Shown: positions 1 to 64,000 of the stretch, piece by piece
Layout of the letters: each line of letters opens with the position of its first letter
How positions within the stretch are numbered: position 1 is the first letter of the stretch
NCBI GenBank assembly: GCA_965217895.1
Contig: CBDCJV010000002.1
Coordinates: 3,232,001-3,296,000 of the forward strand
Origin: Waterburya sp.
GTDB taxonomy: Bacteria > Cyanobacteriota > Cyanobacteriia > Cyanobacteriales > Xenococcaceae
DNA length: 64,000 nt
Reading direction: 5' to 3'
The notes under the pieces: generated by a model
The model's input: the letters and a program-made list of their open reading frames with translations, nothing else
Database searches by the model: none
What the model was told of the DNA's origin: nothing
Made by a program: the position numbers and the translations under genes

Positions 1-363
1 ACCTCTTTGGTTAACTGTTTCCTCTTCACCAATTAATTCCTCCGTCAAAAAAATATCCAGAACTTTACCACGCCAGAAACCAGCGTATTTGAAGCGTCGA
101 TTGGCAGAATTACGCAAACTTGCCTGATATACGGGACACCATAACCAATATAGAGAAGCAGCACCACCCAATAGCAAAATCAAGGCTTGTCCCTGATCTC
201 CCAGTAGCAAGCCTAAAATCAAAACTACAACTATTGCCACCACCGAAATTAGCAGCCGATTTAAGACATCTGACCATTTACCCCAATAATATTTGTATTG
301 TTCTCCTGTAGCAATCAAGGGAATTAACTGTTCCATTTTTTCCCTGGTTATGGGCTTAAGCAT
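1..363 (-). CDS. Conserved cyanobacterial membrane protein, runs off the window edge
   Basis: Read manually (not in ORF track): ATG at 363, open to position 1, MLKPITREKMEQLIPLIATGEQYKYYWGKW...two hydrophobic helices...YAGFWRGKVLDIFLTEELIGEEETVNQRG; directly downstream of dapB. Confidence 0.8.
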   Translation of the reverse strand, partial: MLKPITREKMEQLIPLIATGEQYKYYWGKWSDVLNRLLISVVAIVVVLILGLLLGDQGQALILLLGGAASLYWLWCPVYQASLRNSANRRFKYAGFWRGKVLDIFLTEELIGEEETVNQRG

Positions 364-393
364 AAGGAATTTTTAACTAGATCTAAATCAACG

Positions 394-1221
394 CTACACT
401 ATTTTTTCTAAACCATATACCAAAGAAGCCAGTTCAGTCACCTTGCGAATTGCCAGTAACACCCCTGGCATATAGCAAGAGCGATCGCTGGTATCATGAC
501 GTAGAGTATAAAGTTCACCAGGCGAACCAAATAATACCTCTTGATGGGCAATCAACCCAGGCAAACGAATACTATGAATGGGAATATTGCCGTCTGCTGT
601 GCCACCTCTAGCACCAGCCATCGTCTCTTTCGATTCAACTTTGGGCGGATTGTAAGCTTTGCCCATTTCCCCTATCATTTGAGCGGTTTTGATAGCTGTA
701 CCACTAGGGGCATCGGCTTTGCGATCGTGATGCAGTTCAATAATTTCTACGTGGTTAAAATATTTAGAAGCGGTAATGGCTGCTTGCTGAAGCAGCACCA
801 TGCCAATGGAAAAATTAGGAATAATTAGTGTGCCTGTACTAGCTTTGTCGGCGAATTCGGTGAGATCTTGTAATTGTTTGTCCGTTAAACCTGTAGTTCC
901 CACAACTGGACGAACTCCATAGGCGATCGCGCTGCGAGTATTTTCATAGACACTATCAGGGTGGGTAAAATCTACCATTACCCCCTGTACTTTTTCTTGA
1001 GTGGCTAAGACCAAAACACTCTGCAAATCATTCAAAACAGGAACTTCTAACGCACCGACACCAATGATTTCTCCTATATCTTGACCTAAACAATCAGGAT
1101 TAAGATCTACTGCGCCGACTAACATCATGTCCTCAGCCTGAGATACAGCTTTGATTACCTCTCTGCCCATTTGACCCAAAGCACCATTAACAACTACGGG
1201 AATCGGCGATTTATCTGTCAT
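394..1221 (-). CDS. dapB: 4-hydroxy-tetrahydrodipicolinate reductase
   Basis: GALGQMG nucleotide-binding motif, [25 protein letters not shown] signature. Confidence 0.97.
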
Positions 1222-1439
1222 TTGTATTTATTTTTAGCAAAAGTCCTCAGAAAAATAATTTTAGATCAAATCGGCTAAAGCCGACCAATACTTTAAAACT
1301 AGTTCCTGCATTGACTAAAAATCAAAAAATAATAAAGTCGTTTTATAGCGTTTTTTAGTTGAGTAAAACCTAATCTCAGATAAACTAATTAAAAAAATAA
1401 GCATCGAGATAATTGACGGCTGATGTAGATGAAACTAGC

Positions 1440-2168
1440 CTATTGAGTCAGTTTCATACTCGTTTGCAATTTTTTTGCCTCTTGATAATAAGCAGAATTT
1501 CTTGATAGTAAGGCTGCTGCTGCTGCTGCCTGTTTTAAATTTCCGCTAGCAGCTCGACGATTAGCAATAAGATATATTTGCTCGTTCCATTGCTTAATAA
1601 GATCTTGAGCTTCTGAATATTGCTCGACTCCTGAGTTTATTTTCTGTAATATACCAATCGCTCTATTGTAGGATGAGGCTTGCCCAGGTTTGATGCTTGC
1701 TTTTGCTTGAGCCAAATAATTTTGGTATAGATTCTGTTTTCGCGCTCTTGATTGCCATATTTGAACTGCTTCAGTTGCTTTTTGAGCAATCAATTTAGTC
1801 GAAGAATCATTTTGAGGCGTAAGTTTAGCAGCAGCGATCGCACCTGACAAATCTCCTTCACTAGCTCTTCCATAAGCAATATCCAAAATCACTTTACTCC
1901 AACGAGCAATGTCAGCTTGCGCCTGTTGAAAAAAAGGAGAATCTGGTTGAATTTCTTTAGCTTGGTTAATTGCTCGATTGAAAGTGGAAGCTTGATTGTT
2001 TTTGAGATATATTCTATTTGAATCAGGCAAATAATCTACTTGCTGAGAATTCAAATCGGTATAAATTTTAGGATTTTGGTCATTTAAGTAATCTAATGAT
2101 TGAGTGACAGCGATTACGCCCACTGCACCTATACCTACACCCGTTAAAATATTAATTAGTTTACTCAT
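1440..2168 (-). CDS. Hypothetical protein with N-terminal membrane anchor and repeated helical units
   Basis: 242 aa; hydrophobic N-terminus; internal repeat QASTFNRAINQAKEIQP / QASSYNRAIGILQKINS. Confidence 0.7.
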   Translation of the reverse strand: MSKLINILTGVGIGAVGVIAVTQSLDYLNDQNPKIYTDLNSQQVDYLPDSNRIYLKNNQASTFNRAINQAKEIQPDSPFFQQAQADIARWSKVILDIAYGRASEGDLSGAIAAAKLTPQNDSSTKLIAQKATEAVQIWQSRARKQNLYQNYLAQAKASIKPGQASSYNRAIGILQKINSGVEQYSEAQDLIKQWNEQIYLIANRRAASGNLKQAAAAAALLSRNSAYYQEAKKLQTSMKLTQ

Positions 2169-2359
2169 GCAATTACTTAAATAATTAAATATTCCTCTCT
2201 AAAATAAATAACAAGTTGAGAATTTTTAGATCCAAATTTCTAAAATTAAATATCCAAAGAAGACTTGAAAGTTGTTCATTACTGTTTTTGATGATGTCAC
2301 TCGTAACAGCACTGTTCATCGTTCAAAATCATACGAGTTGATTTAATTTTGCTTTTATC

Positions 2360-2518
2360 TTATAACCTTTCCCTTAACCTCGTATATCTCTGCTGCTGCT
2401 TAACTTGCTTAACAGCGATCGCAATAGCTCTTTGTGAGCCGACAATCAACGCCAGCTCCTTAGCTCTAGTTAACGAAAGTGTAAACAAATTGCGACTCAG
2501 CATAATGTATTGCTGTAT
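2360..2518 (-). pseudogene. C-terminal remnant of a RecD2-like ATP-dependent helicase
   Basis: Minus-strand translation IQQYIMLSRNLFTLSLTRAKELALIVGSQRAIAIAVKQVKQQQRYTRLRERL* resembles the RecD2 C-terminus (motif VI, normally RNLxYTxxTRA); the rest of the gene is absent. Confidence 0.75.
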
Positions 2519-2538
2519 TTAAGTTTGAGATAATTAAT

Positions 2539-2934
2539 TTATGCGAGCGAATCAATTAACTTTGACACTCGTTGCTCGATTTCGTTCCTGACGCGCTGAA
2601 AAGTCTCTATGGGTCGTCCATCAGGATCGTCCAAACCCCAATCTTCAAATACTTCTTGCTTAACCCACTCAGGAGGTAAAGTTGTACCACAGCCACACAT
2701 AGAAATTACCGCATCGTAGTTATCAGCATCAAAGTCATTTAAAGAATCAGAAGTCTGGTTACTAATGTCTATACCAACTTCAGACATCACTTTAATAGCA
2801 GTGGGATGAACACGGCTGGCTTCTAAACTCGAAGAAGCAACTTCTACTTTTCCCTTACCTAAAGTTCTAGCAAATCCTTCCGCCATCTGCGATCTACAGG
2901 AATTATGACGACAGACAAACATTATTTTTTTCAT
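2539..2934 (-). CDS. arsC: Arsenate reductase, LMW-PTP fold (cyanobacterial glutaredoxin-dependent type)
   Basis: CRHNSCRSQMAEG P-loop, MCGCG, DWGLDDP; last gene of acr3-arsH-arsC. Confidence 0.93.
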   Translation of the reverse strand: MKKIMFVCRHNSCRSQMAEGFARTLGKGKVEVASSSLEASRVHPTAIKVMSEVGIDISNQTSDSLNDFDADNYDAVISMCGCGTTLPPEWVKQEVFEDWGLDDPDGRPIETFQRVRNEIEQRVSKLIDSLA

Positions 2935-2950
2935 TGATTTTAGTTGTTAT

Positions 2951-3450
2951 TTATTTATTAATAGCTTTTGCTTTTCTTTCGCTGTGGCGATCGCTAAGGT
3001 AATCAACCCGATCCCGTAATAAGAGAGTAAACTTATAGAGTTCTTCCATTACGAAATTCTTAAAGTATTGACTGCATTAAAAGACTGTGAACCTCCGCTA
3101 ACCTGTATCACAGCTAAAGTTTTTCCTTGAGTTGGACGAACCGAACCGATATTTAAAGGTATCCAATCAATTTGATTTTTCAAAATTCCTGTAATGTTAC
3201 CGTGCATTTCAGGAGAAGACCAAACCTGACCCTCAGACCAAAGACTTAGACCTCGCAATTCCTGAACTTTTGGGTGAGTTTCATCTACCTGCCCTCTTAA
3301 GGGAAGTTCACGGGGATCGTAAAATTTCACTTCTGCGCCCATGTCAGCAATAATTCTGGCTGCTTCTTCTGCTACCAAACGGCTATAGGAGCGTTCTCGC
3401 AGTGAGCCATATAAAAATAATATTCTCGGTGGATGATTAAAATCTGACAT
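2951..3450 (-). pseudogene. arsH: ArsH NADPH-dependent FMN reductase, inactivated by an internal deletion/frameshift
   Basis: [31 protein letters not shown] then stop at 3049; the ArsH-like C-terminus [33 protein letters not shown] follows in another frame (3052-2951); the conserved GRWMRM..PNQSSV segment is missing. Confidence 0.88.
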
Positions 3451-3457
3451 TTGCTTG

Positions 3458-4597
3458 CTACTTACAACATCTAGGATCTAACAAAGTTGCTTTTTCTGGC
3501 TCTCTAGGAAACCAAGAGGCAGTTTTTTTGCAAAACTCAACCAGCATCAGCATTACAGGAACTTCAATCAATACGCCGACAACGGTTGCTAAGGCTGCGC
3601 CTGAATTTAAGCCAAACAAAATTATGGCAGTAGCGATCGCAACTTCAAAATGATTACTCGCACCAATTAAGGCAGCAGGGGCAGCATCTTCGTAAGTTAA
3701 GCCTAGTTTTAGGGCTGCCACATAAGTAATGAAAAAGATAAAGGTAGTTTGTAAAAACAAAGGAATGGCAATCAACAGTATATGCAAAGGGTTATTAGAA
3801 ATTAGCTCTCCTTTGAAGGCAAAGAGTAACACCAAAGTAATCAACATAGCTGCGATCGCTACTGGGGAAAGATACTCTAAAAACTGCGTCTCAAACCACT
3901 TTCTGCCCTTGTATTTAAAAATTAGATAACGGCTCAAGATTCCTGCAATTAGAGGCAGTCCAACATAAATTAGCACTGATAAAACAATAGTCTGCCAGGG
4001 AACAGTTAAATGATTTGCTGACAGTAGCCATTTACCCAAAGGTGCATAAAGAAACAACATTGCCAAAGAGTTTACCGCCACCATCACTAAAGTGTGTCCC
4101 TGATTGCTATAAGAAAGATAGCCCCACATCAACACCATCGCCGTACAAGGAGCAATTCCTAGTAAGATTACTCCTGCAATATAGGAATCGGCCAAAGCTA
4201 CTTCTAGCCCCCTAATAGTTTCTGTAGCACTGAGTAAAGGGCGAAATAGCCAACCAAGGAAAAATTGGGCAAAAGCGACCATGGTAAAAGGTTTAATCAG
4301 CCAGTTAATTACCAAAGTCAGAATTACGGGTTTAGGAGTCTTAGCTGCCTGCACTGCCTGGGAAAAGTCAATCTTGACCATGATGGGATACATCATGAAA
4401 AAGAGACAGATGGCAATAGGCAGAGAAACGTTATAAACGCTCAGATTATCTAAAGTCTGGGCAATACTAGGAAATAATTTGCCGAGAATAATTCCCCCCA
4501 TAATGCAGGCTATTACCCACAAGGTTAAATACTTCTCAAAAAAACTAAGCTGACTCCCTGCCCTTATGGCATTGGACTTACTTGAAGAATTACTCAT
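3458..4597 (-). CDS. acr3: ACR3 family arsenite efflux transporter
   Basis: [44 protein letters not shown]; likely start at MSNSS (4597) rather than 4651. Confidence 0.95.
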
Positions 4598-4670
4598 TAA
4601 AATAAAAATAATTTTGATTGCAATATGGCTTTGTGTCCTCATGACCAACATTTGAAAAGCCTACAATCAA

Positions 4671-4692
4671 CATATCAAAAAAAGTTGATATG
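4671..4692. promoter_or_regulatory. Putative ArsR operator
   Basis: Inverted repeat CATATCAA-N6-TTGATATG upstream of acr3; minus strand reads ATCAACTTTTTTTGATA, close to the ArsR box I recall for Synechocystis arsBHC (ATCAAGTTTTTTTGATG). Confidence 0.75.
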
Positions 4693-4793
4693 ACGGTTAA
4701 GATAAGATTAACAGTTTTAGATTATGGCGATCGCTATTCACACTAGGAAGCCACCTAGCGTAAAATTAAGATCATCCAACAAGCATTTCAATC

Positions 4794-5393
4794 ATGTTAA
4801 TTAAGGCAAATTTACCCATAAATCGCGATAAATTCAGCCAACAAGATCAGATACTAACTATTACTGGAGCAACTTGGTCGGATTACCAAAGATTTGAGTC
4901 TCAAGAATATCCAGGTTATCGAGTTTCTTATTTTAATGGAGAAATAACGGTTGTGTCCCCTGGGCGAAATCATGAAAGAATTGCTGCGGTAATTGACCGA
5001 TTAATTATTGCTTACTGTGAAAAATATAATCTTGATGATTTTCCTTTTGGACAGACAAGATTAAACCTATGGGGACAGGCAGGAAGAGAACCAGATCTTG
5101 CTTATGCTTTTAATTTCGATAAAGATTTGCCAGACTTAGTAGTGGAGGTAATTTTTAGTAGTGGTGATCTTGAAACCTTAAAATCAAGCTATAGAAATAT
5201 TGGTATTCCTGAACTATGGGTTTGGAAAGACAATAAAATTATCTTTTATGCAATTGAACAAGACGACTATGCTGTCGTTGAATCAAGTAGAACACTTACT
5301 CGCATAAAACCAGAATCCTTCGTCAAATATATTAATCGAGGAATCACAGAAAGTCCATCCTTAATCAAAAAAGATTTTTTGAAAGACATCTAA
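4794..5393 (+). CDS. Uma2 (DUF820) family PD-(D/E)XK endonuclease-like protein
   Basis: TWSDY, SPGRNHE, EPDLAY, PDLVVEV, YRNIGIPELWVW. Confidence 0.9.
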   Translation: MLIKANLPINRDKFSQQDQILTITGATWSDYQRFESQEYPGYRVSYFNGEITVVSPGRNHERIAAVIDRLIIAYCEKYNLDDFPFGQTRLNLWGQAGREPDLAYAFNFDKDLPDLVVEVIFSSGDLETLKSSYRNIGIPELWVWKDNKIIFYAIEQDDYAVVESSRTLTRIKPESFVKYINRGITESPSLIKKDFLKDI

Positions 5394-5407
5394 TTAGTAC
5401 TGGGCAG

Positions 5408-6403
5408 TTAAGACTCAGCTTTTGGTGCAGATTCTTGTGGTTGAGGTTCAGGAGTTTGGGACTCTTGTTTAGTTTCTTTTGCGGCTTCTTGTTTAGCTTC
5501 CTTTGGTTCTGGTTCAGGATTTTGCGCTTTTTCCCATCTTTCCTCAGCGTTTGCCATTACCTGCTCAAGTTTTTCTGTATTCTCCCCTGGATATCCTTCT
5601 AAAGCTTTAATAGAGAGAGACATCCGATTTTGCACCTCATCAATTTGCTTGATGATTACTTTGATTTCTTGTCCCACTTCAAAGACTTTATCTAAAGATT
5701 CAATCCGCGCGCCACTAATTTCTTTGATGTGTAATAAGCCTGTTGCCCCTTCGAGATCGACAAAGACACCGTAGGGCTTAATATTAACTATCCTACCTGG
5801 CATTAATGCACCTTCGATAATGTTGTTCATTGCCACAGCGCGCATTGCATCTCGCTGAGATAAAACCAGCTTTCTATTTTCTTGGTTTACTTCTAGAAAA
5901 GTAGCGGTAAGAAGTTGTCCCGTAAGTGAGTCTAAGTTATCTCGCTGTTGTAGGTGCGATCGCGGGATAAATGCCCTAAGACCCATAACTTCCCCTGTTA
6001 CACCGCCTTTATTAGCTCCTGTAACCCTTATTTGAGTTGACTTACCAGTCTCTGCCATTTCTTTGATTTCTGCCCAAGCTCGATCTAACGCCATCTGGCG
6101 AACAGAGAGAGTAACTTGTCCTTCAGAGTCTTGTTCACGAATAATCAAAAATTCTTTGGTTTCACCAACGGGTAAAACCTCTGCCAAATTATCTACAAAC
6201 CCTAAAGCAGCCTCGTTAGTAGGTACAAAGGCAGGAGACTTGCCACCAATATCAACATACGCCCCTTCCGAAGTAATTTGAACTACCGTACCCTGCACTT
6301 TTTGTCCTTTAGAAAATTCATAGTCATATTCCTGGAGAGCATTCTCAAAATCTTCCATAGAGAAAGCTTGAGCAGACTTAGGGGCAGAAGTTGAATCAGA
6401 CAT
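5408..6403 (-). CDS. S1 RNA-binding domain protein (second ribosomal protein S1 homolog)
   Basis: Three S1 repeats (GAYVDIGGK, RAFIPRSHL, YGVFVDL..GLLHI); acidic low-complexity tail; likely start MSDST at 6403. Confidence 0.9.
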   Translation of the reverse strand: MSDSTSAPKSAQAFSMEDFENALQEYDYEFSKGQKVQGTVVQITSEGAYVDIGGKSPAFVPTNEAALGFVDNLAEVLPVGETKEFLIIREQDSEGQVTLSVRQMALDRAWAEIKEMAETGKSTQIRVTGANKGGVTGEVMGLRAFIPRSHLQQRDNLDSLTGQLLTATFLEVNQENRKLVLSQRDAMRAVAMNNIIEGALMPGRIVNIKPYGVFVDLEGATGLLHIKEISGARIESLDKVFEVGQEIKVIIKQIDEVQNRMSLSIKALEGYPGENTEKLEQVMANAEERWEKAQNPEPEPKEAKQEAAKETKQESQTPEPQPQESAPKAES

Positions 6404-6532
6404 AATAAAGTGAATGGTAAATATTAACGGATAGGAGTTCAAACTCCCCATTGCCTAAAAGCATATCCCACAATAAGCGGGATAGGATAGAATGTCGATC
6501 TGACAAACGAAACTGAGTAAATTGTAAACTAC

Positions 6533-7270
6533 TTATAGCTTTTGGCTAAACAAGTCTAGCACTTTTTTCCAAGCATCTTTAGCTGCATCAGGACTATAGC
6601 TGTCACGGCAATCGCACATAAACCCGTGAGTTGCCCCTGCATAACGAAATAGCTGATGGGGAATATTTTGTTTTTTTAACTCTGCCTCTATTTGCTCTGT
6701 TTGTTCATTGGGAATCAAGGGATCTTCTGTGCCAAAGAAGGCGTAGACTGTGCCTTTAATATCCTTAGTTCTATTTATAGTTGGTTCGTCTTCTCCAGGA
6801 CACCAGGTGGCAATTTGTGCGCCATAAAAAGAAGCTGTCGCTGCCACATCTTTGAGGGTAGCTGCTAAGTAGACAACATGACCGCCAAAGCAAAAGCCAA
6901 TTGTGCCTACTCCTGAGCGTTTCACTTCAGGTAAACTATAAAGATAGTTAATTGTAGCCTGTACATCGCTTAATAATTCACTGGCTTGAGTTTGCTCTTT
7001 ATATTTTCTGCCCAGCTTCATGTCCTCGTCTGTATAGCCAGCCTCAAATTCTGGTGCTTGACGCTGATAAATAGTAGGTGCGATCGCTACATATCCTTCT
7101 CTGGCTAATCTTCTAGTAACATCCCGAATATGTTCGTTTACACCAAAAATTTCTTGAATCACTACTACAGCAGCATAAGTACCTGATGCTTCGGGTATTG
7201 CTAAATAGGCATCTATTTCTAACTCTTGATTGGGAACTTTGATCCAATCACTAGATATTGCTATTTCCAT
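6533..7270 (-). CDS. Dienelactone hydrolase family protein
   Basis: QEIFGVN, GFCFGG nucleophile motif, HGF. Confidence 0.93.
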   Translation of the reverse strand: MEIAISSDWIKVPNQELEIDAYLAIPEASGTYAAVVVIQEIFGVNEHIRDVTRRLAREGYVAIAPTIYQRQAPEFEAGYTDEDMKLGRKYKEQTQASELLSDVQATINYLYSLPEVKRSGVGTIGFCFGGHVVYLAATLKDVAATASFYGAQIATWCPGEDEPTINRTKDIKGTVYAFFGTEDPLIPNEQTEQIEAELKKQNIPHQLFRYAGATHGFMCDCRDSYSPDAAKDAWKKVLDLFSQKL

Positions 7271-7277
7271 AATTACT

Positions 7278-7498
7278 GATTGCTATTTGGTGGGCAATAA
7301 AAGCTTAATGATAGATAAAATGTAAAACTATTTTTTGCCCACCCTACAATGTTCAATGTTTATTGATAACTGTTCATTGTTCATTGTTCAATGTTGAAGA
7401 TTGCTATTTGGTGGGCAATAAAAGCTCAATGATAAATAAAATGTAAAACTATTTTTTGCCCAGACTACGATGTTCAATGTTTATTGATAACTGTTCAA
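7278..7498. repeat. Tandem duplication of about 100 bp (period 121) containing a REP-like hairpin
   Basis: 7278-7377 and 7399-7498 are near-identical; each has GGTGGGCAA...TTGCCCA(CC/GA)CTAC; TGTTCAT/TGTTCAA heptamers at the junction. Confidence 0.92.
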
Positions 7499-7500
7499 TG

Positions 7501-8139
7501 TTACAAAACTCCCTTGGAACTAGGAATCGTCCCACCACGGCGAGGATCGGGTTCAGTCGCCATGCGCACTGCACGGGCAAAAGCCTTAAAAGTCGCTTCA
7601 ATAATGTGGTGCGAATTAATACCGTCGATCTGGCGGATATGGAGGGTCATTTGCGAATGATTGACCACTGCTACAAAAAACTCTCTAATCAACTGAGTAT
7701 CATAAGTGCCGACTCTTTGGGTAGGAATTTCTAAACCGTAGCTAAGGTGTGGTCTGCCTGAAAAATCTAGGGCTACCTGTACCAAAGCTTCATCTAGGGG
7801 AGCAACGAAATGACCAAAACGGACAATGCCTTGGCGATCGCCTAAAGCTTTAGCTAAAGCCATGCCTAAAGTAATGCCTACGTCTTCATTAGTATGGTGA
7901 TCGTCAATCTCGATATCTCCAGTGGCTTTGACGTTGAGATCGATTAAACCATGGGCAGAAATTTGGTTCAGCATATGGTCGAGAAAAGGAATGCCTGTAT
8001 CGGCATGACATTTGCCTGTGCCATCTATGTTTAACTCGACCTGAACATCTGTTTCCCCTGTGGTACGACTTACAGATGCTGTTCTACCCAAGCTTAGAGA
8101 ATGATTATCTGGTGGGGATTGGCGATCGCTAAGTTGCAT
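7501..8139 (-). CDS. hisB: Imidazoleglycerol-phosphate dehydratase
   Basis: [36 protein letters not shown]. Confidence 0.97.
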
Positions 8140-8189
8140 TATTACTCCTTGATATACAGTTTATTTTAATTATGAACCGAAGGAGGTTA

Positions 8190-8220
8190 ATAGCTAAGAG
8201 CTAAAAGCTAAAAGCTAAAA
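8190..8220. repeat. Short heptamer tandem repeat (AGCTAAA type)
   Basis: tagctaagagctaaaagctaaaagctaaaa; related array on the other strand at 43737-43756. Confidence 0.6.
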
Positions 8221-8224
8221 AAAA

Positions 8225-9001
8225 TTACATTCCCATGATTTCATATCCAGAATCAACATAGATAACTTGACCTGTAATGCCACTAGCAAGATCGCTACAC
8301 AAAAATGCTGCGGTATTACCTACTTCGGTTTGGGTTACGGTTCGACGTAAAGGAGCGGTTTCTTCTACGTGGCGAATCATATCTAAAATGCCTCCTACAG
8401 CCGATGAAGCCAAGGTACGAATAGGGCCTGCCGAAATAGCATTGACGCGAATGTTATCTTGCCCTAATTCAGCAGCTAAGTAGCGCACGCTCATTTCTAA
8501 GGCAGACTTGGCTACTCCCATAACATTGTAGTTAGGAATAACTTTGACTCCCCCCAAATAAGAAAGAGTAACAATACTACCTCCTTCGCTCATTAATGGT
8601 TTTGCTCTAACCGCTAGGGAATTAAGAGAATAACTACTGATATCTAGAGCTTTAGCAAAACCCGCTCTAGAAGTGGCAGAAAAATCCCCTGTCAAATCTT
8701 CTTTTTCGGCAAAAGCCAGACAATGAACCAAGATATCTAGTTTGCCCCATTTTTCAGCGATCGCAGCAAACATGGAGTCGAGTAATTCATCATCCTGCAC
8801 GTTACAGGGAAGAATAATGCTGGGATTAATTGGCTCAACCAAATCTCGCACTTTTTTTTCAAAGCGTCCTCGTTCATCGGGAAGATAATTAACGCCTATG
8901 TTAGCACCAGCTTTATGTAGCTGCTGGGCAATACCCCAAGCAATAGAACGATTGTTAGCTATTCCTGTAACAAAAGCATTTTTTCCAGTTAAATCTAGCA
9001 C
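8225..9001 (-). CDS. fabI: Enoyl-ACP reductase
   Basis: GIANNRSIAWGIA, YNVMGVAK, ISAGPIRTLA; GTG start. Confidence 0.97.
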   Translation of the reverse strand: MLDLTGKNAFVTGIANNRSIAWGIAQQLHKAGANIGVNYLPDERGRFEKKVRDLVEPINPSIILPCNVQDDELLDSMFAAIAEKWGKLDILVHCLAFAEKEDLTGDFSATSRAGFAKALDISSYSLNSLAVRAKPLMSEGGSIVTLSYLGGVKVIPNYNVMGVAKSALEMSVRYLAAELGQDNIRVNAISAGPIRTLASSAVGGILDMIRHVEETAPLRRTVTQTEVGNTAAFLCSDLASGITGQVIYVDSGYEIMGM

Positions 9002-9169
9002 GGTCGTTTTCCAATTTCAGTTGCCATTATCTATCCTACAACTGCCTGGGGAAGTAAATTTAATTGCATCTATTAAAAGTAAGAAAAAAATTTAGGTTTA
9101 GAGTATGAGAATATAGAGTTGTATAGCATAATTTATCAATAAAGTATCTCTAGCTTAACTTTAGGTTAT

Positions 9170-9847
9170 ATGGAACTTCCTTTGACACAACATCAGCCCT
9201 TATCATCAGTCTTTCGTAAACTTGGTCGCGGTTCTTTTCCTCCCATCGTGGAAAGTTTTGAACGTGGCAAAACTATTTTTTTCCCAGGTGATCCAGCCGA
9301 AAGAGTATATTTTTTACTCAAAGGTGCGGTTAAGCTATCCCGTGTATATGAAGCAGGAGAAGAAATCACAGTAGCTTTACTCAAAGAGAATACCGTGTTT
9401 GGCGTACTTTCTTTAATTACAGGACAAAAAAGCGATCGCTTTTATCATTCGGTAGCGTTTACCCCCGTCGAACTTTTGTCTGCCCCCATTGAACAGGTAG
9501 AAAAAGCTCTGCAAGAAAATCCTGAATTATCTTTGCTAATGTTAAAGGGATTATCTTCTCGCATTTTACAGACAGAGATGATGATCGAAACCTTGGCTCA
9601 TCGGGATATGGGTTCGCGTTTGGTTAGCTTCTTGCTAATATTATGTCGTGACTTTGGTATGCCAACCGAAGAAGGCATTAAAATTGATCTAAAACTGTCT
9701 CATCAAGCGATCGCCGAAGCAATTGGTTCTACAAGAGTTACGGTGACTAGGCTTTTAGGCGACCTGCGGGATAAAGAAATGGTTTCCATTCATAAGAAAA
9801 AAATTACCGTGTATAATCCTGTAGCATTGAGTCAGCAGTTTGCCTAA
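9170..9847 (+). CDS. ntcA: Global nitrogen regulator NtcA (CRP family)
   Basis: [47 protein letters not shown]; divergent from fabI. Confidence 0.97.
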
Positions 9848-9915
9848 TGATGTTCAAGCCATCTCGGTTAAAAAGGTTAAATTGTCAACTGAAAATTTAT
9901 TTTTAATCATTTCTA

Positions 9916-11334
9916 ATGACGAGTGGCTACATTTTAATTGCAGCAATTTTTCTTTTGGGCGGTATTGTTGCAGTATCTGGCGATCGCTTGGGAACAAAGA
10001 TTGGCAAAGCCAGGCTTAGATTGTTTAATCTCCGTCCTCGCCAAACGGCGATGGTTATTACCTGGGTTACGGGAATGCTAATTTCTGCTCTCACTTTGGG
10101 TATTTTGTTTAGCTTAAGCAAATCTTTGCGTACAGGAATTTTTGATCTAGATAATATTCTCAAAGAAAAACGCCAGATTAAAGGAGAGTTAGAACAGGCT
10201 CGGCAAGAAAAAGTAGCGGTGCAACAGCAGCTAGCACAAGTCAAAAATGAGCAAATCGCAGCCGTTGACAATCTCGATGCCATTAACCAAAATTTCGCTC
10301 AGTCGAAACAACAGTTAAAAAAGACTTCTGAGCAAGCTAAACAACTAAGGCAGGAGTTAGATAGTCTTCTAGCAGAAAGAGCAAAGCGACAACGGCAGCT
10401 TAGTCAAATACAGCAGCAAAGTCAAGAATTACAGAGTCAACTGCAAGAGCGAGAACAGAAAATTAAGCAGCAAGATCGAGTTCTGACGCAAAAAGAAAAA
10501 CGTCTGCAATCACTAGAAGGACAGCAGCAAATTCTCCAAACCCAAGTGCAAGAGCGCGATCGCTCTATTGCTAAGTTAGATGAAGCGATCGCCACCGCTG
10601 AAGTGAGTTTAAAATTGAGAACTCAAAGACTAGAGCAGTTACAATCGGAGCTAGATTATTTATCTCGTAACGTGGCAGCCTTAGAGCAGTCTTATCAGGA
10701 ATTACGAGAGAACAGAATTGCCGTTGTCAAAGGTCAGGTATTATCTTCGGCTGTAGTGAGAATTGTCGATCCCAAAGCTACAAAATCAGCGATTGATAGT
10801 TTATTGAGGCAAGCTAACAGCAATGCACTCAAGGCAACTCAATTTAACGGCACTAACCCACAACAGCGCATAGTGGAAATTACTAGTTCTCAGGTAAAAC
10901 AGTTAGAAGAACAAATTAAAGATGGTCAAGATTATGTTTTGAGAATTATCTCGGCTGGTAATTATGTCCAAGGGGAAAAAAAAGTGAGAGTTTTTGCCGA
11001 CTTAGCACTTAATAAACAAGTATTTGCTGGAGGAGAAGAAATAGCCACAGTATCTATTGATTCTAGTAACATCACACGCCAAGAACTACAGGAAAGGCTT
11101 AATTGGTTGCTGGCAGTATCTAAATTTCGCGCTCAAAGAGCGGGAACATTAGGGGAAATAGAAATAGGCGATAACCAGGTAGAAAGTATTGTTAACTTTA
11201 TGAACAAAGTAATTACGGCAGAAATACCTATCAATGAAATTAAAGCTGTAGCAGCAGAAAATACTTATACCGCAGGACCACTAAAGCTAAATTTTGTAGT
11301 CATACGCGACGGCAAAATTGTTTTAAGCACTTGA
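9916..11334 (+). CDS. DUF3084 coiled-coil membrane protein
   Basis: GDRLGTKIGKARLRLFNLRPRQTA, two TM helices, long coiled coil; usual ntcA neighbour. Confidence 0.88.
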   Translation: MTSGYILIAAIFLLGGIVAVSGDRLGTKIGKARLRLFNLRPRQTAMVITWVTGMLISALTLGILFSLSKSLRTGIFDLDNILKEKRQIKGELEQARQEKVAVQQQLAQVKNEQIAAVDNLDAINQNFAQSKQQLKKTSEQAKQLRQELDSLLAERAKRQRQLSQIQQQSQELQSQLQEREQKIKQQDRVLTQKEKRLQSLEGQQQILQTQVQERDRSIAKLDEAIATAEVSLKLRTQRLEQLQSELDYLSRNVAALEQSYQELRENRIAVVKGQVLSSAVVRIVDPKATKSAIDSLLRQANSNALKATQFNGTNPQQRIVEITSSQVKQLEEQIKDGQDYVLRIISAGNYVQGEKKVRVFADLALNKQVFAGGEEIATVSIDSSNITRQELQERLNWLLAVSKFRAQRAGTLGEIEIGDNQVESIVNFMNKVITAEIPINEIKAVAAENTYTAGPLKLNFVVIRDGKIVLST

Positions 11335-11338
11335 AACA

Positions 11339-11791
11339 ATGGACAATAAACAATTAACAATTAACAATGATTTGGTATTCTGCAAACCCACAATATTGGG
11401 TTTAGATCCTGGTAGGGATAAGTGCGGGTTGGCGGTGATGGATAGTAAGCAAAAAGTAATCTTTCATCAGGTGATAAATTCGGATAGCGCGATCGCCAAA
11501 ATTAAAGAGTTATCTATTCAGTTTACTATTGACTTGATTGTTATGGGAGATGGCACAACCTCGAAAAGCTGGGGTGAAAAAATTGAATCTGGTTTGAGAG
11601 AAAAAATTCCTTTAGTGACGGTAAATGAGAAAAATAGTACCCTGGAGGCTCGTGATCGCTACTGGACAATGTATCCCTCTAAAGGTTTACAGCGTCTCGT
11701 TCCCCAAGGTTTAAGAGTTCCTCCTCGTCCTGTTGATGATATTGTGGCAATTTTGCTGATCGAGCGATATTTGGCAACTCAAAAATCTTAG
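11339..11791 (+). CDS. YqgF/RuvX RNase H-fold nuclease
   Basis: ILGLDPGRDKCG, VNEKNSTLEAR, VDDIVAILL; the first codons derive from AACAAT(T/G) heptamers so the start is uncertain. Confidence 0.85.
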   Translation: MDNKQLTINNDLVFCKPTILGLDPGRDKCGLAVMDSKQKVIFHQVINSDSAIAKIKELSIQFTIDLIVMGDGTTSKSWGEKIESGLREKIPLVTVNEKNSTLEARDRYWTMYPSKGLQRLVPQGLRVPPRPVDDIVAILLIERYLATQKS

Positions 11792-11904
11792 ACAACGCTA
11801 TCTGTTCGAGCTTATAATTCGATGATGTTTGATTTGACCACTGCCAGATTAGTTGAAAAAATTTTACTACCAGGGGTAACGGTATTATCTTGACAGAGGG
11901 CTAA

Positions 11905-13911
11905 TTAACGTGCTGCAATATTTACCAATTGCCACCCACGTAATACTTCGGCTACACTCCAAGCCTGAGCAAATGCACCTCTAGGCACAAAAGGCGCATC
12001 TCCATCAAAGATTTCACTAATGCTTCCCAAACAACCATCTGATAAATGATCTGCCATTGGTTTAATAAAACTACCAGCTAGTTGAGGATTGTCGTATACT
12101 CGCAAATGAGCCTGGACAAAATGTCCAATTAACCAACCCCAGGTAGTTCCCTGATGGTATGCCCCATCTCGTTTATAGCGATCGCCACCATAAATGCCCA
12201 CATAATCAGGATGATCTTGACAAAGCGATCGCAATCCAAAAGAAGTTAATAAACGTTGAGCAACAATATCTACCACTTGTTTTTGTTGTTGAGCATCCAG
12301 TAGGGGCGCAGATCTTGCGCCCAAATTAATTACAGGTAACGAGACGGCGAAAATCTGATTAGGACGTAGGGCATCGTCATTACCATCAGGGGTATCTAAT
12401 ACGTCATAGCAGTATTGCTTATTTTGATTCCAGAAACGTTTGAAGCCTTCTCTGGTTTTGTCAGCCATTTCTTTATATTCTGTTTGTGACTTATTGAGAT
12501 AGCCAGCAAACTGGGACATAATAATTAAAGCGTTATACCATAGAGCATTTACCTCTATAGGTTTACCAATACGGGGTGTAACTACCCAATCATCTACTTT
12601 GGCATCCATCCAGGTTAACTGAACCCCTGTTTCTCCTGCGTAAATTAAGCCATCGGCATCGAGATGAATGTTGTAGCGAGTTCCGCGACGATGCCAGTCA
12701 ATAATCTCAGCTAAAGCAGGAAAAAGCTCGATTAATAGCTGTTTATCTTGAGTATGAGCGTAGTAATCTCTAATTGCTTCAAAATACCATAGAGTTGCAT
12801 CAACGGTATTGTATTCAGGAGTTTCTCCTCGGTCGGGAAATACATTAGGCAACATTCCTTGGTCAATATATTTGGCAAAAGTACGCAAGATAACTTTAGC
12901 TATTTCAAAACGACCTGTAGTCAGGGTTAATCCTGGTAGGCTAATCATCGTATCCCTTCCCCAGTCTGCAAACCAGGGATACCCCGCAATAATGGTTTTA
13001 CCTTGAGAACCATCTGCTAAAGGGCGATTAACAATAAACTGGTTCGCTGCTAAGACTAATTGTTCAATCCAACTAGGTATAGTTTTACGCTGATGTCTAG
13101 AAAAAAGGTCGATTAACTCTTTGTCCTCTAGTTTTCCTGTCTTGTCGTCCTGCTGTCTGCTATTCTCTTCAGTACTAGCTGCAATTGTTATCGACTCTCC
13201 TAGCTTGAGAGTAACGCTACAGTTCCCTGCATATAAATGATCTTCAATACTATTCAAGCCTCGGTATTTTTCTATTGCCAAAGCAAAATTTTTGTACCAT
13301 TCGTGGTTGATCTGCCAACTTACTATTTCTTGCTCTTTCACTCCAGACAAATATAGATTCGTAGCATCTGCTGATGCTTTAACTCTGATACCCTGCTGGT
13401 GATCGACAATTTCAAAATGGCGATCGCTATTACTAGTACTACTATGGCGATCGCGATAGTTAACTAAAGCTTTGAGAGAAAGAGACAAAGGTAAAGTACC
13501 TCGCAGCATTTTGTAATGAACATAGGTCGTGTTTTCTCCCTGCTGCATCCAGATTCGCTTTTCGAGCTTTGCGTCGGCGCAAGCATAAATCCATACAGGT
13601 GTCGTCCCTTCTAAATAAAATCTTTCTAGATATTGATAACCGTGAGGAGAGATTACATTATTCACCCAGCGATTAGTATGCAGAGGGTAATAATTATTGT
13701 CATAGACGACAGTTTCGTCGAGTTTAGCTAGTAATAAAGTTATGCCAGAAGGTGGCTCAAGCGCAGCTAGCAGTAAGCCATGGTAGCTTCTAGTCAATAG
13801 TCCCGATACAGTACCAGAGGCATAACCACCAATGCGATTAGTTACCAACCATTCTCGCTGTTCGGCTACATTTAAGTTCCCGCAAATTTCTCGACCAAAT
13901 TCTAGATTCAT
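11905..13911 (-). CDS. Amylo-alpha-1,6-glucosidase (glycogen debranching enzyme family)
   Basis: REWLVTN..GGYAS, AGYPWFADWGRDTMI, QLTWMDA, YHQGT, QAWSVAE. Confidence 0.93.
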   Translation of the reverse strand: MNLEFGREICGNLNVAEQREWLVTNRIGGYASGTVSGLLTRSYHGLLLAALEPPSGITLLLAKLDETVVYDNNYYPLHTNRWVNNVISPHGYQYLERFYLEGTTPVWIYACADAKLEKRIWMQQGENTTYVHYKMLRGTLPLSLSLKALVNYRDRHSSTSNSDRHFEIVDHQQGIRVKASADATNLYLSGVKEQEIVSWQINHEWYKNFALAIEKYRGLNSIEDHLYAGNCSVTLKLGESITIAASTEENSRQQDDKTGKLEDKELIDLFSRHQRKTIPSWIEQLVLAANQFIVNRPLADGSQGKTIIAGYPWFADWGRDTMISLPGLTLTTGRFEIAKVILRTFAKYIDQGMLPNVFPDRGETPEYNTVDATLWYFEAIRDYYAHTQDKQLLIELFPALAEIIDWHRRGTRYNIHLDADGLIYAGETGVQLTWMDAKVDDWVVTPRIGKPIEVNALWYNALIIMSQFAGYLNKSQTEYKEMADKTREGFKRFWNQNKQYCYDVLDTPDGNDDALRPNQIFAVSLPVINLGARSAPLLDAQQQKQVVDIVAQRLLTSFGLRSLCQDHPDYVGIYGGDRYKRDGAYHQGTTWGWLIGHFVQAHLRVYDNPQLAGSFIKPMADHLSDGCLGSISEIFDGDAPFVPRGAFAQAWSVAEVLRGWQLVNIAAR
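12300..12322. repeat. GTAG-type REP hairpin inside a coding region
   Basis: GTAGGGGCGCA-GATCT-TGCGCCC, translated on the minus strand as LGARSAPL. Confidence 0.65.
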
Positions 13912-14129
13912 TTTAGATTCAAGTGGATCTTCAGATCATTAACTTTGACGCTGCGATCGATAAACATTGTCTCAAAGTTGAATTCAATTATCAGCATTTT
14001 TGAGATATGTTTACTTATTAGATGGCTTTGATTAGTACAATTTCCAACTAATAGCAATATAATCCAATTGAAGATTAAATATCTTGTCTTTTATTGCCCT
14101 ATTATGTGAAAGAAAGGAGAGATAGAATT

Positions 14130-14627
14130 ATGAGCGAACTAATCGTAGTTGGTTTCGATAACGAACTAAAAGCCGATGAAGTGCTACACAAGTTAGGACA
14201 AATGCAAAAAGAGCATTTAGTCGATTTAGATGATGCCGTAGTCGTTATTAAAAACGAAAAAGGAAAGGTCCAAGTAAAACAGTCCTATGACTTGGTTACA
14301 TCAGGTGCGATCAGCGGTGGTTTTTGGGGTTCGCTAATTGGACTTCTATTTCTCCATCCTCTCTTAGGAGTTACCGTAGGACTGGCTACTGGGGCTTTGA
14401 GCGGTGCCTTAACTGATATTGGGGTTGACGACGACTTTATCAAAGATTTAGGCAAAACCATAGAACCAAATACATCGGCTTTATTTCTCTTGGTACGCAA
14501 AGCTACTCCCGACAAAGTTTTAGAGGAACTGCGCCCCTATGGCGGAAAACTGCTACAAACTTCTCTCTCAAAATCAGATGAAGCAAGTTTAAAAGCTGCT
14601 TTAGAAAAAGCCAGAGTCGAAGCATAG
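14130..14627 (+). CDS. DUF1269 membrane protein
   Basis: MSELIVVGF start after GGAG; glycine-zipper helices; DIGVDDDFIK, SALFLLV. Confidence 0.88.
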   Translation: MSELIVVGFDNELKADEVLHKLGQMQKEHLVDLDDAVVVIKNEKGKVQVKQSYDLVTSGAISGGFWGSLIGLLFLHPLLGVTVGLATGALSGALTDIGVDDDFIKDLGKTIEPNTSALFLLVRKATPDKVLEELRPYGGKLLQTSLSKSDEASLKAALEKARVEA

Positions 14628-14712
14628 TCTTTTCTTTTTTAGAGGTAGCCGCAACTGTGCGCGGAAGTATTGAACGAAGGCAGAGGGCAGAGGGAGCAAA
14701 GGACTTGGCAGC

Positions 14713-15024
14713 TTAACGGCTGCTACCATTAGCTCTTAATAAAAATAAAGCAGACTCAACTTGGCGTATATAACCGTCATTGTTAGCCATGTCTGTATCA
14801 AGTTTTCCTTGAGATACCGCTCCCTTAATTAAAGTTTCGGCATCAATTTTTCCTAAATAAACTGCTTGAAGAAAAGGAGCATAACCAGGTATTTCTTCGC
14901 TAGCAAGTCGTCCTTGATAACCTTGAAAAACTAAATTAGATGGAGTTATTTCTGCTGCTGTTGCTGGAATACTGACAACACTGGCTAGTGACAAAATCAA
15001 ACTACCGAATAGAATATTTTTCAT
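14713..15024 (-). CDS. Hypothetical secreted protein
   Basis: Signal peptide ending PATAA; PSNLVFQGYQGRL..IPGY motif. Confidence 0.7.
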   Translation of the reverse strand: MKNILFGSLILSLASVVSIPATAAEITPSNLVFQGYQGRLASEEIPGYAPFLQAVYLGKIDAETLIKGAVSQGKLDTDMANNDGYIRQVESALFLLRANGSSR

Positions 15025-15299
15025 GGTTTTAAATAGTTTTATATTTGAATATGTTTATTAATAAATGCTAAAAAGTATAAGATTTTATTTTTTTAAATAC
15101 CTGAGTTTTTTTAAAATATACAAATATACTTCGTAATAATTAATAAATAAAATACCATCAAAATATTGTTGAAGTATACTCCAATGTTCAAAATTGACAA
15201 TACTTTTATCAATTATTGTCTAATTTGTATACTCTTTTTTGGTCTAAAAAGATAAGGTTAATTAACTGTAGATGAACGTTTTATCTTTAGACTTTGGCT

Positions 15300-18200
15300 T
15301 TAGTATTCAATTAATTCCTGCATCAATTTGTTAATGCTTTGTTTGACTGTTTCTGGGATATAAGGTGCGATCGCTTGACAAGAATTAAAAGACAAGCTAT
15401 TCCAAAGATTTACATCGTTATAGAGACGCAAAATTTGTTGAGCAAAGTCTTCAGTACTGTTAGCTTCTAGAATATGCTCTTCAGGCTGAAGATTCATGCC
15501 TTCGGTGCCAATCTCAGTCGCAACTACGGGCAAACTATATTCTAAGCTCTGACCTATTTTACCTTTCATTCCTGCTCCATACCGAAGCGGGGAAACTGAT
15601 AGCTTATGGCTTAAAAAATAAAGGCTAACGTCATCTACATATCCAGTCACCGTGATTTTATCCCCTGCTAGAGCTTTAACTTCAGGTGTTACGTTACTGC
15701 CGAGTAAAGTTACTTTAATATTAGGCTGTTTTTGCCATACCAGAGGCATGATCTTTTGGCATAACCATAAAACTGCATCAACATTGGGAGGATGATTATA
15801 GCTACCGATAAACAATATTCCTGAGCGTTCATGAAAACCAGGAATATCTCCTTGATAGGGAAAATGAATATTAGGCACGACGGCTACTTTATCTATAGAT
15901 GCTGTTTTCTTTGGTTCAAGCTGTGCCTGTAATATTTCTTGTTCTGTTGGAGTGACGGTAACAGTTAAATCTGCCTGCGAAGCCAGGCGTAATTCTGTAG
16001 CTTGCATCCGCTGCCAGTTCTTTTCTGACTCAGGGCTTTGTTGTGCCGATAATTCCCAGGCTCTTTTTAAGCGTAAATAGTGTAAGTCAATAGTGTCATA
16101 AATAACTTTAATTGACTGTTTTGATTTAATTAATGATGTATACTTTTCATTTAGTTCGGGACGGCAAATCCAAGCCACATCAATCAAAGACAGCCGTTCA
16201 TTTATTTGCTGCTCGATAGTCTTGCCGTAACCCTGTTGAGTATAAAGAACTTCTATTTGTAAATTCTCGATAACTGAGGTGTATGGTTCAGCTTTATAGC
16301 CATTATCCGCAGCAAAAATTACGTGAAAATTGAGAGATTTAAAGATTTTTAGCAGTTCAAACAAACGACGAGAACCAGACTCCTTGTCGTAGCAGGGCAT
16401 ATAGCTATCAATAACTAAAATAGTTTTGTTGCCCAAATATTTTCTGCTGGCTAAAGGAACATTGGCAATGCCAGTATTTGCTAAATATTGACCGCTGTTG
16501 AGAACATTTTGCCACTTTTGCTGAAATTTAACTCCATTGACTAGCTGATATTTTTTTGTGCCACCAGCGGTAGAAGTGCCAGAACTAATTCCCTCGTAAT
16601 GGATTACCTCTGACTGAGGTTGATACATTACCTTAAGCCCTAGTTGATGGCGAATAGCAAAACAAAGATCCGTATCTTCATAGTAAGCAGGGGCAAAATC
16701 CTGTTCAAAACCCTGAAGACGCTCAAAAATCTCTGTCCTAACCATTAGGCTTGCTGCCGAACAGTAGTCTACAGGACGCAGATAATTATATTCAGGGGCA
16801 TTTGGGTTATCTTGTCTACCATAGTTCCAGCCTGAGGCATCTTGCCATATAATTCCTCCTGCTTCCTGTAAAGCACCTTGAGCATAAATTAATTTTGAAC
16901 CTACTGCACCAACTTGATTATCTTGGTCTAAAACTTCCATCAGGCTTTCAATGCAGTTAGGCTTGATTTGCGTATCGTTATTGAGGAAATAAAGATATTT
17001 ACCTTTGGCTAATAATGCTCCTTGATTACAGGAATAGATAAAGCCTTGATTGGACTGATTGTTAACTAGGTTAATTGCCGAAATTGGCTCTAAGATACTT
17101 CTTGTATCATCGGTAGAACAATCATTGACGACGATAATCTCGATCGCCGTAGACTTATGGACATTAGTGGCGATCGCTTTTAAACAGTCTAGAGTATAAT
17201 TTAGCTGATTGTAAACAGGAATGATAATTGAAACTTGAGGATCGTTACTATGGGGCAGAATTTGCTGTAATTCTGCCCCCAAGGACTTTAAATCTGACTG
17301 ACTATATTCATCAACTTTTACAGCAGTCGATACATTGCTAATATATTGCCCGACATTGCAGTTGGGTCGCTTCAGCAAAATCTCCTGTAAACGCGCCATT
17401 GCTGCACCGTTTTTTGGCTGAATTTGCAAAGCCATCTGATAAGTAACGATTGCCCGATCTATTTCTCCTGACTGTACTAAAATATCCCCCAGTTTTAAAT
17501 AAAAATTTAGATTAGTTTTATCAATTGCTAGGGCATGATGGTAAACTTCAGGATCATCAGGATTTTGTTTAATAGCTAGCTGAAAATGTTTTAATGCCAC
17601 CTCTCGATCCTGTTGGCTACGGCGAAACAGCGCGTCCCCTAACTGTAGCTGAATCTTAGGCAGATCTGGCTTAATTTTAGCTGCCTGCTGGTAGAAGTCC
17701 ACCGCCCGATCCCACTGATTGAGTTTGCCGTGAGCTTCAGCCAGATTATAGTACGACCAAGGAAATTGGGGATTAAGTTTAATTGCCTGTTGATAGATAG
17801 GAATAGCTTCTGACCAATGTGACAATTGAATTAGAGCATAGCCCAAATTATTGTATGACCAGGAAAAATCAGGATCGAGCCTAATTGCCTGACGATAAGC
17901 GACAATAGCCTCTGACCATAGTTCTTGGTGAGTTAAAACCTCTCCTAGCTGATGAAAGGCTGCATTATTGTTGGGATCGTATTGAGTTGCTCTTTGATAG
18001 CAAAGAGTAGCCTGTGACCACTGTGATTGCAACCGATAAAGACTACCTAAACGATAGTACAGTTTGGGATCATTCTGTCCGTATTTTAAACCCTCAACGT
18101 AGCAGGCGATCGCCTCTGGTCTAGCTCCCATCTGCACTAATAATTCTCCCAAACCCAAATAGGCAGCTATCAGATCGGGCTGCTTGGCGATTGCACGACG

Positions 18201-19265
18201 ATAGCAGGTCAGGGCTGAGGATTGCTTGCCCCAACTGACAAGGTTTGTGCCTAACTCTAAATACTCAGCAGCACTGACATTTTCATTGTCCAAAGAAATA
18301 GCCTTTAATAAATGTTCGGCAGACTGTTTCTTGTCTCCAAGCTGAGTTTGGGCGCGGGCTAAATCGCGATATGCCTTCGCCATTTTGGGATTTAAGGCGA
18401 TCGCTTTTTGGTAAGATTCAACTGCTGCTGACCATTCTCCTTTTTTAGTATACAGAGTGCCTAAACTGTAGTGATGTTCGGCTTCTTCGGCAAAGGATTT
18501 AGAAGATTGTTGATTAGTTTGTACTAGTGTAAGAACAGCTTGAGGATCAGGTTGAGAAACTTTTATACCAGCAGAACTAGTTAGTTTTAAAATTACCTGA
18601 CAATATTTGGCTGCTTCTGACCATAGCTCTAATTGCTCACAAAGAGCAACGATTTCTCGATACGTATTGACGCGTGGGTCGAGTTTGGCTGCCTGGAAAT
18701 ACTGTTCTAAAGCAGGCTGAAATTTTCCCTGTTGCTTTAATAGTTGCCCCTGACGTAAATATTTATCTAAGGATTGAACTGAATCTATAATACTTGTGGA
18801 AGATTGCTGGCGTTCTAAACTAGAAGACAAAACTTTGGCTGACTTTTTCTCTATTTCATCAGCTTGAGTTAAATAAACTTGGGCTTTTTCAGATTGCTGT
18901 AGCTTTTGATATACCTTTGCTAGCTGTCGGTATACGCCAACCAGTTCAGGTTTAACCTGAATTGCTTTTTGATAATGGACAATAGCTTGTGACCATTGTT
19001 TTTGTTTAGCGTAAAGAGAGCCTAGATTGGCATAGACTTCAGCAAAATTTGGCTCAATAGAGATTGCTTGAAGATAATAGCCCAGAGCTTCTTTGATTTT
19101 GCCTATTTTTTGGAGGGCATCACCCATTAACTTATGAGCGTCCGTTAGTTTTTGATTTAAGACAAGTGCTTCAGCACAGGCTTGGATTGTTAATTGCCAC
19201 TCTTGCTTTTGCCAATAAATCTTCGCTTGATTTAAACAAACTTGAGCCTCATCTATCTGGATCAT
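15300..19265 (-). CDS. TPR-repeat protein fused to GT2 and GT4 glycosyltransferase domains
   Basis: Many TPRs; VSIIIPVYN, VVNDCSTD, FLNNDT, YYEDTD (GT2); FIGSYNHPPN, PLRYGAGMKGK (GT4-like). Confidence 0.9.
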   Translation of the reverse strand: MIQIDEAQVCLNQAKIYWQKQEWQLTIQACAEALVLNQKLTDAHKLMGDALQKIGKIKEALGYYLQAISIEPNFAEVYANLGSLYAKQKQWSQAIVHYQKAIQVKPELVGVYRQLAKVYQKLQQSEKAQVYLTQADEIEKKSAKVLSSSLERQQSSTSIIDSVQSLDKYLRQGQLLKQQGKFQPALEQYFQAAKLDPRVNTYREIVALCEQLELWSEAAKYCQVILKLTSSAGIKVSQPDPQAVLTLVQTNQQSSKSFAEEAEHHYSLGTLYTKKGEWSAAVESYQKAIALNPKMAKAYRDLARAQTQLGDKKQSAEHLLKAISLDNENVSAAEYLELGTNLVSWGKQSSALTCYRRAIAKQPDLIAAYLGLGELLVQMGARPEAIACYVEGLKYGQNDPKLYYRLGSLYRLQSQWSQATLCYQRATQYDPNNNAAFHQLGEVLTHQELWSEAIVAYRQAIRLDPDFSWSYNNLGYALIQLSHWSEAIPIYQQAIKLNPQFPWSYYNLAEAHGKLNQWDRAVDFYQQAAKIKPDLPKIQLQLGDALFRRSQQDREVALKHFQLAIKQNPDDPEVYHHALAIDKTNLNFYLKLGDILVQSGEIDRAIVTYQMALQIQPKNGAAMARLQEILLKRPNCNVGQYISNVSTAVKVDEYSQSDLKSLGAELQQILPHSNDPQVSIIIPVYNQLNYTLDCLKAIATNVHKSTAIEIIVVNDCSTDDTRSILEPISAINLVNNQSNQGFIYSCNQGALLAKGKYLYFLNNDTQIKPNCIESLMEVLDQDNQVGAVGSKLIYAQGALQEAGGIIWQDASGWNYGRQDNPNAPEYNYLRPVDYCSAASLMVRTEIFERLQGFEQDFAPAYYEDTDLCFAIRHQLGLKVMYQPQSEVIHYEGISSGTSTAGGTKKYQLVNGVKFQQKWQNVLNSGQYLANTGIANVPLASRKYLGNKTILVIDSYMPCYDKESGSRRLFELLKIFKSLNFHVIFAADNGYKAEPYTSVIENLQIEVLYTQQGYGKTIEQQINERLSLIDVAWICRPELNEKYTSLIKSKQSIKVIYDTIDLHYLRLKRAWELSAQQSPESEKNWQRMQATELRLASQADLTVTVTPTEQEILQAQLEPKKTASIDKVAVVPNIHFPYQGDIPGFHERSGILFIGSYNHPPNVDAVLWLCQKIMPLVWQKQPNIKVTLLGSNVTPEVKALAGDKITVTGYVDDVSLYFLSHKLSVSPLRYGAGMKGKIGQSLEYSLPVVATEIGTEGMNLQPEEHILEANSTEDFAQQILRLYNDVNLWNSLSFNSCQAIAPYIPETVKQSINKLMQELIEY

Positions 19266-19309
19266 TTGCGTTATTAGTAAAAAGAAAAGTCGATTTGCAA
19301 TCTTCAGTC

Positions 19310-19352
19310 GTCAAGCGTTCCCCGCCTTTGCAAGGCGGGGCCTGCGCTTGAC
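19310..19352. other. GC-rich hairpin upstream of the TPR-glycosyltransferase gene
   Basis: GTCAAGCG..CCCCGCCTT-TGC-AAGGCGGGG..CGCTTGAC. Confidence 0.7.
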
Positions 19353-19635
19353 CGCCTTCCGCGGTAAGAATTTTGGAAATATACCTTAACTAATCAACGC
19401 AGCAGATTAACGCTGATTACCCACAGCAAATTTAAATCAAAAATTCATCAGCGGTCAGCCTCCCCATCTTAATTAAGCGAAGTAATATTGCCAAAAGACT
19501 TATCCCAACAGAGAGAGGGAAGTAAACCACTCTTACACTCAAACTAAGAGGGACAAACAAGAAATGGTGAAGATAACACCGCTGAATCTAACATCAAAAC
19601 TTGTTTTTGCCCACTAGTGTAATCAATCTAAATAC

Positions 19636-20730
19636 TTAATTTAGATTTGGTTCTGCGTACACCTGGTCGTAATAATTTTTGTATTCGTCGCTTAACAAAG
19701 GTTGCCACCAATCGCGATTAGCTAAATACCATTCCACAGTACGGCGCAAACCTGCTTCAACGGTTTCTTGAGGAGTCCAGCCTAGTTCCCGTTTAATTTT
19801 GCTGGCATCAATGGCATAACGACGGTCATGTCCTGCACGATCTTTGACAAAGGTAATCAGATTTTTAGCAGGAGTAATGGGCAAATCTGGTGCAAGCTCA
19901 TCCATTAGGCTGCATAGCTGCTCTACCAAATCAATGTTTTTGACTTCGTTATTTCCCCCAACGTTGTAGGTTTCTCCTGGTTGACCTTTGTGAATTACCA
20001 CATCTAAAGCCCGACAGTGATCTTCTACATAAAGCCAGTCGCGAATATTTTGCCCATCACCATACACAGGTAGAGGTTTACCCAAGAGGATATTAATGCA
20101 CATTAAAGGGATCAACTTTTCTGGAAAATGATAAGGACCATAATTATTAGAGCAGTTAGTAATCATCGTCGGCATTCCGTAGGTATGGAAATATGCCCTT
20201 GCCAAATGATCGCTTCCCGCTTTAGAAGCCGAATAGGGACTGTTAGGAGTATAGGGCGTAGTTTCGGTAAAGGCAGGATCATTAGCGTCTAAGCTGCCAT
20301 AAACTTCATCAGTAGAAACATGGAGAAAACGGTCATTCTGTGGTTGCTCTCTTTTGTTCCAGCGTTGGCGAAAAGCTTCTAAGAGGGTAAAAGTTCCCAC
20401 CACGTTGGTTTGCACAAATGCTCCAGGACCAATGATCGAGCGATCTACATGAGATTCGGCTGCCAAGTGCGCCACAGTATCAATATCTTCTGACTCTAAA
20501 AGATGATCGATCAAAGAGCGATCGCATATATTTCCCTGGACAAACCTTAAATCAGAATTGTTTTCTAAACTCGCTAAATTAGCTTGATTCCCCGCATAGG
20601 TTAAGGCATCTAAAACCACGACGCGATCGCCTTGGTAACTGTTGCACCAATGATGGACAAAATTAGAGCCAATAAAACCTGCTCCCCCTGTAATCAATAT
20701 TCTCCGAGGCTTTCTATTATCTTGTTGCAT
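19636..20730 (-). CDS. rfbB: dTDP-glucose 4,6-dehydratase
   Basis: [41 protein letters not shown]. Confidence 0.97.
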
Positions 20731-20914
20731 AAGTTGTTGATTTTGTGTGTGAAATCCCTAGGTAGAAAATACCGTATTGTAGCAAAGGTCGTCACTAATC
20801 AACTTGATTTTCGCGAATTGAATCAATTTTACGGTAGCAAAAGCGATCGCTTTTGTTCGACTGTGATATGCAAGGTAATATAGGAATGAAATTTATTGAA
20901 AACAATCTTATAGA

Positions 20915-20973
20915 GTGGGCAAAACTGTTTTTCAGTAATGTATTGAGTTAAAACCGAAGTTTGCCCACCCTAC
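20915..20973. repeat. REP-like dispersed repeat (GTGGGCAAA...TTGCCCACCCTAC family)
   Basis: Same termini as copies at 7289, 7410 and 56821, with a different AT-rich interior. Confidence 0.8.
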
Positions 20974-20983
20974 TTTCTATTTC

Positions 20984-22465
20984 TTATTCACATTGATAAC
21001 GAATAGAATCATAGATATTAAGGTATTGCGCTCCAGCATTCTTCCAAGAATAGTCGCATTCCATGCCCTGCTGGACTAACTGCTCAAATTCTTTGGGATA
21101 ATCGTAATACAGGCCGATCGCTCTTTCCATAGCTGATTCTAGTGCATGGTTGTCCATCTGATAAAAGACATAGCCATTGCGTTTTTCTGGAGCATGATCT
21201 GAATCGTGATCGCGGTCAAAAACAGTACTCAGTAAACCTCCAACACCCCGCACAATTGGCACAGTGCCATATTTAAGACTGATTAATTGCGTTAATCCAC
21301 AGGGTTCAAAGTTACTAGGAACAACCATCATATTTGCCCCTGCATAAATTAAGTGAGACAATTCTTCATTAAAACCAATTTCTAGATGTACGTCAGGATT
21401 GTCATTGAGGAAATATTTCTCATGGAGGAAGCGATTGTTTACCTCTGCTGAAGTTCCCGAACCAAGTAAGATAAACTGAGCATTATGCTGTAGGGCATAG
21501 TAAATGGCATGATGTACCAAATGTACGCCTTTTTGATCGTCTAAGCGACCAATATAAGCAATTACAGGCTTATCGCCATCTTGTAAAAATAGTCGCTCTC
21601 TCAAGGCTTTGGTATTTTTAGCTTTATCTGCCAAGCTATCTACATCGTATTGGCAGGGAATAAGCTCATCTAACTTAGGATTCCATAGCTTATAATCTAT
21701 TCCGTTCAAGATGCCACTAAATTTACTTTGATGAATTTCCAGAGTATGACCTAAGCCATAGCCCACATCCGTAAAGCGTGCTTCCCAAGCATGGTGGGGA
21801 GAAACGGTGTTTATATAATTGGAATACACAATCCCGCCTTTCATTAAGTTTAAGGCAAAGGGATTAAAATTATCTCTTAGGCGATCGTAGTGGAAATAGT
21901 GATCTGGTCTATTTAAACCTGTGGCTTCTAAGATTTCGTTGCCACAATTGCCCTGATGTCTAAAGTTGTGGATGGTGTAACAAACTCTTTGGCGTTCCAT
22001 CCCGTGATACTGATACATTTCATATAGCATTACGGGGATCAATCCAGTTTGCCAATCATGACAATGAATAATATCAGGACGTTTATTGCTCTTGAGCAAA
22101 AATTCCATAGCTGCTTTACTAAAGAAAGCAAAGCGCATGGGATCATCTTCGCCACCGTAGACATAACCGCGATTAAAAAATTGATCTTGACTTTTGGGTT
22201 GGATGAAAAAACATAATCTGCCATGTACCCAACCACAAAAGACATCACATTTGATTTCGCCATCATACCAAGGCACGCCTAAATCTTTGTACGCTTCATG
22301 TAAACCCCAAATATGGTCGTATCTCATGCAGTCATACATCGGTAGAATTAGCTCGACGCAGTTACCGCGATTTTCTAATTCTCTACTTAGCCCATAAACG
22401 ACATCTCCTAAACCGCCAGCTTTGATTACAGGAGCGCATTCGGAGGCAATCTGCACGACGTACAT
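20984..22465 (-). CDS. glgA: Glycogen synthase
   Basis: KAGGLGDV, HCHDWQTG, RLDDQKG, EPCGLTQL. Confidence 0.96.
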   Translation of the reverse strand: MYVVQIASECAPVIKAGGLGDVVYGLSRELENRGNCVELILPMYDCMRYDHIWGLHEAYKDLGVPWYDGEIKCDVFCGWVHGRLCFFIQPKSQDQFFNRGYVYGGEDDPMRFAFFSKAAMEFLLKSNKRPDIIHCHDWQTGLIPVMLYEMYQYHGMERQRVCYTIHNFRHQGNCGNEILEATGLNRPDHYFHYDRLRDNFNPFALNLMKGGIVYSNYINTVSPHHAWEARFTDVGYGLGHTLEIHQSKFSGILNGIDYKLWNPKLDELIPCQYDVDSLADKAKNTKALRERLFLQDGDKPVIAYIGRLDDQKGVHLVHHAIYYALQHNAQFILLGSGTSAEVNNRFLHEKYFLNDNPDVHLEIGFNEELSHLIYAGANMMVVPSNFEPCGLTQLISLKYGTVPIVRGVGGLLSTVFDRDHDSDHAPEKRNGYVFYQMDNHALESAMERAIGLYYDYPKEFEQLVQQGMECDYSWKNAGAQYLNIYDSIRYQCE

Positions 22466-22622
22466 ACTTTAGTCCTCTCTTAATAAAACTTTATAATTAT
22501 CTATTTTTATTAAGATTCTAGACCACAAATTCAATTTACGTGGATTTAAGCGAAAAAAAGTACAAGAATGTTATCCAAACTAGCCTAAAAATGAAAGAAA
22601 AACTCAATAAGCAAACCTGCAG

Positions 22623-23627
22623 TTAATTAAGATCGATTACCTTACCACGAAAAACAACATAGTTATAGATATTGTAAGCCAACATAATTGGGATCAAAAA
22701 ACCGACAAAAATAATCATAAATACTAACGAACTAGGACTGGCAGCAGCCTGGTAGATTGTAATTTGGGTAGGAATAATATAGGGGAAGACAACTAATCCT
22801 AATCCGAGGAATGAGATAAAGAACAGCAATAGAGTCCAAACAAAAGGCAATCTTTCCTGTTCTGAATAAAGACTTTTCAAGAGTAAAAAGATTAATAATG
22901 CTCCTAACAAGGGAATTAGAGCAAAAATATAAACTAATGGTGCTTCAAAAAGCTTGGTTCTAACATTTTCAGAAAAAATGGGGGTAGTGATAGTTAAATA
23001 TACTGCACCGACAAAAGTAGTTACCGCTGAAATTCTGGCAGTCCAGTAATGGGTGGTTTGTAGTTCACCTTCAGTTTTTAAGATTAAATAGGTTGAGCCT
23101 ATTAACACATAACCTTGTATTAGAGTTAAAGCTACTAAAAGCGATCGCAAACTCAACCAGTCCCAAGTCCCGCCAATAAAATGACCAGCACTATCTACGG
23201 CAATACCCTGTAAAATTGCTCCCAAGGCAAATCCCTGACCGATCGCAGCCAAAAAACTACCGCCACCAAAAGCTATATTCCAGAGAAACTTTGTTTCGGA
23301 GTGTTCGCGAAATTCAAACGCCACCGCGCGAAAAATCAAGCCAAAAATCATGATCATAATGGGAATATACAAAGCTTGAAGAATTGTGCCATAAGCTAAG
23401 GGAAACGCCCCAAATAAAGCCCCTCCCATCAAAACTAACCAAGTTTCGTTAGCATCCCAAATATTGCCCAAGCTAGTCATTAATATGCCTCGACGTTCTT
23501 CGTTAGATGCAGTTATAGAAAGTATTCCTACCCCAAGATCGAAACCATCAAGCATCACGTAGAGAAATAAGAATAATGCCAGAATAGCAAACCATACCTG
23601 GGGCAGGAAATATTTGAGAGGATCCAT
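22623..23627 (-). CDS. cydB: Cytochrome bd ubiquinol oxidase subunit II
   Basis: LDGFDLGVG, WDANETWLV, FRAVAFEFR, YVVFRGK. Confidence 0.95.
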   Translation of the reverse strand: MDPLKYFLPQVWFAILALFLFLYVMLDGFDLGVGILSITASNEERRGILMTSLGNIWDANETWLVLMGGALFGAFPLAYGTILQALYIPIMIMIFGLIFRAVAFEFREHSETKFLWNIAFGGGSFLAAIGQGFALGAILQGIAVDSAGHFIGGTWDWLSLRSLLVALTLIQGYVLIGSTYLILKTEGELQTTHYWTARISAVTTFVGAVYLTITTPIFSENVRTKLFEAPLVYIFALIPLLGALLIFLLLKSLYSEQERLPFVWTLLLFFISFLGLGLVVFPYIIPTQITIYQAAASPSSLVFMIIFVGFLIPIMLAYNIYNYVVFRGKVIDLN

Positions 23628-23743
23628 TGTCTTTAAAATATAGGGTTATCAGTTTAAGAATCTTTAATAAACATATCTAATTTTGCTGTCTAGGGTAAAA
23701 GAGGGATGAGGTGCTTCACTAAAGCCGATTAATTCTTTTTTAT

Positions 23744-24307
23744 TTGCTGGCGAAAAACGGCTATCCTGGTAATTTTCTTAACAAGAATAATTGTAATATT
23801 TTGGACAGTAGTGTGATTAAAGTTAGATTTGCTATTCCTGATGAAGCATCCCTAATTTATAAATTTATTCAAACAAAAGCCGAGTTTGATCGCGGTATTG
23901 GGGCTTATTCAGGAGTAATTGAAACTTCTGACGACAAGATACGCAAAACAATTTTTCGCAATAATCCCTTTGCTTATGTTCTGTTTGCCGAAATTGAGCA
24001 AAATACAATTGGATTTGCGCTATATGGATTTAGATATTCTTCTTTTACAGGACAACCTAGTATTTGGTTAGACGATTTGTATGTCGAGCAAAACATGAGA
24101 AGCAAGGGTGCAGGAAGTTTATTAATGAGCGAACTACAGCAAATTGCTCATAAAAACAATTGTACTCATTTAGCCTGGACGGCGGATAATAGAAATATTC
24201 GCGGACTAAAGTTTTATCATGGTTTAGGTGTAAAAATTATCGAACAACAGGGCGATCGCTGTTTTTTCCAATGGAGTTTGCCAAGACAAAACTCTGCATC
24301 CAAATGA
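23744..24307 (+). CDS. GNAT family N-acetyltransferase
   Basis: WLDDLYV, RSKGAG acetyl-CoA motif, N..GLKFY; true start probably the later GTG near 23812. Confidence 0.88.
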   Translation: MLAKNGYPGNFLNKNNCNILDSSVIKVRFAIPDEASLIYKFIQTKAEFDRGIGAYSGVIETSDDKIRKTIFRNNPFAYVLFAEIEQNTIGFALYGFRYSSFTGQPSIWLDDLYVEQNMRSKGAGSLLMSELQQIAHKNNCTHLAWTADNRNIRGLKFYHGLGVKIIEQQGDRCFFQWSLPRQNSASK

Positions 24308-24480
24308 GAAAGCGCACCGCCTACACTAAGGTTTGGCGACTCGTAAAGACGGAGCAAGTTGTTGAGGCTTTTGTTATCCGAAAGCTAATTCCCAATCTTT
24401 GGCAGAGCGCAGCCGTCGCTTAGGATAACTATAGTATTTACAAAGCGAAGTAGGCCTTTTTATCTCTTACCTCTTACTTC

Positions 24481-27400
24481 TTAACCTGTATTTCGCATTC
24501 CCGCAGCAATGCCGTTAATAGTTAACATAGCTCCCCGCAATAGTTCTTCTTTACTAAAGCGGAAGTGAAGTGCCTGAGACTTATCATGCTGACGTAAACG
24601 CTTGATTAAAGCCACCTGCAAAAAGCCCAAGGGAATAATAGTACCGTTACGCAACTGAACCGATCTTTGTAGTTCAGGATCGCCGTCTAGCAGTTTCATT
24701 TGACCATTAATTTTAAGAATTAAATCTCTGGTTAAATAATATTCCTGAGCAATTTGCGTAAATAGCTTGTGAAAACGCTCTAAATCTTCTGGCTGAGATA
24801 GTTCATTGACATAATGTTCGGCTATTTGCAGATCGACTTTGGCTAAGGTCATTTCAACTTTGGAAATCAGTACTCTAAAAAAGGGCCATTTGACATAGAA
24901 GTATTTGAGCAGATCGAGATTTTTTTCTGGCTCTTGGTCTAAAAATCCTTGTAAAGCCGAACCAACTCCATACCAAGCAGGTAATAAAAATCGGCTTTGA
25001 GTCCAGCTAAATACCCAGGGAATAGCCCGAAGACTACTCATATCTTTTTTCTTATTTGGATCATTTCCCTTGCCAGGACGTTTAGAGGGACGAGAGCCAA
25101 TCTGTAGCTGGCTAATTACGTCTACTGGGGTAACAGAATGAAAGAAATCAACAAAATCTGGATTCTCGTAAATTAAAGCTTTGTATACAGTACGCGATCG
25201 CGCGGATAGTTCTTCCATGATTTGATTCCAAGGCTCAACGCGATCAAATCCACTCCCTAGTAAACTTGATTGGATCACCGCCGTAGTCATAGTTTCTAAA
25301 TGATACAGAGCCAATTCAGGCAATGAATATTTGGATGCTAATACCTCTCCCTGTTCGGTAATTTTAATTCTGCCCTTAATAGTATCCGTTGGCTGCGCCA
25401 AAATCGCCGAATAAGCAGGGCCTCCACCACGACCAACTGAGCCTCCACGACCATGAAAAATCCGCAGCGAAATACCAAATTCGGAGGCAACTTGCTGTAA
25501 TGCTCGTTGCGCCTTATGAATCTCCCAATTACTGCTTAAGAAGCCTGAATCCTTATTGCTGTCAGAGTACCCTAACATCACTTCCTGGAGATCGTTGGGC
25601 TTTAGGGTGACTTGTTGCAAATTATTTTTATCTTTAGCTGCCGATACGCAACTGTATCCACCAGAAAGAGCAGCACGATAGAAAGGTAGCCTAAATAACT
25701 CCTCCATTACCTCAGGCGCGCGTTTAAGATCTTCTACCGTCTCAAAAAGAGGCACAATTCTGACGCTTGTATTACAGGTAACAGGATCGTATAGTCCTGC
25801 TTCTTGAGAGAGCAACAGTACTTCTAAAACATCACTCACAAAATTAGTCATGCTAATAATGTATGTCTGACATATACCCTGCCCAAATTCCTGCTGGAGC
25901 AAACGTAACATTCTAAAGGTTTCAATGGTTTCACAAGCAGTTTCAGAAAATGGCATTTCCGCAGGAATTAATGGTCTGCGGGTTTTTAATTCCTGAATTA
26001 GCCAGGCAGTTTTATCTGCCTCAGACAGGTCTTCGTAGGGTCTGGGAAGAACCTGTAAATAGGCAGTTATTTCGGCGATCGCTTCTGAATGCCGAGATGA
26101 ATCTTGACGAAAATCTAGCTCTACCAAAGTAAAGCCATATACTTCTGCTTGGCAAATCAAATTATCTAGCTCACGACACTGTAAACTAGTTGCAGCCAGG
26201 CTACTCTGCATCAATTTTAGCTCGGCGACAAATTCTGCTCCCGAAGCGTAAATATTATCGGTATTAATTTCTGAGATTGCCTGTCTACCCGCCACAGAGG
26301 ACAAGGCTTGATTCCGCTCCCAGGTGTTTTTAAGCCTTTGAGCAATATATGCCAGCTTTAGACGATAGGGTTCTTGACGATAACGAATTGCTAATTCTTC
26401 ATAGATTCCAGACATTTGCTGATGATCTTGTTCTAAAGAGTCCAAAAGCTCTTGTCTAACATCGCTCCAGTGCAGAGAAAGACTTAGTAGCTCTCGCAGT
26501 TGCTCGATAGACTTAAGATATTTCTCAATGACGATACTTCTTTGGTAACAGGCAGTTTCCCAGGTTACTTGCGGGGTAACAAAAGGGTTGCCATCGCGGT
26601 CTGAACCTACCCAAGAGCCGAAATAGCAAAAGTTATGAGTGGGAGCAACTAAACCAGGAAAAGAGTCTGCTAAAGACTGTTTGAGGCGAGTTGCCAATTG
26701 AGGTATCACGTCAAACAAGACTTCTTGAAAATAGTGCAGCGAGTAATCTACTTCGTCTAATACTTTGGGCTTAAACTGATGTAGCTCGTCTGTACGCCAC
26801 CAAAGGCGAATTTCTTCTGTCAACTGACCTGTAGCTTCGTTAGCCTCCCAAGAGTCAGCTAGTCCAACTTCCCGCATTACTTCTTCGGCAGCATCCAACT
26901 GCTCTAAAAGGTGAGATATACGTCGTTGCTTTTTGCGAATGGTATGGCGCACAATTTCGGTAGGGTGAGCCGTAAACACCAGACGAATATCTAGCTGATC
27001 TAATAACCTCTGTAGCATTAGAGGTGGCATATTAATCTCTTTAAGATAAGGGAAAAGCCAGTGAAATAAACCTGCTTGGTTACTGCTAGATATAGTCGGT
27101 TCAACCCAGTTGCCTTCAAGCTGCTCTATTTGAGGTTGAGTTATGGCTGTAGCCGTCTTGTCGGCTTTAGAACCATTACCATTGTGGTTAGATGAGGATA
27201 GTTTATGGGTAGCACGACGAGCCTGTTTTTGTTCTCTAGATTCATAGTGTTGTTCAACTATATTAGTCAACTGAAAATAAAGGGCAAATGCTCTAGCTGC
27301 ACCAATAGCGTCATTTAAACTTAGCTTCTCGATTAACTGTGGCACTGTCGATTGGGGAAATGTCTCTGTTACTTGCCCTTCGGCAGAAGAAAGCGATCGC

Positions 27401-27564
27401 ATTTTTTGCAGCAGATCGAGCATTTCCTGACCACATTCAGAACGCAGTACAGACTTCCAAAGATCCTCAATTAACTTTTGTCGATGATGCAACAGCAGAT
27501 AAGAAGCAGCAAGTACCCTTTCTTTTTCTTGGTTGGCTATGGAAGATTGAACAACCGAACTCAT
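24481..27564 (-). CDS. ppc: Phosphoenolpyruvate carboxylase
   Basis: [46 protein letters not shown], terminal MRNTG. Confidence 0.98.
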
Positions 27565-27836
27565 AAAGACCTCTGCTTGGCGTATGTATGTCGTGAATTT
27601 GGTAACAATTGTAATTGTTCAAGATTTAGCGTTCCAAAATGGCTATATTTGTCATCACCGTGGCAATAGCTCTATTCTTTGGTTAAACAAAATCTTGAAT
27701 CTTGATTGAAAAAAAATTTGACTGACAATATCTCAGATTATTATATTGAGGCGGTAGTCCTGGCAAGTATACCACCGCAATCAAGCTTAAATATAACTTC
27801 TAGCTTACACTACTTTATAATCAAAACTGAGTTTAT

Positions 27837-28028
27837 CTATTTATTGTCAAAGTTAGGGAAATTTAACAGAGGCAAACGTTCTGAGCGAAATATTTCTTCA
27901 CTAGCTTTGCCCAATTCGGTCATAAATTCAGTTAATAGATACAAAGTCAAAATACTGAAAATAAAAGGGCTAGTGGCGATACTTAATCCCAGAAAAGACA
28001 GTAGGCAAGATGTATTGTTAGACTTCAT
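27837..28028 (-). CDS. Small conserved cyanobacterial membrane protein
   Basis: One hydrophobic segment then LGKASEEIFRSERLPLL, a motif I recognise from small cyanobacterial hypotheticals. Confidence 0.65.
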   Translation of the reverse strand: MKSNNTSCLLSFLGLSIATSPFIFSILTLYLLTEFMTELGKASEEIFRSERLPLLNFPNFDNK

Positions 28029-28167
28029 CAGTTTAGTTTGTATGTATTCTTTACTTACTATTGTATGAATTTTAAGCTTTTCTAGAACAAAGTTAAACTA
28101 TTTTTTCTTTGACCTAATATCTACCAGACAAATTTACGACTTCTTAGCCAATACTTGGCATAATTCA

Positions 28168-28962
28168 ATGAAACAGACAATAATTCAGGTAGATGCTTTT
28201 ACCGATCGGATTTTTCAAGGAAATCCTGCTGCTGTGTGCGTGCTTGAATCCGAGCGAGATGAGCAGTGGATGCAGTTAGTAGCTCAAGAAATGAATCTAT
28301 CAGAAACAGCCTTTTTGCTTAGACAAGATCGGCACTACATATTGCGCTGGTTTACCCCCACCACAGAAGTTCCTTTATGTGGTCACGCAACTCTTGCTTG
28401 CGCCCACGTGCTTTGGACAGAAGGTTATGCTTCTACAGGACAAGCGATCGGTTTTCAGACCAAAAGTGGCTTGTTGACAGCCAAATATCAGGAAAATTGG
28501 ATTGAATTAAATTTTCCAGCTAATCGATCGCAAGATATTCCCCCCATTACTAAGCTACAAGATGCTTTGGGAGTAGGGATTAAAACCTTTGCTTATAATT
28601 CTTTAGGATATCTGGTAGAAATTCAGTCTTCTAAGCAGCTAGAACAGCTAAAACCTAATTTTGCCCTCTTAAAACAATTGCCGATATCTAACGTTATTGT
28701 CACAAGTTTGGCAGCCGAAAACTCAGAATACGACTTTGTTTCTCGATTTTTTGCCCCTGGACTAGGCATAGATGAAGATCCTGTAACTGGTGCTGCTCAT
28801 TGTTGCCTTGCTCCTTATTGGCGCGATCGCCTGCAAAAGGATGACTTTTTGGCTTATCAAGCCTCAAGTCGTGGCGGAGTAGTTAAAGTTCACTATGACG
28901 GAGGCGATCGCGTTTTTCTCCAGGGACAAGCAGTAACCGTAATGCGGGGAGAGTTTCAGTAA
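28168..28962 (+). CDS. PhzF family epimerase/isomerase
   Basis: QVDAFT, GNPAAV, EMNLSETAF, LCGHATLA, EDPVTG. Confidence 0.94.
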   Translation: MKQTIIQVDAFTDRIFQGNPAAVCVLESERDEQWMQLVAQEMNLSETAFLLRQDRHYILRWFTPTTEVPLCGHATLACAHVLWTEGYASTGQAIGFQTKSGLLTAKYQENWIELNFPANRSQDIPPITKLQDALGVGIKTFAYNSLGYLVEIQSSKQLEQLKPNFALLKQLPISNVIVTSLAAENSEYDFVSRFFAPGLGIDEDPVTGAAHCCLAPYWRDRLQKDDFLAYQASSRGGVVKVHYDGGDRVFLQGQAVTVMRGEFQ

Positions 28963-29065
28963 GCAGTAATTCAAGAAGTGCGCGATCGCTCTAATGTTCG
29001 TTTAAACAATGTATAGAATTTAATATATACAACAATTAAATTCAAAATTAATTACTTGAATTATA

Positions 29066-29401
29066 GTCTTCTTATGAAGCGTCTTAAAATTGGTCGAAAA
29101 TACTCCCATTTGCACCGATTTAGTGACTCGTCCCAGCTTGGTTGAGTCTGGCGCGCAGGTAATTGATCAACTTTTTATTTCAAAAGGCAGTATTGCGACC
29201 GCTGGTGAGCGTTTATCATCTCAATATCTTGCTGCTTGGATCATTCATCGGCGTTTAGGGCGAGAATCTGTTGTAGAAGCTTTAAGCTACGTTACTCCTA
29301 TTGGCGAAAAGCAAAGTTTGATTGAGCGTGTATTTGGAGCAATTGAAACGGATGCCAAAAGTGTTCCTACCTCAAGGCATGACAAGCTGACAGCCTTATA
29401 A
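29066..29401 (+). pseudogene. C-terminal fragment of a DJ-1/PfpI family protein
   Basis: TPICTDLVT..GSIATAGERLSSQYLAAWII..ALSYVTPIGEK resembles DJ-1/PfpI C-halves; N-terminal half absent; apparent frameshift near 29089. Confidence 0.65.
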
Positions 29402-29666
29402 TAAGTAGTGTATGCTGCTCAGTTATCGGTGAGGGCGCAGTCATAAAGTTAACTGTTGTTCTCAGCATCGAAGTACTGTGAGGCTATGAGTGAAATGGTG
29501 CTTTGTTTTTTTGATAGGACAATTCGGTATCGAATCAGCTTTAAACTATGAGGTGCATGAAGATTCGTAACACTCCAAAGTTAAAGTGTCACTAGCAAGA
29601 ATAATATTTAGGAATAGGCATTCTATTGGTAAAAACTATCCTGAAAAATAATGGAAGGTTGGAGTA

Positions 29667-30047
29667 ATGGATGAGCAACCTCGCTACTTACGAATTGCCC
29701 TTGTTGTCGTTGGAATTGCATTTCTTCTTATCTATCCATTGATGAAAGTCTGGTCATCGGGCTGGGTATGGCAACCGGAGCAATACGAAGATGCACAGAT
29801 GATCGTTGGCATTTATGCGACGCTCGGTGCCTTTTTGCTATGGGCTTCCCGCAAACCAGAAGCGCATCTCAGTTTAATCTGGTTCACCGTCTGGTCGAGT
29901 GTAGTCCACGGGCTGATCATGGCAGTACACACAGTGATTGACCCTGCGGAACGTGGACACCTCGTCGGAGATATTCCAGCATTGCTTTTGGTGGCAATTG
30001 TCCTTGGTTTTCTGGCATCACGCGAAGTAGTGCCAGCGCGTGAATGA
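29667..30047 (+). CDS. Small four-helix membrane protein (DUF6632-like), cassette-type gene
   Basis: GGAG RBS; WSSGWVW, MIVGIYATLG, SLIWFTVWSSVVHG, GHLVGDIPAL; more GC-rich than its flanks, no HIP1; attC begins 6 bp after the stop. Confidence 0.8.
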   Translation: MDEQPRYLRIALVVVGIAFLLIYPLMKVWSSGWVWQPEQYEDAQMIVGIYATLGAFLLWASRKPEAHLSLIWFTVWSSVVHGLIMAVHTVIDPAERGHLVGDIPALLLVAIVLGFLASREVVPARE

Positions 30048-30052
30048 GCGCA

Positions 30053-30138
30053 GCATAACAAATCAAATGCAGCGGACAGACAAAAGCTCTGAGTGCTGAG
30101 CTAAAAACATCTGCTGCCACTGATTTGAGCCGTTGGGC
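30053..30138 (+). mobile_element. Integron attC recombination site (86 bp)
   Basis: R'' GCATAAC - 5 nt - L'' AAATGCAG ... L' CTGATTT - 5 nt - R' GTTGGGC; L'' minus one G is the exact reverse complement of L'; imperfect central stem. Confidence 0.85.
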
Positions 30139-30256
30139 AGCAACACTATTAATAAAGTTCAGCATTGGTAAACTGCTGTGCTTTTTTAGCATTAGCGGCT
30201 TCTCCACAACTGCGAGGAGTCGGAAAAATCTTGCCTGGATTTGCTAATCCCTTTTC
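30138..30256 (-). pseudogene. Displaced second copy of the glcD 3' end
   Basis: Diverged direct repeat of 30980-31096; encodes EKGLANPGKIFPTPRSCGEAANAKKAQQFTNAELY*. Confidence 0.93.
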
Positions 30257-30299
30257 TATACATTTGGTACAATCGAGGGATACATCCTAGATTAATTCT

Positions 30300-30617
30300 A
30301 TGACTGTCGTCGCAACAAAACCATATGTAGAGTTCAAAAAACAAGGGTACTGGATTATTGGTACTCGAATTTCTTTGGACTCTATTGTTTATGCTTTCCG
30401 CAAAGGTCTACCTCCTGAAAGCATTGCTCAAGCATATCCTTTACTCGATCTAGAAAAGGTATACGGAGCAATCACATTTTACCTAGCTAACCGTTCTGAT
30501 ATCGATGCTTACCTGATATTAGAGGAGCAGGCCTTTGATGCCATGCCACAGCCCTTACAGATAGATGCTCCTTCTTTACATCAAAAGTTAATTGCTGCCA
30601 GGGAGTCAGCACGGTAA
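30300..30617 (+). CDS. DUF433 putative antitoxin
   Basis: IIGTRISLDSIV, GLPPESIAQAYP.L.LEKVYGAITFY. Confidence 0.9.
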   Translation: MTVVATKPYVEFKKQGYWIIGTRISLDSIVYAFRKGLPPESIAQAYPLLDLEKVYGAITFYLANRSDIDAYLILEEQAFDAMPQPLQIDAPSLHQKLIAARESAR

Positions 30618-30622
30618 GCATA

Positions 30623-30976
30623 ATGGCAAGCGTTCAATTTCAAGCTGATGCCGATCTAAATCAAGCGATCGTGACAGGAGTTATCCGCCGACAGCCCAAC
30701 ATCAACTTTCAAACCGCTACTGAAGCAAATTTAGAAGGACTACAAGATGCAGAAGTATTGGATCTATCAGCTAAGCAGCAGCGTATTTTAGTGACCCACG
30801 ATCGTAGAACAATGCCGACTGAATTTGCAGAATTCATAGTCGGTAGACAAAGTTCAGTTGTGCTGATTGTCTCCCAGAAGACAGCTTTAGAAACTATTAT
30901 TGAAGAATTGATTTTAATTTGGTCAGTAACCACAACAGAAGAATGGATCAACCGAATTGCTAAGATTCCCTTGTAA
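30623..30976 (+). CDS. DUF5615 PIN-like putative toxin
   Basis: FQADADLN, DAEVL, RILVTHD; 5 bp after DUF433. Confidence 0.9.
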   Translation: MASVQFQADADLNQAIVTGVIRRQPNINFQTATEANLEGLQDAEVLDLSAKQQRILVTHDRRTMPTEFAEFIVGRQSSVVLIVSQKTALETIIEELILIWSVTTTEEWINRIAKIPL

Positions 30977-30991
30977 AGACAGCTAACACTA

Positions 30992-32482
30992 TCAATAAAG
31001 TTCAGCATTGGTAAATTGTGCTTTTTTAGCATTAGCTGCTTCTCCACAACTGCGAGGTGTGGGAAAAATCTTGCCTGGATTAGCTAATCCCTTTTCGTTT
31101 AAAGCAGCGCGAATATACTGCATTGTTTCTAAGTCAGTAGCATTAAACATATAGGGCATATAGCAATTCTTATCTGCACCGATACCATGCTCTCCCGATA
31201 AACTGCCTCCCGCATCAACACATAGCTTCAATATCTCTCCGCCAATTTCTTCTACTGTTGCAAATGCTCCTGGCACAGAATTGTCGTAGAGAATTAGAGG
31301 GTGAAGGTTGCCATCTCCAGCATGAAAGACATTAGCAATTTTATAGCCATAGCGATCGCCTAAAGCATTTATTTCTGCTAAGACTTCGGCAAGCTTAGTC
31401 CGAGGAATCACCCCATCCTGGACAAAATAGTCAGGACTTATATGTCCAGCAGCAGCAAAAGCAGCCTTTCTACCCTTCCAGAGTTTAGCCCTAGTGTCAA
31501 TATCATTAGCAGTAGTGATCCCAGTAGCATTATTCTGCTGGCAAATTGCCTCTACTTTTTGCTTGTAGGCTTTTACCTCTACTTTTAAACCATCTAACTC
31601 GATCAGCAAAACCGCCTGAGCATCACGGTCATAACAACCAGTAGCTACAATATCTTCTACGGCATTGATACTCAAATTATCCATAATTTCCATGCCCGCA
31701 GGAATAATACCCGAACTAATAATATCAGCTACGGCTGCACCAGAATCTTCCACAGTGGGAAAGTTTGCCAGCACTACACATACAGATTCTGGACGTTTAA
31801 GGATGCGCAGAGTTACCTCGGTAGCAATGCCTAATGTGCCTTCTGAGCCAACAAACAAGCCAGTTAAATCATATCCAGGCATTTCAGGGACAATACCGCC
31901 AACGTCAATAATTGAACCATCGGTAGTAACGATTTTTAAACCCAATACATGATTAGTTGTTACACCATATTTAAGACAGTGAACGCCTCCAGAATTTTCT
32001 GCCACATTACCGCCAATAGAACAAATAATCTGGCTAGAAGGATCGGGAGCATAATAAAAACCTGCACCACTAACTGCCTGAGTTACCCAGTTGTTGATTA
32101 CTCCTGGCTGAACCGTAATATAGTGATTATCTAAATCTTGATGCAGAATGCGATTCATTCTGGCGGTGACGATTAATACACAGTCTGGGGCGGGTAATGC
32201 TCCTCCAGACAAACCTGTCCCTGCACCTCTGGCAACCCAGGGTAAATTATTGTCATGACAAACTTTAACTGCTGCTGCCACTTCTTCTGTGGTGCGGGGT
32301 AAAACTACCAAGGCTGGACGCTGACGATAGCTAGCTAGACCATCGCATTCATAGGTCAATAACTCTTCTTTGCGACGTACTACCCCGTCTTTACCGACTA
32401 CAGTTTCTAACTGTTTGATGATTGGCTGCCATTTGTCTTTAATGCCTGGAAAAAACTTACTAAATAACATCGCCATGACCAA
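30992..32482 (-). CDS. glcD: Glycolate dehydrogenase FAD-linked subunit
   Basis: RGAGTGLSGG, APDPSSQ, GSEGTLG, FHAGDGNLHP, GEHGIG, NPGKIFP. Confidence 0.93.
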   Translation of the reverse strand: MVMAMLFSKFFPGIKDKWQPIIKQLETVVGKDGVVRRKEELLTYECDGLASYRQRPALVVLPRTTEEVAAAVKVCHDNNLPWVARGAGTGLSGGALPAPDCVLIVTARMNRILHQDLDNHYITVQPGVINNWVTQAVSGAGFYYAPDPSSQIICSIGGNVAENSGGVHCLKYGVTTNHVLGLKIVTTDGSIIDVGGIVPEMPGYDLTGLFVGSEGTLGIATEVTLRILKRPESVCVVLANFPTVEDSGAAVADIISSGIIPAGMEIMDNLSINAVEDIVATGCYDRDAQAVLLIELDGLKVEVKAYKQKVEAICQQNNATGITTANDIDTRAKLWKGRKAAFAAAGHISPDYFVQDGVIPRTKLAEVLAEINALGDRYGYKIANVFHAGDGNLHPLILYDNSVPGAFATVEEIGGEILKLCVDAGGSLSGEHGIGADKNCYMPYMFNATDLETMQYIRAALNEKGLANPGKIFPTPRSCGEAANAKKAQFTNAELY

Positions 32483-32558
32483 ATCTCTGTTAATTTACCC
32501 GTATTAACAATGATATCTGACTATCAATATCTGACGTTACGTATTTAATCTAACTGCT

Positions 32559-32650
32559 GTGACGGGGTGACGAGGTGACTGGGTGACTGGGTGACTGGGA
32601 GAACCTTCGGTCTTGCCGAGATCGCCAAGTCCCCAAGTCCCCAAGTCCCT
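32559..32650. repeat. Paired octamer tandem repeats (GGGTGACT and CCAAGTCC types)
   Basis: About five GGGTGAC(T/G) units, a short spacer, then three CCAAGTCC units. Confidence 0.8.
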
Positions 32651-32681
32651 AAAATCGATGAGTGCGTAACATCGGTTAATA

Positions 32682-32888
32682 TTACTTTTTATAGGCTTTA
32701 GCTGAAGCGGAAATCCAAGTAAAAGCAGCAATACCAAACGGTAACAGAATAAAAATTGCTCCAGAAGCTACAGGATGGGTTCTAATGGTCATGCTAGAAC
32801 TCATAATTCCTAATCCTAAACCACAGTAGACTAAGCCGATTAAAGGAATACCCAGAACTAATAAAGCAAATTTTCGATCTGAATTCAT
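32682..32888 (-). CDS. Small two-helix membrane protein
   Basis: 68 aa, ATG start, two hydrophobic segments. Confidence 0.65.
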   Translation of the reverse strand: MNSDRKFALLVLGIPLIGLVYCGLGLGIMSSSMTIRTHPVASGAIFILLPFGIAAFTWISASAKAYKK

Positions 32889-33056
32889 AAATTATAATGT
32901 TCTAAGAACTATTAATTAACTTAGCAGATATTTGCTTGGCGATCGCGCTATCTTGAATCTTATTATTTAGTTCAAGATCAAAAGTCTTCTAAAGTCGCTA
33001 GAATCAACATAAGTTAACCAAAATAATTAGCTTGTTGGCTTAAGCTAAGTAATCTT

Positions 33057-34247
33057 ATGAGCGAAAAATCGCGTATTTGTATCGTTGGTGGTGGATTTGG
33101 GGGTTTATATACTGCTTTGAGGCTGAGTGAATTCCCTTGGCAAAACGGAACCAAGCCAGAAATTACTCTGATTGATAAAAGCGATCGCTTTTTGTTTTCT
33201 CCCCTGTTGTATGAACTGATCACCGAAGAAATGCAAAGTTGGGAAATAGCACCACCCTTTGCTGAAATTTTGGCAAATACAGGGGTGATCTTTCAGCAGG
33301 GTAGCGTTACCGATATTGATGTTGAAGCCCAAAAAGTCACTGTCGATGACGATCTAACAATCGATTACGATAAATTGGTTTTGTCCACAGGTGGCAAAAC
33401 TCCTGTAGACATTGTATCAGGGGCAAAGGAACACGCTCTCCCGTTTCGTTCTTTAAACGATGCCTATCGTTTACAGGAAGAACTAAGATTACTAGAAGAA
33501 GCTAACCCCGATAAAATTAGAGTGGCAGTAGTTGGCGGTGGTTATAGCGGGGTAGAGTTAGCTTGTAAGCTAGCAGCCCGTTTAGGTGAAAAAGGCAGAA
33601 TTCGCATTATAGAAAGAGGAGAACGGATACTCAAAGACAGTTCTGATTTCAATCGTGAAACTGCCATCAAAGCCTTGACAGAAAATCATATTTGGCAGGA
33701 TTTAGAAACAGAGGTAGCACAGGTTGAGGCTGACAGCATATCTCTTGAATATAAAGGGCAAACTGATGTCATACCCGTAGATTTGGTATTGTGGACAGTT
33801 GGTAGCCAGATTTCGGAGTTAATTACTAAACTTCCTTTAGAACAAAACGAAAAAGGGCTGCTTAAAATTGAACCCAACCTGTTAGTCAAGGGTAGAGATG
33901 ATATCTATGCGATCGGTGATGTGGCTGACTGCTACGATACTGAGGGCATATCAGTCCCCGCTACGGCACAGGTAGCTTTTCAACAGTCTGACTATTGTGC
34001 CTGGAATTTGTGGGCATCTGCTACTAACCGTCCCTTGTTATCTTTTCGCTATCAGCCTTTAGGTGAAATGATGACTTTGGGAGTAGATAACGCCACGATC
34101 AGCGGTTTGGGCATAAAATTTGATGGTTCAATGGCTTATATAGCCCGTCGCTTAATCTATCTCTATCGTTTACCAACTTTAAAACATCAGCTAACGGTCG
34201 GACTAAACTGGATTACTCAACCTCTAGTTGAACTATTGTCATCTTGA
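33057..34247 (+). CDS. ndbB: Type II NAD(P)H dehydrogenase, NdbB/NDC1 type
   Basis: GGGFGGLYTALRL, PLLYEL..EMQSWEIAP, GGGYSGVELA, ATAQVAFQQ. Confidence 0.85.
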   Translation: MSEKSRICIVGGGFGGLYTALRLSEFPWQNGTKPEITLIDKSDRFLFSPLLYELITEEMQSWEIAPPFAEILANTGVIFQQGSVTDIDVEAQKVTVDDDLTIDYDKLVLSTGGKTPVDIVSGAKEHALPFRSLNDAYRLQEELRLLEEANPDKIRVAVVGGGYSGVELACKLAARLGEKGRIRIIERGERILKDSSDFNRETAIKALTENHIWQDLETEVAQVEADSISLEYKGQTDVIPVDLVLWTVGSQISELITKLPLEQNEKGLLKIEPNLLVKGRDDIYAIGDVADCYDTEGISVPATAQVAFQQSDYCAWNLWASATNRPLLSFRYQPLGEMMTLGVDNATISGLGIKFDGSMAYIARRLIYLYRLPTLKHQLTVGLNWITQPLVELLSS

Positions 34248-34302
34248 TATACTGTGGCAATTTATAGGTAGGGAATAATAGCTATAGTAAAAAGATATCC
34301 CC

Positions 34303-35478
34303 ATGTCTGATGCAAAATTCATACCGCCCCAGTTAAATCCTCTATTTACGCGTTTAATCCAAAGTGTTTTCTATCTTGTGGCTTACTTTGGCTACAAAAT
34401 AAAATTCGTAATTGGCGATCGCGACGTGGCTCAATTAAAAGCAATTTCTCATCAGCGAGTAGTTTATCTGCCAAATCATTCTAATCTAGATGATGGACTG
34501 GTAGTATTTCTTTTGTCTGCACGTTTAGGGCAGCTTTTTCACTATATTGTCGCTTACGAAGCCTTTCAAGGCTTAATTGGCAAGCTAATGCCCAAAGTAG
34601 GAGTTTATTCAATTCGGCGCGGAGTTGGCGATCGCTCTAGCATCAGGCAAACTTTGGAGATACTTCAGCAGCCTGGATCTAAGCTGGTGATTTTTCCAGA
34701 AGGCGGTTGCTCCTATCAAAATGATACCGTAATTCCCTTTCGCACAGGAGCAATTGAGCTATCTTTTAAGGCGATGGAAAAGCTAATCAAACAAGAAGCA
34801 GATATACCCAATTTTTATTTAGTACCTGTAAGCTTAAAATATACTTATCCCCAGGCTACAAATGCCCAAATTGCCGAATCTCTAGGCGGTTTGGAAGCAG
34901 CTTTATCCATCCAGCCAGCCAAAGATTTTTATTTACGCTTAAGAGCTATATCTGCTCAAGTATTAGCCAATTTAGAAGCGGAATATAATGTAACTCCTGT
35001 CGATTTAACAGACTGGAATCAACGCATTGAATATCTGAGAAAGCATTTACTAGACTACTGCGAAAAGAAACTAGATATTACACCTGCAACTGAGTTACCG
35101 AATCGAGAAAGGATTTATAAGGTTCAGGCAATTTTAAGATCTTTAGATGATACTACAGCTAAACAATCTCAGATAAACTACGAACATCTTTATCAAACTA
35201 CTGTTCGCTTGCTCAATTTTGATGCTGTTTACGATGGTTACGTAGCAGCCAAGCCTACCCCAGAAAGGTTTTTTGCTACTTTAGATCGTCTTGAAAGAGA
35301 AGTATTTAATATAGATCGACCTAAACTCAAAGGATTACGTCAGGCAGTTGTTAAAACTGGTACACCAATTAATCTTAAAAAATATTATCAAAATATAAAC
35401 CATGATTCTTCTCGCCAACAAACAATTAATAATTTAACTCAAGAAATACAGCAACAAGTTCAAGCGTATCTAAATTAG
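34303..35478 (+). CDS. Phospholipid/glycerol acyltransferase (PlsC-like)
   Basis: NHSNLDD (HX4D), IFPEG. Confidence 0.88.
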   Translation: MSDAKFIPPQLNPLFTRLIQSVFYLVAYFGYKIKFVIGDRDVAQLKAISHQRVVYLPNHSNLDDGLVVFLLSARLGQLFHYIVAYEAFQGLIGKLMPKVGVYSIRRGVGDRSSIRQTLEILQQPGSKLVIFPEGGCSYQNDTVIPFRTGAIELSFKAMEKLIKQEADIPNFYLVPVSLKYTYPQATNAQIAESLGGLEAALSIQPAKDFYLRLRAISAQVLANLEAEYNVTPVDLTDWNQRIEYLRKHLLDYCEKKLDITPATELPNRERIYKVQAILRSLDDTTAKQSQINYEHLYQTTVRLLNFDAVYDGYVAAKPTPERFFATLDRLEREVFNIDRPKLKGLRQAVVKTGTPINLKKYYQNINHDSSRQQTINNLTQEIQQQVQAYLN

Positions 35479-35597
35479 GGCGTATCATTAATTAGAAAAA
35501 AGTACAGACTGTGTAGAGTGCCTTTAACGTAAGCCTAACGCACCAACATTTAAATTTAAAATTTTATTGGATTCTTATTCCCTAGCCAAATCAACCG

Positions 35598-36320
35598 TTG
35601 CTCATGACACTCTCATTATCAACCCAAAATTTACCAAACGTGATCTTTTTAGATGCTATGGGAACACTATTCGATCTCAAAAGCAGCGTTGGCGAAATAT
35701 ATCAAGAATACGCCCTCAAATATGGAGTAAAAGTAGATGCCAAATTACTCAATAGTGCTTTTCTTAACAGCTTTAAATCTGCTCCTCCCTTAGCATTTTC
35801 CGCCACTGAATTAGAGTCAATTAAGCAACAGGAATTTGCTTGGTGGAAAAATGTAATTCAGATTACATTTGCACAGATTGGTGTACTAGAAAATTTTAGT
35901 AGTTTTGCCAATTTTTTCCAGGATATATATTTATATTTTGCTACTAAAGAACCTTGGTATGTATTCTCCGATGTGATTCCTACTTTGCAGCTTTGGCAGC
36001 AGCAAGGCATTCAATTAGGAGTTATATCTAATTTTGATACTCGCTTAATTACTGTGCTAAGGTTGCTTAAATTAGAGCAATTTTTTACTAGTCTGACAAT
36101 TTCTTCCGTTGTAGGATATGCAAAACCCGACCAGAATATTTTTGAAATTGCTTTAAAGAAACACTACATTACTGCTAAACAAGCATGGCATATTGGAGAC
36201 AGTCTGATTGAAGATTATCAAGGAGCAAAGAACGCAGGAATTAGCTCATTTTGGTTAAATCGTGATTCATTTTCATTGGATATTGAAAATCAACTACCCA
36301 ATTTAAGTAGTCTGGGATAA
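35598..36320 (+). CDS. HAD family hydrolase
   Basis: FLDAMGTL, ISNFD, KPD, HIGDS..EDYQGA. Confidence 0.9.
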   Translation: MLMTLSLSTQNLPNVIFLDAMGTLFDLKSSVGEIYQEYALKYGVKVDAKLLNSAFLNSFKSAPPLAFSATELESIKQQEFAWWKNVIQITFAQIGVLENFSSFANFFQDIYLYFATKEPWYVFSDVIPTLQLWQQQGIQLGVISNFDTRLITVLRLLKLEQFFTSLTISSVVGYAKPDQNIFEIALKKHYITAKQAWHIGDSLIEDYQGAKNAGISSFWLNRDSFSLDIENQLPNLSSLG

Positions 36321-36384
36321 ACTTGTCTTTATATTGCTTTATATATGCACTTTTACGAAGTTCAAAAAACGGGGGACAGAAGCT

Positions 36385-37269
36385 TTGGACACAGCTAATC
36401 AGCAAAGGATTCTCGGATATTTTATCGAAGAAGCGAAAGAACATTTGCAAACCTTGGAGCAAGGCATTTTACAGCTAGCAACATCTGTCAAAGATGCAGA
36501 AACCGTTAATGAAATGTTTCGGGCTGCTCATTCAGTTAAGGGTGGTGCTGCAATGCTGGGTTATACAAGTATTCAAAAAACTGCTCACCGTTTAGAAGAT
36601 TCTTTTAAAATTCTTAAAGACAATCCTGTAGATGTCGATCAAAAGCTAGAAACACTCTTCCTCAATGGCTACGATCATCTTCAAGATCTAATTGAGCGTC
36701 TAGAAAACTCTGCCAATTTTAGCGATAGAGATGCTGTAGAAATTTTAGAGCAGGCAGAATCTAATTTTGCTTTATTAGATCAATATCTTCAACAGTTACT
36801 ATCAGGTAGTTCAGCAGAAGATGCCGATCTTAGCCAAAAAGTAACCGTAATCCTTAAACAAATGTTGCTATTGTTTAAGCAGCCAGATAGCCCAGAAAGC
36901 AGACAAAAACTGCATCTTGCCTGTAAAAAGCTGGGCGAACTAGCACCTAATGAAGCAAATTGGCAAAAGTTGGTAGCTACAACTCAAACAGCAATCACTA
37001 ATAAAAAATATCCTTATAACACTATCGCCCAGGTAGTTATCAAGGAAATCAAGCAGGCAGGAGACTTTTTAAACTCTGGTCAAACAAATAAATTAGTTCC
37101 TAGCAAAAATCTACAGCAGCTAGCAGCATCGGCTGGGGGGACTGCTGGTGCTGTGGTCAGTACAGTATCTATACCAAAAGATCCCCAGGGCGCAGCATTG
37201 GCGTTATTGAAAACCTTCAACAAGCAGGAAATTATGCAGATATTCCAAATTATCAAAAGTCGAATTTGA
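36385..37269 (+). CDS. Stand-alone Hpt (CheA P1-like) domain protein
   Basis: YFIEEAKEHL, FRAAHSVKGGAAM, AHRLED; probable TTG start at 36385 after GGGGGA; no kinase domain. Confidence 0.85.
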   Translation: MDTANQQRILGYFIEEAKEHLQTLEQGILQLATSVKDAETVNEMFRAAHSVKGGAAMLGYTSIQKTAHRLEDSFKILKDNPVDVDQKLETLFLNGYDHLQDLIERLENSANFSDRDAVEILEQAESNFALLDQYLQQLLSGSSAEDADLSQKVTVILKQMLLLFKQPDSPESRQKLHLACKKLGELAPNEANWQKLVATTQTAITNKKYPYNTIAQVVIKEIKQAGDFLNSGQTNKLVPSKNLQQLAASAGGTAGAVVSTVSIPKDPQGAALALLKTFNKQEIMQIFQIIKSRI

Positions 37270-37348
37270 TTAATATTTCCTGACCTAATGTTAGATTTGT
37301 CAATTTAATATATGTAATAATAAGAACTTAATAAACTAAGTTCATTGA

Positions 37349-37630
37349 TTGCTATTAGCTGTGTTTCAATTCGCTGTCCATTTTGCCAGTTTATTCAAAC
37401 CAGTAATGCTCCAGCTTCGTTTTGTTGGGGCTTGTTCTGTGTTAGGACTTTTTGCCTGGAGTTTGCTAAGTTTTGTTAGGGATACGGTAGCCAGAGCTAA
37501 AGAAATGCACCAGATTCCCTGCACTAAATGCCGTTTTTTTACTGGAGATTATCGTCTTAAATGCACCGTAAATCCTCATGTTGCTAATACCGAGCAAGCA
37601 ATTGATTGTCCAGACTATCGAAATAATTAA
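37349..37630 (+). CDS. Small cyanobacterial membrane protein with a four-cysteine motif
   Basis: TM helix then HQIPCTKCRFFTGDYRLKCTVNP...AIDCPDY. Confidence 0.75.
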   Translation: MLLAVFQFAVHFASLFKPVMLQLRFVGACSVLGLFAWSLLSFVRDTVARAKEMHQIPCTKCRFFTGDYRLKCTVNPHVANTEQAIDCPDYRNN

Positions 37631-37643
37631 TTTAAGTCACAGA

Positions 37644-38612
37644 TTAGTTTGATTCTGCTGATTGTCCTGTTAACTGGTAAAACTTTTCTCGTCCCTCGTT
37701 GTATCTGTTGCTGGGATAGCCCATTACCTGATGGATAATCCATTTTTGAGGCTTACCATCTTTGAGCAATAAAGCGATCGCCATTTCCAGAATTTCATCA
37801 TCATCTAAGCAGTTCTCGGCAAAGAAACTACTAGTTTTACGAAAGCTGCTCTTGCTATTTTCCCTATCTAAATAAAGGTACATTGTGGCAAGCAAGTCTT
37901 TAAAAGATTTAGGTTTGTCTTTTTCTGGCATAATTTTTGACCAGTCTGATTCTGAGATCTGCTTTAGGTACTTATTTTGACTATCTTTAGAAGTCATCTT
38001 TCTTGTCAGCGGTTTCAGCCTAGTCGGATTTGCCTGAAGAATATGACAATACAGATAATCTATTGCTACACCTTGTAGTAAAGCTTCACCTAAAAACTGT
38101 AAATGCTTGTCGGTGGCAGAATGTTCTAACTCTGGTTTGAGATATTTTTTTAACATTGGCACAATCAAACGTTTGTGTAGCCAGTTGCGTGTCTGAGAAA
38201 AACCGCGATCAATAAAAATTGCGCCAACTAAAGCCTTAAGTCCCTTTTCAAAAGGATTATTTTGTTTAACCCTCAAACGATGTCTTTCTTCTGTTAAAGC
38301 CAAAAATGGATATGCCTCCCCAAGCTGAAGATCGTACCAAAGTGTAGTCAACCTCTCTGTTTCAATCATTTTATCCTGCAACGCCTTGAGCTTACCAACT
38401 TGAAAATGGGAAAAGTTCTTAAAAAGATAATCAGCTACGACTAAATTTAAAATCGTTTCACCGAGATATTCTAAACGCTGATTATTAATTTCAGGCTCAT
38501 TAAGTTGCTTGGCATAGGAAGGATGAATTAGAGCTAGGCGAAGGGTTTGATCGTATTTAAAGTTTATGCCGATTTTGTTTTCTACTGGCGACGCTTGCCA
38601 ATTATCACTCAT
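37644..38612 (-). CDS. Protein with two tandem degenerate ribonuclease III domains
   Basis: ALIHPSY..NNQRLEYLGE..LKALVGAIFIDRG, then HLQFLGEALL..FKDLLATMY; no dsRBD seen; likely start MSDNW at 38612. Confidence 0.8.
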   Translation of the reverse strand: MSDNWQASPVENKIGINFKYDQTLRLALIHPSYAKQLNEPEINNQRLEYLGETILNLVVADYLFKNFSHFQVGKLKALQDKMIETERLTTLWYDLQLGEAYPFLALTEERHRLRVKQNNPFEKGLKALVGAIFIDRGFSQTRNWLHKRLIVPMLKKYLKPELEHSATDKHLQFLGEALLQGVAIDYLYCHILQANPTRLKPLTRKMTSKDSQNKYLKQISESDWSKIMPEKDKPKSFKDLLATMYLYLDRENSKSSFRKTSSFFAENCLDDDEILEMAIALLLKDGKPQKWIIHQVMGYPSNRYNEGREKFYQLTGQSAESN

Positions 38613-38763
38613 TTGTATTAGACGAATATATTTTAACCACCATTTTATATTTAATTTCATCCAGCTATTTATTATTTTATGAATATGTAATTTGATGGCG
38701 TACTTTGTAAAACATCAAGCCTGTAAGTATTCAAGTAAATATATTGTTTTTGGCTGATAGAAA

Positions 38764-40209
38764 TTGGAATGTTTTGGGAATAATAAAATAAGTATTTCTT
38801 TTGACATATTCCAACAGTCATTAACAATAAACGTAGTGCGTAAAATATCTAAACTTTGGTCTAAAAAAACTAAACAACTATTTGCTCAAGCTTTTGGGAA
38901 TACAGTTAAGACAAGCAAATTAGTAGCTAGAAAATTTAATCTCCTGATTATTACGCAGTATTATCCACCAGATTATGCTGCTACGGGTCAATTAATTGAA
39001 GAGTTAGCCAAACATTTAGGAGAAAAAAATGTCCAGGTAAAAGTTTTTACAGGGCAACCTGGGTATGCTTTTGAAAAGAAGCAAGCTTCAAATTTGGAAA
39101 TCAAAGATAATGTTCAGATTCAACGTACCAGAATTACCAAAATTTGGTCACAAAGAATCCGTGGAAAAACACTAAATGGTCTAATATTCACTTTTAGGTC
39201 GGCTTTATACTTATTAAAAAATGCTCGTCAAAATGATGTAATTTTATTAACTACCGCACCACCTTTTCTTTTAGTCATTGGTTATTTGGCTAATTTGCTA
39301 TTTAAAATTGATTATGTTTGCTTAGTTTACGATTTATATCCTGACGCAGTTATAGAGTTAAAATTAATTTCAGAAAATAGTTTTATTGCTAAACTATGGA
39401 ATAGGATCAATGCTATTGTTTGGGGAAAAAGCAAAAAGATAGTGGTGCTAAGTGAAACCATGAAAAAAAGGATTGTCGCCAAACATCCCAGCCTGGCTGA
39501 AAAGGTTTCTATTGTTCATAATTGGGCGGATGCGGACTGGATTAAACCTCTGGCAAAACAAAATAATTGGTTTGCTGGACAACATAAAATAAATGAAAAA
39601 TTTACAGTTTTATATTCTGGCAACTTGGGTCTTTGTCATGATTTAGATACAATTTTGGGTGCAATAAAATTACTCAAAGACCAGCCAGTACAATTTGTGT
39701 TTATTGGTGCGGGAACTAAACATGAAATATGCCGCCAAACGGTAGCCGAATTAAACTTAAACAACTGTATTTTCTTACCATATCAAGACAGAACTAACTT
39801 GCCCTATTCTTTAACTGCCTGTGATTTAGCTTTGGTAACGATCGCACCTGGTTTAGAAGGAGTTGTTGCCCCAAGTAAAGTATATGGCATTATGGCTGCA
39901 GGAAAAGCGATCGCGGCTATATGTGAACCTCATTCTTATCTGCGTAAATTAATTGATAATGCTGAATGTGGAGCGTACTTCAATAATGATCACAGCGAAG
40001 ATCTGGCAAATTTTATTATGAAACTAGCTGATGATTCTGAATTGACTGCACAAATGGGTCATGCTGGACGTGTCTATATGAAGCAAAACTTTATACCTCA
40101 AATTATTGCTCAACAGTATTGTGATCTGTTAAATATAAACGTTAGCAGCGAGTGTATAAACGTCAATCAGAAGCATGAAAAAGCTGATAGAAATCTTAGG
40201 GTAACTTGA
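38764..40209 (+). CDS. GT4 family glycosyltransferase (WcaI-like)
   Basis: TQYYPPD, YDLYPD, YSGNLG, PSKVYGIMAAG; start uncertain. Confidence 0.9.
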   Translation: MECFGNNKISISFDIFQQSLTINVVRKISKLWSKKTKQLFAQAFGNTVKTSKLVARKFNLLIITQYYPPDYAATGQLIEELAKHLGEKNVQVKVFTGQPGYAFEKKQASNLEIKDNVQIQRTRITKIWSQRIRGKTLNGLIFTFRSALYLLKNARQNDVILLTTAPPFLLVIGYLANLLFKIDYVCLVYDLYPDAVIELKLISENSFIAKLWNRINAIVWGKSKKIVVLSETMKKRIVAKHPSLAEKVSIVHNWADADWIKPLAKQNNWFAGQHKINEKFTVLYSGNLGLCHDLDTILGAIKLLKDQPVQFVFIGAGTKHEICRQTVAELNLNNCIFLPYQDRTNLPYSLTACDLALVTIAPGLEGVVAPSKVYGIMAAGKAIAAICEPHSYLRKLIDNAECGAYFNNDHSEDLANFIMKLADDSELTAQMGHAGRVYMKQNFIPQIIAQQYCDLLNINVSSECINVNQKHEKADRNLRVT

Positions 40210-40250
40210 AAGGCGTTGCTGAATCGAGGTTTGAAACCGACTTTTAATAT

Positions 40251-40388
40251 TATAGCGTTTCTCTTATTTACGAGATACATCTTAGTTGTGTCTGGTTAAA
40301 GGGAAAAGGCAAAAGTGGAAAGGGGAAAGGTTTTGCACTTTTTTCCAAAACTTAGCCAATGTACCTCATTGATTTGAGAATCGCTATA
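40251..40388. mobile_element. MITE-like element (138 bp)
   Basis: Imperfect inverted termini of about 29 bp, ATAGCGTTTCTC..GAGATACAT / ATGTACCTC..GAGAATCGCTAT, with TA at both ends and a purine-rich repeat interior. Confidence 0.75.
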
Positions 40389-40433
40389 TTTAAGTTTAAG
40401 TAAATATTAAAATTGTTATTATAAACGGCTTCG

Positions 40434-43400
40434 TTAAACTCTAAATTTCCAAGATACAATTTGATATGGTTTAATTTTATAATTACGTATGTTGCTAACG
40501 TCTTGTTTTTCTTCTAGGCAATTAATGAAACTATCAATCGATAAATCTAGATTATTGCTAATAATTAGCTTGGTTTCCTCTCCATGAGCTTCATAACAGC
40601 GCATAATTGGTTGTTGATCGCAAGCTAACTTAAACGCCATTAAAATTAAATTATCTGCCGATAAATCTAATAGCTCGTTTATAGGAGATAAATTTTTATT
40701 TTGTGGATTATTAAAGCTCTTTTGATCTAGAATTATTGTCTGCAACGGCGTATTTAATTCATAGCCTTTTTGTACCGTTCTTGCTTTTTTCCAGTCATTT
40801 ACATGAGGGTAAATAGCATAGGTAAAGTGATGAGTACCTCGATCGCTTTGAGGATCTGGCCAGATAGAAGAACGTAATAAAGTTAAGCGCAATAGATCTG
40901 GTTTGGCATCATAACCATGTTTACAGTCGTTGAGCAAGCTTACGCCATATTTACTATCGTTATCAGTTAAGTCTGCCCAATTTAATGCAGATACTTCCCA
41001 TTTTGCTTTTTCTTCTGCTGTCTTGGGTTGGGTAGTTCTTTTTATTGCTCCACAGGGTATTTCATAAGTAACGTAATCACTAGTTATATTCAAAGGGAAA
41101 GCAACTTTAACCATTACATGAGTTTCTTGCCAATCAACCGTATTATTTATTTTTAAAACAGATGAATCTGGTTCTAAAATATAGTCTTGAATAAATTTTG
41201 AGTTATTTAATTTCTTTACTACTCTAATACTTTTTATTAATTCATTATTTATCCATTCAATCGATTCTAATTCTGTCTCAGGCAATTGATTTTGTTCATA
41301 TTCTGGGTCAATATTCCAAGCGTCCCAGTATTGCCCTCGATCTTCAAAAGCTTGGATTGTATTACCTGAATCTCTAAGTATTTCTCGATTATTTATTCGG
41401 TCATAAATACTATCTAAATCGCCAGTATCAGAGTTGACAATTACTTTTAAATATTGATTTTCTAGAACATAATCATGCTGTTGTGAAGCTTTACTTGCCA
41501 AAGAATCATTATTAGGACACAGCCAGAATAAACGATAGCCTATAGATGGAATATCTTCAGCTAAGAAAATTAATTGATTGTCTTTGATTAATTGCGATCG
41601 CATTATATTTCCCTCGCTATCACATACTCCAGATTTAGAGCTTTCGATAGTTACCATCTGCGATCGCTTCCAGTTAAGAGAATTAAACACAACTAGAGGT
41701 TGAGCGTCGTTTTGGGGTGGTTTGGGTAACTTAATACTTGAGGCGATCGCATCCAAAGCATTTTGTAATATATTTTCGCCAATTGCGATCGCCTCTTCCC
41801 AGTCCTGGTTAGCCTCAGTGAAGACTTCGGTGATCGATGTCCCTGGCAAAATATCGTGGAACTGGTTAAATAAAACTTTTTTCCAGGCTATTTCGATTAA
41901 TTGTTGCCAGTCCTCTTGACAAAGACCTTCTTTTCCAATTATTCTGTTCATAATGGAAAATAGTGCTTGGCTAACGAACTTGTCCTCACAAAGCAGGGTT
42001 GCAAGAGTTGACCATAACTCCGCCTGATAAAGTAATCTTTCACAGTAGCGATTATATTTTTTCTGATCTGCATGGACGGTATAGCAGCCACGATGCAGTT
42101 CTAGATACAGTTCGTCTTTCCAGACAGGGAATTGCTCTTGAGTTGCATCTCCATTAATATCTATCCCCTTAGTGTTCTTCTCTGCGTCTCTGCGTCTTTG
42201 CGCGAGATAATCCTCTTCGCTAATCGTTGCCAAATAATCAATCGCTGTGGAAAACTCAATCTTAGGAAAGAAAGGCGAGTTATCCCATTTGTGAGCCACT
42301 TCTAACATATCCCTCGTTGGCCCGCCACCATGATCGCCTACTCCTGGTAGCCAAAAGATATCCTGTAAGCCTGTCTGAGTTTCCCAGTCAAAAGCGTAAT
42401 TAGTCATAGTAATCGGATTTGTATCCATTACTCCCGTCACGTTAGGAGGAGACATCAAAGTTAGCAATTGTGTCCCGTCAGGAGATTCCCACCAGAAACA
42501 ACCCAAAGGAAACTTATTAGTATCATTCCAGTGCAGCTTACCCGTTACAAAATATTCAATCCCGCATTGTTTAAAGATTTGGGGTAGTTGCCAAGTAAAA
42601 CCAAAGCTATCGGTTAGCCAAGCAACTTTAGTTATCTTGCCAAACTTTTCTTGATAGTATTGCTGTCCGTATAACAACTGCCGTATCAACGACTCACCGC
42701 TAACCAGATTAGTTTCTGGTTCAATCCACATTCCTCCTAACACTTCCCATTTATTCAACTCAACTGCATTCTTAATTTCTGCAAACAGTTGAGGACGATT
42801 AATTTCCAGCCATTGATATAAAGCAGGGCTAGTATGACCAAAAGTCAAGGCTGGAAAATCTTGTTGTAAGCTAAGTACAGATTTAAAAGTACGCTCGGCT
42901 ACTTCGTAAGTTTCATCTGTTGTCCACAACCACGCCATATCTAAATGAGCATGACCGAGTAAATTAAAGCGACGCTGTTTAATATTTTTCCCTAAAGGCA
43001 ACAGGCTCGATCGCAATTTAGCCAAATCGTCTCCGAACTTGTTCCCGTTTTCAAAATTGTCCCAGTTAAACTTATCTAAGGCTGTTGCTAATACGTCTAG
43101 GTGTTCGGGTTCAAACTGAGTTAAGTACTTATATAGTACAGTTAGTTCTTCGGCTATCAAGCCTGGATCGATATTTTCAGGAGTATCTAACCTTTCATAA
43201 AGCAAATGCGATCGCATCAATGCCCCAATGTCATGATTAGGGCTAACAAGGCGAATAGTAACTAAATATCTTTGTCCTGGTTGAACACAATCCGTAATCA
43301 GTACCCGCGCTGAAGAATCAAATAAGTCTCCCTGCTGTACCAATTCCCCGTTAATAAATATTTGTGCATCTTCCGCCCACCAAGTTAAGACCAAGCGTAA

Positions 43401-43685
43401 ACTTAATCCTGATATTGGATATCCCTTTAGCGTTGGCGGAATAACAATTTGTTGCGCTAGCCATTTGATCTGTTTTCCTTTAGCAAAAACAATATAACCT
43501 TGCTCGTTAACTGCTGCGGTTTGGCATTCTTGCAGATCGACCTTGGCTAGATTTTTGCCAATATTGACTATGCTTAAAAGTGTAATATCGCGCCAATTAT
43601 CTTGTACCTCTAGTTTAACTAGTTGACGTAATTTGGCGATAAATTGCTCGATAGTTAGGACGAAATTATCAGACACGGCAATCAA
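40434..43685 (-). CDS. Alpha-mannosidase (GH38)
   Basis: GHAHLDMAWLW, WLTDSFG, GVGDHGGGP, ELYLELHRG, NQFHDILPG. Confidence 0.95.
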   Translation of the reverse strand: MIAVSDNFVLTIEQFIAKLRQLVKLEVQDNWRDITLLSIVNIGKNLAKVDLQECQTAAVNEQGYIVFAKGKQIKWLAQQIVIPPTLKGYPISGLSLRLVLTWWAEDAQIFINGELVQQGDLFDSSARVLITDCVQPGQRYLVTIRLVSPNHDIGALMRSHLLYERLDTPENIDPGLIAEELTVLYKYLTQFEPEHLDVLATALDKFNWDNFENGNKFGDDLAKLRSSLLPLGKNIKQRRFNLLGHAHLDMAWLWTTDETYEVAERTFKSVLSLQQDFPALTFGHTSPALYQWLEINRPQLFAEIKNAVELNKWEVLGGMWIEPETNLVSGESLIRQLLYGQQYYQEKFGKITKVAWLTDSFGFTWQLPQIFKQCGIEYFVTGKLHWNDTNKFPLGCFWWESPDGTQLLTLMSPPNVTGVMDTNPITMTNYAFDWETQTGLQDIFWLPGVGDHGGGPTRDMLEVAHKWDNSPFFPKIEFSTAIDYLATISEEDYLAQRRRDAEKNTKGIDINGDATQEQFPVWKDELYLELHRGCYTVHADQKKYNRYCERLLYQAELWSTLATLLCEDKFVSQALFSIMNRIIGKEGLCQEDWQQLIEIAWKKVLFNQFHDILPGTSITEVFTEANQDWEEAIAIGENILQNALDAIASSIKLPKPPQNDAQPLVVFNSLNWKRSQMVTIESSKSGVCDSEGNIMRSQLIKDNQLIFLAEDIPSIGYRLFWLCPNNDSLASKASQQHDYVLENQYLKVIVNSDTGDLDSIYDRINNREILRDSGNTIQAFEDRGQYWDAWNIDPEYEQNQLPETELESIEWINNELIKSIRVVKKLNNSKFIQDYILEPDSSVLKINNTVDWQETHVMVKVAFPLNITSDYVTYEIPCGAIKRTTQPKTAEEKAKWEVSALNWADLTDNDSKYGVSLLNDCKHGYDAKPDLLRLTLLRSSIWPDPQSDRGTHHFTYAIYPHVNDWKKARTVQKGYELNTPLQTIILDQKSFNNPQNKNLSPINELLDLSADNLILMAFKLACDQQPIMRCYEAHGEETKLIISNNLDLSIDSFINCLEEKQDVSNIRNYKIKPYQIVSWKFRV

Positions 43686-43805
43686 AATAAAGGGCGTTGC
43701 TGATTTAAGCTATGAAACTGATAGTGAAACTGTTCGTAGCTATTAGCTATTAGCTTTTTTTAAATGAAAAAGAATATAAATCCAACTAACTATTCATGTT
43801 TCAAA

Positions 43806-44780
43806 TTAACTTTTTGATGGGACAAGAAACTTTTGAGACAAAACTTTGTAAATCCCTTTGAATAACTCTTTTGGCTCGTTATCCAACATCGAATCACGGT
43901 AAACACACATAATAGAGCAACCTTCTTCGCAACCTTTATATTGCTGCGACTGTTGTTTTAGATCTTCAAGACTATACTCTGTGAGCGGTTTATTCAAGCG
44001 ATCGCGCTGGGAAGAACAGTATTGTACCAACCCAAATTCGTCAACGTAAAGATAACGCGAACCAGAACGACATTTCCACTTAGGTTTCTTCCCTTGTAAA
44101 AGATTTCTTCCATAATCATGATCGCTTAGGGGATATGGTTCTCCGCTTGTAAAATATTCGTCCCAAAGCTTGAGATATTCGTCACCTTCAATCTCAATTT
44201 GTCCTTTTTCATTGTGCATCAAACCAACTGAGACATTGAAGCCAAAGGCTCGAATTTTAGTTAAAGTCTCCATAAAAGTTAATTTAGTAGATTCGCATAA
44301 CACTATATTGGCGTGAACATCAAAATTTGCGTGTTCTCGTAAAATTTCTAATTTTGGCAACAATTGTTGGAACGATTTTTGAATATAACCAGTTGAATCT
44401 GTTTCTAAAACATCGATGCTGATTTGTAAATTACTCAATCCAGCCTCATTCAGTTTTTTGACTAACTTTTCAGTCAGTAAAAACCCATTGGTAGTAATCG
44501 AAACCTGATTTTTTCGATTACAATATTTGACAATCTCAACGATGTTGGGGTGCATTAATGGTTCGCCACCTAAAAGAGAAGTATTAACGACGCGCAATCG
44601 ATGAATCGCATCAATTCGTTCTTTTAAAAGCTCTAGAGGTACTGGAGAAGAATAGTTGTCGAACTCTGTACAGTAGCCACAACTTAAATTACAACGGCGA
44701 GTTACAATCAGTTGAGCTTCTAGGGGCGATTTAAAAAAAAGTAAACTGATAGCCGATCGTAACGGTTGTTTTACTCGCAT
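43806..44780 (-). CDS. Radical SAM protein with cysteine-rich (twitch/SPASM-like) C-terminus
   Basis: CNLSCGYC, GGEP, TTNG; CRSG...YCS...CEEGCSIMC. Confidence 0.88.
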   Translation of the reverse strand: MRVKQPLRSAISLLFFKSPLEAQLIVTRRCNLSCGYCTEFDNYSSPVPLELLKERIDAIHRLRVVNTSLLGGEPLMHPNIVEIVKYCNRKNQVSITTNGFLLTEKLVKKLNEAGLSNLQISIDVLETDSTGYIQKSFQQLLPKLEILREHANFDVHANIVLCESTKLTFMETLTKIRAFGFNVSVGLMHNEKGQIEIEGDEYLKLWDEYFTSGEPYPLSDHDYGRNLLQGKKPKWKCRSGSRYLYVDEFGLVQYCSSQRDRLNKPLTEYSLEDLKQQSQQYKGCEEGCSIMCVYRDSMLDNEPKELFKGIYKVLSQKFLVPSKS

Positions 44781-44859
44781 AATACACACCTGTTCTTAGT
44801 AAATTTGTAACTATCATTAGATAGCCATGTAGCATCTGAAAACATAACACAATCTTGCC

Positions 44860-46881
44860 ATGATGACTTTTGCAGTTTTTTCTCTAGCATTGAAACCCAT
44901 ACGCGATCCTGTAGCCGTTTTCTTGATGATTTTGGCTATCATGTTGGTTGCGCCTTTATTATTCGAGCGATTTCGCCTACCTGGTATTGTTGGCTTGATT
45001 TTGGCGGGGGTAATTGTTGGCCCTAAAGGGCTAGGATTATTAGAAAGAAACAGCAATATTATCTTGTTAGGTACGATTGGCTTGTTGTTTCTTATGTTTA
45101 TGGCGGGTTTAGAAACCAGCCTCGACGATCTTAAAGACAACAAGGATAAAGCCATTATCTTTGGTCTTGCCACTTTTCTCTTGCCGATGATTATCGGTAC
45201 AGGGGCGATGATGCTGGTGGGATACGGCATCTTGCCAGCAATATTAGTGGCTTCTTGTTTTGCTTCCCATACTTTACTGGCACTGCCAATCCTCAGTAAA
45301 CTGGGCATTATGCGATCGCCAGCGGTTAATGTCACCCTGGGAGGGACATTAATTACTAACGTTTTGGCTTTACTGGTTTTAGCGGTAGTAGTCAAAGCTT
45401 TTTCAGGCGAACTAACTATAAGTTTCTGGTTATTTCTGATTCCTGCCTTAACCATTTATACTTTGGCAACCTTATGGGGCGTACCCAAAATTGGACGCTG
45501 GTTTTTTGCTAAATTTGGACATGATGAGAGTGCGGAATTTATTTTTGTCTTAGCAACATTGTTTGTTGTCTCCTACGTTGCAGGTTTAATCGAAATCGAG
45601 CCGATTATTGGCGCATTTTTGGCAGGAATTGCCTTAACGCCGTTAATTCCCCAATTAAGCCCCTTAATGAATCGGATTCAGTTTATCGGCAACACCTTAT
45701 TTGTGCCGTTTTTCTTGATTTCTGTCGGGATGCTGATCGATCCGCTAATTTTAATTAGTGAACCTAAATCATTAGTCATTGCAGCAGTAATGATTGTTGC
45801 CGAATTAATTAGTAAATTTCTTGCTGCTTGGGGTGCGGGAAAATGGTTTGGCTTTAAATTTCCCAGCACGATGGTTATGTTTGGGCTATCCATCGCTCAA
45901 GCTGCATCTACCCTAGCCGCAATTACCGTGGCATATGAAATCAAGTTAGTCGATCGCACTACCGTAAATGGCATTGTGGCAATGATTCTTTTTACCTGTA
46001 TTGCCTCTCCTTTGGTAACCGAAAGATGGGGTAAACAAATTACTACTGCTGAGAAGACTCCAACTGCTACTAATAAAACTAAAGTTTTGGCACAGCGGGT
46101 TTTAGTTCCTGTGGCTAATCCTAATAACGAAGATAACCTGTTAAATTTAGCTTTAATTCTTGCCAAAACTGCTAATGGAATTCTTTTTCCGCTCAACATT
46201 TTAAGCGATCGCCACGAACCCGTCTCTCTTGACGCGAGAATTCAGCAGCGCAAGCTATTAGAAACAGCAGAAACCCTGGCACACGCTGCTGATGCGAGGG
46301 TAGAAACTATCGCTAGAGTAGACGATGGAATTGATCGCGGAATTGTGCGTACAGCAATTGAACGGGATGTCAGTTTGGTAGTCTGTGGTTGGAAGGGCTA
46401 TTCTACCTATCAAGACAATTTCTTTGGCAGTGTGATCGATAACGTTGCCTTGCAACTACCTATTCCTGTCTTAATTACTCGCTTTGTTCAACCTATTGCT
46501 AATACCGCCAGAGTTTTCTTAGCCGTTACCAAAAGACAAGCACTGGCAGATGAATTTGCACAAACTATTAATATTGCGCAAATGTTAGCCAGCGAACTAA
46601 AGACTAGCTTAGAAGTATTAGTGGTAGCCACCAATAAGCAAACTCAACTCACTCCTAAAGAATTAGCTAAACTCAATCAAGATGTTGTTGTCGGTCAAGC
46701 CCAGGGCAATTTTATTAAGGAAGTTTCTCAGAAAATCTGCCGTAACGACTTATTACTCTTTCCTGTCAAAAGTACAGAAGCTAGACTGCGCCAAAGATCT
46801 GCTGTCGGCACTATCCCCGAAGCGATCGCCCGTACCCATGATGACGTTTCAATCTTAGTAATTCATTTTCCGATGAATTAA
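44860..46881 (+). CDS. CPA2 cation:proton antiporter with C-terminal universal-stress-like domain
   Basis: LPGIVGLILAG, MFMAGLE, IIGAFLAG, PFFLISVGM; RVLVPVANP. Confidence 0.92.
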   Translation: MMTFAVFSLALKPIRDPVAVFLMILAIMLVAPLLFERFRLPGIVGLILAGVIVGPKGLGLLERNSNIILLGTIGLLFLMFMAGLETSLDDLKDNKDKAIIFGLATFLLPMIIGTGAMMLVGYGILPAILVASCFASHTLLALPILSKLGIMRSPAVNVTLGGTLITNVLALLVLAVVVKAFSGELTISFWLFLIPALTIYTLATLWGVPKIGRWFFAKFGHDESAEFIFVLATLFVVSYVAGLIEIEPIIGAFLAGIALTPLIPQLSPLMNRIQFIGNTLFVPFFLISVGMLIDPLILISEPKSLVIAAVMIVAELISKFLAAWGAGKWFGFKFPSTMVMFGLSIAQAASTLAAITVAYEIKLVDRTTVNGIVAMILFTCIASPLVTERWGKQITTAEKTPTATNKTKVLAQRVLVPVANPNNEDNLLNLALILAKTANGILFPLNILSDRHEPVSLDARIQQRKLLETAETLAHAADARVETIARVDDGIDRGIVRTAIERDVSLVVCGWKGYSTYQDNFFGSVIDNVALQLPIPVLITRFVQPIANTARVFLAVTKRQALADEFAQTINIAQMLASELKTSLEVLVVATNKQTQLTPKELAKLNQDVVVGQAQGNFIKEVSQKICRNDLLLFPVKSTEARLRQRSAVGTIPEAIARTHDDVSILVIHFPMN

Positions 46882-46940
46882 AAGCGCGATCGCCTTCTAT
46901 AATGTTTATGCTTTATCCTTCGTAAATAGTTGAATCAATT

Positions 46941-47219
46941 TTGAGCATCAAGTTTGAATGGGATGAGCAGAAACGTCTATCTAATCTGCAAAAACATGGC
47001 ATAGATTTTATTAGTGCCTGTCAGGTTTTCAATAGTTTTACAGTAGAGTTTGAAGATAAACGTTATGATTATGGTGAGGACAGATATGTTGCTGTTGGCA
47101 AAACCAAAGGGCAAATTTTAACTGTCATCTACACCTATCGAGGCGATGCAATTAGATTAATTAGTGCGCGTCAAGCAACTAAATATGAAAGAAACCTTTA
47201 TTACTCGGACAACTATTGA
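46941..47219 (+). CDS. BrnT family toxin
   Basis: FEWDEQK..NLQKHGIDF, YGEDRY, IRLISARQA..YER. Confidence 0.9.
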   Translation: MSIKFEWDEQKRLSNLQKHGIDFISACQVFNSFTVEFEDKRYDYGEDRYVAVGKTKGQILTVIYTYRGDAIRLISARQATKYERNLYYSDNY

Positions 47220-47370
47220 TAAAGCTAAAAAATCAGAAGATTTGACTGATTTGGAAAGGCTTAATTCTATGAGTGAGGCAGAAATTGAAGCAAATGCTCT
47301 TTGTGATCCAGATAATCAGCCTTTGACCCCTGATAACTTTACAAAAGTTCGTAGAATTAAGCGTAAATAG
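47185..47370 (+). CDS. Short BrnA-type antitoxin, N-terminal part only
   Basis: ATG at 47185 overlaps the toxin; TDLERLNSMSEAEI...DPDNQPL; ends before any ribbon-helix-helix domain. Confidence 0.7.
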   Translation: MKETFITRTTIDKAKKSEDLTDLERLNSMSEAEIEANALCDPDNQPLTPDNFTKVRRIKRK

Positions 47371-47399
47371 AACTGTACTTATTACTCGTTACTTGCTAC

Positions 47400-49136
47400 T
47401 TAATAATGACTGCCTGACTTACGGTGTTGAATTGCCGTAATTCCATTTAATTCAGACACTTCACCTTGGTCTACCACTGCATAAATTAAAGTGCGATCGC
47501 CTGATGGTAAACGGCTTTGGACAGTACATTCAACGTTAGCTAATGCTTCTTCAATAATTAAGCAGCCATTGGCGGCGGTTTTGGTAGTTACATTGTTGAA
47601 AGAATCACTACTCTGATTACTGAAGTTTCTTCTGACAGTTCTACCTTCTTTAAGGATATTTAGTACAAACTTATCTCCTGGATTACTAATTAGATCCACA
47701 TTTTGTGACTCAGCTATCGCAACCATTACCCCAGGAGGATTAAAAGTTGCTTGAGATACCCAAGAAGTCAACACACCTATATGATGATTATCCTGACAGG
47801 TAGTTAAGACGCAGATCGAACCAACAATTCTACCCACTGCTTGTTCAGTGCGATCGATTTGAGTTTCGGTGACAGCTTGACGAGGACTACGGAGCTTCTT
47901 CGATTTTTTCAGTCTTTGAGTAAATTCTTGTCCTGCCTGAATACATTCTTTTAAAATAGCAGTGGTGGGACTAAAACGAACACGGATCGGTTCAAACCCG
48001 AAGCTATAATGAGCATCTTTTAACTTATTTTCTAGCATGGCGATCGCTTCACCACTCCAGCCATAAGAACCAAATACCCCTGCTAACTTAGTTTTCGCTG
48101 CGGTAGCTAAGACGATTCCTAATGCGGTTTGAATTTGAGTTGGGGCATGGCCGCCTAATGTGGGCGAACCAATAATAAAACCATCACAGGCTTGAATTGC
48201 TGCGGTAATTTCTTCAGAGGTGGCAAGTTCGCAGTTAATTGATTCAACTGTTACTCCCGACTGTACTAATCCATGAGCGATCGCGCCAGCTAAAGTGGCA
48301 GTGCTACCATAAGCAGAAGCATAAAGCAAAACTACCTTAAATTCTTGAGCAAGTTGTGATTGACACCACTGCTGATAATCGTAGCTAAAGCGACTGAGGC
48401 TATATCTAACTAACGAACCATGAGCAGGGGCATAAATTTTAGCAGTTAAAGGCGCAAATTTAGCTAAGGCAGCTTCTAATTGTTTGGTTTGGCTAGCGTG
48501 GAGACAGTCAAAATAAAAACGGCGGTCTATACCTAATTGTTTCCAATTATCATCAAAGATAGAATCATCGCATAAGTGCGCTCCAAAAAACTTATCAGTG
48601 TAAAGAATCTTGCTTTGAGGATCGTAGGTACACAATCCATCTACCCAACGGGGAGTAGTGACGCTGATAAACTGTAGTCGATGTCCCTGTCCCAAGTCCA
48701 AAGTATCGTTGTCTCTAACTACGCGAATTTGCGATCGCCATTGGGGAAACATTAAGGCACCCTTGAGGGCATTAACTGCTGGTTTGGAACAAATTATTTT
48801 GGCTTGAGGTGCTTGTCCTACCAGAACTTGTATGGTTGCCAAGCGATTAGGATTAACGTGCTGTAGGATAATATAATCTAGCTTTTTTAAGTCAAGCTGC
48901 TGTGTTAATGTTTCCAAATAAATTTGGGTAAAAGATTGTCCTGGCGGATCGATTAGAGCAACTTTATCGGCTTGAATCAAATAAGAATTAGAAGTCGTGC
49001 CTTTTTGACGAGAATATTCAACTTCAAACTTTAATCTATCCCAAGTACGCGATCGCAATACTTGAGTATTGGTAGCAATTTCGGCTACTTGAACATCTCT
49101 TTTTTTAGCTGTTGGTTGAATGGTTGTTTGTTTCAT
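47400..49136 (-). CDS. flv2: Flavodiiron protein Flv2
   Basis: Beta-lactamase, flavodoxin and flavin-reductase domains; non-canonical QHVNPNR and TDKFFGAH iron-site motifs; third gene after flv4 and the PsiE-like gene. Confidence 0.85.
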   Translation of the reverse strand: MKQTTIQPTAKKRDVQVAEIATNTQVLRSRTWDRLKFEVEYSRQKGTTSNSYLIQADKVALIDPPGQSFTQIYLETLTQQLDLKKLDYIILQHVNPNRLATIQVLVGQAPQAKIICSKPAVNALKGALMFPQWRSQIRVVRDNDTLDLGQGHRLQFISVTTPRWVDGLCTYDPQSKILYTDKFFGAHLCDDSIFDDNWKQLGIDRRFYFDCLHASQTKQLEAALAKFAPLTAKIYAPAHGSLVRYSLSRFSYDYQQWCQSQLAQEFKVVLLYASAYGSTATLAGAIAHGLVQSGVTVESINCELATSEEITAAIQACDGFIIGSPTLGGHAPTQIQTALGIVLATAAKTKLAGVFGSYGWSGEAIAMLENKLKDAHYSFGFEPIRVRFSPTTAILKECIQAGQEFTQRLKKSKKLRSPRQAVTETQIDRTEQAVGRIVGSICVLTTCQDNHHIGVLTSWVSQATFNPPGVMVAIAESQNVDLISNPGDKFVLNILKEGRTVRRNFSNQSSDSFNNVTTKTAANGCLIIEEALANVECTVQSRLPSGDRTLIYAVVDQGEVSELNGITAIQHRKSGSHY

Positions 49137-49232
49137 GGCTTTACGAAGGATGAAGGATGAGGAAATAGGCTATAAAAAGAAGAGTAGTAAAAAGTGAGAT
49201 CCCCTAAAGGGAACGTTTCCGAACCCAAAGGG

Positions 49233-49748
49233 TTAGAAGCTACTACTCTGTTTACCGTTCGTCCCTACTTTTTGTTTATATCGTTCGGATATTTTTTGTT
49301 CTGGATCGACACCTTCAAAGGTAGGCGGTAGCCAAACTCTGACTACTAACAAAACTGCTAAAACTAATAAAAAAGAACAGGTGGCTAATACCTGACTCCA
49401 AGGAATATCTAAAATTCCCTTGACAATAATTTCTCGCAAAACCGAAACAATGGAAACTTCTACTGCCACACCAATAGAAACTCGGCGTTCTTGGAGGTAA
49501 ATGATTAATAAGCGAAATAATTCGACTAAAATCAGGATAAATAAAATATCGGCTGTGACTTGGGTAAAGTTTAAAGGCGGTAACAGAGACACAAACATCT
49601 CTCGCAACTGAAGCGTCATGAAGCCAAATAGACCAATACAAAGAGAAATAATGATAAAGTCTTGGATAAATTCTAAAACTTTAATCACTCCACCATTATT
49701 TAGCCATTTATGCCAGGGAGTTGAGGAATTATCAACAGGTTTGTGCAT
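49233..49748 (-). CDS. Sll0218-like (PsiE family) small membrane protein
   Basis: DILFILILVELFRLLIIYL, VSIVSVLREII; start MHKP at 49748 (the longer ORF reads through a REP). Confidence 0.88.
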   Translation of the reverse strand: MHKPVDNSSTPWHKWLNNGGVIKVLEFIQDFIIISLCIGLFGFMTLQLREMFVSLLPPLNFTQVTADILFILILVELFRLLIIYLQERRVSIGVAVEVSIVSVLREIIVKGILDIPWSQVLATCSFLLVLAVLLVVRVWLPPTFEGVDPEQKISERYKQKVGTNGKQSSSF

Positions 49749-49756
49749 TATATTTG

Positions 49757-49784
49757 ATAGGGGCGAACGGCCGTTCGCCCGTAC
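49757..49784. repeat. REP hairpin (GGGCGAAC..GTTCGCCC family)
   Basis: ATAGGGGCGAACGGCCGTTCGCCCGTAC; other copies at 53755-53782 and 60341-60368. Confidence 0.85.
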
Positions 49785-49821
49785 AGAGGTTAGAGGTTCG
49801 TCTTTCAAATTTAGATGCGGT

Positions 49822-51549
49822 TTAATAATGATTCCCAACCTTGCGATGGTGAACGGCGGTTAAGACATCTAGCTTGGCGACTCTGCCAGCTTGTACATTG
49901 CTATAAACAATCCAGTGATCGCTGCATTCCAAGCGGTTACTTACTTCGCATTCAATATAAGCTAGAGATTCGGCAATAATCGGCGAACCATTGCTAGCAG
50001 GTACGGTTTTGATTTCTGCAAATCTATCTGCACCAGGGGGAAAACGTTTGAGAAAATGTCTAATTAGATGCTGATAATTTCCTTCTTCTAAAATATTTAA
50101 GACAAAGCGATCGCCAATCTGTAAGAAAGACTCAATTGCCCGATCTTTAGCAACCGCGATCGCAATTCCTAAAGGAGCTAAACTAGCTTGAGTTACCCAA
50201 CTGGCAACCATCGCGCTTCTGATCTCGCCTTTGGTAGCAGTGATGATATATAAGCCGTTGCTGATTCTGCCCAAAGCTTTTTCTAGAGTGTTGTCAATGG
50301 CTTTGATTTGTTTAGCGGTGCGATCGCGAGTTAGCCACTGTCCTAAATCTATACCCGCCTCATCGCAGACTTGATTAATAGCTTGATTGGGAGATTCTTT
50401 AACTAAAATTGGCGCAAAGGCTTCAGTTAGTCCAATCTCTTGAAATTTGTTACGCAAAGGATAAACAGGTTCATCTTCGCCACCGCCAGATTCAAATAAG
50501 CCAATTGATTGTTTGCCATGGGCTGCTGCTAAGATAGTACTCAAAATAGCATGAGCTTCTTTATCTGATTGGGCTGGCATACCGATGACTAAACCTGCGG
50601 CCCCAGAGACTAATTCTCTTACTTCTTGGGGTTCGGTATCGTTCCAGTTGACTAACTCTACCGCCACTCCTGTTTTGGTAATTCCACCAGCGATCGCTCT
50701 TGCCAGATCGTCACTGTAGCCATAATCTTCAGAGTAAACTAGCACGACTAAAGTTTCAGTTTTGGTTTGTGCTTGACTCCATTGCTGATAGCGATCGACT
50801 AATTCGATCTGATGGTATTTTAGTAAAGGTCCATGTCCTGTAGCGATTGTTTCTAGTTTCAGTTTTCCCATGCGTTTGATGGCTGCTAATACCGAACGAG
50901 CATTAGGTTTCATCAGACAGTCGTAGTAATATTCAAAGTCTGCCTCGATTAAGTCTAAATCTTCATCAAAAGTTGGTTCATCGCAATAGTGCATCCCAAA
51001 GGCATCGCAGGTATAGAGAATTTGTGTTTTATAATCGTAGGTAAAAATGGTATCGGGCCAATGTAAATTAGGCGCGGAGACAAATTCTAATTCATGTCCG
51101 TTGCCTAAATCCAGGCGATCGCCATTTTTGACAATTAGATGTTCAAAAGGTTGATGCACCATGTCGCTTAAGAACTTAATTGCCACTTTCGCACCGACTA
51201 CTGTAACCTGGGGTGCTAATTTCAAGATATCTTTAACTAAACCACTGTGATCGGGTTCAGTATGGCTGATAATTAAATAATCAAGTTGCGAAGGATCGAT
51301 AAAGCCTGTCAACAGATCTAAATAAAGCTGACGAAACTTGGCGTGAGACGTATCAACTAAAGCCAGTTTCTCCCCTTGAATCACAAAAGAATTATAGGTT
51401 GTACCGTTTCGTAAGCCAAATTCAATATCAAAGCGATCGCGATCCCAATCAAGACAACGTATGGCAACGGTTTCTGGGGCAATTTCGACGGTTTGTAAAG
51501 TTAGTCTAGCAGTATTGGTTGTTTGCTTATTGTTTGTTAATGCAACCAT
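49822..51549 (-). CDS. flv4: Flavodiiron protein Flv4
   Basis: Canonical HTEPDH, LHWPD, CDAFG; AIRCLDWDR, DEPVYPLRNKFQE and terminal GNHY fit Flv4 better than Flv3; operon order matches flv4-sll0218-flv2. Confidence 0.85.
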   Translation of the reverse strand: MVALTNNKQTTNTARLTLQTVEIAPETVAIRCLDWDRDRFDIEFGLRNGTTYNSFVIQGEKLALVDTSHAKFRQLYLDLLTGFIDPSQLDYLIISHTEPDHSGLVKDILKLAPQVTVVGAKVAIKFLSDMVHQPFEHLIVKNGDRLDLGNGHELEFVSAPNLHWPDTIFTYDYKTQILYTCDAFGMHYCDEPTFDEDLDLIEADFEYYYDCLMKPNARSVLAAIKRMGKLKLETIATGHGPLLKYHQIELVDRYQQWSQAQTKTETLVVLVYSEDYGYSDDLARAIAGGITKTGVAVELVNWNDTEPQEVRELVSGAAGLVIGMPAQSDKEAHAILSTILAAAHGKQSIGLFESGGGEDEPVYPLRNKFQEIGLTEAFAPILVKESPNQAINQVCDEAGIDLGQWLTRDRTAKQIKAIDNTLEKALGRISNGLYIITATKGEIRSAMVASWVTQASLAPLGIAIAVAKDRAIESFLQIGDRFVLNILEEGNYQHLIRHFLKRFPPGADRFAEIKTVPASNGSPIIAESLAYIECEVSNRLECSDHWIVYSNVQAGRVAKLDVLTAVHHRKVGNHY

Positions 51550-51654
51550 AAGTCAGTTACTCCTGAATTTCAGTACTTCAAATTTTCTGGGGTAAATTTC
51601 AGTTCAATACCACTGTGGTATATCGAAGGTGACAGAATTTTTTACTCACTATCT

Positions 51655-51671
51655 ATTAGCTGTTATCTAAT
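51655..51671. promoter_or_regulatory. Putative LysR-type (NdhR/CmpR-like) binding site upstream of flv4
   Basis: Inverted repeat ATTAG-N7-CTAAT containing T-N11-A. Confidence 0.45.
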
Positions 51672-52251
51672 TAATGTAATACAGTTTACTAAAACAAAAA
51701 ATGCTTTTTTCTTTCTTTCTTTATATTTACGTGCAATTTACTTATTTGTAAAATACTTATTTTTAAATGCACTGATTAGCAAGACTTATAGTAATAAATC
51801 AAAGTATTTTAAAGAGTAGGTAGATATAAAAAATATCGTTTTGTTATAGACAAATATTAATGGTATTTATAATAATTAAACTATAATTAGATTTCTTTGA
51901 AAAGCCAGAGATAATAAAAACACTATACAAATTGAGTCAAATAATATAAAAATCCTTTTTTTCTCATTAATTTTGTCTATTTTTCTCTGGACATTAATAG
52001 TTTAGTTAGCAAATTTAAATTTTTATTAAGTCAAATCAATCTTAATAATTGAGAATTCTGAAATATTTCATAAATTAAACTAGAGAATAAAAAAATTAAA
52101 AGTTTAGGCTAGTTGCACTATTCATTTTTCTCAATTTAAACCATTCATTCAAGTATCTAAATCTTGCTAATAAGAAAATATTGAGAGTCAAATTAACAAT
52201 TTTTATAATACCAATTACTCATTTTTGAAGTTTTTAGTGTATTATTCTCCA

Positions 52252-52267
52252 ATAGACATAAATCAAT
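52252..52267. promoter_or_regulatory. Putative LysR-type site upstream of cmpA
   Basis: ATAG-N8-CAAT, one mismatch from the NdhR/CcmR consensus ATAG-N8-CTAT. Confidence 0.35.
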
Positions 52268-52402
52268 GATCTTTATTTTTCGATTTAGTCAAATCTATGA
52301 AGGTTGCCAGGAGTTATTCATAACTTTGGTTCTTCTTATACCAATTCAACTTTACTTAAATGACAGCCAAAGAGTATATAAATTTAGCTGTCAGGAGATT
52401 TT

Positions 52403-53752
52403 ATGAATCAGTTTTCTAGAAGAAAATTCTTATATACGGCTGGGGTATCTGCTGCCAGTGCGGTATTACTCAATGCTTGTCTGGGCAATCCTGACGAACC
52501 TGGAGGTGAAACAGCTACAGAACAAGCTAAACCAGTCGATCTTAGTCCTGAAATGACCCCTGAAACTACTAAAGTTGTTTTAGGTTATATTCCGATCCTC
52601 GAATCTACGGCTTTAATTATTGCTCAGGAAAAAGGCTTTTTTGCCAAACATGGCATGACCGAGGTAGAAGTATCAAAACAGGCAAGCTGGGCATCAGCCA
52701 GGGATAACGTCATCATTGGTTCTGAAGGTGGTGGTATTGATGGGGGTCAATGGCAAATGCCCATGCCTCATTTAATTAGTGAGGGGATTATTACCAATGG
52801 TAATAAACTGCCGATGTATTTATTGGCGCAGCTAAGTACTCAAGGAAATGGGATTGCGACCTCTGGTAAAAACCAAGGTAAGGGACTGGGTTTAGATATA
52901 TCTAGTGCAGCGGACTATGTTAAGGGTTATACCAAAAGCGAAGGCAGAAAATTTAAAGCGGCACATACTTTCCCTCAAGTTAACCAAGACTTTTGGATTC
53001 GTTATTGGTTTGCTGCTGGTGGTGTTGACCCAGACAAAGATATCGATCTTTTGGCAGTACCGTCGGCGGAAACAGTACAGGGGATGCGGAACGGCACGAT
53101 GGATGCCTTTAGTACGGGCGACCCTTGGCCCTATCGCATCGTCACTGACGATATTGGTTTTATGTCAGCTTTAACCGCCCAGATCTGGCAATTTCACCCC
53201 GAAGAATACTTAGCAATTCGGGCAGATTGGGTCGATAAAAATCCCAAAGCAACTAAGGCTATCTTAAAAGGCGTGATGGAGGCACAACAATGGATCGATG
53301 ATCCTGCCAATATTGAGGCGGTAGTGGCGATTGTGTCGGGTAGAAACTACTTAAATGTTCCTCCCGATATTATCCGACCTCCCTATCAAGGCAATTACAA
53401 AATGGGCGATGGTCAGCCTGAAATCAAAGATAAAATGATGGGTCCGTTGTTTTGGAAAGATGGAATTGGCAGCGTTTCCTATCCTTACAAGAGTCACGAT
53501 CTTTGGTTCTTAACCGAAGGCATTCGTTGGGGTTTCCACAAAGGCAAAATCGACGATATTGATACAGCTAAACAGATTATCGATCGCGTCAATCGCGAAG
53601 ATATCTGGAAAGAAGCTGCTACAGAAGCAGGATTTACTGCGGATATTCCTCAAAGCACCTCTAGAGGGATCGAAACATTCTTTGATGGTAAAAAGTTTGA
53701 CCCCGAAAATCCCGAAGCTTATCTAAATAGCCTAGACATCAAAAAAGTGTAG
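52403..53752 (+). CDS. cmpA: Bicarbonate ABC transporter substrate-binding lipoprotein
   Basis: SRRKFL signal, lipobox then [37 protein letters not shown]: CmpA rather than NrtA residues. Confidence 0.92.
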
Positions 53753-53754
53753 TA

Positions 53755-53782
53755 GTAGGGGCGAACCGCCGTTCGCCCCCAC
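53755..53782. repeat. REP hairpin
   Basis: GTAGGGGCGAACCGCCGTTCGCCCCCAC just after the cmpA stop. Confidence 0.85.
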
Positions 53783-53816
53783 AGTAATTAGTCATTAATC
53801 AAAGGAGTAAAAAATT

Positions 53817-54668
53817 ATGACGGCAAGTACAACCAATGTGCGTAAAAAAAGCACGAAAAACAGTAATGCGCTCGCTACATGGTGGCAGAAAAACAAAGGT
53901 AATATTTTGCCCCCCGTAATCGGCATTCTAGGTTTTCTAATTCTCTGGGAAATCGTTTCTACCCTACCTGGAATGAGATTACCAGGTCCTAGCAGCTTGT
54001 GGACAGATGAAAGAACCAGAACCCTATTAATGTATCCGTTTTATGATCGCGGTGGCTTAGATAAAGGTTTATTTTGGCAGACTCTAGCTAGTCTAGCTAG
54101 AGTGGCACAAGGCTATTTCTTAGCAGCCATTGTCGGTATTGGCGTTGGCATCTTAGTTGGCACAACACCAATTGTTAATAAAGCCCTAGACCCCTTGTTT
54201 CAGTTCTTGCGAATGGTTGCACCCTTAGCCTGGGTTCCCATTGCCTTAGTGGCATTGCAAAAAAACCAACCTGCGGCGATATTCGTAATTTTTATTACTG
54301 CTGTTTGGCCAATTCTAATCAATACGGCTGAAGGAGTACGCCAGATTCCTGATGACTACAATAACGTAGCTAAAGTATTGCAACTATCGCGTAAAGAATA
54401 TTACCTAAATATTCTCTTCCCGTCGGCATTACCATATATCTTTACAGGTTTAAGAATTGCGATCGGTTTAGCGTGGCTGGCAATTATCGCAGCAGAAATT
54501 GTTATGTCGGGTATTGTCGGCATTGGCTTTTTTATCTGGGATGCCTATCAACAAAACTATGTCAGCGAAATCATCTTAGCCGTAATCTATATTGGTGCGG
54601 TCGGTTTAATACTTGATCGCGCTATTGCATACTTGCAGAAATTGATTTTACCTCCAGAACAACAGTAA
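53817..54668 (+). CDS. cmpB: Bicarbonate ABC transporter permease
   Basis: GGLDKGLFWQ, PLAWVPI, GLRIAIGLAWLAIIAAE. Confidence 0.9.
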   Translation: MTASTTNVRKKSTKNSNALATWWQKNKGNILPPVIGILGFLILWEIVSTLPGMRLPGPSSLWTDERTRTLLMYPFYDRGGLDKGLFWQTLASLARVAQGYFLAAIVGIGVGILVGTTPIVNKALDPLFQFLRMVAPLAWVPIALVALQKNQPAAIFVIFITAVWPILINTAEGVRQIPDDYNNVAKVLQLSRKEYYLNILFPSALPYIFTGLRIAIGLAWLAIIAAEIVMSGIVGIGFFIWDAYQQNYVSEIILAVIYIGAVGLILDRAIAYLQKLILPPEQQ

Positions 54669-54787
54669 TTATGAAGTCAGAAGTTAGAAGTCAGAAGTTG
54701 TATACATGGTCTATTAACAACTTGCTACTTGCTACTTACGAACAATTAACTAATCCTGTCCTAACTAACTAATATACTGTGATAATC

Positions 54788-56788
54788 ATGTCTGTATTTG
54801 TTGCTGTCGAACAAGTTGAAAAAACCTTCTCGTTAAATGATGGGGGTGAATATCTCGCCCTCAAAGGAATCGATTTAGAGATCAAAAAAGGCGAATTTGT
54901 CTCCTTAATCGGTCACTCTGGCTGTGGAAAATCCACTTTGCTAAATGCGATCGCCGGTTTGTCTTTACCGACTAAAGGTTTAATTACCTTAGAAGGTCAA
55001 AGAATTAAGCAGCCAGGGCCTGAAAGAATGGTCGTGTTTCAAAACTATTCTCTTCTTCCCTGGCGCACAGTCAGAGAAAATATTGCTCTAGCGGTCAATT
55101 CAGCAATGGGCGATCTGCCTAAAGGAGAACGTAAAAGTATTATTGAAGAACATATCGATCTAGTTGGGTTACGTCCCCATGCGGAGAAACAGCCTGCAAC
55201 CTTATCTGGGGGACAAAAGCAGCGGGTGGCGATCGCTCGTGCTTTAGCCATACGTCCTAAGTTACTGTTATTAGATGAGCCTTTTGGGGCGTTAGATGCC
55301 CTAACGCGGGGGAATTTACAAACTCAACTAATGCGGATTTGTGATGAAAACCAAGTGACGGCTGTAATGGTAACTCACGATGTCGATGAAGCTGTATTGT
55401 TGAGCGATCGCATTGTCATGTTAACTAATGGCCCTGGGGCAGAGATCGGTCAAATTCTCGATGTGGATATTCCCCGTCCCCGCAAGCGCATGGAAGTTGT
55501 GGAACATCCTAGCTACTATAGTCTGCGTAGCGAAATTATTTACTTTCTCAATCAGCAGAAACGACTGAAAAAAATTAAGGCGAAAAAAGTTAGCGCGATC
55601 GCTCGTCATGGTTTAGAGAAAGTTAACTTAGACATTGGCTTTGTTCCCCTTACAGCCTGTGCGCCCTTGGCAGTAGCCAAGGAAAAAGGTTTCTTTACCA
55701 AACATGGTTTAGATGAAGTAAATCTAGTCAGGGAAACCAGTTGGCGGGGCATCGTCGATGGCATGGCTGGAGGCTATGTCGATGCAGCCCAAATGCCTTC
55801 GGGAATGCCTTTGTGGTTAACTTTAGGGGGTCATCGAGATCGACCTGTTTCGGTAGTCAGTGGTTTAACCATGACTCGCAACGGTAACGCGATCACTCTC
55901 GATCGCCGCTTTTATGACCAAGGAGTCAGAACTTTAGCCGACCTCAAAAAGTATATTCTCAGCACGAGAGATAAACGCCACATCTTTGGAGTAGTTCATC
56001 CTTCATCTATGCACAATCTAATTCTGCGCTATTGGTTAGCAGCAGGAGATATCGACCCCGATCTCGATGTGGATCTGCAAAACATTCCTCCCGCTCAGAT
56101 GATGGTAGATCTGCAAAACGCCACGATCGACGGTTACTGCGTGGGCGAACCCTGGAACTATCGCGCGGCAGCAGAAGGAGTTGGCTTTACCGTTGCCACA
56201 GATCTTGAAATTTGGAACGGACATCCTGGCAAAGTTTTGGGAGTTAGAGAAGATTGGGCAAACGCCTATCCTAATACCCACGTTGCCTTAGTTAAAGCCT
56301 TGCTAGAAGCTTGTCATTACTGTGCCGATGAAAATAATGCCTTAGAAATCGAGCAGATATTATCCCAACGCCAGTATGTAGGAACTTCTACCGAATACCT
56401 CCATCTTGGTAATCCCAACGCCGATACCTGCAACCCCAATTTGCCGATGCGGGAATATGCCCATCATCTATTTTATGGTGCGGGAGTCAATCGCCCCAGT
56501 CGTACCGAACACCTATGGCACATGACTCAGTTAGCCAGATGGGGACATACGCCTTTTCCTCGTAATTGGCTAGAACTACTAGAAAGAGTCTGTCGCGTCA
56601 CCGTTTTTAGCACCGCAGCTAGAGAAATTGGTTTGCTAGATACGAAATACAACCGCGGTAATATCAAACTTTTTGATGGCACGACCTTCGACGCTGACGA
56701 TCCTATTGATTATCTCAATAATCTCAAAATCAAACGAGACTTTAGCATTGCCGAAATTATCCTCGATCCTCATTCTCGTGCTGCTTGA
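54788..56788 (+). CDS. cmpC: Bicarbonate ABC transporter ATPase with C-terminal substrate-binding-like domain
   Basis: GHSGCGKS, LSGGQ, LLLDEPF; C-terminal NrtA/CmpA-like domain; ATG at 54788. Confidence 0.9.
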   Translation: MSVFVAVEQVEKTFSLNDGGEYLALKGIDLEIKKGEFVSLIGHSGCGKSTLLNAIAGLSLPTKGLITLEGQRIKQPGPERMVVFQNYSLLPWRTVRENIALAVNSAMGDLPKGERKSIIEEHIDLVGLRPHAEKQPATLSGGQKQRVAIARALAIRPKLLLLDEPFGALDALTRGNLQTQLMRICDENQVTAVMVTHDVDEAVLLSDRIVMLTNGPGAEIGQILDVDIPRPRKRMEVVEHPSYYSLRSEIIYFLNQQKRLKKIKAKKVSAIARHGLEKVNLDIGFVPLTACAPLAVAKEKGFFTKHGLDEVNLVRETSWRGIVDGMAGGYVDAAQMPSGMPLWLTLGGHRDRPVSVVSGLTMTRNGNAITLDRRFYDQGVRTLADLKKYILSTRDKRHIFGVVHPSSMHNLILRYWLAAGDIDPDLDVDLQNIPPAQMMVDLQNATIDGYCVGEPWNYRAAAEGVGFTVATDLEIWNGHPGKVLGVREDWANAYPNTHVALVKALLEACHYCADENNALEIEQILSQRQYVGTSTEYLHLGNPNADTCNPNLPMREYAHHLFYGAGVNRPSRTEHLWHMTQLARWGHTPFPRNWLELLERVCRVTVFSTAAREIGLLDTKYNRGNIKLFDGTTFDADDPIDYLNNLKIKRDFSIAEIILDPHSRAA

Positions 56789-56820
56789 CCCACCAAATAG
56801 TTGCTATCCGCTAATAACTA

Positions 56821-56883
56821 GGTGGGCAAATCTAGCAACTAAAACCAAATGACTTCGCCAAAAGATAATTTTGCCCACCCTAC
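56821..56883. repeat. REP-like dispersed repeat
   Basis: GGTGGGCAAA...TTTGCCCACCCTAC between cmpC and cmpD. Confidence 0.82.
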
Positions 56884-56907
56884 CCGAACAATCATCCAAT
56901 AAAACTT

Positions 56908-57747
56908 ATGAATAGATTAGATATAATCTCCAACCAACCCCTTAAAACTTCCCGTCAAGAATTGCCATTTTTATTAATCGAAAATGTGACCAAATCTTAT
57001 CCTACTCGCAACGGCGATTATACTGTACTCCAGGATGTAAACTTAGCGGTAGAACAGGGTGAATTTATCTGCGTCATCGGACACTCTGGCTGTGGCAAAT
57101 CTACTTTACTAAGTATGGTTTCTGGCTTTAATAGCCCGACATCAGGCAGAGTAATTCTAGAAAACCAGCCGATTACCAAACCAGGACCCGATCGCATGGT
57201 AGTATTTCAAAACTATGCTCTTTTACCTTGGCGCAGCGTATTTGATAATGTTTACCTAGCTGTAGATGCAGTTTACCCCAAAAAACCCCAGGTAGAAAAA
57301 AGAGCGATCGTCCGCGATCATCTAGCCCTAGTGGGACTAACTGAAGCAGCCGACAAAAAACCGACTCAAATTTCTGGCGGAATGAAACAAAGAGTTTCCA
57401 TCGCCCGTGCTTTGGCAATTCGTCCCCGTATGTTGATTTTAGATGAACCTTTTGGGGCGTTAGATGCCATTACCAAAGAAGAATTACAAGAAGAACTACT
57501 AAACATCTGGAACGATCATCGCTGCACAGTGTTAATGATTACCCACGATATCGATGAAGCGTTATTTCTGGCTGATCGCTTGGTAATGATGACCAATGGC
57601 CCTAGTGCTAAGATTGGTGAAGTATTGGATATTCCCTTTGAGCGTCCCCGCGATCGCACTCAGATTATGGAAGATCCTCTTTATTATAATCTCCGCAATC
57701 GGGCATTAGAATTTCTGTTTGAGCGTTTTGCCCATGACGAGGATTAA
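56908..57747 (+). CDS. cmpD: Bicarbonate ABC transporter ATPase
   Basis: GHSGCGKS, ISGGM, LILDEPF. Confidence 0.9.
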   Translation: MNRLDIISNQPLKTSRQELPFLLIENVTKSYPTRNGDYTVLQDVNLAVEQGEFICVIGHSGCGKSTLLSMVSGFNSPTSGRVILENQPITKPGPDRMVVFQNYALLPWRSVFDNVYLAVDAVYPKKPQVEKRAIVRDHLALVGLTEAADKKPTQISGGMKQRVSIARALAIRPRMLILDEPFGALDAITKEELQEELLNIWNDHRCTVLMITHDIDEALFLADRLVMMTNGPSAKIGEVLDIPFERPRDRTQIMEDPLYYNLRNRALEFLFERFAHDED

Positions 57748-57784
57748 TGTATGTTTATAGAAGATGAATCTGAAAATTATGTCA

Positions 57785-57948
57785 GGAGTGCGATCTCATT
57801 TATTGTTGTAAAGTATTTCTGCTACTTCTCTCAACTTTTGGTCAATAGTTGACTGCTCTTCTGGTGTCATGCTTTGTTTAAAAGAGTTTTTTCCTGATCT
57901 TATTCTAGTCTAAGTATTTTTACTTACTGTAAAAGTGGGATGCTCCCC
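57785..57948 (-). mobile_element. Internally deleted ISKra4-like element
   Basis: Ends GGGAGCATCCCACTTT (minus, from 57947) and GGAGTGCGATCTCATTT (plus, from 57785); internal ORF 57870-57796 MTPEEQSTIDQKLREVAEILYNNK* resembles cyanobacterial ISKra4 transposase N-termini. Confidence 0.7.
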
Positions 57949-58191
57949 GACGCACCTTTATCCAATGTTAATTTTTTTATGATTTTTAAATTTGGTGACG
58001 TTAGTAAACTTTGTTTGTTGTTAGTTATCAAATAAAAACTATTAGCAAAGATAAAAACTTAATTTTGCTCATTCATCAATACTTCTTTGGTTGTAGGTAT
58101 CAACATCAAGGTATTATAACCAAAGAATGATGGTTGCTAATTTTTTATTGGCTTTAATGATATTTAAGAAGTTAATTTTTGAGTATTGATT

Positions 58192-58491
58192 ATGGCTTAT
58201 CAACAATTAGAAGATTTACCTAGTGAAGTAACAGAAAAACTGCCCAAACATGGACAGCAACTATTTATGGCTGCATTCAACGCTGTTTCTGATAATGGTA
58301 TGAATGAAGAAAACGCTACTAAAGTTGCTTGGGACTCAGTTAAAAACAGCTATCAACAAGACAAAGAAGGTAATTGGGTATCAGTAGAAAATTCTAATAC
58401 CGATCGCGGTAACATTATCGGTACAGATAAAGATACTAGCGACCCCATTGGCAATCGCGAAAATAATGCAGGTACTATGCGCGGTGGTTAA
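58192..58491 (+). CDS. ChaB family protein
   Basis: MAYQQLEDLP..LPKHGQQLFMAAFN, VAWDSVKNSY..GNW. Confidence 0.88.
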   Translation: MAYQQLEDLPSEVTEKLPKHGQQLFMAAFNAVSDNGMNEENATKVAWDSVKNSYQQDKEGNWVSVENSNTDRGNIIGTDKDTSDPIGNRENNAGTMRGG

Positions 58492-58584
58492 GTTATCTAA
58501 TCATCAACTGTTAGCCTGAAGAATAAAAAAAGTTAACTTGCTAAATTGCAAAATGAACAGAGTATAGATTTTTGTTAAGCAATC

Positions 58585-58609
58585 AAAGCGATCGCACGAT
58601 CGCTTTTTT
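58585..58609 (+). terminator. Probable intrinsic terminator built from HIP1 sequence
   Basis: AAAGCGATC-GCAC-GATCGCTTT followed by a T run, downstream of chaB. Confidence 0.55.
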
Positions 58610-58725
58610 GATTTATGCTAATTATTATGCTCAAATGAAAGTTAGTATTGCCGATAAACAATTACAAATTGTCAAAGCCAATCTAAAAAACGAACACCTA
58701 AAACAATGATCTGGCTAACTATTTT

Positions 58726-59241
58726 ATGGTTAATTTTAGTTCATCTACCGTTTCTGCTGCTGCCCAAGATAGTTTTTCCATTACCATCGCCCCTTTATCT
58801 TTAGATGAAACCTACAGCTTGGCAGATGATGCGGCTAATGGTGCAATAGTAGTTATGAGTGGAACAGTGCGTAATCAAACCGAAGGGATGCCTGTAGAAT
58901 ATCTAGAATATCAGGCTTATCAGCCAATGGCGATCGCCGTTTTCAACTCTATTGCTGCCGAGATACGCCAGAAATGGCAAGATGTTAACCGAATTGTCAT
59001 CCATCACCGCGTAGGAAAGCTAAAAATAGGCGAAATCAGCGTGATCGTTGCTGTAGGCTGTCCCCATCGCGCAGAAGCTTTTGATGCTTGTCGTTATGCG
59101 ATCGATACTTTGAAACACAATGCCCCTATTTGGAAGAAAGAGTATAATATTGTGCTAAACGAAAAAACAGGTAAGAAGATAGTTTCAGGTTCTTGGGTTT
59201 CTATTGGCGCGTGTGAACAAGATGACAACAACAATTGTTGA
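58726..59241 (+). CDS. moaE: Molybdopterin synthase catalytic subunit
   Basis: GTVRN, LEYQAY, HRVG, PHRAEAF, LKHNAPIWKKE. Confidence 0.95.
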   Translation: MVNFSSSTVSAAAQDSFSITIAPLSLDETYSLADDAANGAIVVMSGTVRNQTEGMPVEYLEYQAYQPMAIAVFNSIAAEIRQKWQDVNRIVIHHRVGKLKIGEISVIVAVGCPHRAEAFDACRYAIDTLKHNAPIWKKEYNIVLNEKTGKKIVSGSWVSIGACEQDDNNNC

Positions 59242-59328
59242 TATTGAACAAATTAAGAATACACAAAAAAAACCTGCCATATAAGAATCTAACCCAGCCA
59301 ACGCTGAATTGGTGGAGAAACAGTATAG

Positions 59329-60330
59329 TTAGCCATTATTTATCTTAGTGCCGACAGCCAAACGCATTCCATTGACAAAATCCCAACCAGATTGAGAGCG
59401 TTTCCCTGCAAGCTGTACCTGTTCTAAAAGTAATAAGCCTAAACCTGTCTGCACAATTGCACCAAAGTTTTTGATATTTTTGATTATTTCTCCTGGTTCA
59501 CCTGAAAGCGAGGCTAATTCTGAATATTGTTGTTTGATGCTAGTGTATTTTTCTGGTAAGTCTTGGATAGTAGCCTCAGTAAGCGGAACTGTCGCAATTA
59601 TTTTTAGTTTTTTATCCTGCAATGTAGCAGCACAATTAGGGAAAAAGCCTCGCGCTTGATTGTGTATTTCCACTGCACCTTTTGACCAATCAATTGCAAA
59701 ATCAGCTTTGTCAATTAGTCGTGCATAGCTAGCTAGGCTATTGTCTTGGATAGTGGGTGAAATCTGCTGTTGTTCTAGTTTAAACAGAGTATCTAATAAT
59801 AGATCTGCTCCTTGAGTAGCCAGAGTAGCAGCTAAATCATAGGCATTATCTAAGAGTTTGATTTTGGTTTCGGCTTTGAGTAGCATATCTCCCGTATCCA
59901 TACCTTTGTCCATTAACATAGTAGTGATGCCTGTAAGGCGATCGCCATTGACAATACTCCACTGAATCGGCGCAGCACCGCGATATTTGGGTAATAGAGA
60001 ACCATGAACGTTGATACAGCCCAACTTGGGCATTTCTAAAATTTCCGAGGATAGAATCTGTCCATAAGCTACGACTACAAAAGCATCTGCTTGAGTATTT
60101 CTGAGATTGTTTAAAGTTTCTTTGTCTTTTTTAATTCTCTGGGGTTGCCAAATAGCTAAATCATGTCCCAGAGCAAACTTCTTAACCGCCGAAGGAATAG
60201 TTTTGCTGCCCCTACCTCTTCTTTTATCAGGTTGCGTCACCACCGCTACAACTTCAATCTCATGGTGTTCTAAGAGTTTGGCTAAAGTAGTAACGGCAAA
60301 TTGAGGAGTACCAAAAAAGACGATTTTCAT
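59329..60330 (-). CDS. fmt: Methionyl-tRNA formyltransferase
   Basis: [34 protein letters not shown]. Confidence 0.97.
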
Positions 60331-60340
60331 ACTAATTATT

Positions 60341-60368
60341 GTACGGGCGAACGACCGTTCGCTTCTAA
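60341..60368. repeat. Degenerate REP hairpin
   Basis: GTACGGGCGAACGACCGTTCGC between nblS and fmt. Confidence 0.7.
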
Positions 60369-62357
60369 CTAACTACTTTTAACTTCAGCGTGTTTTTCAA
60401 CTTCAGCCTGATAAGTTGGTAATTCAAACCAAAAAGTAGTACCCACCCCAACTTCACTATCAATATGAACTCTGCTGTTGTGCTTTTCAATTATATTTCT
60501 GACAATAGAAAGACCTAAACCAGTTCCTTCTAGAGTGTGAACCCGATTTTCTACTCTAAAGAAACGCTCAAAAATAGCCTCTTTATCTTCTTTAGAAATG
60601 CCGATTCCTGTATCCGTTACTTCTATTCTGACTGCTGGCTGGCGTAATGTGTTGGATTCAGCTTGAGTTGTATAAGCTCTAACCGTAACTTTTCCACCCG
60701 AATAAGTGAATTTTAAGCTATTACCCACAAGATTAGTGAGTACCTGTAGCAACAGATCGTAATTGCCCAATACAGCAGGCAAGTTGGACTCAAGTATCCG
60801 ATCTATTTCAATTCCTTTATCTTTGGCGTTTAGTTGACAGGTTCGTAAAGTCTGTTCTATGGGTTGAATCAAATCTACTTCACTAAGACTATAGGCGTGG
60901 GAAGATTCTAGACGAGATAAGTCCAAAACATCATTAACTAGACGAGTCAAACGATCTGTTTCGTGGTTAGCCGTATCTAAAAACTCTTTTCTTTGGACAT
61001 GAGTTAGATCCTCACCATATTCTGAGAGGGTTTCAATAAAAGACTTGATGTTAAACAAAGGAGTTCTTAATTCATGGGAAACGTTGCTGATGAATTGGCT
61101 TTTTGCTTCATTTAACTCCACTTCACGGGTAATATCTTGAACCGTCATGGCAATTCCTTTCACATTTTCGCTACCGCCATCAACAACTCGACGGAGCAAA
61201 ACCCGAATAGTTCTGGATACAGGTTTGTTTACAGTAATCCGAAATTCGTCTCTGGTGGGTAGAAAATGATGTTTTTCTGCTTCTGGAGAAATAGACTTTC
61301 CTGGTTCAACCTTGGTTTCTGGCTCAGTCTTGCTATCAATCATCTGATAAAGGGGTTTGGTTAGCTTAACCGTTAATTCTGAAGGCAGACGATGCAAAAC
61401 ATTTTCACCGATCGCCTCTTTTTCCCAACCAAAAATATTTCTAGCTGTAGGATTGGCTAAAATAATCCGCATTTCTGGATCGATTAACATTGCCCCATCG
61501 GCGATGGTAGATACTAAAGTTTCCAGCTTGGCTTTTTCTGAGGTTAATTCTTCAATATTTTGTTCTTCATATTTTTCTAGCTTCTCAGCCATTTGATTAA
61601 AGCTACCAATTAACTCTCCCAACTCGCCTCTCAAAGGCAGATCGATTCGTTGCTTAAAGTTTTTGGCAGCAATGTTTCTTACCCCTACCAATAGTTCTTT
61701 GATTGGTCTTGTGATCATTAAGGCATTAAATACATTGCCTAAAATTACCATTGCCCAGATCGTAATAAACACGGCAATAGTTACATCTCGCGTCAGGTTA
61801 GACGAAGCCACAATTGTCGGATTAGGATTGATGCCGACTGCCATTACCCCTAAATACCTATTTTTGTGTCGTAGAGGCACAAAAACGTCGGTTACTTGAC
61901 CGTTGGGTGTCTGATGTTGCCGCACAAAGGGCAGATCAATATTTGGATCGTAGTTGTCAGGTAGCTTGATGCGACGTTTGATCGTCAGAGAGTTTTGGAC
62001 TTCTGCCTGGGAATAGGGGATGCCAAAAAAGATACTCCCAGCGCGATCGGCATAGATTATATATCGAATGCTGGAGGTGCTGCGGTAAAAACGCTCGGAA
62101 AAATTTGCCAAACCTGTCAGGTCATCCTCAGCTACTAAGGGTGCTGCATTAGAAGCAATTAAGATGCTTAAATCACTTCCAAAGCGGGTGTCGTTGATAT
62201 TTGACTCTAGCTGGATTGTATTAACCGCCCAAAAAGTTATGCTGCTCATAATCAAAGAAACTATCAAGGTAGCAGCAGCCATCAACTTAGTCTGGAGGGT
62301 AAAATCAGACCACCACAGGGAGATAACTTCTTTGATTTTGGTAATGAAGGTCAGCAA
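60369..62357 (-). CDS. nblS: Sensor histidine kinase NblS/Hik33 (DspA)
   Basis: [11 protein letters not shown], two TM helices, [32 protein letters not shown]; adjacent to purD. Confidence 0.93.
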
Positions 62358-62443
62358 TGTAATCAGTTTTAAATAAATATTAAGTTAAGTGAATTATAGT
62401 GTATTAACTGGGCTGACGAACAGAAAAGAAACATCATACACTT

Positions 62444-63706
62444 TTATTTTCTATATTCATGCCCAATATCGCGACGGTAATACATTCCCTCAAACTGAAT
62501 TGATTCTACAGCGTCATATACAGAAGCGATCGCCTGTTCAAAATTATCTCCAATAGCAGTAATTCCCAGCACTCTACCACCGTCGGTAAGAATTTCTGCT
62601 TGCTCTAGTTTTGTGCCTGCATGAAATACTATTGCTCCTTTATTGGTAGCTTCAATAATACCAGCGATCGCCATGCCTTTTTTGTAAGCATCGGGATAGC
62701 CTCCAGAAGCAGCTACCACGCATACTGCACTGCCTGCTTTGGTTTTGATTGGCGGTAATTGTGATAATTTTTGTTCGACACAGGCAAGTAAAATCTCATC
62801 TAAAGGCATATCTAAAAGAGGTAATACTACCTGAGTCTCAGGATCGCCAAAACGACAGTTAAATTCAATTACTTTTGGTTCACCTGCGGGGGTAATCATC
62901 AAGCCTGCATACAGTACTCCGCAATAATCAATCTTATTTTGCTTGAGAATATTTAAAGTAGGCTGCAAGATTTCTTGTTCAATTCTTGTCATTAACTCTG
63001 GCGTTACTAATGGCACAGGAGAATAAGCACCCATTCCGCCCGTATTTTTGCCCGTATCTCCCTCACCGATCCGTTTATGATCCTGGGCGGGAGAGAGGGG
63101 ACGAATAGTTTTGCCGTCGGTAACTGCCAAAACCGATACTTCTGAACCTGTGAGAAATTCTTCGATGACCAATTTATTAGAGTTATCCCCTAGTAACTCT
63201 TCTACCGCTGCGATCGCCTCTTCCATAGTAGTTGCCACAATTACCCCTTTCCCCGCAGCCAAACCATCAGCTTTGACCACAATCGGCACACCTTGGGCGC
63301 GAATATAATCTTTGGCAGCAGCAGCATTAGTGAAAGTCTTCGACTTGGCGGTGGGGACATTTGCCTGAGTCATGATTTCTTTTGCCCAAGACTTGCTCGA
63401 TTCTATCTGTGCGCCTTCCTTCGTCGGTCCAAAAACAGCAATATTGCGCGCGCGTAAATGATCGACAATTCCCAAAGATAAAGGTACTTCTGGTCCTACT
63501 ACCACTAAAGAAATTTGATTTGCTGTTACTGCATCAACAATACCTGCAAAATCATCTACAGCTAAAGTTAAGTTGTGGCAATTTGCCATAGTTGCAGTGC
63601 CACCATTGCCAGGAGTACAAAAAACTTGGTCTACGCTAGGAGATTGTAATAATGTCCAGGCTAGGGTATGTTCTCTTCCACCATTGCCCACTACTAATAC
63701 TTTCAT
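62444..63706 (-). CDS. purD: Phosphoribosylamine--glycine ligase
   Basis: MKVLVVGNGGREH (start 63706), KADGLAAGKGV, NTGGMG, RFGDPE. Confidence 0.97.
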   Translation of the reverse strand: MKVLVVGNGGREHTLAWTLLQSPSVDQVFCTPGNGGTATMANCHNLTLAVDDFAGIVDAVTANQISLVVVGPEVPLSLGIVDHLRARNIAVFGPTKEGAQIESSKSWAKEIMTQANVPTAKSKTFTNAAAAKDYIRAQGVPIVVKADGLAAGKGVIVATTMEEAIAAVEELLGDNSNKLVIEEFLTGSEVSVLAVTDGKTIRPLSPAQDHKRIGEGDTGKNTGGMGAYSPVPLVTPELMTRIEQEILQPTLNILKQNKIDYCGVLYAGLMITPAGEPKVIEFNCRFGDPETQVVLPLLDMPLDEILLACVEQKLSQLPPIKTKAGSAVCVVAASGGYPDAYKKGMAIAGIIEATNKGAIVFHAGTKLEQAEILTDGGRVLGITAIGDNFEQAIASVYDAVESIQFEGMYYRRDIGHEYRK

Positions 63707-63808
63707 ATATTTAGGATAACTACTACGCAAGTATGTAATTATCTCACGGGTGTTGGTTATTAAACCGCATCCAGTTTAAAACCAGGAGTTTTTAAGTTGA
63801 CTGTTCGT

Positions 63809-63982
63809 AAGTAGCAAGTATCAAGTAGCAAGTATCAAGTAGCAAGTATCAAGTAGCAAGTAGCAAGTATCAAGTAGCAAGTATCAAGTAGCAAGTAGCA
63901 AGTATCAAGTAGCAAGTATCAAGTATCAAGTAGCAAGTATCAAGTAGCAAGTATCAAGTAGCAAGTATCAAGTATCAAGTAG
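63809..63982. repeat. Heptamer tandem repeat array with two unit types
   Basis: 24 full units of AAGTAGC or AAGTATC plus a partial unit. Confidence 0.97.
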
Positions 63983-64000
63983 AAATTATATCCTGCTGTT

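Follow-up and report, generated by a model that had tools for sequence, protein, structure and literature searches.

Two glcD tails around a putative toxin–antitoxin module in Waterburya sp. and its possible integrase-free entry by a single homologous crossover

How can a small gene pair come to lie between two copies of the end of a conserved gene when no recombinase accompanies it? The question is raised by a locus of Waterburya sp. (GCA_965217895.1), for which a window of 64,000 nucleotides was analyzed (contig CBDCJV010000002.1, positions 3,232,001 to 3,296,000; all coordinates below are those of the window). A DUF433–DUF5615 pair is enclosed there by direct repeats of the 3′ end of glcD, and the earlier note on this DNA proposed that the pair had arrived carrying a foreign glcD end.

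The glcD gene, encoding a glycolate oxidase subunit (30992..32482, reverse strand), was intact and present in a single copy according to the ORF list, BLAST, and TIGR00387 (score 569.5 bits, cut-off 567.9). Its working tail, copy B (30980..31096, reverse strand), reads AQF and ends with TGA, and an orphan tail, copy A (30138..30256, reverse strand), comprises 34 codons plus an extra Gln and ends with TAA; BLAST found only these two glcD tails in the genome. The copies span the last 34 codons, the stop codon, and 11–12 nt beyond it (~118 bp), with 91.7% identity over 120 alignment columns. The alignment confirmed the differences described in the earlier note, namely five third-codon-position changes (GCA/GCT, CCG/CCC, ACT/ACA, GCC/GCA, and CAG/CAA), all synonymous, a swapped stop codon (TAA/TGA), and one in-frame 3-nt indel (AQQF versus AQF). 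Part of the homologous region recurs in direct orientation on either side of the insert with nothing deleted, as in a single crossover; the 3′ end of glcD is restored, and the displaced tail lies at the far end of the insert.

The sequences support an origin of the two copies as glcD alleles of different lineages, as had been suggested, and not as a decayed duplication. Five synonymous changes out of five corresponded to P = 0.0012 in 20,000 neutral simulations. At four of the seven differences both states occurred among four sister genomes, and the copies, which did not group together, were about as distant from one another (seven differences) as from relatives (5–8). An old local tandem duplication with decay is largely refuted by these results, and the same holds for a chimeric assembly of two strains. 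The latter could be suspected from runs X4 and X5, which hold several related strains, but it is unlikely because the duplicate-making joint lies inside single unitigs, in which 36 nt (X4, 30221–31023) and 45 nt (X5, 30212–31023) of copy A are joined to the module with 0 differences. The depth was even between the joint unitig and the unitig to its left (203.3 versus 203.7 in X4; 35.5 versus 36.4 in X5). X4 and X5 represent one sample, possibly the source of the assembly itself; none of the listed pieces of the runs covers the whole repeat, and the left unitig (28990–30167) reaches just 30 nt into copy A. Runs X2 and X3 contributed small word shares, and X3 barely covers the stretch. A module-skipping joint was absent from the contigs of four runs, which is uninformative on excision because rare variants drop out of contigs. 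A circle was not seen either, and contigs are unable to reveal one.

The module consists of a DUF433 gene for a putative antitoxin (30300..30617, forward strand, 105 aa, PF04255) and a DUF5615 gene for a putative toxin (30623..30976, forward strand, 117 aa, PF18480), both above the Pfam cut-offs. DUF433/DUF5615 is a putative toxin–antitoxin pair of the PIN type. As in type II systems, the two small adjacent genes are conserved together under purifying selection, with eight synonymous and two non-synonymous codons (DUF433) and 11 synonymous and two non-synonymous codons (DUF5615) differing from the sister genome G017. DUF5615 had no match among the PDB sequences, and a structure search was precluded by the low quality of its AlphaFold model (14 sequences, pLDDT 46). 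By alignment, a −10-like box (TACAAT, 30268..30273, forward strand) is conserved in the leaders of homologous modules and is a candidate promoter; it was not in the output of the promoter scan, and the promoter and terminator scan performed at chance level.

Only a scar of an attC site follows the last module gene in the window (30981..30989, forward strand), comprising the R″ box AGCTAAC and a single AACAC. Relative to G017, 85 bp delimited by two AACAC copies are missing, and run X1 retains this extra stretch. When 19 loci of module homologs were scored for a 3′ attC, L148 and L159 beat all 100 shuffles and L152 gave p = 0.02, and in the remaining loci the site was degenerate, truncated, or absent. 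The G041 locus, of which no close relative was present in 39 genomes, shows attC arms. Besides glcD, the same cassette was found at an ABC ATPase gene, cysS tails, and one unnamed gene; elsewhere among cyanobacteria it lies between the tails of three genes other than glcD. Judged from these sequences, the pair is a former integron cassette with its attC deleted (85 bp), which implies the past action of an integrase on it.

To the left, the variable gap is bounded by a conserved PhzF-family gene (28168..28962, forward strand; PF02567, TIGR00654), which adjoins the glcD gap in G017, G020, and G023 and not in G019; the PhzF–glcD interval had four different contents in four of five close genomes. 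The following spacer (28963..29666, no strand) matches G023 and G019 over its first ~90–130 nt, and its remainder had no match in the compared loci and no integrase remnant. Next lies a DUF6632 gene (29667..30047, forward strand, 126 aa, PF20337), followed by an attC site identified by box scan (30053..30138, forward strand; R″ GCATAAC, L″/L′ paired 7/7 with an extra G, and R′ GTTGGGC). This site is one of two strict matches on the 5.2-Mb contig, compared with 0–1 in three shuffles, and its folding energy alone was not significant (z −1.17). By its sequence, then, a second, lone integron cassette with an intact attC sits left of copy A: a gene plus a single attC with no integrase nearby, as in a SALIN, by our own box scan and not IntegronFinder. 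The window thereby carries the cargo of two alleles in tandem. No integrase gene was found in or beside the element (ORFs in 24000–38000 listed, nine near the locus scanned), and no IntI match was found in 28000–33000. The claim that neither integrase nor transposase adjoins the module therefore held at the locus, with the refinement that the module is a former integron cassette. A complete intI was present in four of 39 genomes of the genus, and stumps occur elsewhere in this genome. No Rfam match was found in 28900–31200, and the glcD-end DNA pattern of the clade was found in 0 metagenome contigs.

The predicted lineage with the pair next to glcD and no duplicate exists: G017 carries the same module beside glcD (95.9% over 755 nt), as does soil run X1, and neither has the duplicate. 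As these alleles are available, the joint can be fixed at a 5-bp exact microhomology, TTTTC (30252..30256, forward strand), common to glcD and the module leader within an imperfect match of ~16/21 nt and inside the 3–10 bp range of homology-facilitated illegitimate recombination (HFIR). A shuffled spacer gave an equally good match at the joint in ~1% of 300 trials, and the duplex energy of the joint ranked fourth among 617 pairs; at some position within the final 300 nt of glcD, a match of this quality arises in 64–100% of shuffles, so such sites are common. HIP1 (GCGATCGC/CGATCG) was not present at the joint, the nearest CGATCG being at 30666. The joint lies ~5 nt from the start of other cassette copies, but in L145, where the neighboring gene is unrelated, the module is preceded by the same stretch of leader; for this reason, we dropped this proximity as evidence of an integrase, together with the reading of the G017 leader as a decayed glcD tail.

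Direction and crossover point at glcD are resolved only weakly by the sister sequences. G017 has the copy A state at four body sites and the copy B state at the stop codon, as predicted by a crossover within the 22 identical nt beside the stop; this crossover takes 10 steps and all other positions take 11–12, a difference that barely resolves the position. At four sites copy A, but not copy B, matches both module-carrying alleles; the module-free G023 fits copy A just as well as G017. Upstream of the repeat, no G017-like, donor-like tract was found, with 36/398 differences to G017 in 31297–31696 versus 20–26/400 for the other three sisters. A G023-like character is shared by the spacer, copy A, and portions of the glcD body, and PhzF with the 8 nt past its stop is closest to G017, sharing most single-partner sites with it and being identical over the last 30 nt up to 28970. 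The alleles of the clade are mosaics, and none of the genomes compared is the true donor or recipient. Of the proposal that an incoming glcD end displaced the resident one, the presence of two alleles stood, and the identity of copy A as the displaced resident end, judged from the sister loci, is likely but not proven.

The earlier note had called for a genome-wide scan for duplicated 3′ ends. Downstream orphan tails were found at 20 of 2,924 genes of this genome and orphan 5′ ends at two; not counted among the 20 are clpB (C2:3672958) and a small number of repeats that are 5′ or internal. Synonymous-only divergence, also expected, was not typical, as the other tails pooled gave 99 synonymous and 81 non-synonymous codon differences. 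The inserts were mostly 0.1–6 kb, tails were stacked at some genes, and the 20 host genes indicate no fixed single target site. Eight of the 20 tails, the glcD tail not among them, start at HIP1, and the L145 tail also starts at a HIP1 core. Toxin–antitoxin genes are enclosed by nine of the 20, a count and not an enrichment. Eight other loci were searched in the sisters, and two (L083 and L085) were uninformative. Empty sister alleles carried the downstream flank of the orphan at four loci and its C-terminus at mutS, where the agreement of the sisters is 9:1 in favor of the working copy across the 5′ part and switches to 7:2 in favor of the orphan across the 3′ part (p = 0.005). The first 66 nt of the two bacA copies hardly differ, unlike the prediction for a plain circle from a divergent donor. 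Differences in the 5′ part of orphan tails can also be decay. The uvrB locus of G023 was withdrawn as a duplicate-free allele, as it has an orphan tail of its own (68 bp).

Our main reading, to which we assign a probability of about 55%, is that a microhomology-closed circle carrying the glcD tail of a relative entered by one homologous crossover without an integrase. Homologs show that an integron integrase placed the DUF433–DUF5615 cassette ~12–17 nt past the glcD stop, presumably early and in a G017-type lineage, and inserted different cassettes there in further lineages. A chromosome fragment would then have closed into a circle of ~0.84–0.93 kb, with the TTTTC of glcD joined to that of the leader, and recombined with the 3′ end of glcD in a recipient bearing the DUF6632 cassette, keeping glcD intact and stranding the other tail. 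The attC hairpin, visibly missing, may have been lost between the two AACAC repeats; slippage loss of attC is stated in 10.1101/2022.09.11.507474. With it lost, the module would no longer be excisable as a cassette; the repeats could in principle loop it out again, which putative toxin activity would oppose. The circle is favored because of the duplicate-free allele, the microhomology joint, the lack of an upstream donor tract, the switch in mutS, and a laboratory precedent: with DNA of one-ended homology, 56 of 60 clones were reported as single crossovers of re-circularized DNA, with duplications of 109–950 bp, and HFIR was found in four of the 60 (PMC3240628).

Linear DNA could instead have been exchanged in glcD on one side and joined illegitimately at TTTTC back inside the recipient glcD, by one-ended HFIR or by unequal crossover of two alleles in a polyploid cell, making the module the newcomer, copy B wholly donor, and copy A wholly resident. 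We consider this rather unlikely, although the microhomology is within the 3–10 bp reported for HFIR (PMC3240628), the G023-like segments (spacer, copy A, and portions of the glcD body) form a coherent resident haplotype, the bacA pattern fits, and PMC4390886 mentions that such cyanobacteria are polyploid. Against it, HFIR generally yields insertion with deletion and not duplication (PMC3240628), copy B departs from both module-carrying alleles at the four sites where copy A agrees, and no G017-like tract lies upstream.

The opposite direction, in which the G017-like module was resident and the spacer, DUF6632 cassette, and glcD tail arrived with an anchor in PhzF and a joint at TTTTC, in place of ~72 nt, is improbable. 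It would explain why 28970 and 30252 are linked in run X1 through 72 intervening letters and why PhzF resembles G017, and a small deletion plus insertion is the textbook HFIR outcome; however, the G017-like signal extends to the PhzF end, leaving almost no donor-like anchor, the orphan and not the working tail matches the flank or ending of the sisters at five other loci, and the excess of 3′ over 5′ orphans is left unexplained. Least credible of the recombination routes, and very improbable, is a transient integron integrase that inserted a circle of module, attC, and glcD tail at a G/TT site beside the DUF6632 attC, with later attC deletion. Copy A starts at the attC R′ core here, both copies do so at the G041 locus, intI genes and stumps occur in the genus and genome as given above, and IntI is described as inserting at short GWT sites (10.1101/2022.09.11.507474). 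Yet allele homology stops at the cassette site, so that the repeat has to terminate there whichever model holds, TTTTC is neither an att nor a GWT crossover, the two attC sites of the strict scan on the contig cannot serve 20 tails, and the route predicts TAA in the donor, where G017 has TGA.

Beyond glcD, we tentatively propose, as a possibility still more doubtful than probable, that cyanobacteria run a general integrase-free gene-tail capture, in which post-gene DNA with the last 50–300 bp of the gene would be cut out as a circle, closed at HIP1 or another short match, and return by a single crossover to the same gene of a relative, an event that would recur and build stacks. The abundance of HIP1 would supply closing sites, toxin–antitoxin pairs would persist by resisting loop-out, and attC-less cassettes would keep moving in this way.

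Several known systems resemble the locus in part. In Neisseria minimal mobile elements, cargo between conserved genes is swapped by double crossover without duplication; PhzF and glcD likewise flank variable cargo, whereas the window has two alleles' cargo in tandem. Integrase-encoding islands have attL/attR repeats that restore the target gene 3′ end, and here too the gene is intact and its former tail lies beyond the insert, but there is no integrase and no fixed target (20 genes, and one cassette family at four genes). An integrase with attL and attR is the island criterion used in PMC4048246. Re-circularized single-crossover DNA, as described by Amarir-Bouhram et al. 2011 (PMC3240628), similarly duplicates a gene end around foreign DNA with no site-specific recombinase (109–950 bp there, ~118 bp here). 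That system involved laboratory E. coli, a conjugated plasmid, and a selected marker, whereas the present events are natural and between species, affect ~20 genes in a single genome, with stacking at some of them, and are HIP1-enriched. HFIR, as presented in PMC3240628 and PMC2884548, shares one-end homology, short microhomology at the other end, and foreign DNA beside a conserved gene, but normally deletes DNA of similar size; here resident DNA was kept and the gene tail doubled, and even under the opposite direction 1,281 nt replace 72 nt. The SALIN/attG system (Loot et al., 10.1101/2022.09.11.507474) resembles the DUF6632 gene with its single attC without integrase, the module homologs with attC, and the slippage loss of attC; the integrase insertion described there duplicates no gene tail, and the attC-less module seems to move otherwise. 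As for HIP1-linked recombination (Elhai 2015, PMC4390886), the HIP1-associated tails fit and the glcD joint does not, and the evidence cited in the pertinent part of that paper is for site-specific and illegitimate recombination at HIP1, with none for homologous recombination.

The glcD case is useful because the duplicate-free allele fixes the joint to the base. The tails would be natural, genome-scale footprints of a recombination route described in the cited literature, as far as it covers the subject, only as an E. coli laboratory outcome. The circle route may explain how toxin–antitoxin pairs and former integron cassettes spread in cyanobacteria free of integrase and transposase, and it would also exchange C-terminal codons of core genes between species; the mutS ending here is unlike that of all four sisters. 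The HIP1 enrichment of joints (8/20) makes a role for this long-unexplained palindrome directly testable, with glcD showing that HIP1 is not required.

The two copies of the glcD 3′ end that enclose the DUF433 and DUF5615 genes (copy A, an orphan tail left downstream of the gene, 30138–30256; copy B, the tail of the working gene, 30980–31096) were 91.7% identical over 120 alignment columns, and the repeat covered the last 34 glcD codons, the stop codon, and 11–12 nt downstream. The earlier note had described direct repeats of about 118 bp with synonymous coding changes only, and this was borne out: all five coding substitutions were synonymous (P = 0.0012 under neutral simulation), the stop codon was swapped, and the one indel was in frame. 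The gene was intact and present once in the genome. In four close relatives of the genus, glcD was 93–96% identical; of the seven differences between the copies, four occurred in both states among these sisters, two were confined to copy A, and one to copy B. The copies differed from the relatives by 5–8 positions and from each other by 7, and they did not group together to the exclusion of all relatives, the outcome that the earlier note had named as refuting its view. The simulation and the shared polymorphism support the proposal that these are alleles of two lineages rather than products of random decay, and the repeat is real and mostly as first proposed. The enclosed genes, with 19 synonymous and 4 non-synonymous codon differences from the sister genome G017, are under purifying selection. 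Upstream of glcD (32559–32652), 8-nt units formed two runs in opposite orientation, one GTGACTGG-like and the other TCCCCAAG-like, and many other run contigs matched them.

The repeat is very unlikely to be an assembly chimera of two strains. In X4 and X5, runs of one sample that is perhaps the assembly source and contains related strains, single unitigs ran from copy A, of which they held 36 and 45 nt, into the module without differences, and thus the joint that makes the duplicate exists in the run data. The unitigs carrying the joint were equal in depth to the unitig on their left. As the whole repeat lay within no listed run piece, linkage to the DUF6632 cassette left of copy A is based on the assembly and the equal depth.

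In this genome (G000), G017, G020, and G023, a variable gap separates the convergent genes PhzF and glcD; PhzF is located elsewhere in G019. The gap in G020 and G023 contained other short genes (differing between the two, SnoaL-like by eye), each followed by an attC-like sequence judged by eye, which was very short in G020. G017 and the soil run X1 carried the same DUF433–DUF5615 module, an extra stretch, and then glcD with no duplicate, the arrangement that the earlier note had predicted for another lineage. The gap is a cassette hotspot. A 103-aa ORF in the spacer (29090–29401), possibly a remnant, matched neither a Pfam family nor any of the compared loci. The window lies on a 5.2-Mb contig (C2), one of two in this cyanobacterial genome with its 5,798 HIP1 sites (palindromes with the core CGATCG). 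A strict scan of C2 returned two canonical attC sites, against 0–1 in three shuffles. One lies 3′ of the DUF6632 gene (30053–30138). The other, at C2:1075937, is flanked by integron-integrase stumps (1074449–1074612 and 1077485–1077621) and apparently marks a decayed integron. Of the 39 genomes from the genus, four had a complete integron integrase; G000 had none, and its stumps lie near 1.07 Mb of C2.

The DUF433–DUF5615 module is also a cassette, judging from its homologs. Among 19 homologous loci scored for attC, L148 and L159 beat all 100 shuffles and L152 reached p = 0.02, and several further loci retained the R″ box and left arm. The attC of the G017 module was degenerate; relative to it, the 85 bp that separate two copies of AACAC were absent from the window module, where R″ alone remained. 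According to Loot et al. (10.1101/2022.09.11.507474), lone cassettes are inserted at short genomic sites and attC is readily lost by slippage. A search of mostly open-access literature on DUF433, DUF5615, and VapC45 returned nothing.

For 2,924 mechanically called ORFs of at least 200 aa on C2, copies of the last 300 nt (minimum 45 nt at 78%) were sought up to 8 kb downstream, and 20 ORFs had an orphan 3′ copy. The other arrangements gave two 5′ copies upstream (Fisher p = 1.2e-4 for 20 versus 2), one 5′ copy downstream, one 3′ copy upstream, and one mid-gene copy; with stricter settings and no orphan filter, the counts were 12 versus 2. Paralog debris may account for some of the 20, those at a TPR, an SDR, and a TetR gene. 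Host genes included mutS, uvrB, mfd, cysS, bacA, and a chelatase. The duplicated 3′ ends predicted genome-wide were found, but synonymous-only divergence was not general, as 99 of 180 changed codons pooled over the tails were synonymous (neutral expectation, 25 ± 3%). The repeat started within 6 nt of CGATCG in eight of the 20 (p = 1e-8 for an expectation of 2.4%, p = 2e-6 for one of 4.8% based on the same genes). Toxin–antitoxin families were present in the cargo of nine loci (69 of 78 references scanned), a plain count rather than an enrichment. The 3′ excess likely reflects selection, because entry at the 3′ end spares the promoter. The repeat scan also showed a 121-bp near-terminal clpB repeat (C2:3672958–3674381) and a 5′-end duplicate whose orphan copy has a stop codon (C2:3596337–3600821), both with mostly synonymous changes; CRISPR-like arrays (C2:4485556–4496708) were left out.

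To judge the direction of insertion, four or five relatives were compared at eight loci besides glcD. Empty alleles, whose tail runs on into the flank of the orphan, occurred at the symporter (3 of 4, with the insertion shared by G019), bacA (G017 and G020), a SpoU-family gene (G019), and a Pyr_redox gene (G017), and mutS had an orphan-like ending in all four sisters; two loci gave no information. Since these alleles carry the orphan's flank or ending, the orphan is usually the resident end, and the cargo and working tail the newcomer. By analogy, copy A at glcD was probably resident, and the module and copy B arrived later. At mutS (C2:167928–169117), the end codons of the working gene were unlike those of all four sisters, and the insertion altered the MutS C-terminus. 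Behind uvrB (C2:4172957–4174767, and L112), insertions were stacked: a degenerate inner tail follows a DUF433–DUF5615 pair shared with G023, which has its own orphan, and G000 adds an outer tail after more cargo. Symporter tail copies also occurred away from the main gene in G019 (C2:2797440–2798395, twice, ~780 bp apart) and G020 (C1:3471273).

Comparison with G017 placed the glcD joint at TTTTC (30252–30256), common to glcD and the module leader and not a HIP1 site. It sits in an imperfect match of ~16/21 nt, which shuffled spacer equaled in the joint window in ~1% of trials; taken as a whole, the last 300 nt of glcD often contain a match this good. We consider it somewhat probable (about 55%) that a circle closed at this microhomology and entered glcD by one crossover. 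By this route, the tail should be duplicated, its copies should be reciprocal mosaics, and donor sequence should be missing upstream. No G017-like tract was found upstream in glcD, and the mutS copies formed a reciprocal mosaic (p = 0.005); the glcD mosaic was weak (10 steps versus 11–12, with the X1 stop codon not readable), and bacA departed from the expected mosaic. In Amarir-Bouhram et al. (PMC3240628), 56 of 60 clones from DNA with one-ended homology were single crossovers of re-circularised molecules, with 109–950 bp duplications, and the glcD case would work in the same way. The same source reports homology-facilitated illegitimate recombination (HFIR), which generally deletes resident DNA, in 4 of 60 clones, and glcD failed the tests for classical HFIR; a linear or unequal-crossover route is a weaker candidate.

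Insertion in the opposite direction at glcD, for which the closest PhzF being that of G017 speaks, is rather unlikely beside the empty alleles elsewhere. Integrase insertion of a circle is improbable. The locus has attL/attR-like scars, as integrase islands do, but failed the tests for such islands. Least probable is a duplication or chimera, given the five synonymous changes (P = 0.0012), the separate grouping of the copies, and the joint inside single X4/X5 unitigs at even depth.

The same cassette was found behind other genes. In genome G041, two copies of a 97-bp repeat, made up of the end of an ABC-ATPase gene and the sequence that follows it, enclosed the module (86% identical) together with two more gene units. 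Gene tails surrounded the module in two of 17 homologous loci, both from Leptolyngbya: L145 had a 101-bp tail repeat (94%) with a HIP1 joint and no attC, and L143 (540–3739) had three tandem cysS tails with two DUF433–DUF5615 modules between them and a joint within an attC arm. cysS in G000 likewise has two orphan tails. The repeat at a third locus, L156, was one of the module's own start. In the part of Elhai 2015 (PMC4390886) consulted, the evidence cited connects HIP1 with recombination of the site-specific and illegitimate kinds, and no such evidence is given for homologous recombination. A literature search of main texts, mostly in journals open without subscription, found no description of displaced gene tails around toxin–antitoxin modules in cyanobacteria. 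The glcD locus is one case of a widespread pattern, and a variation on a known recombination outcome.
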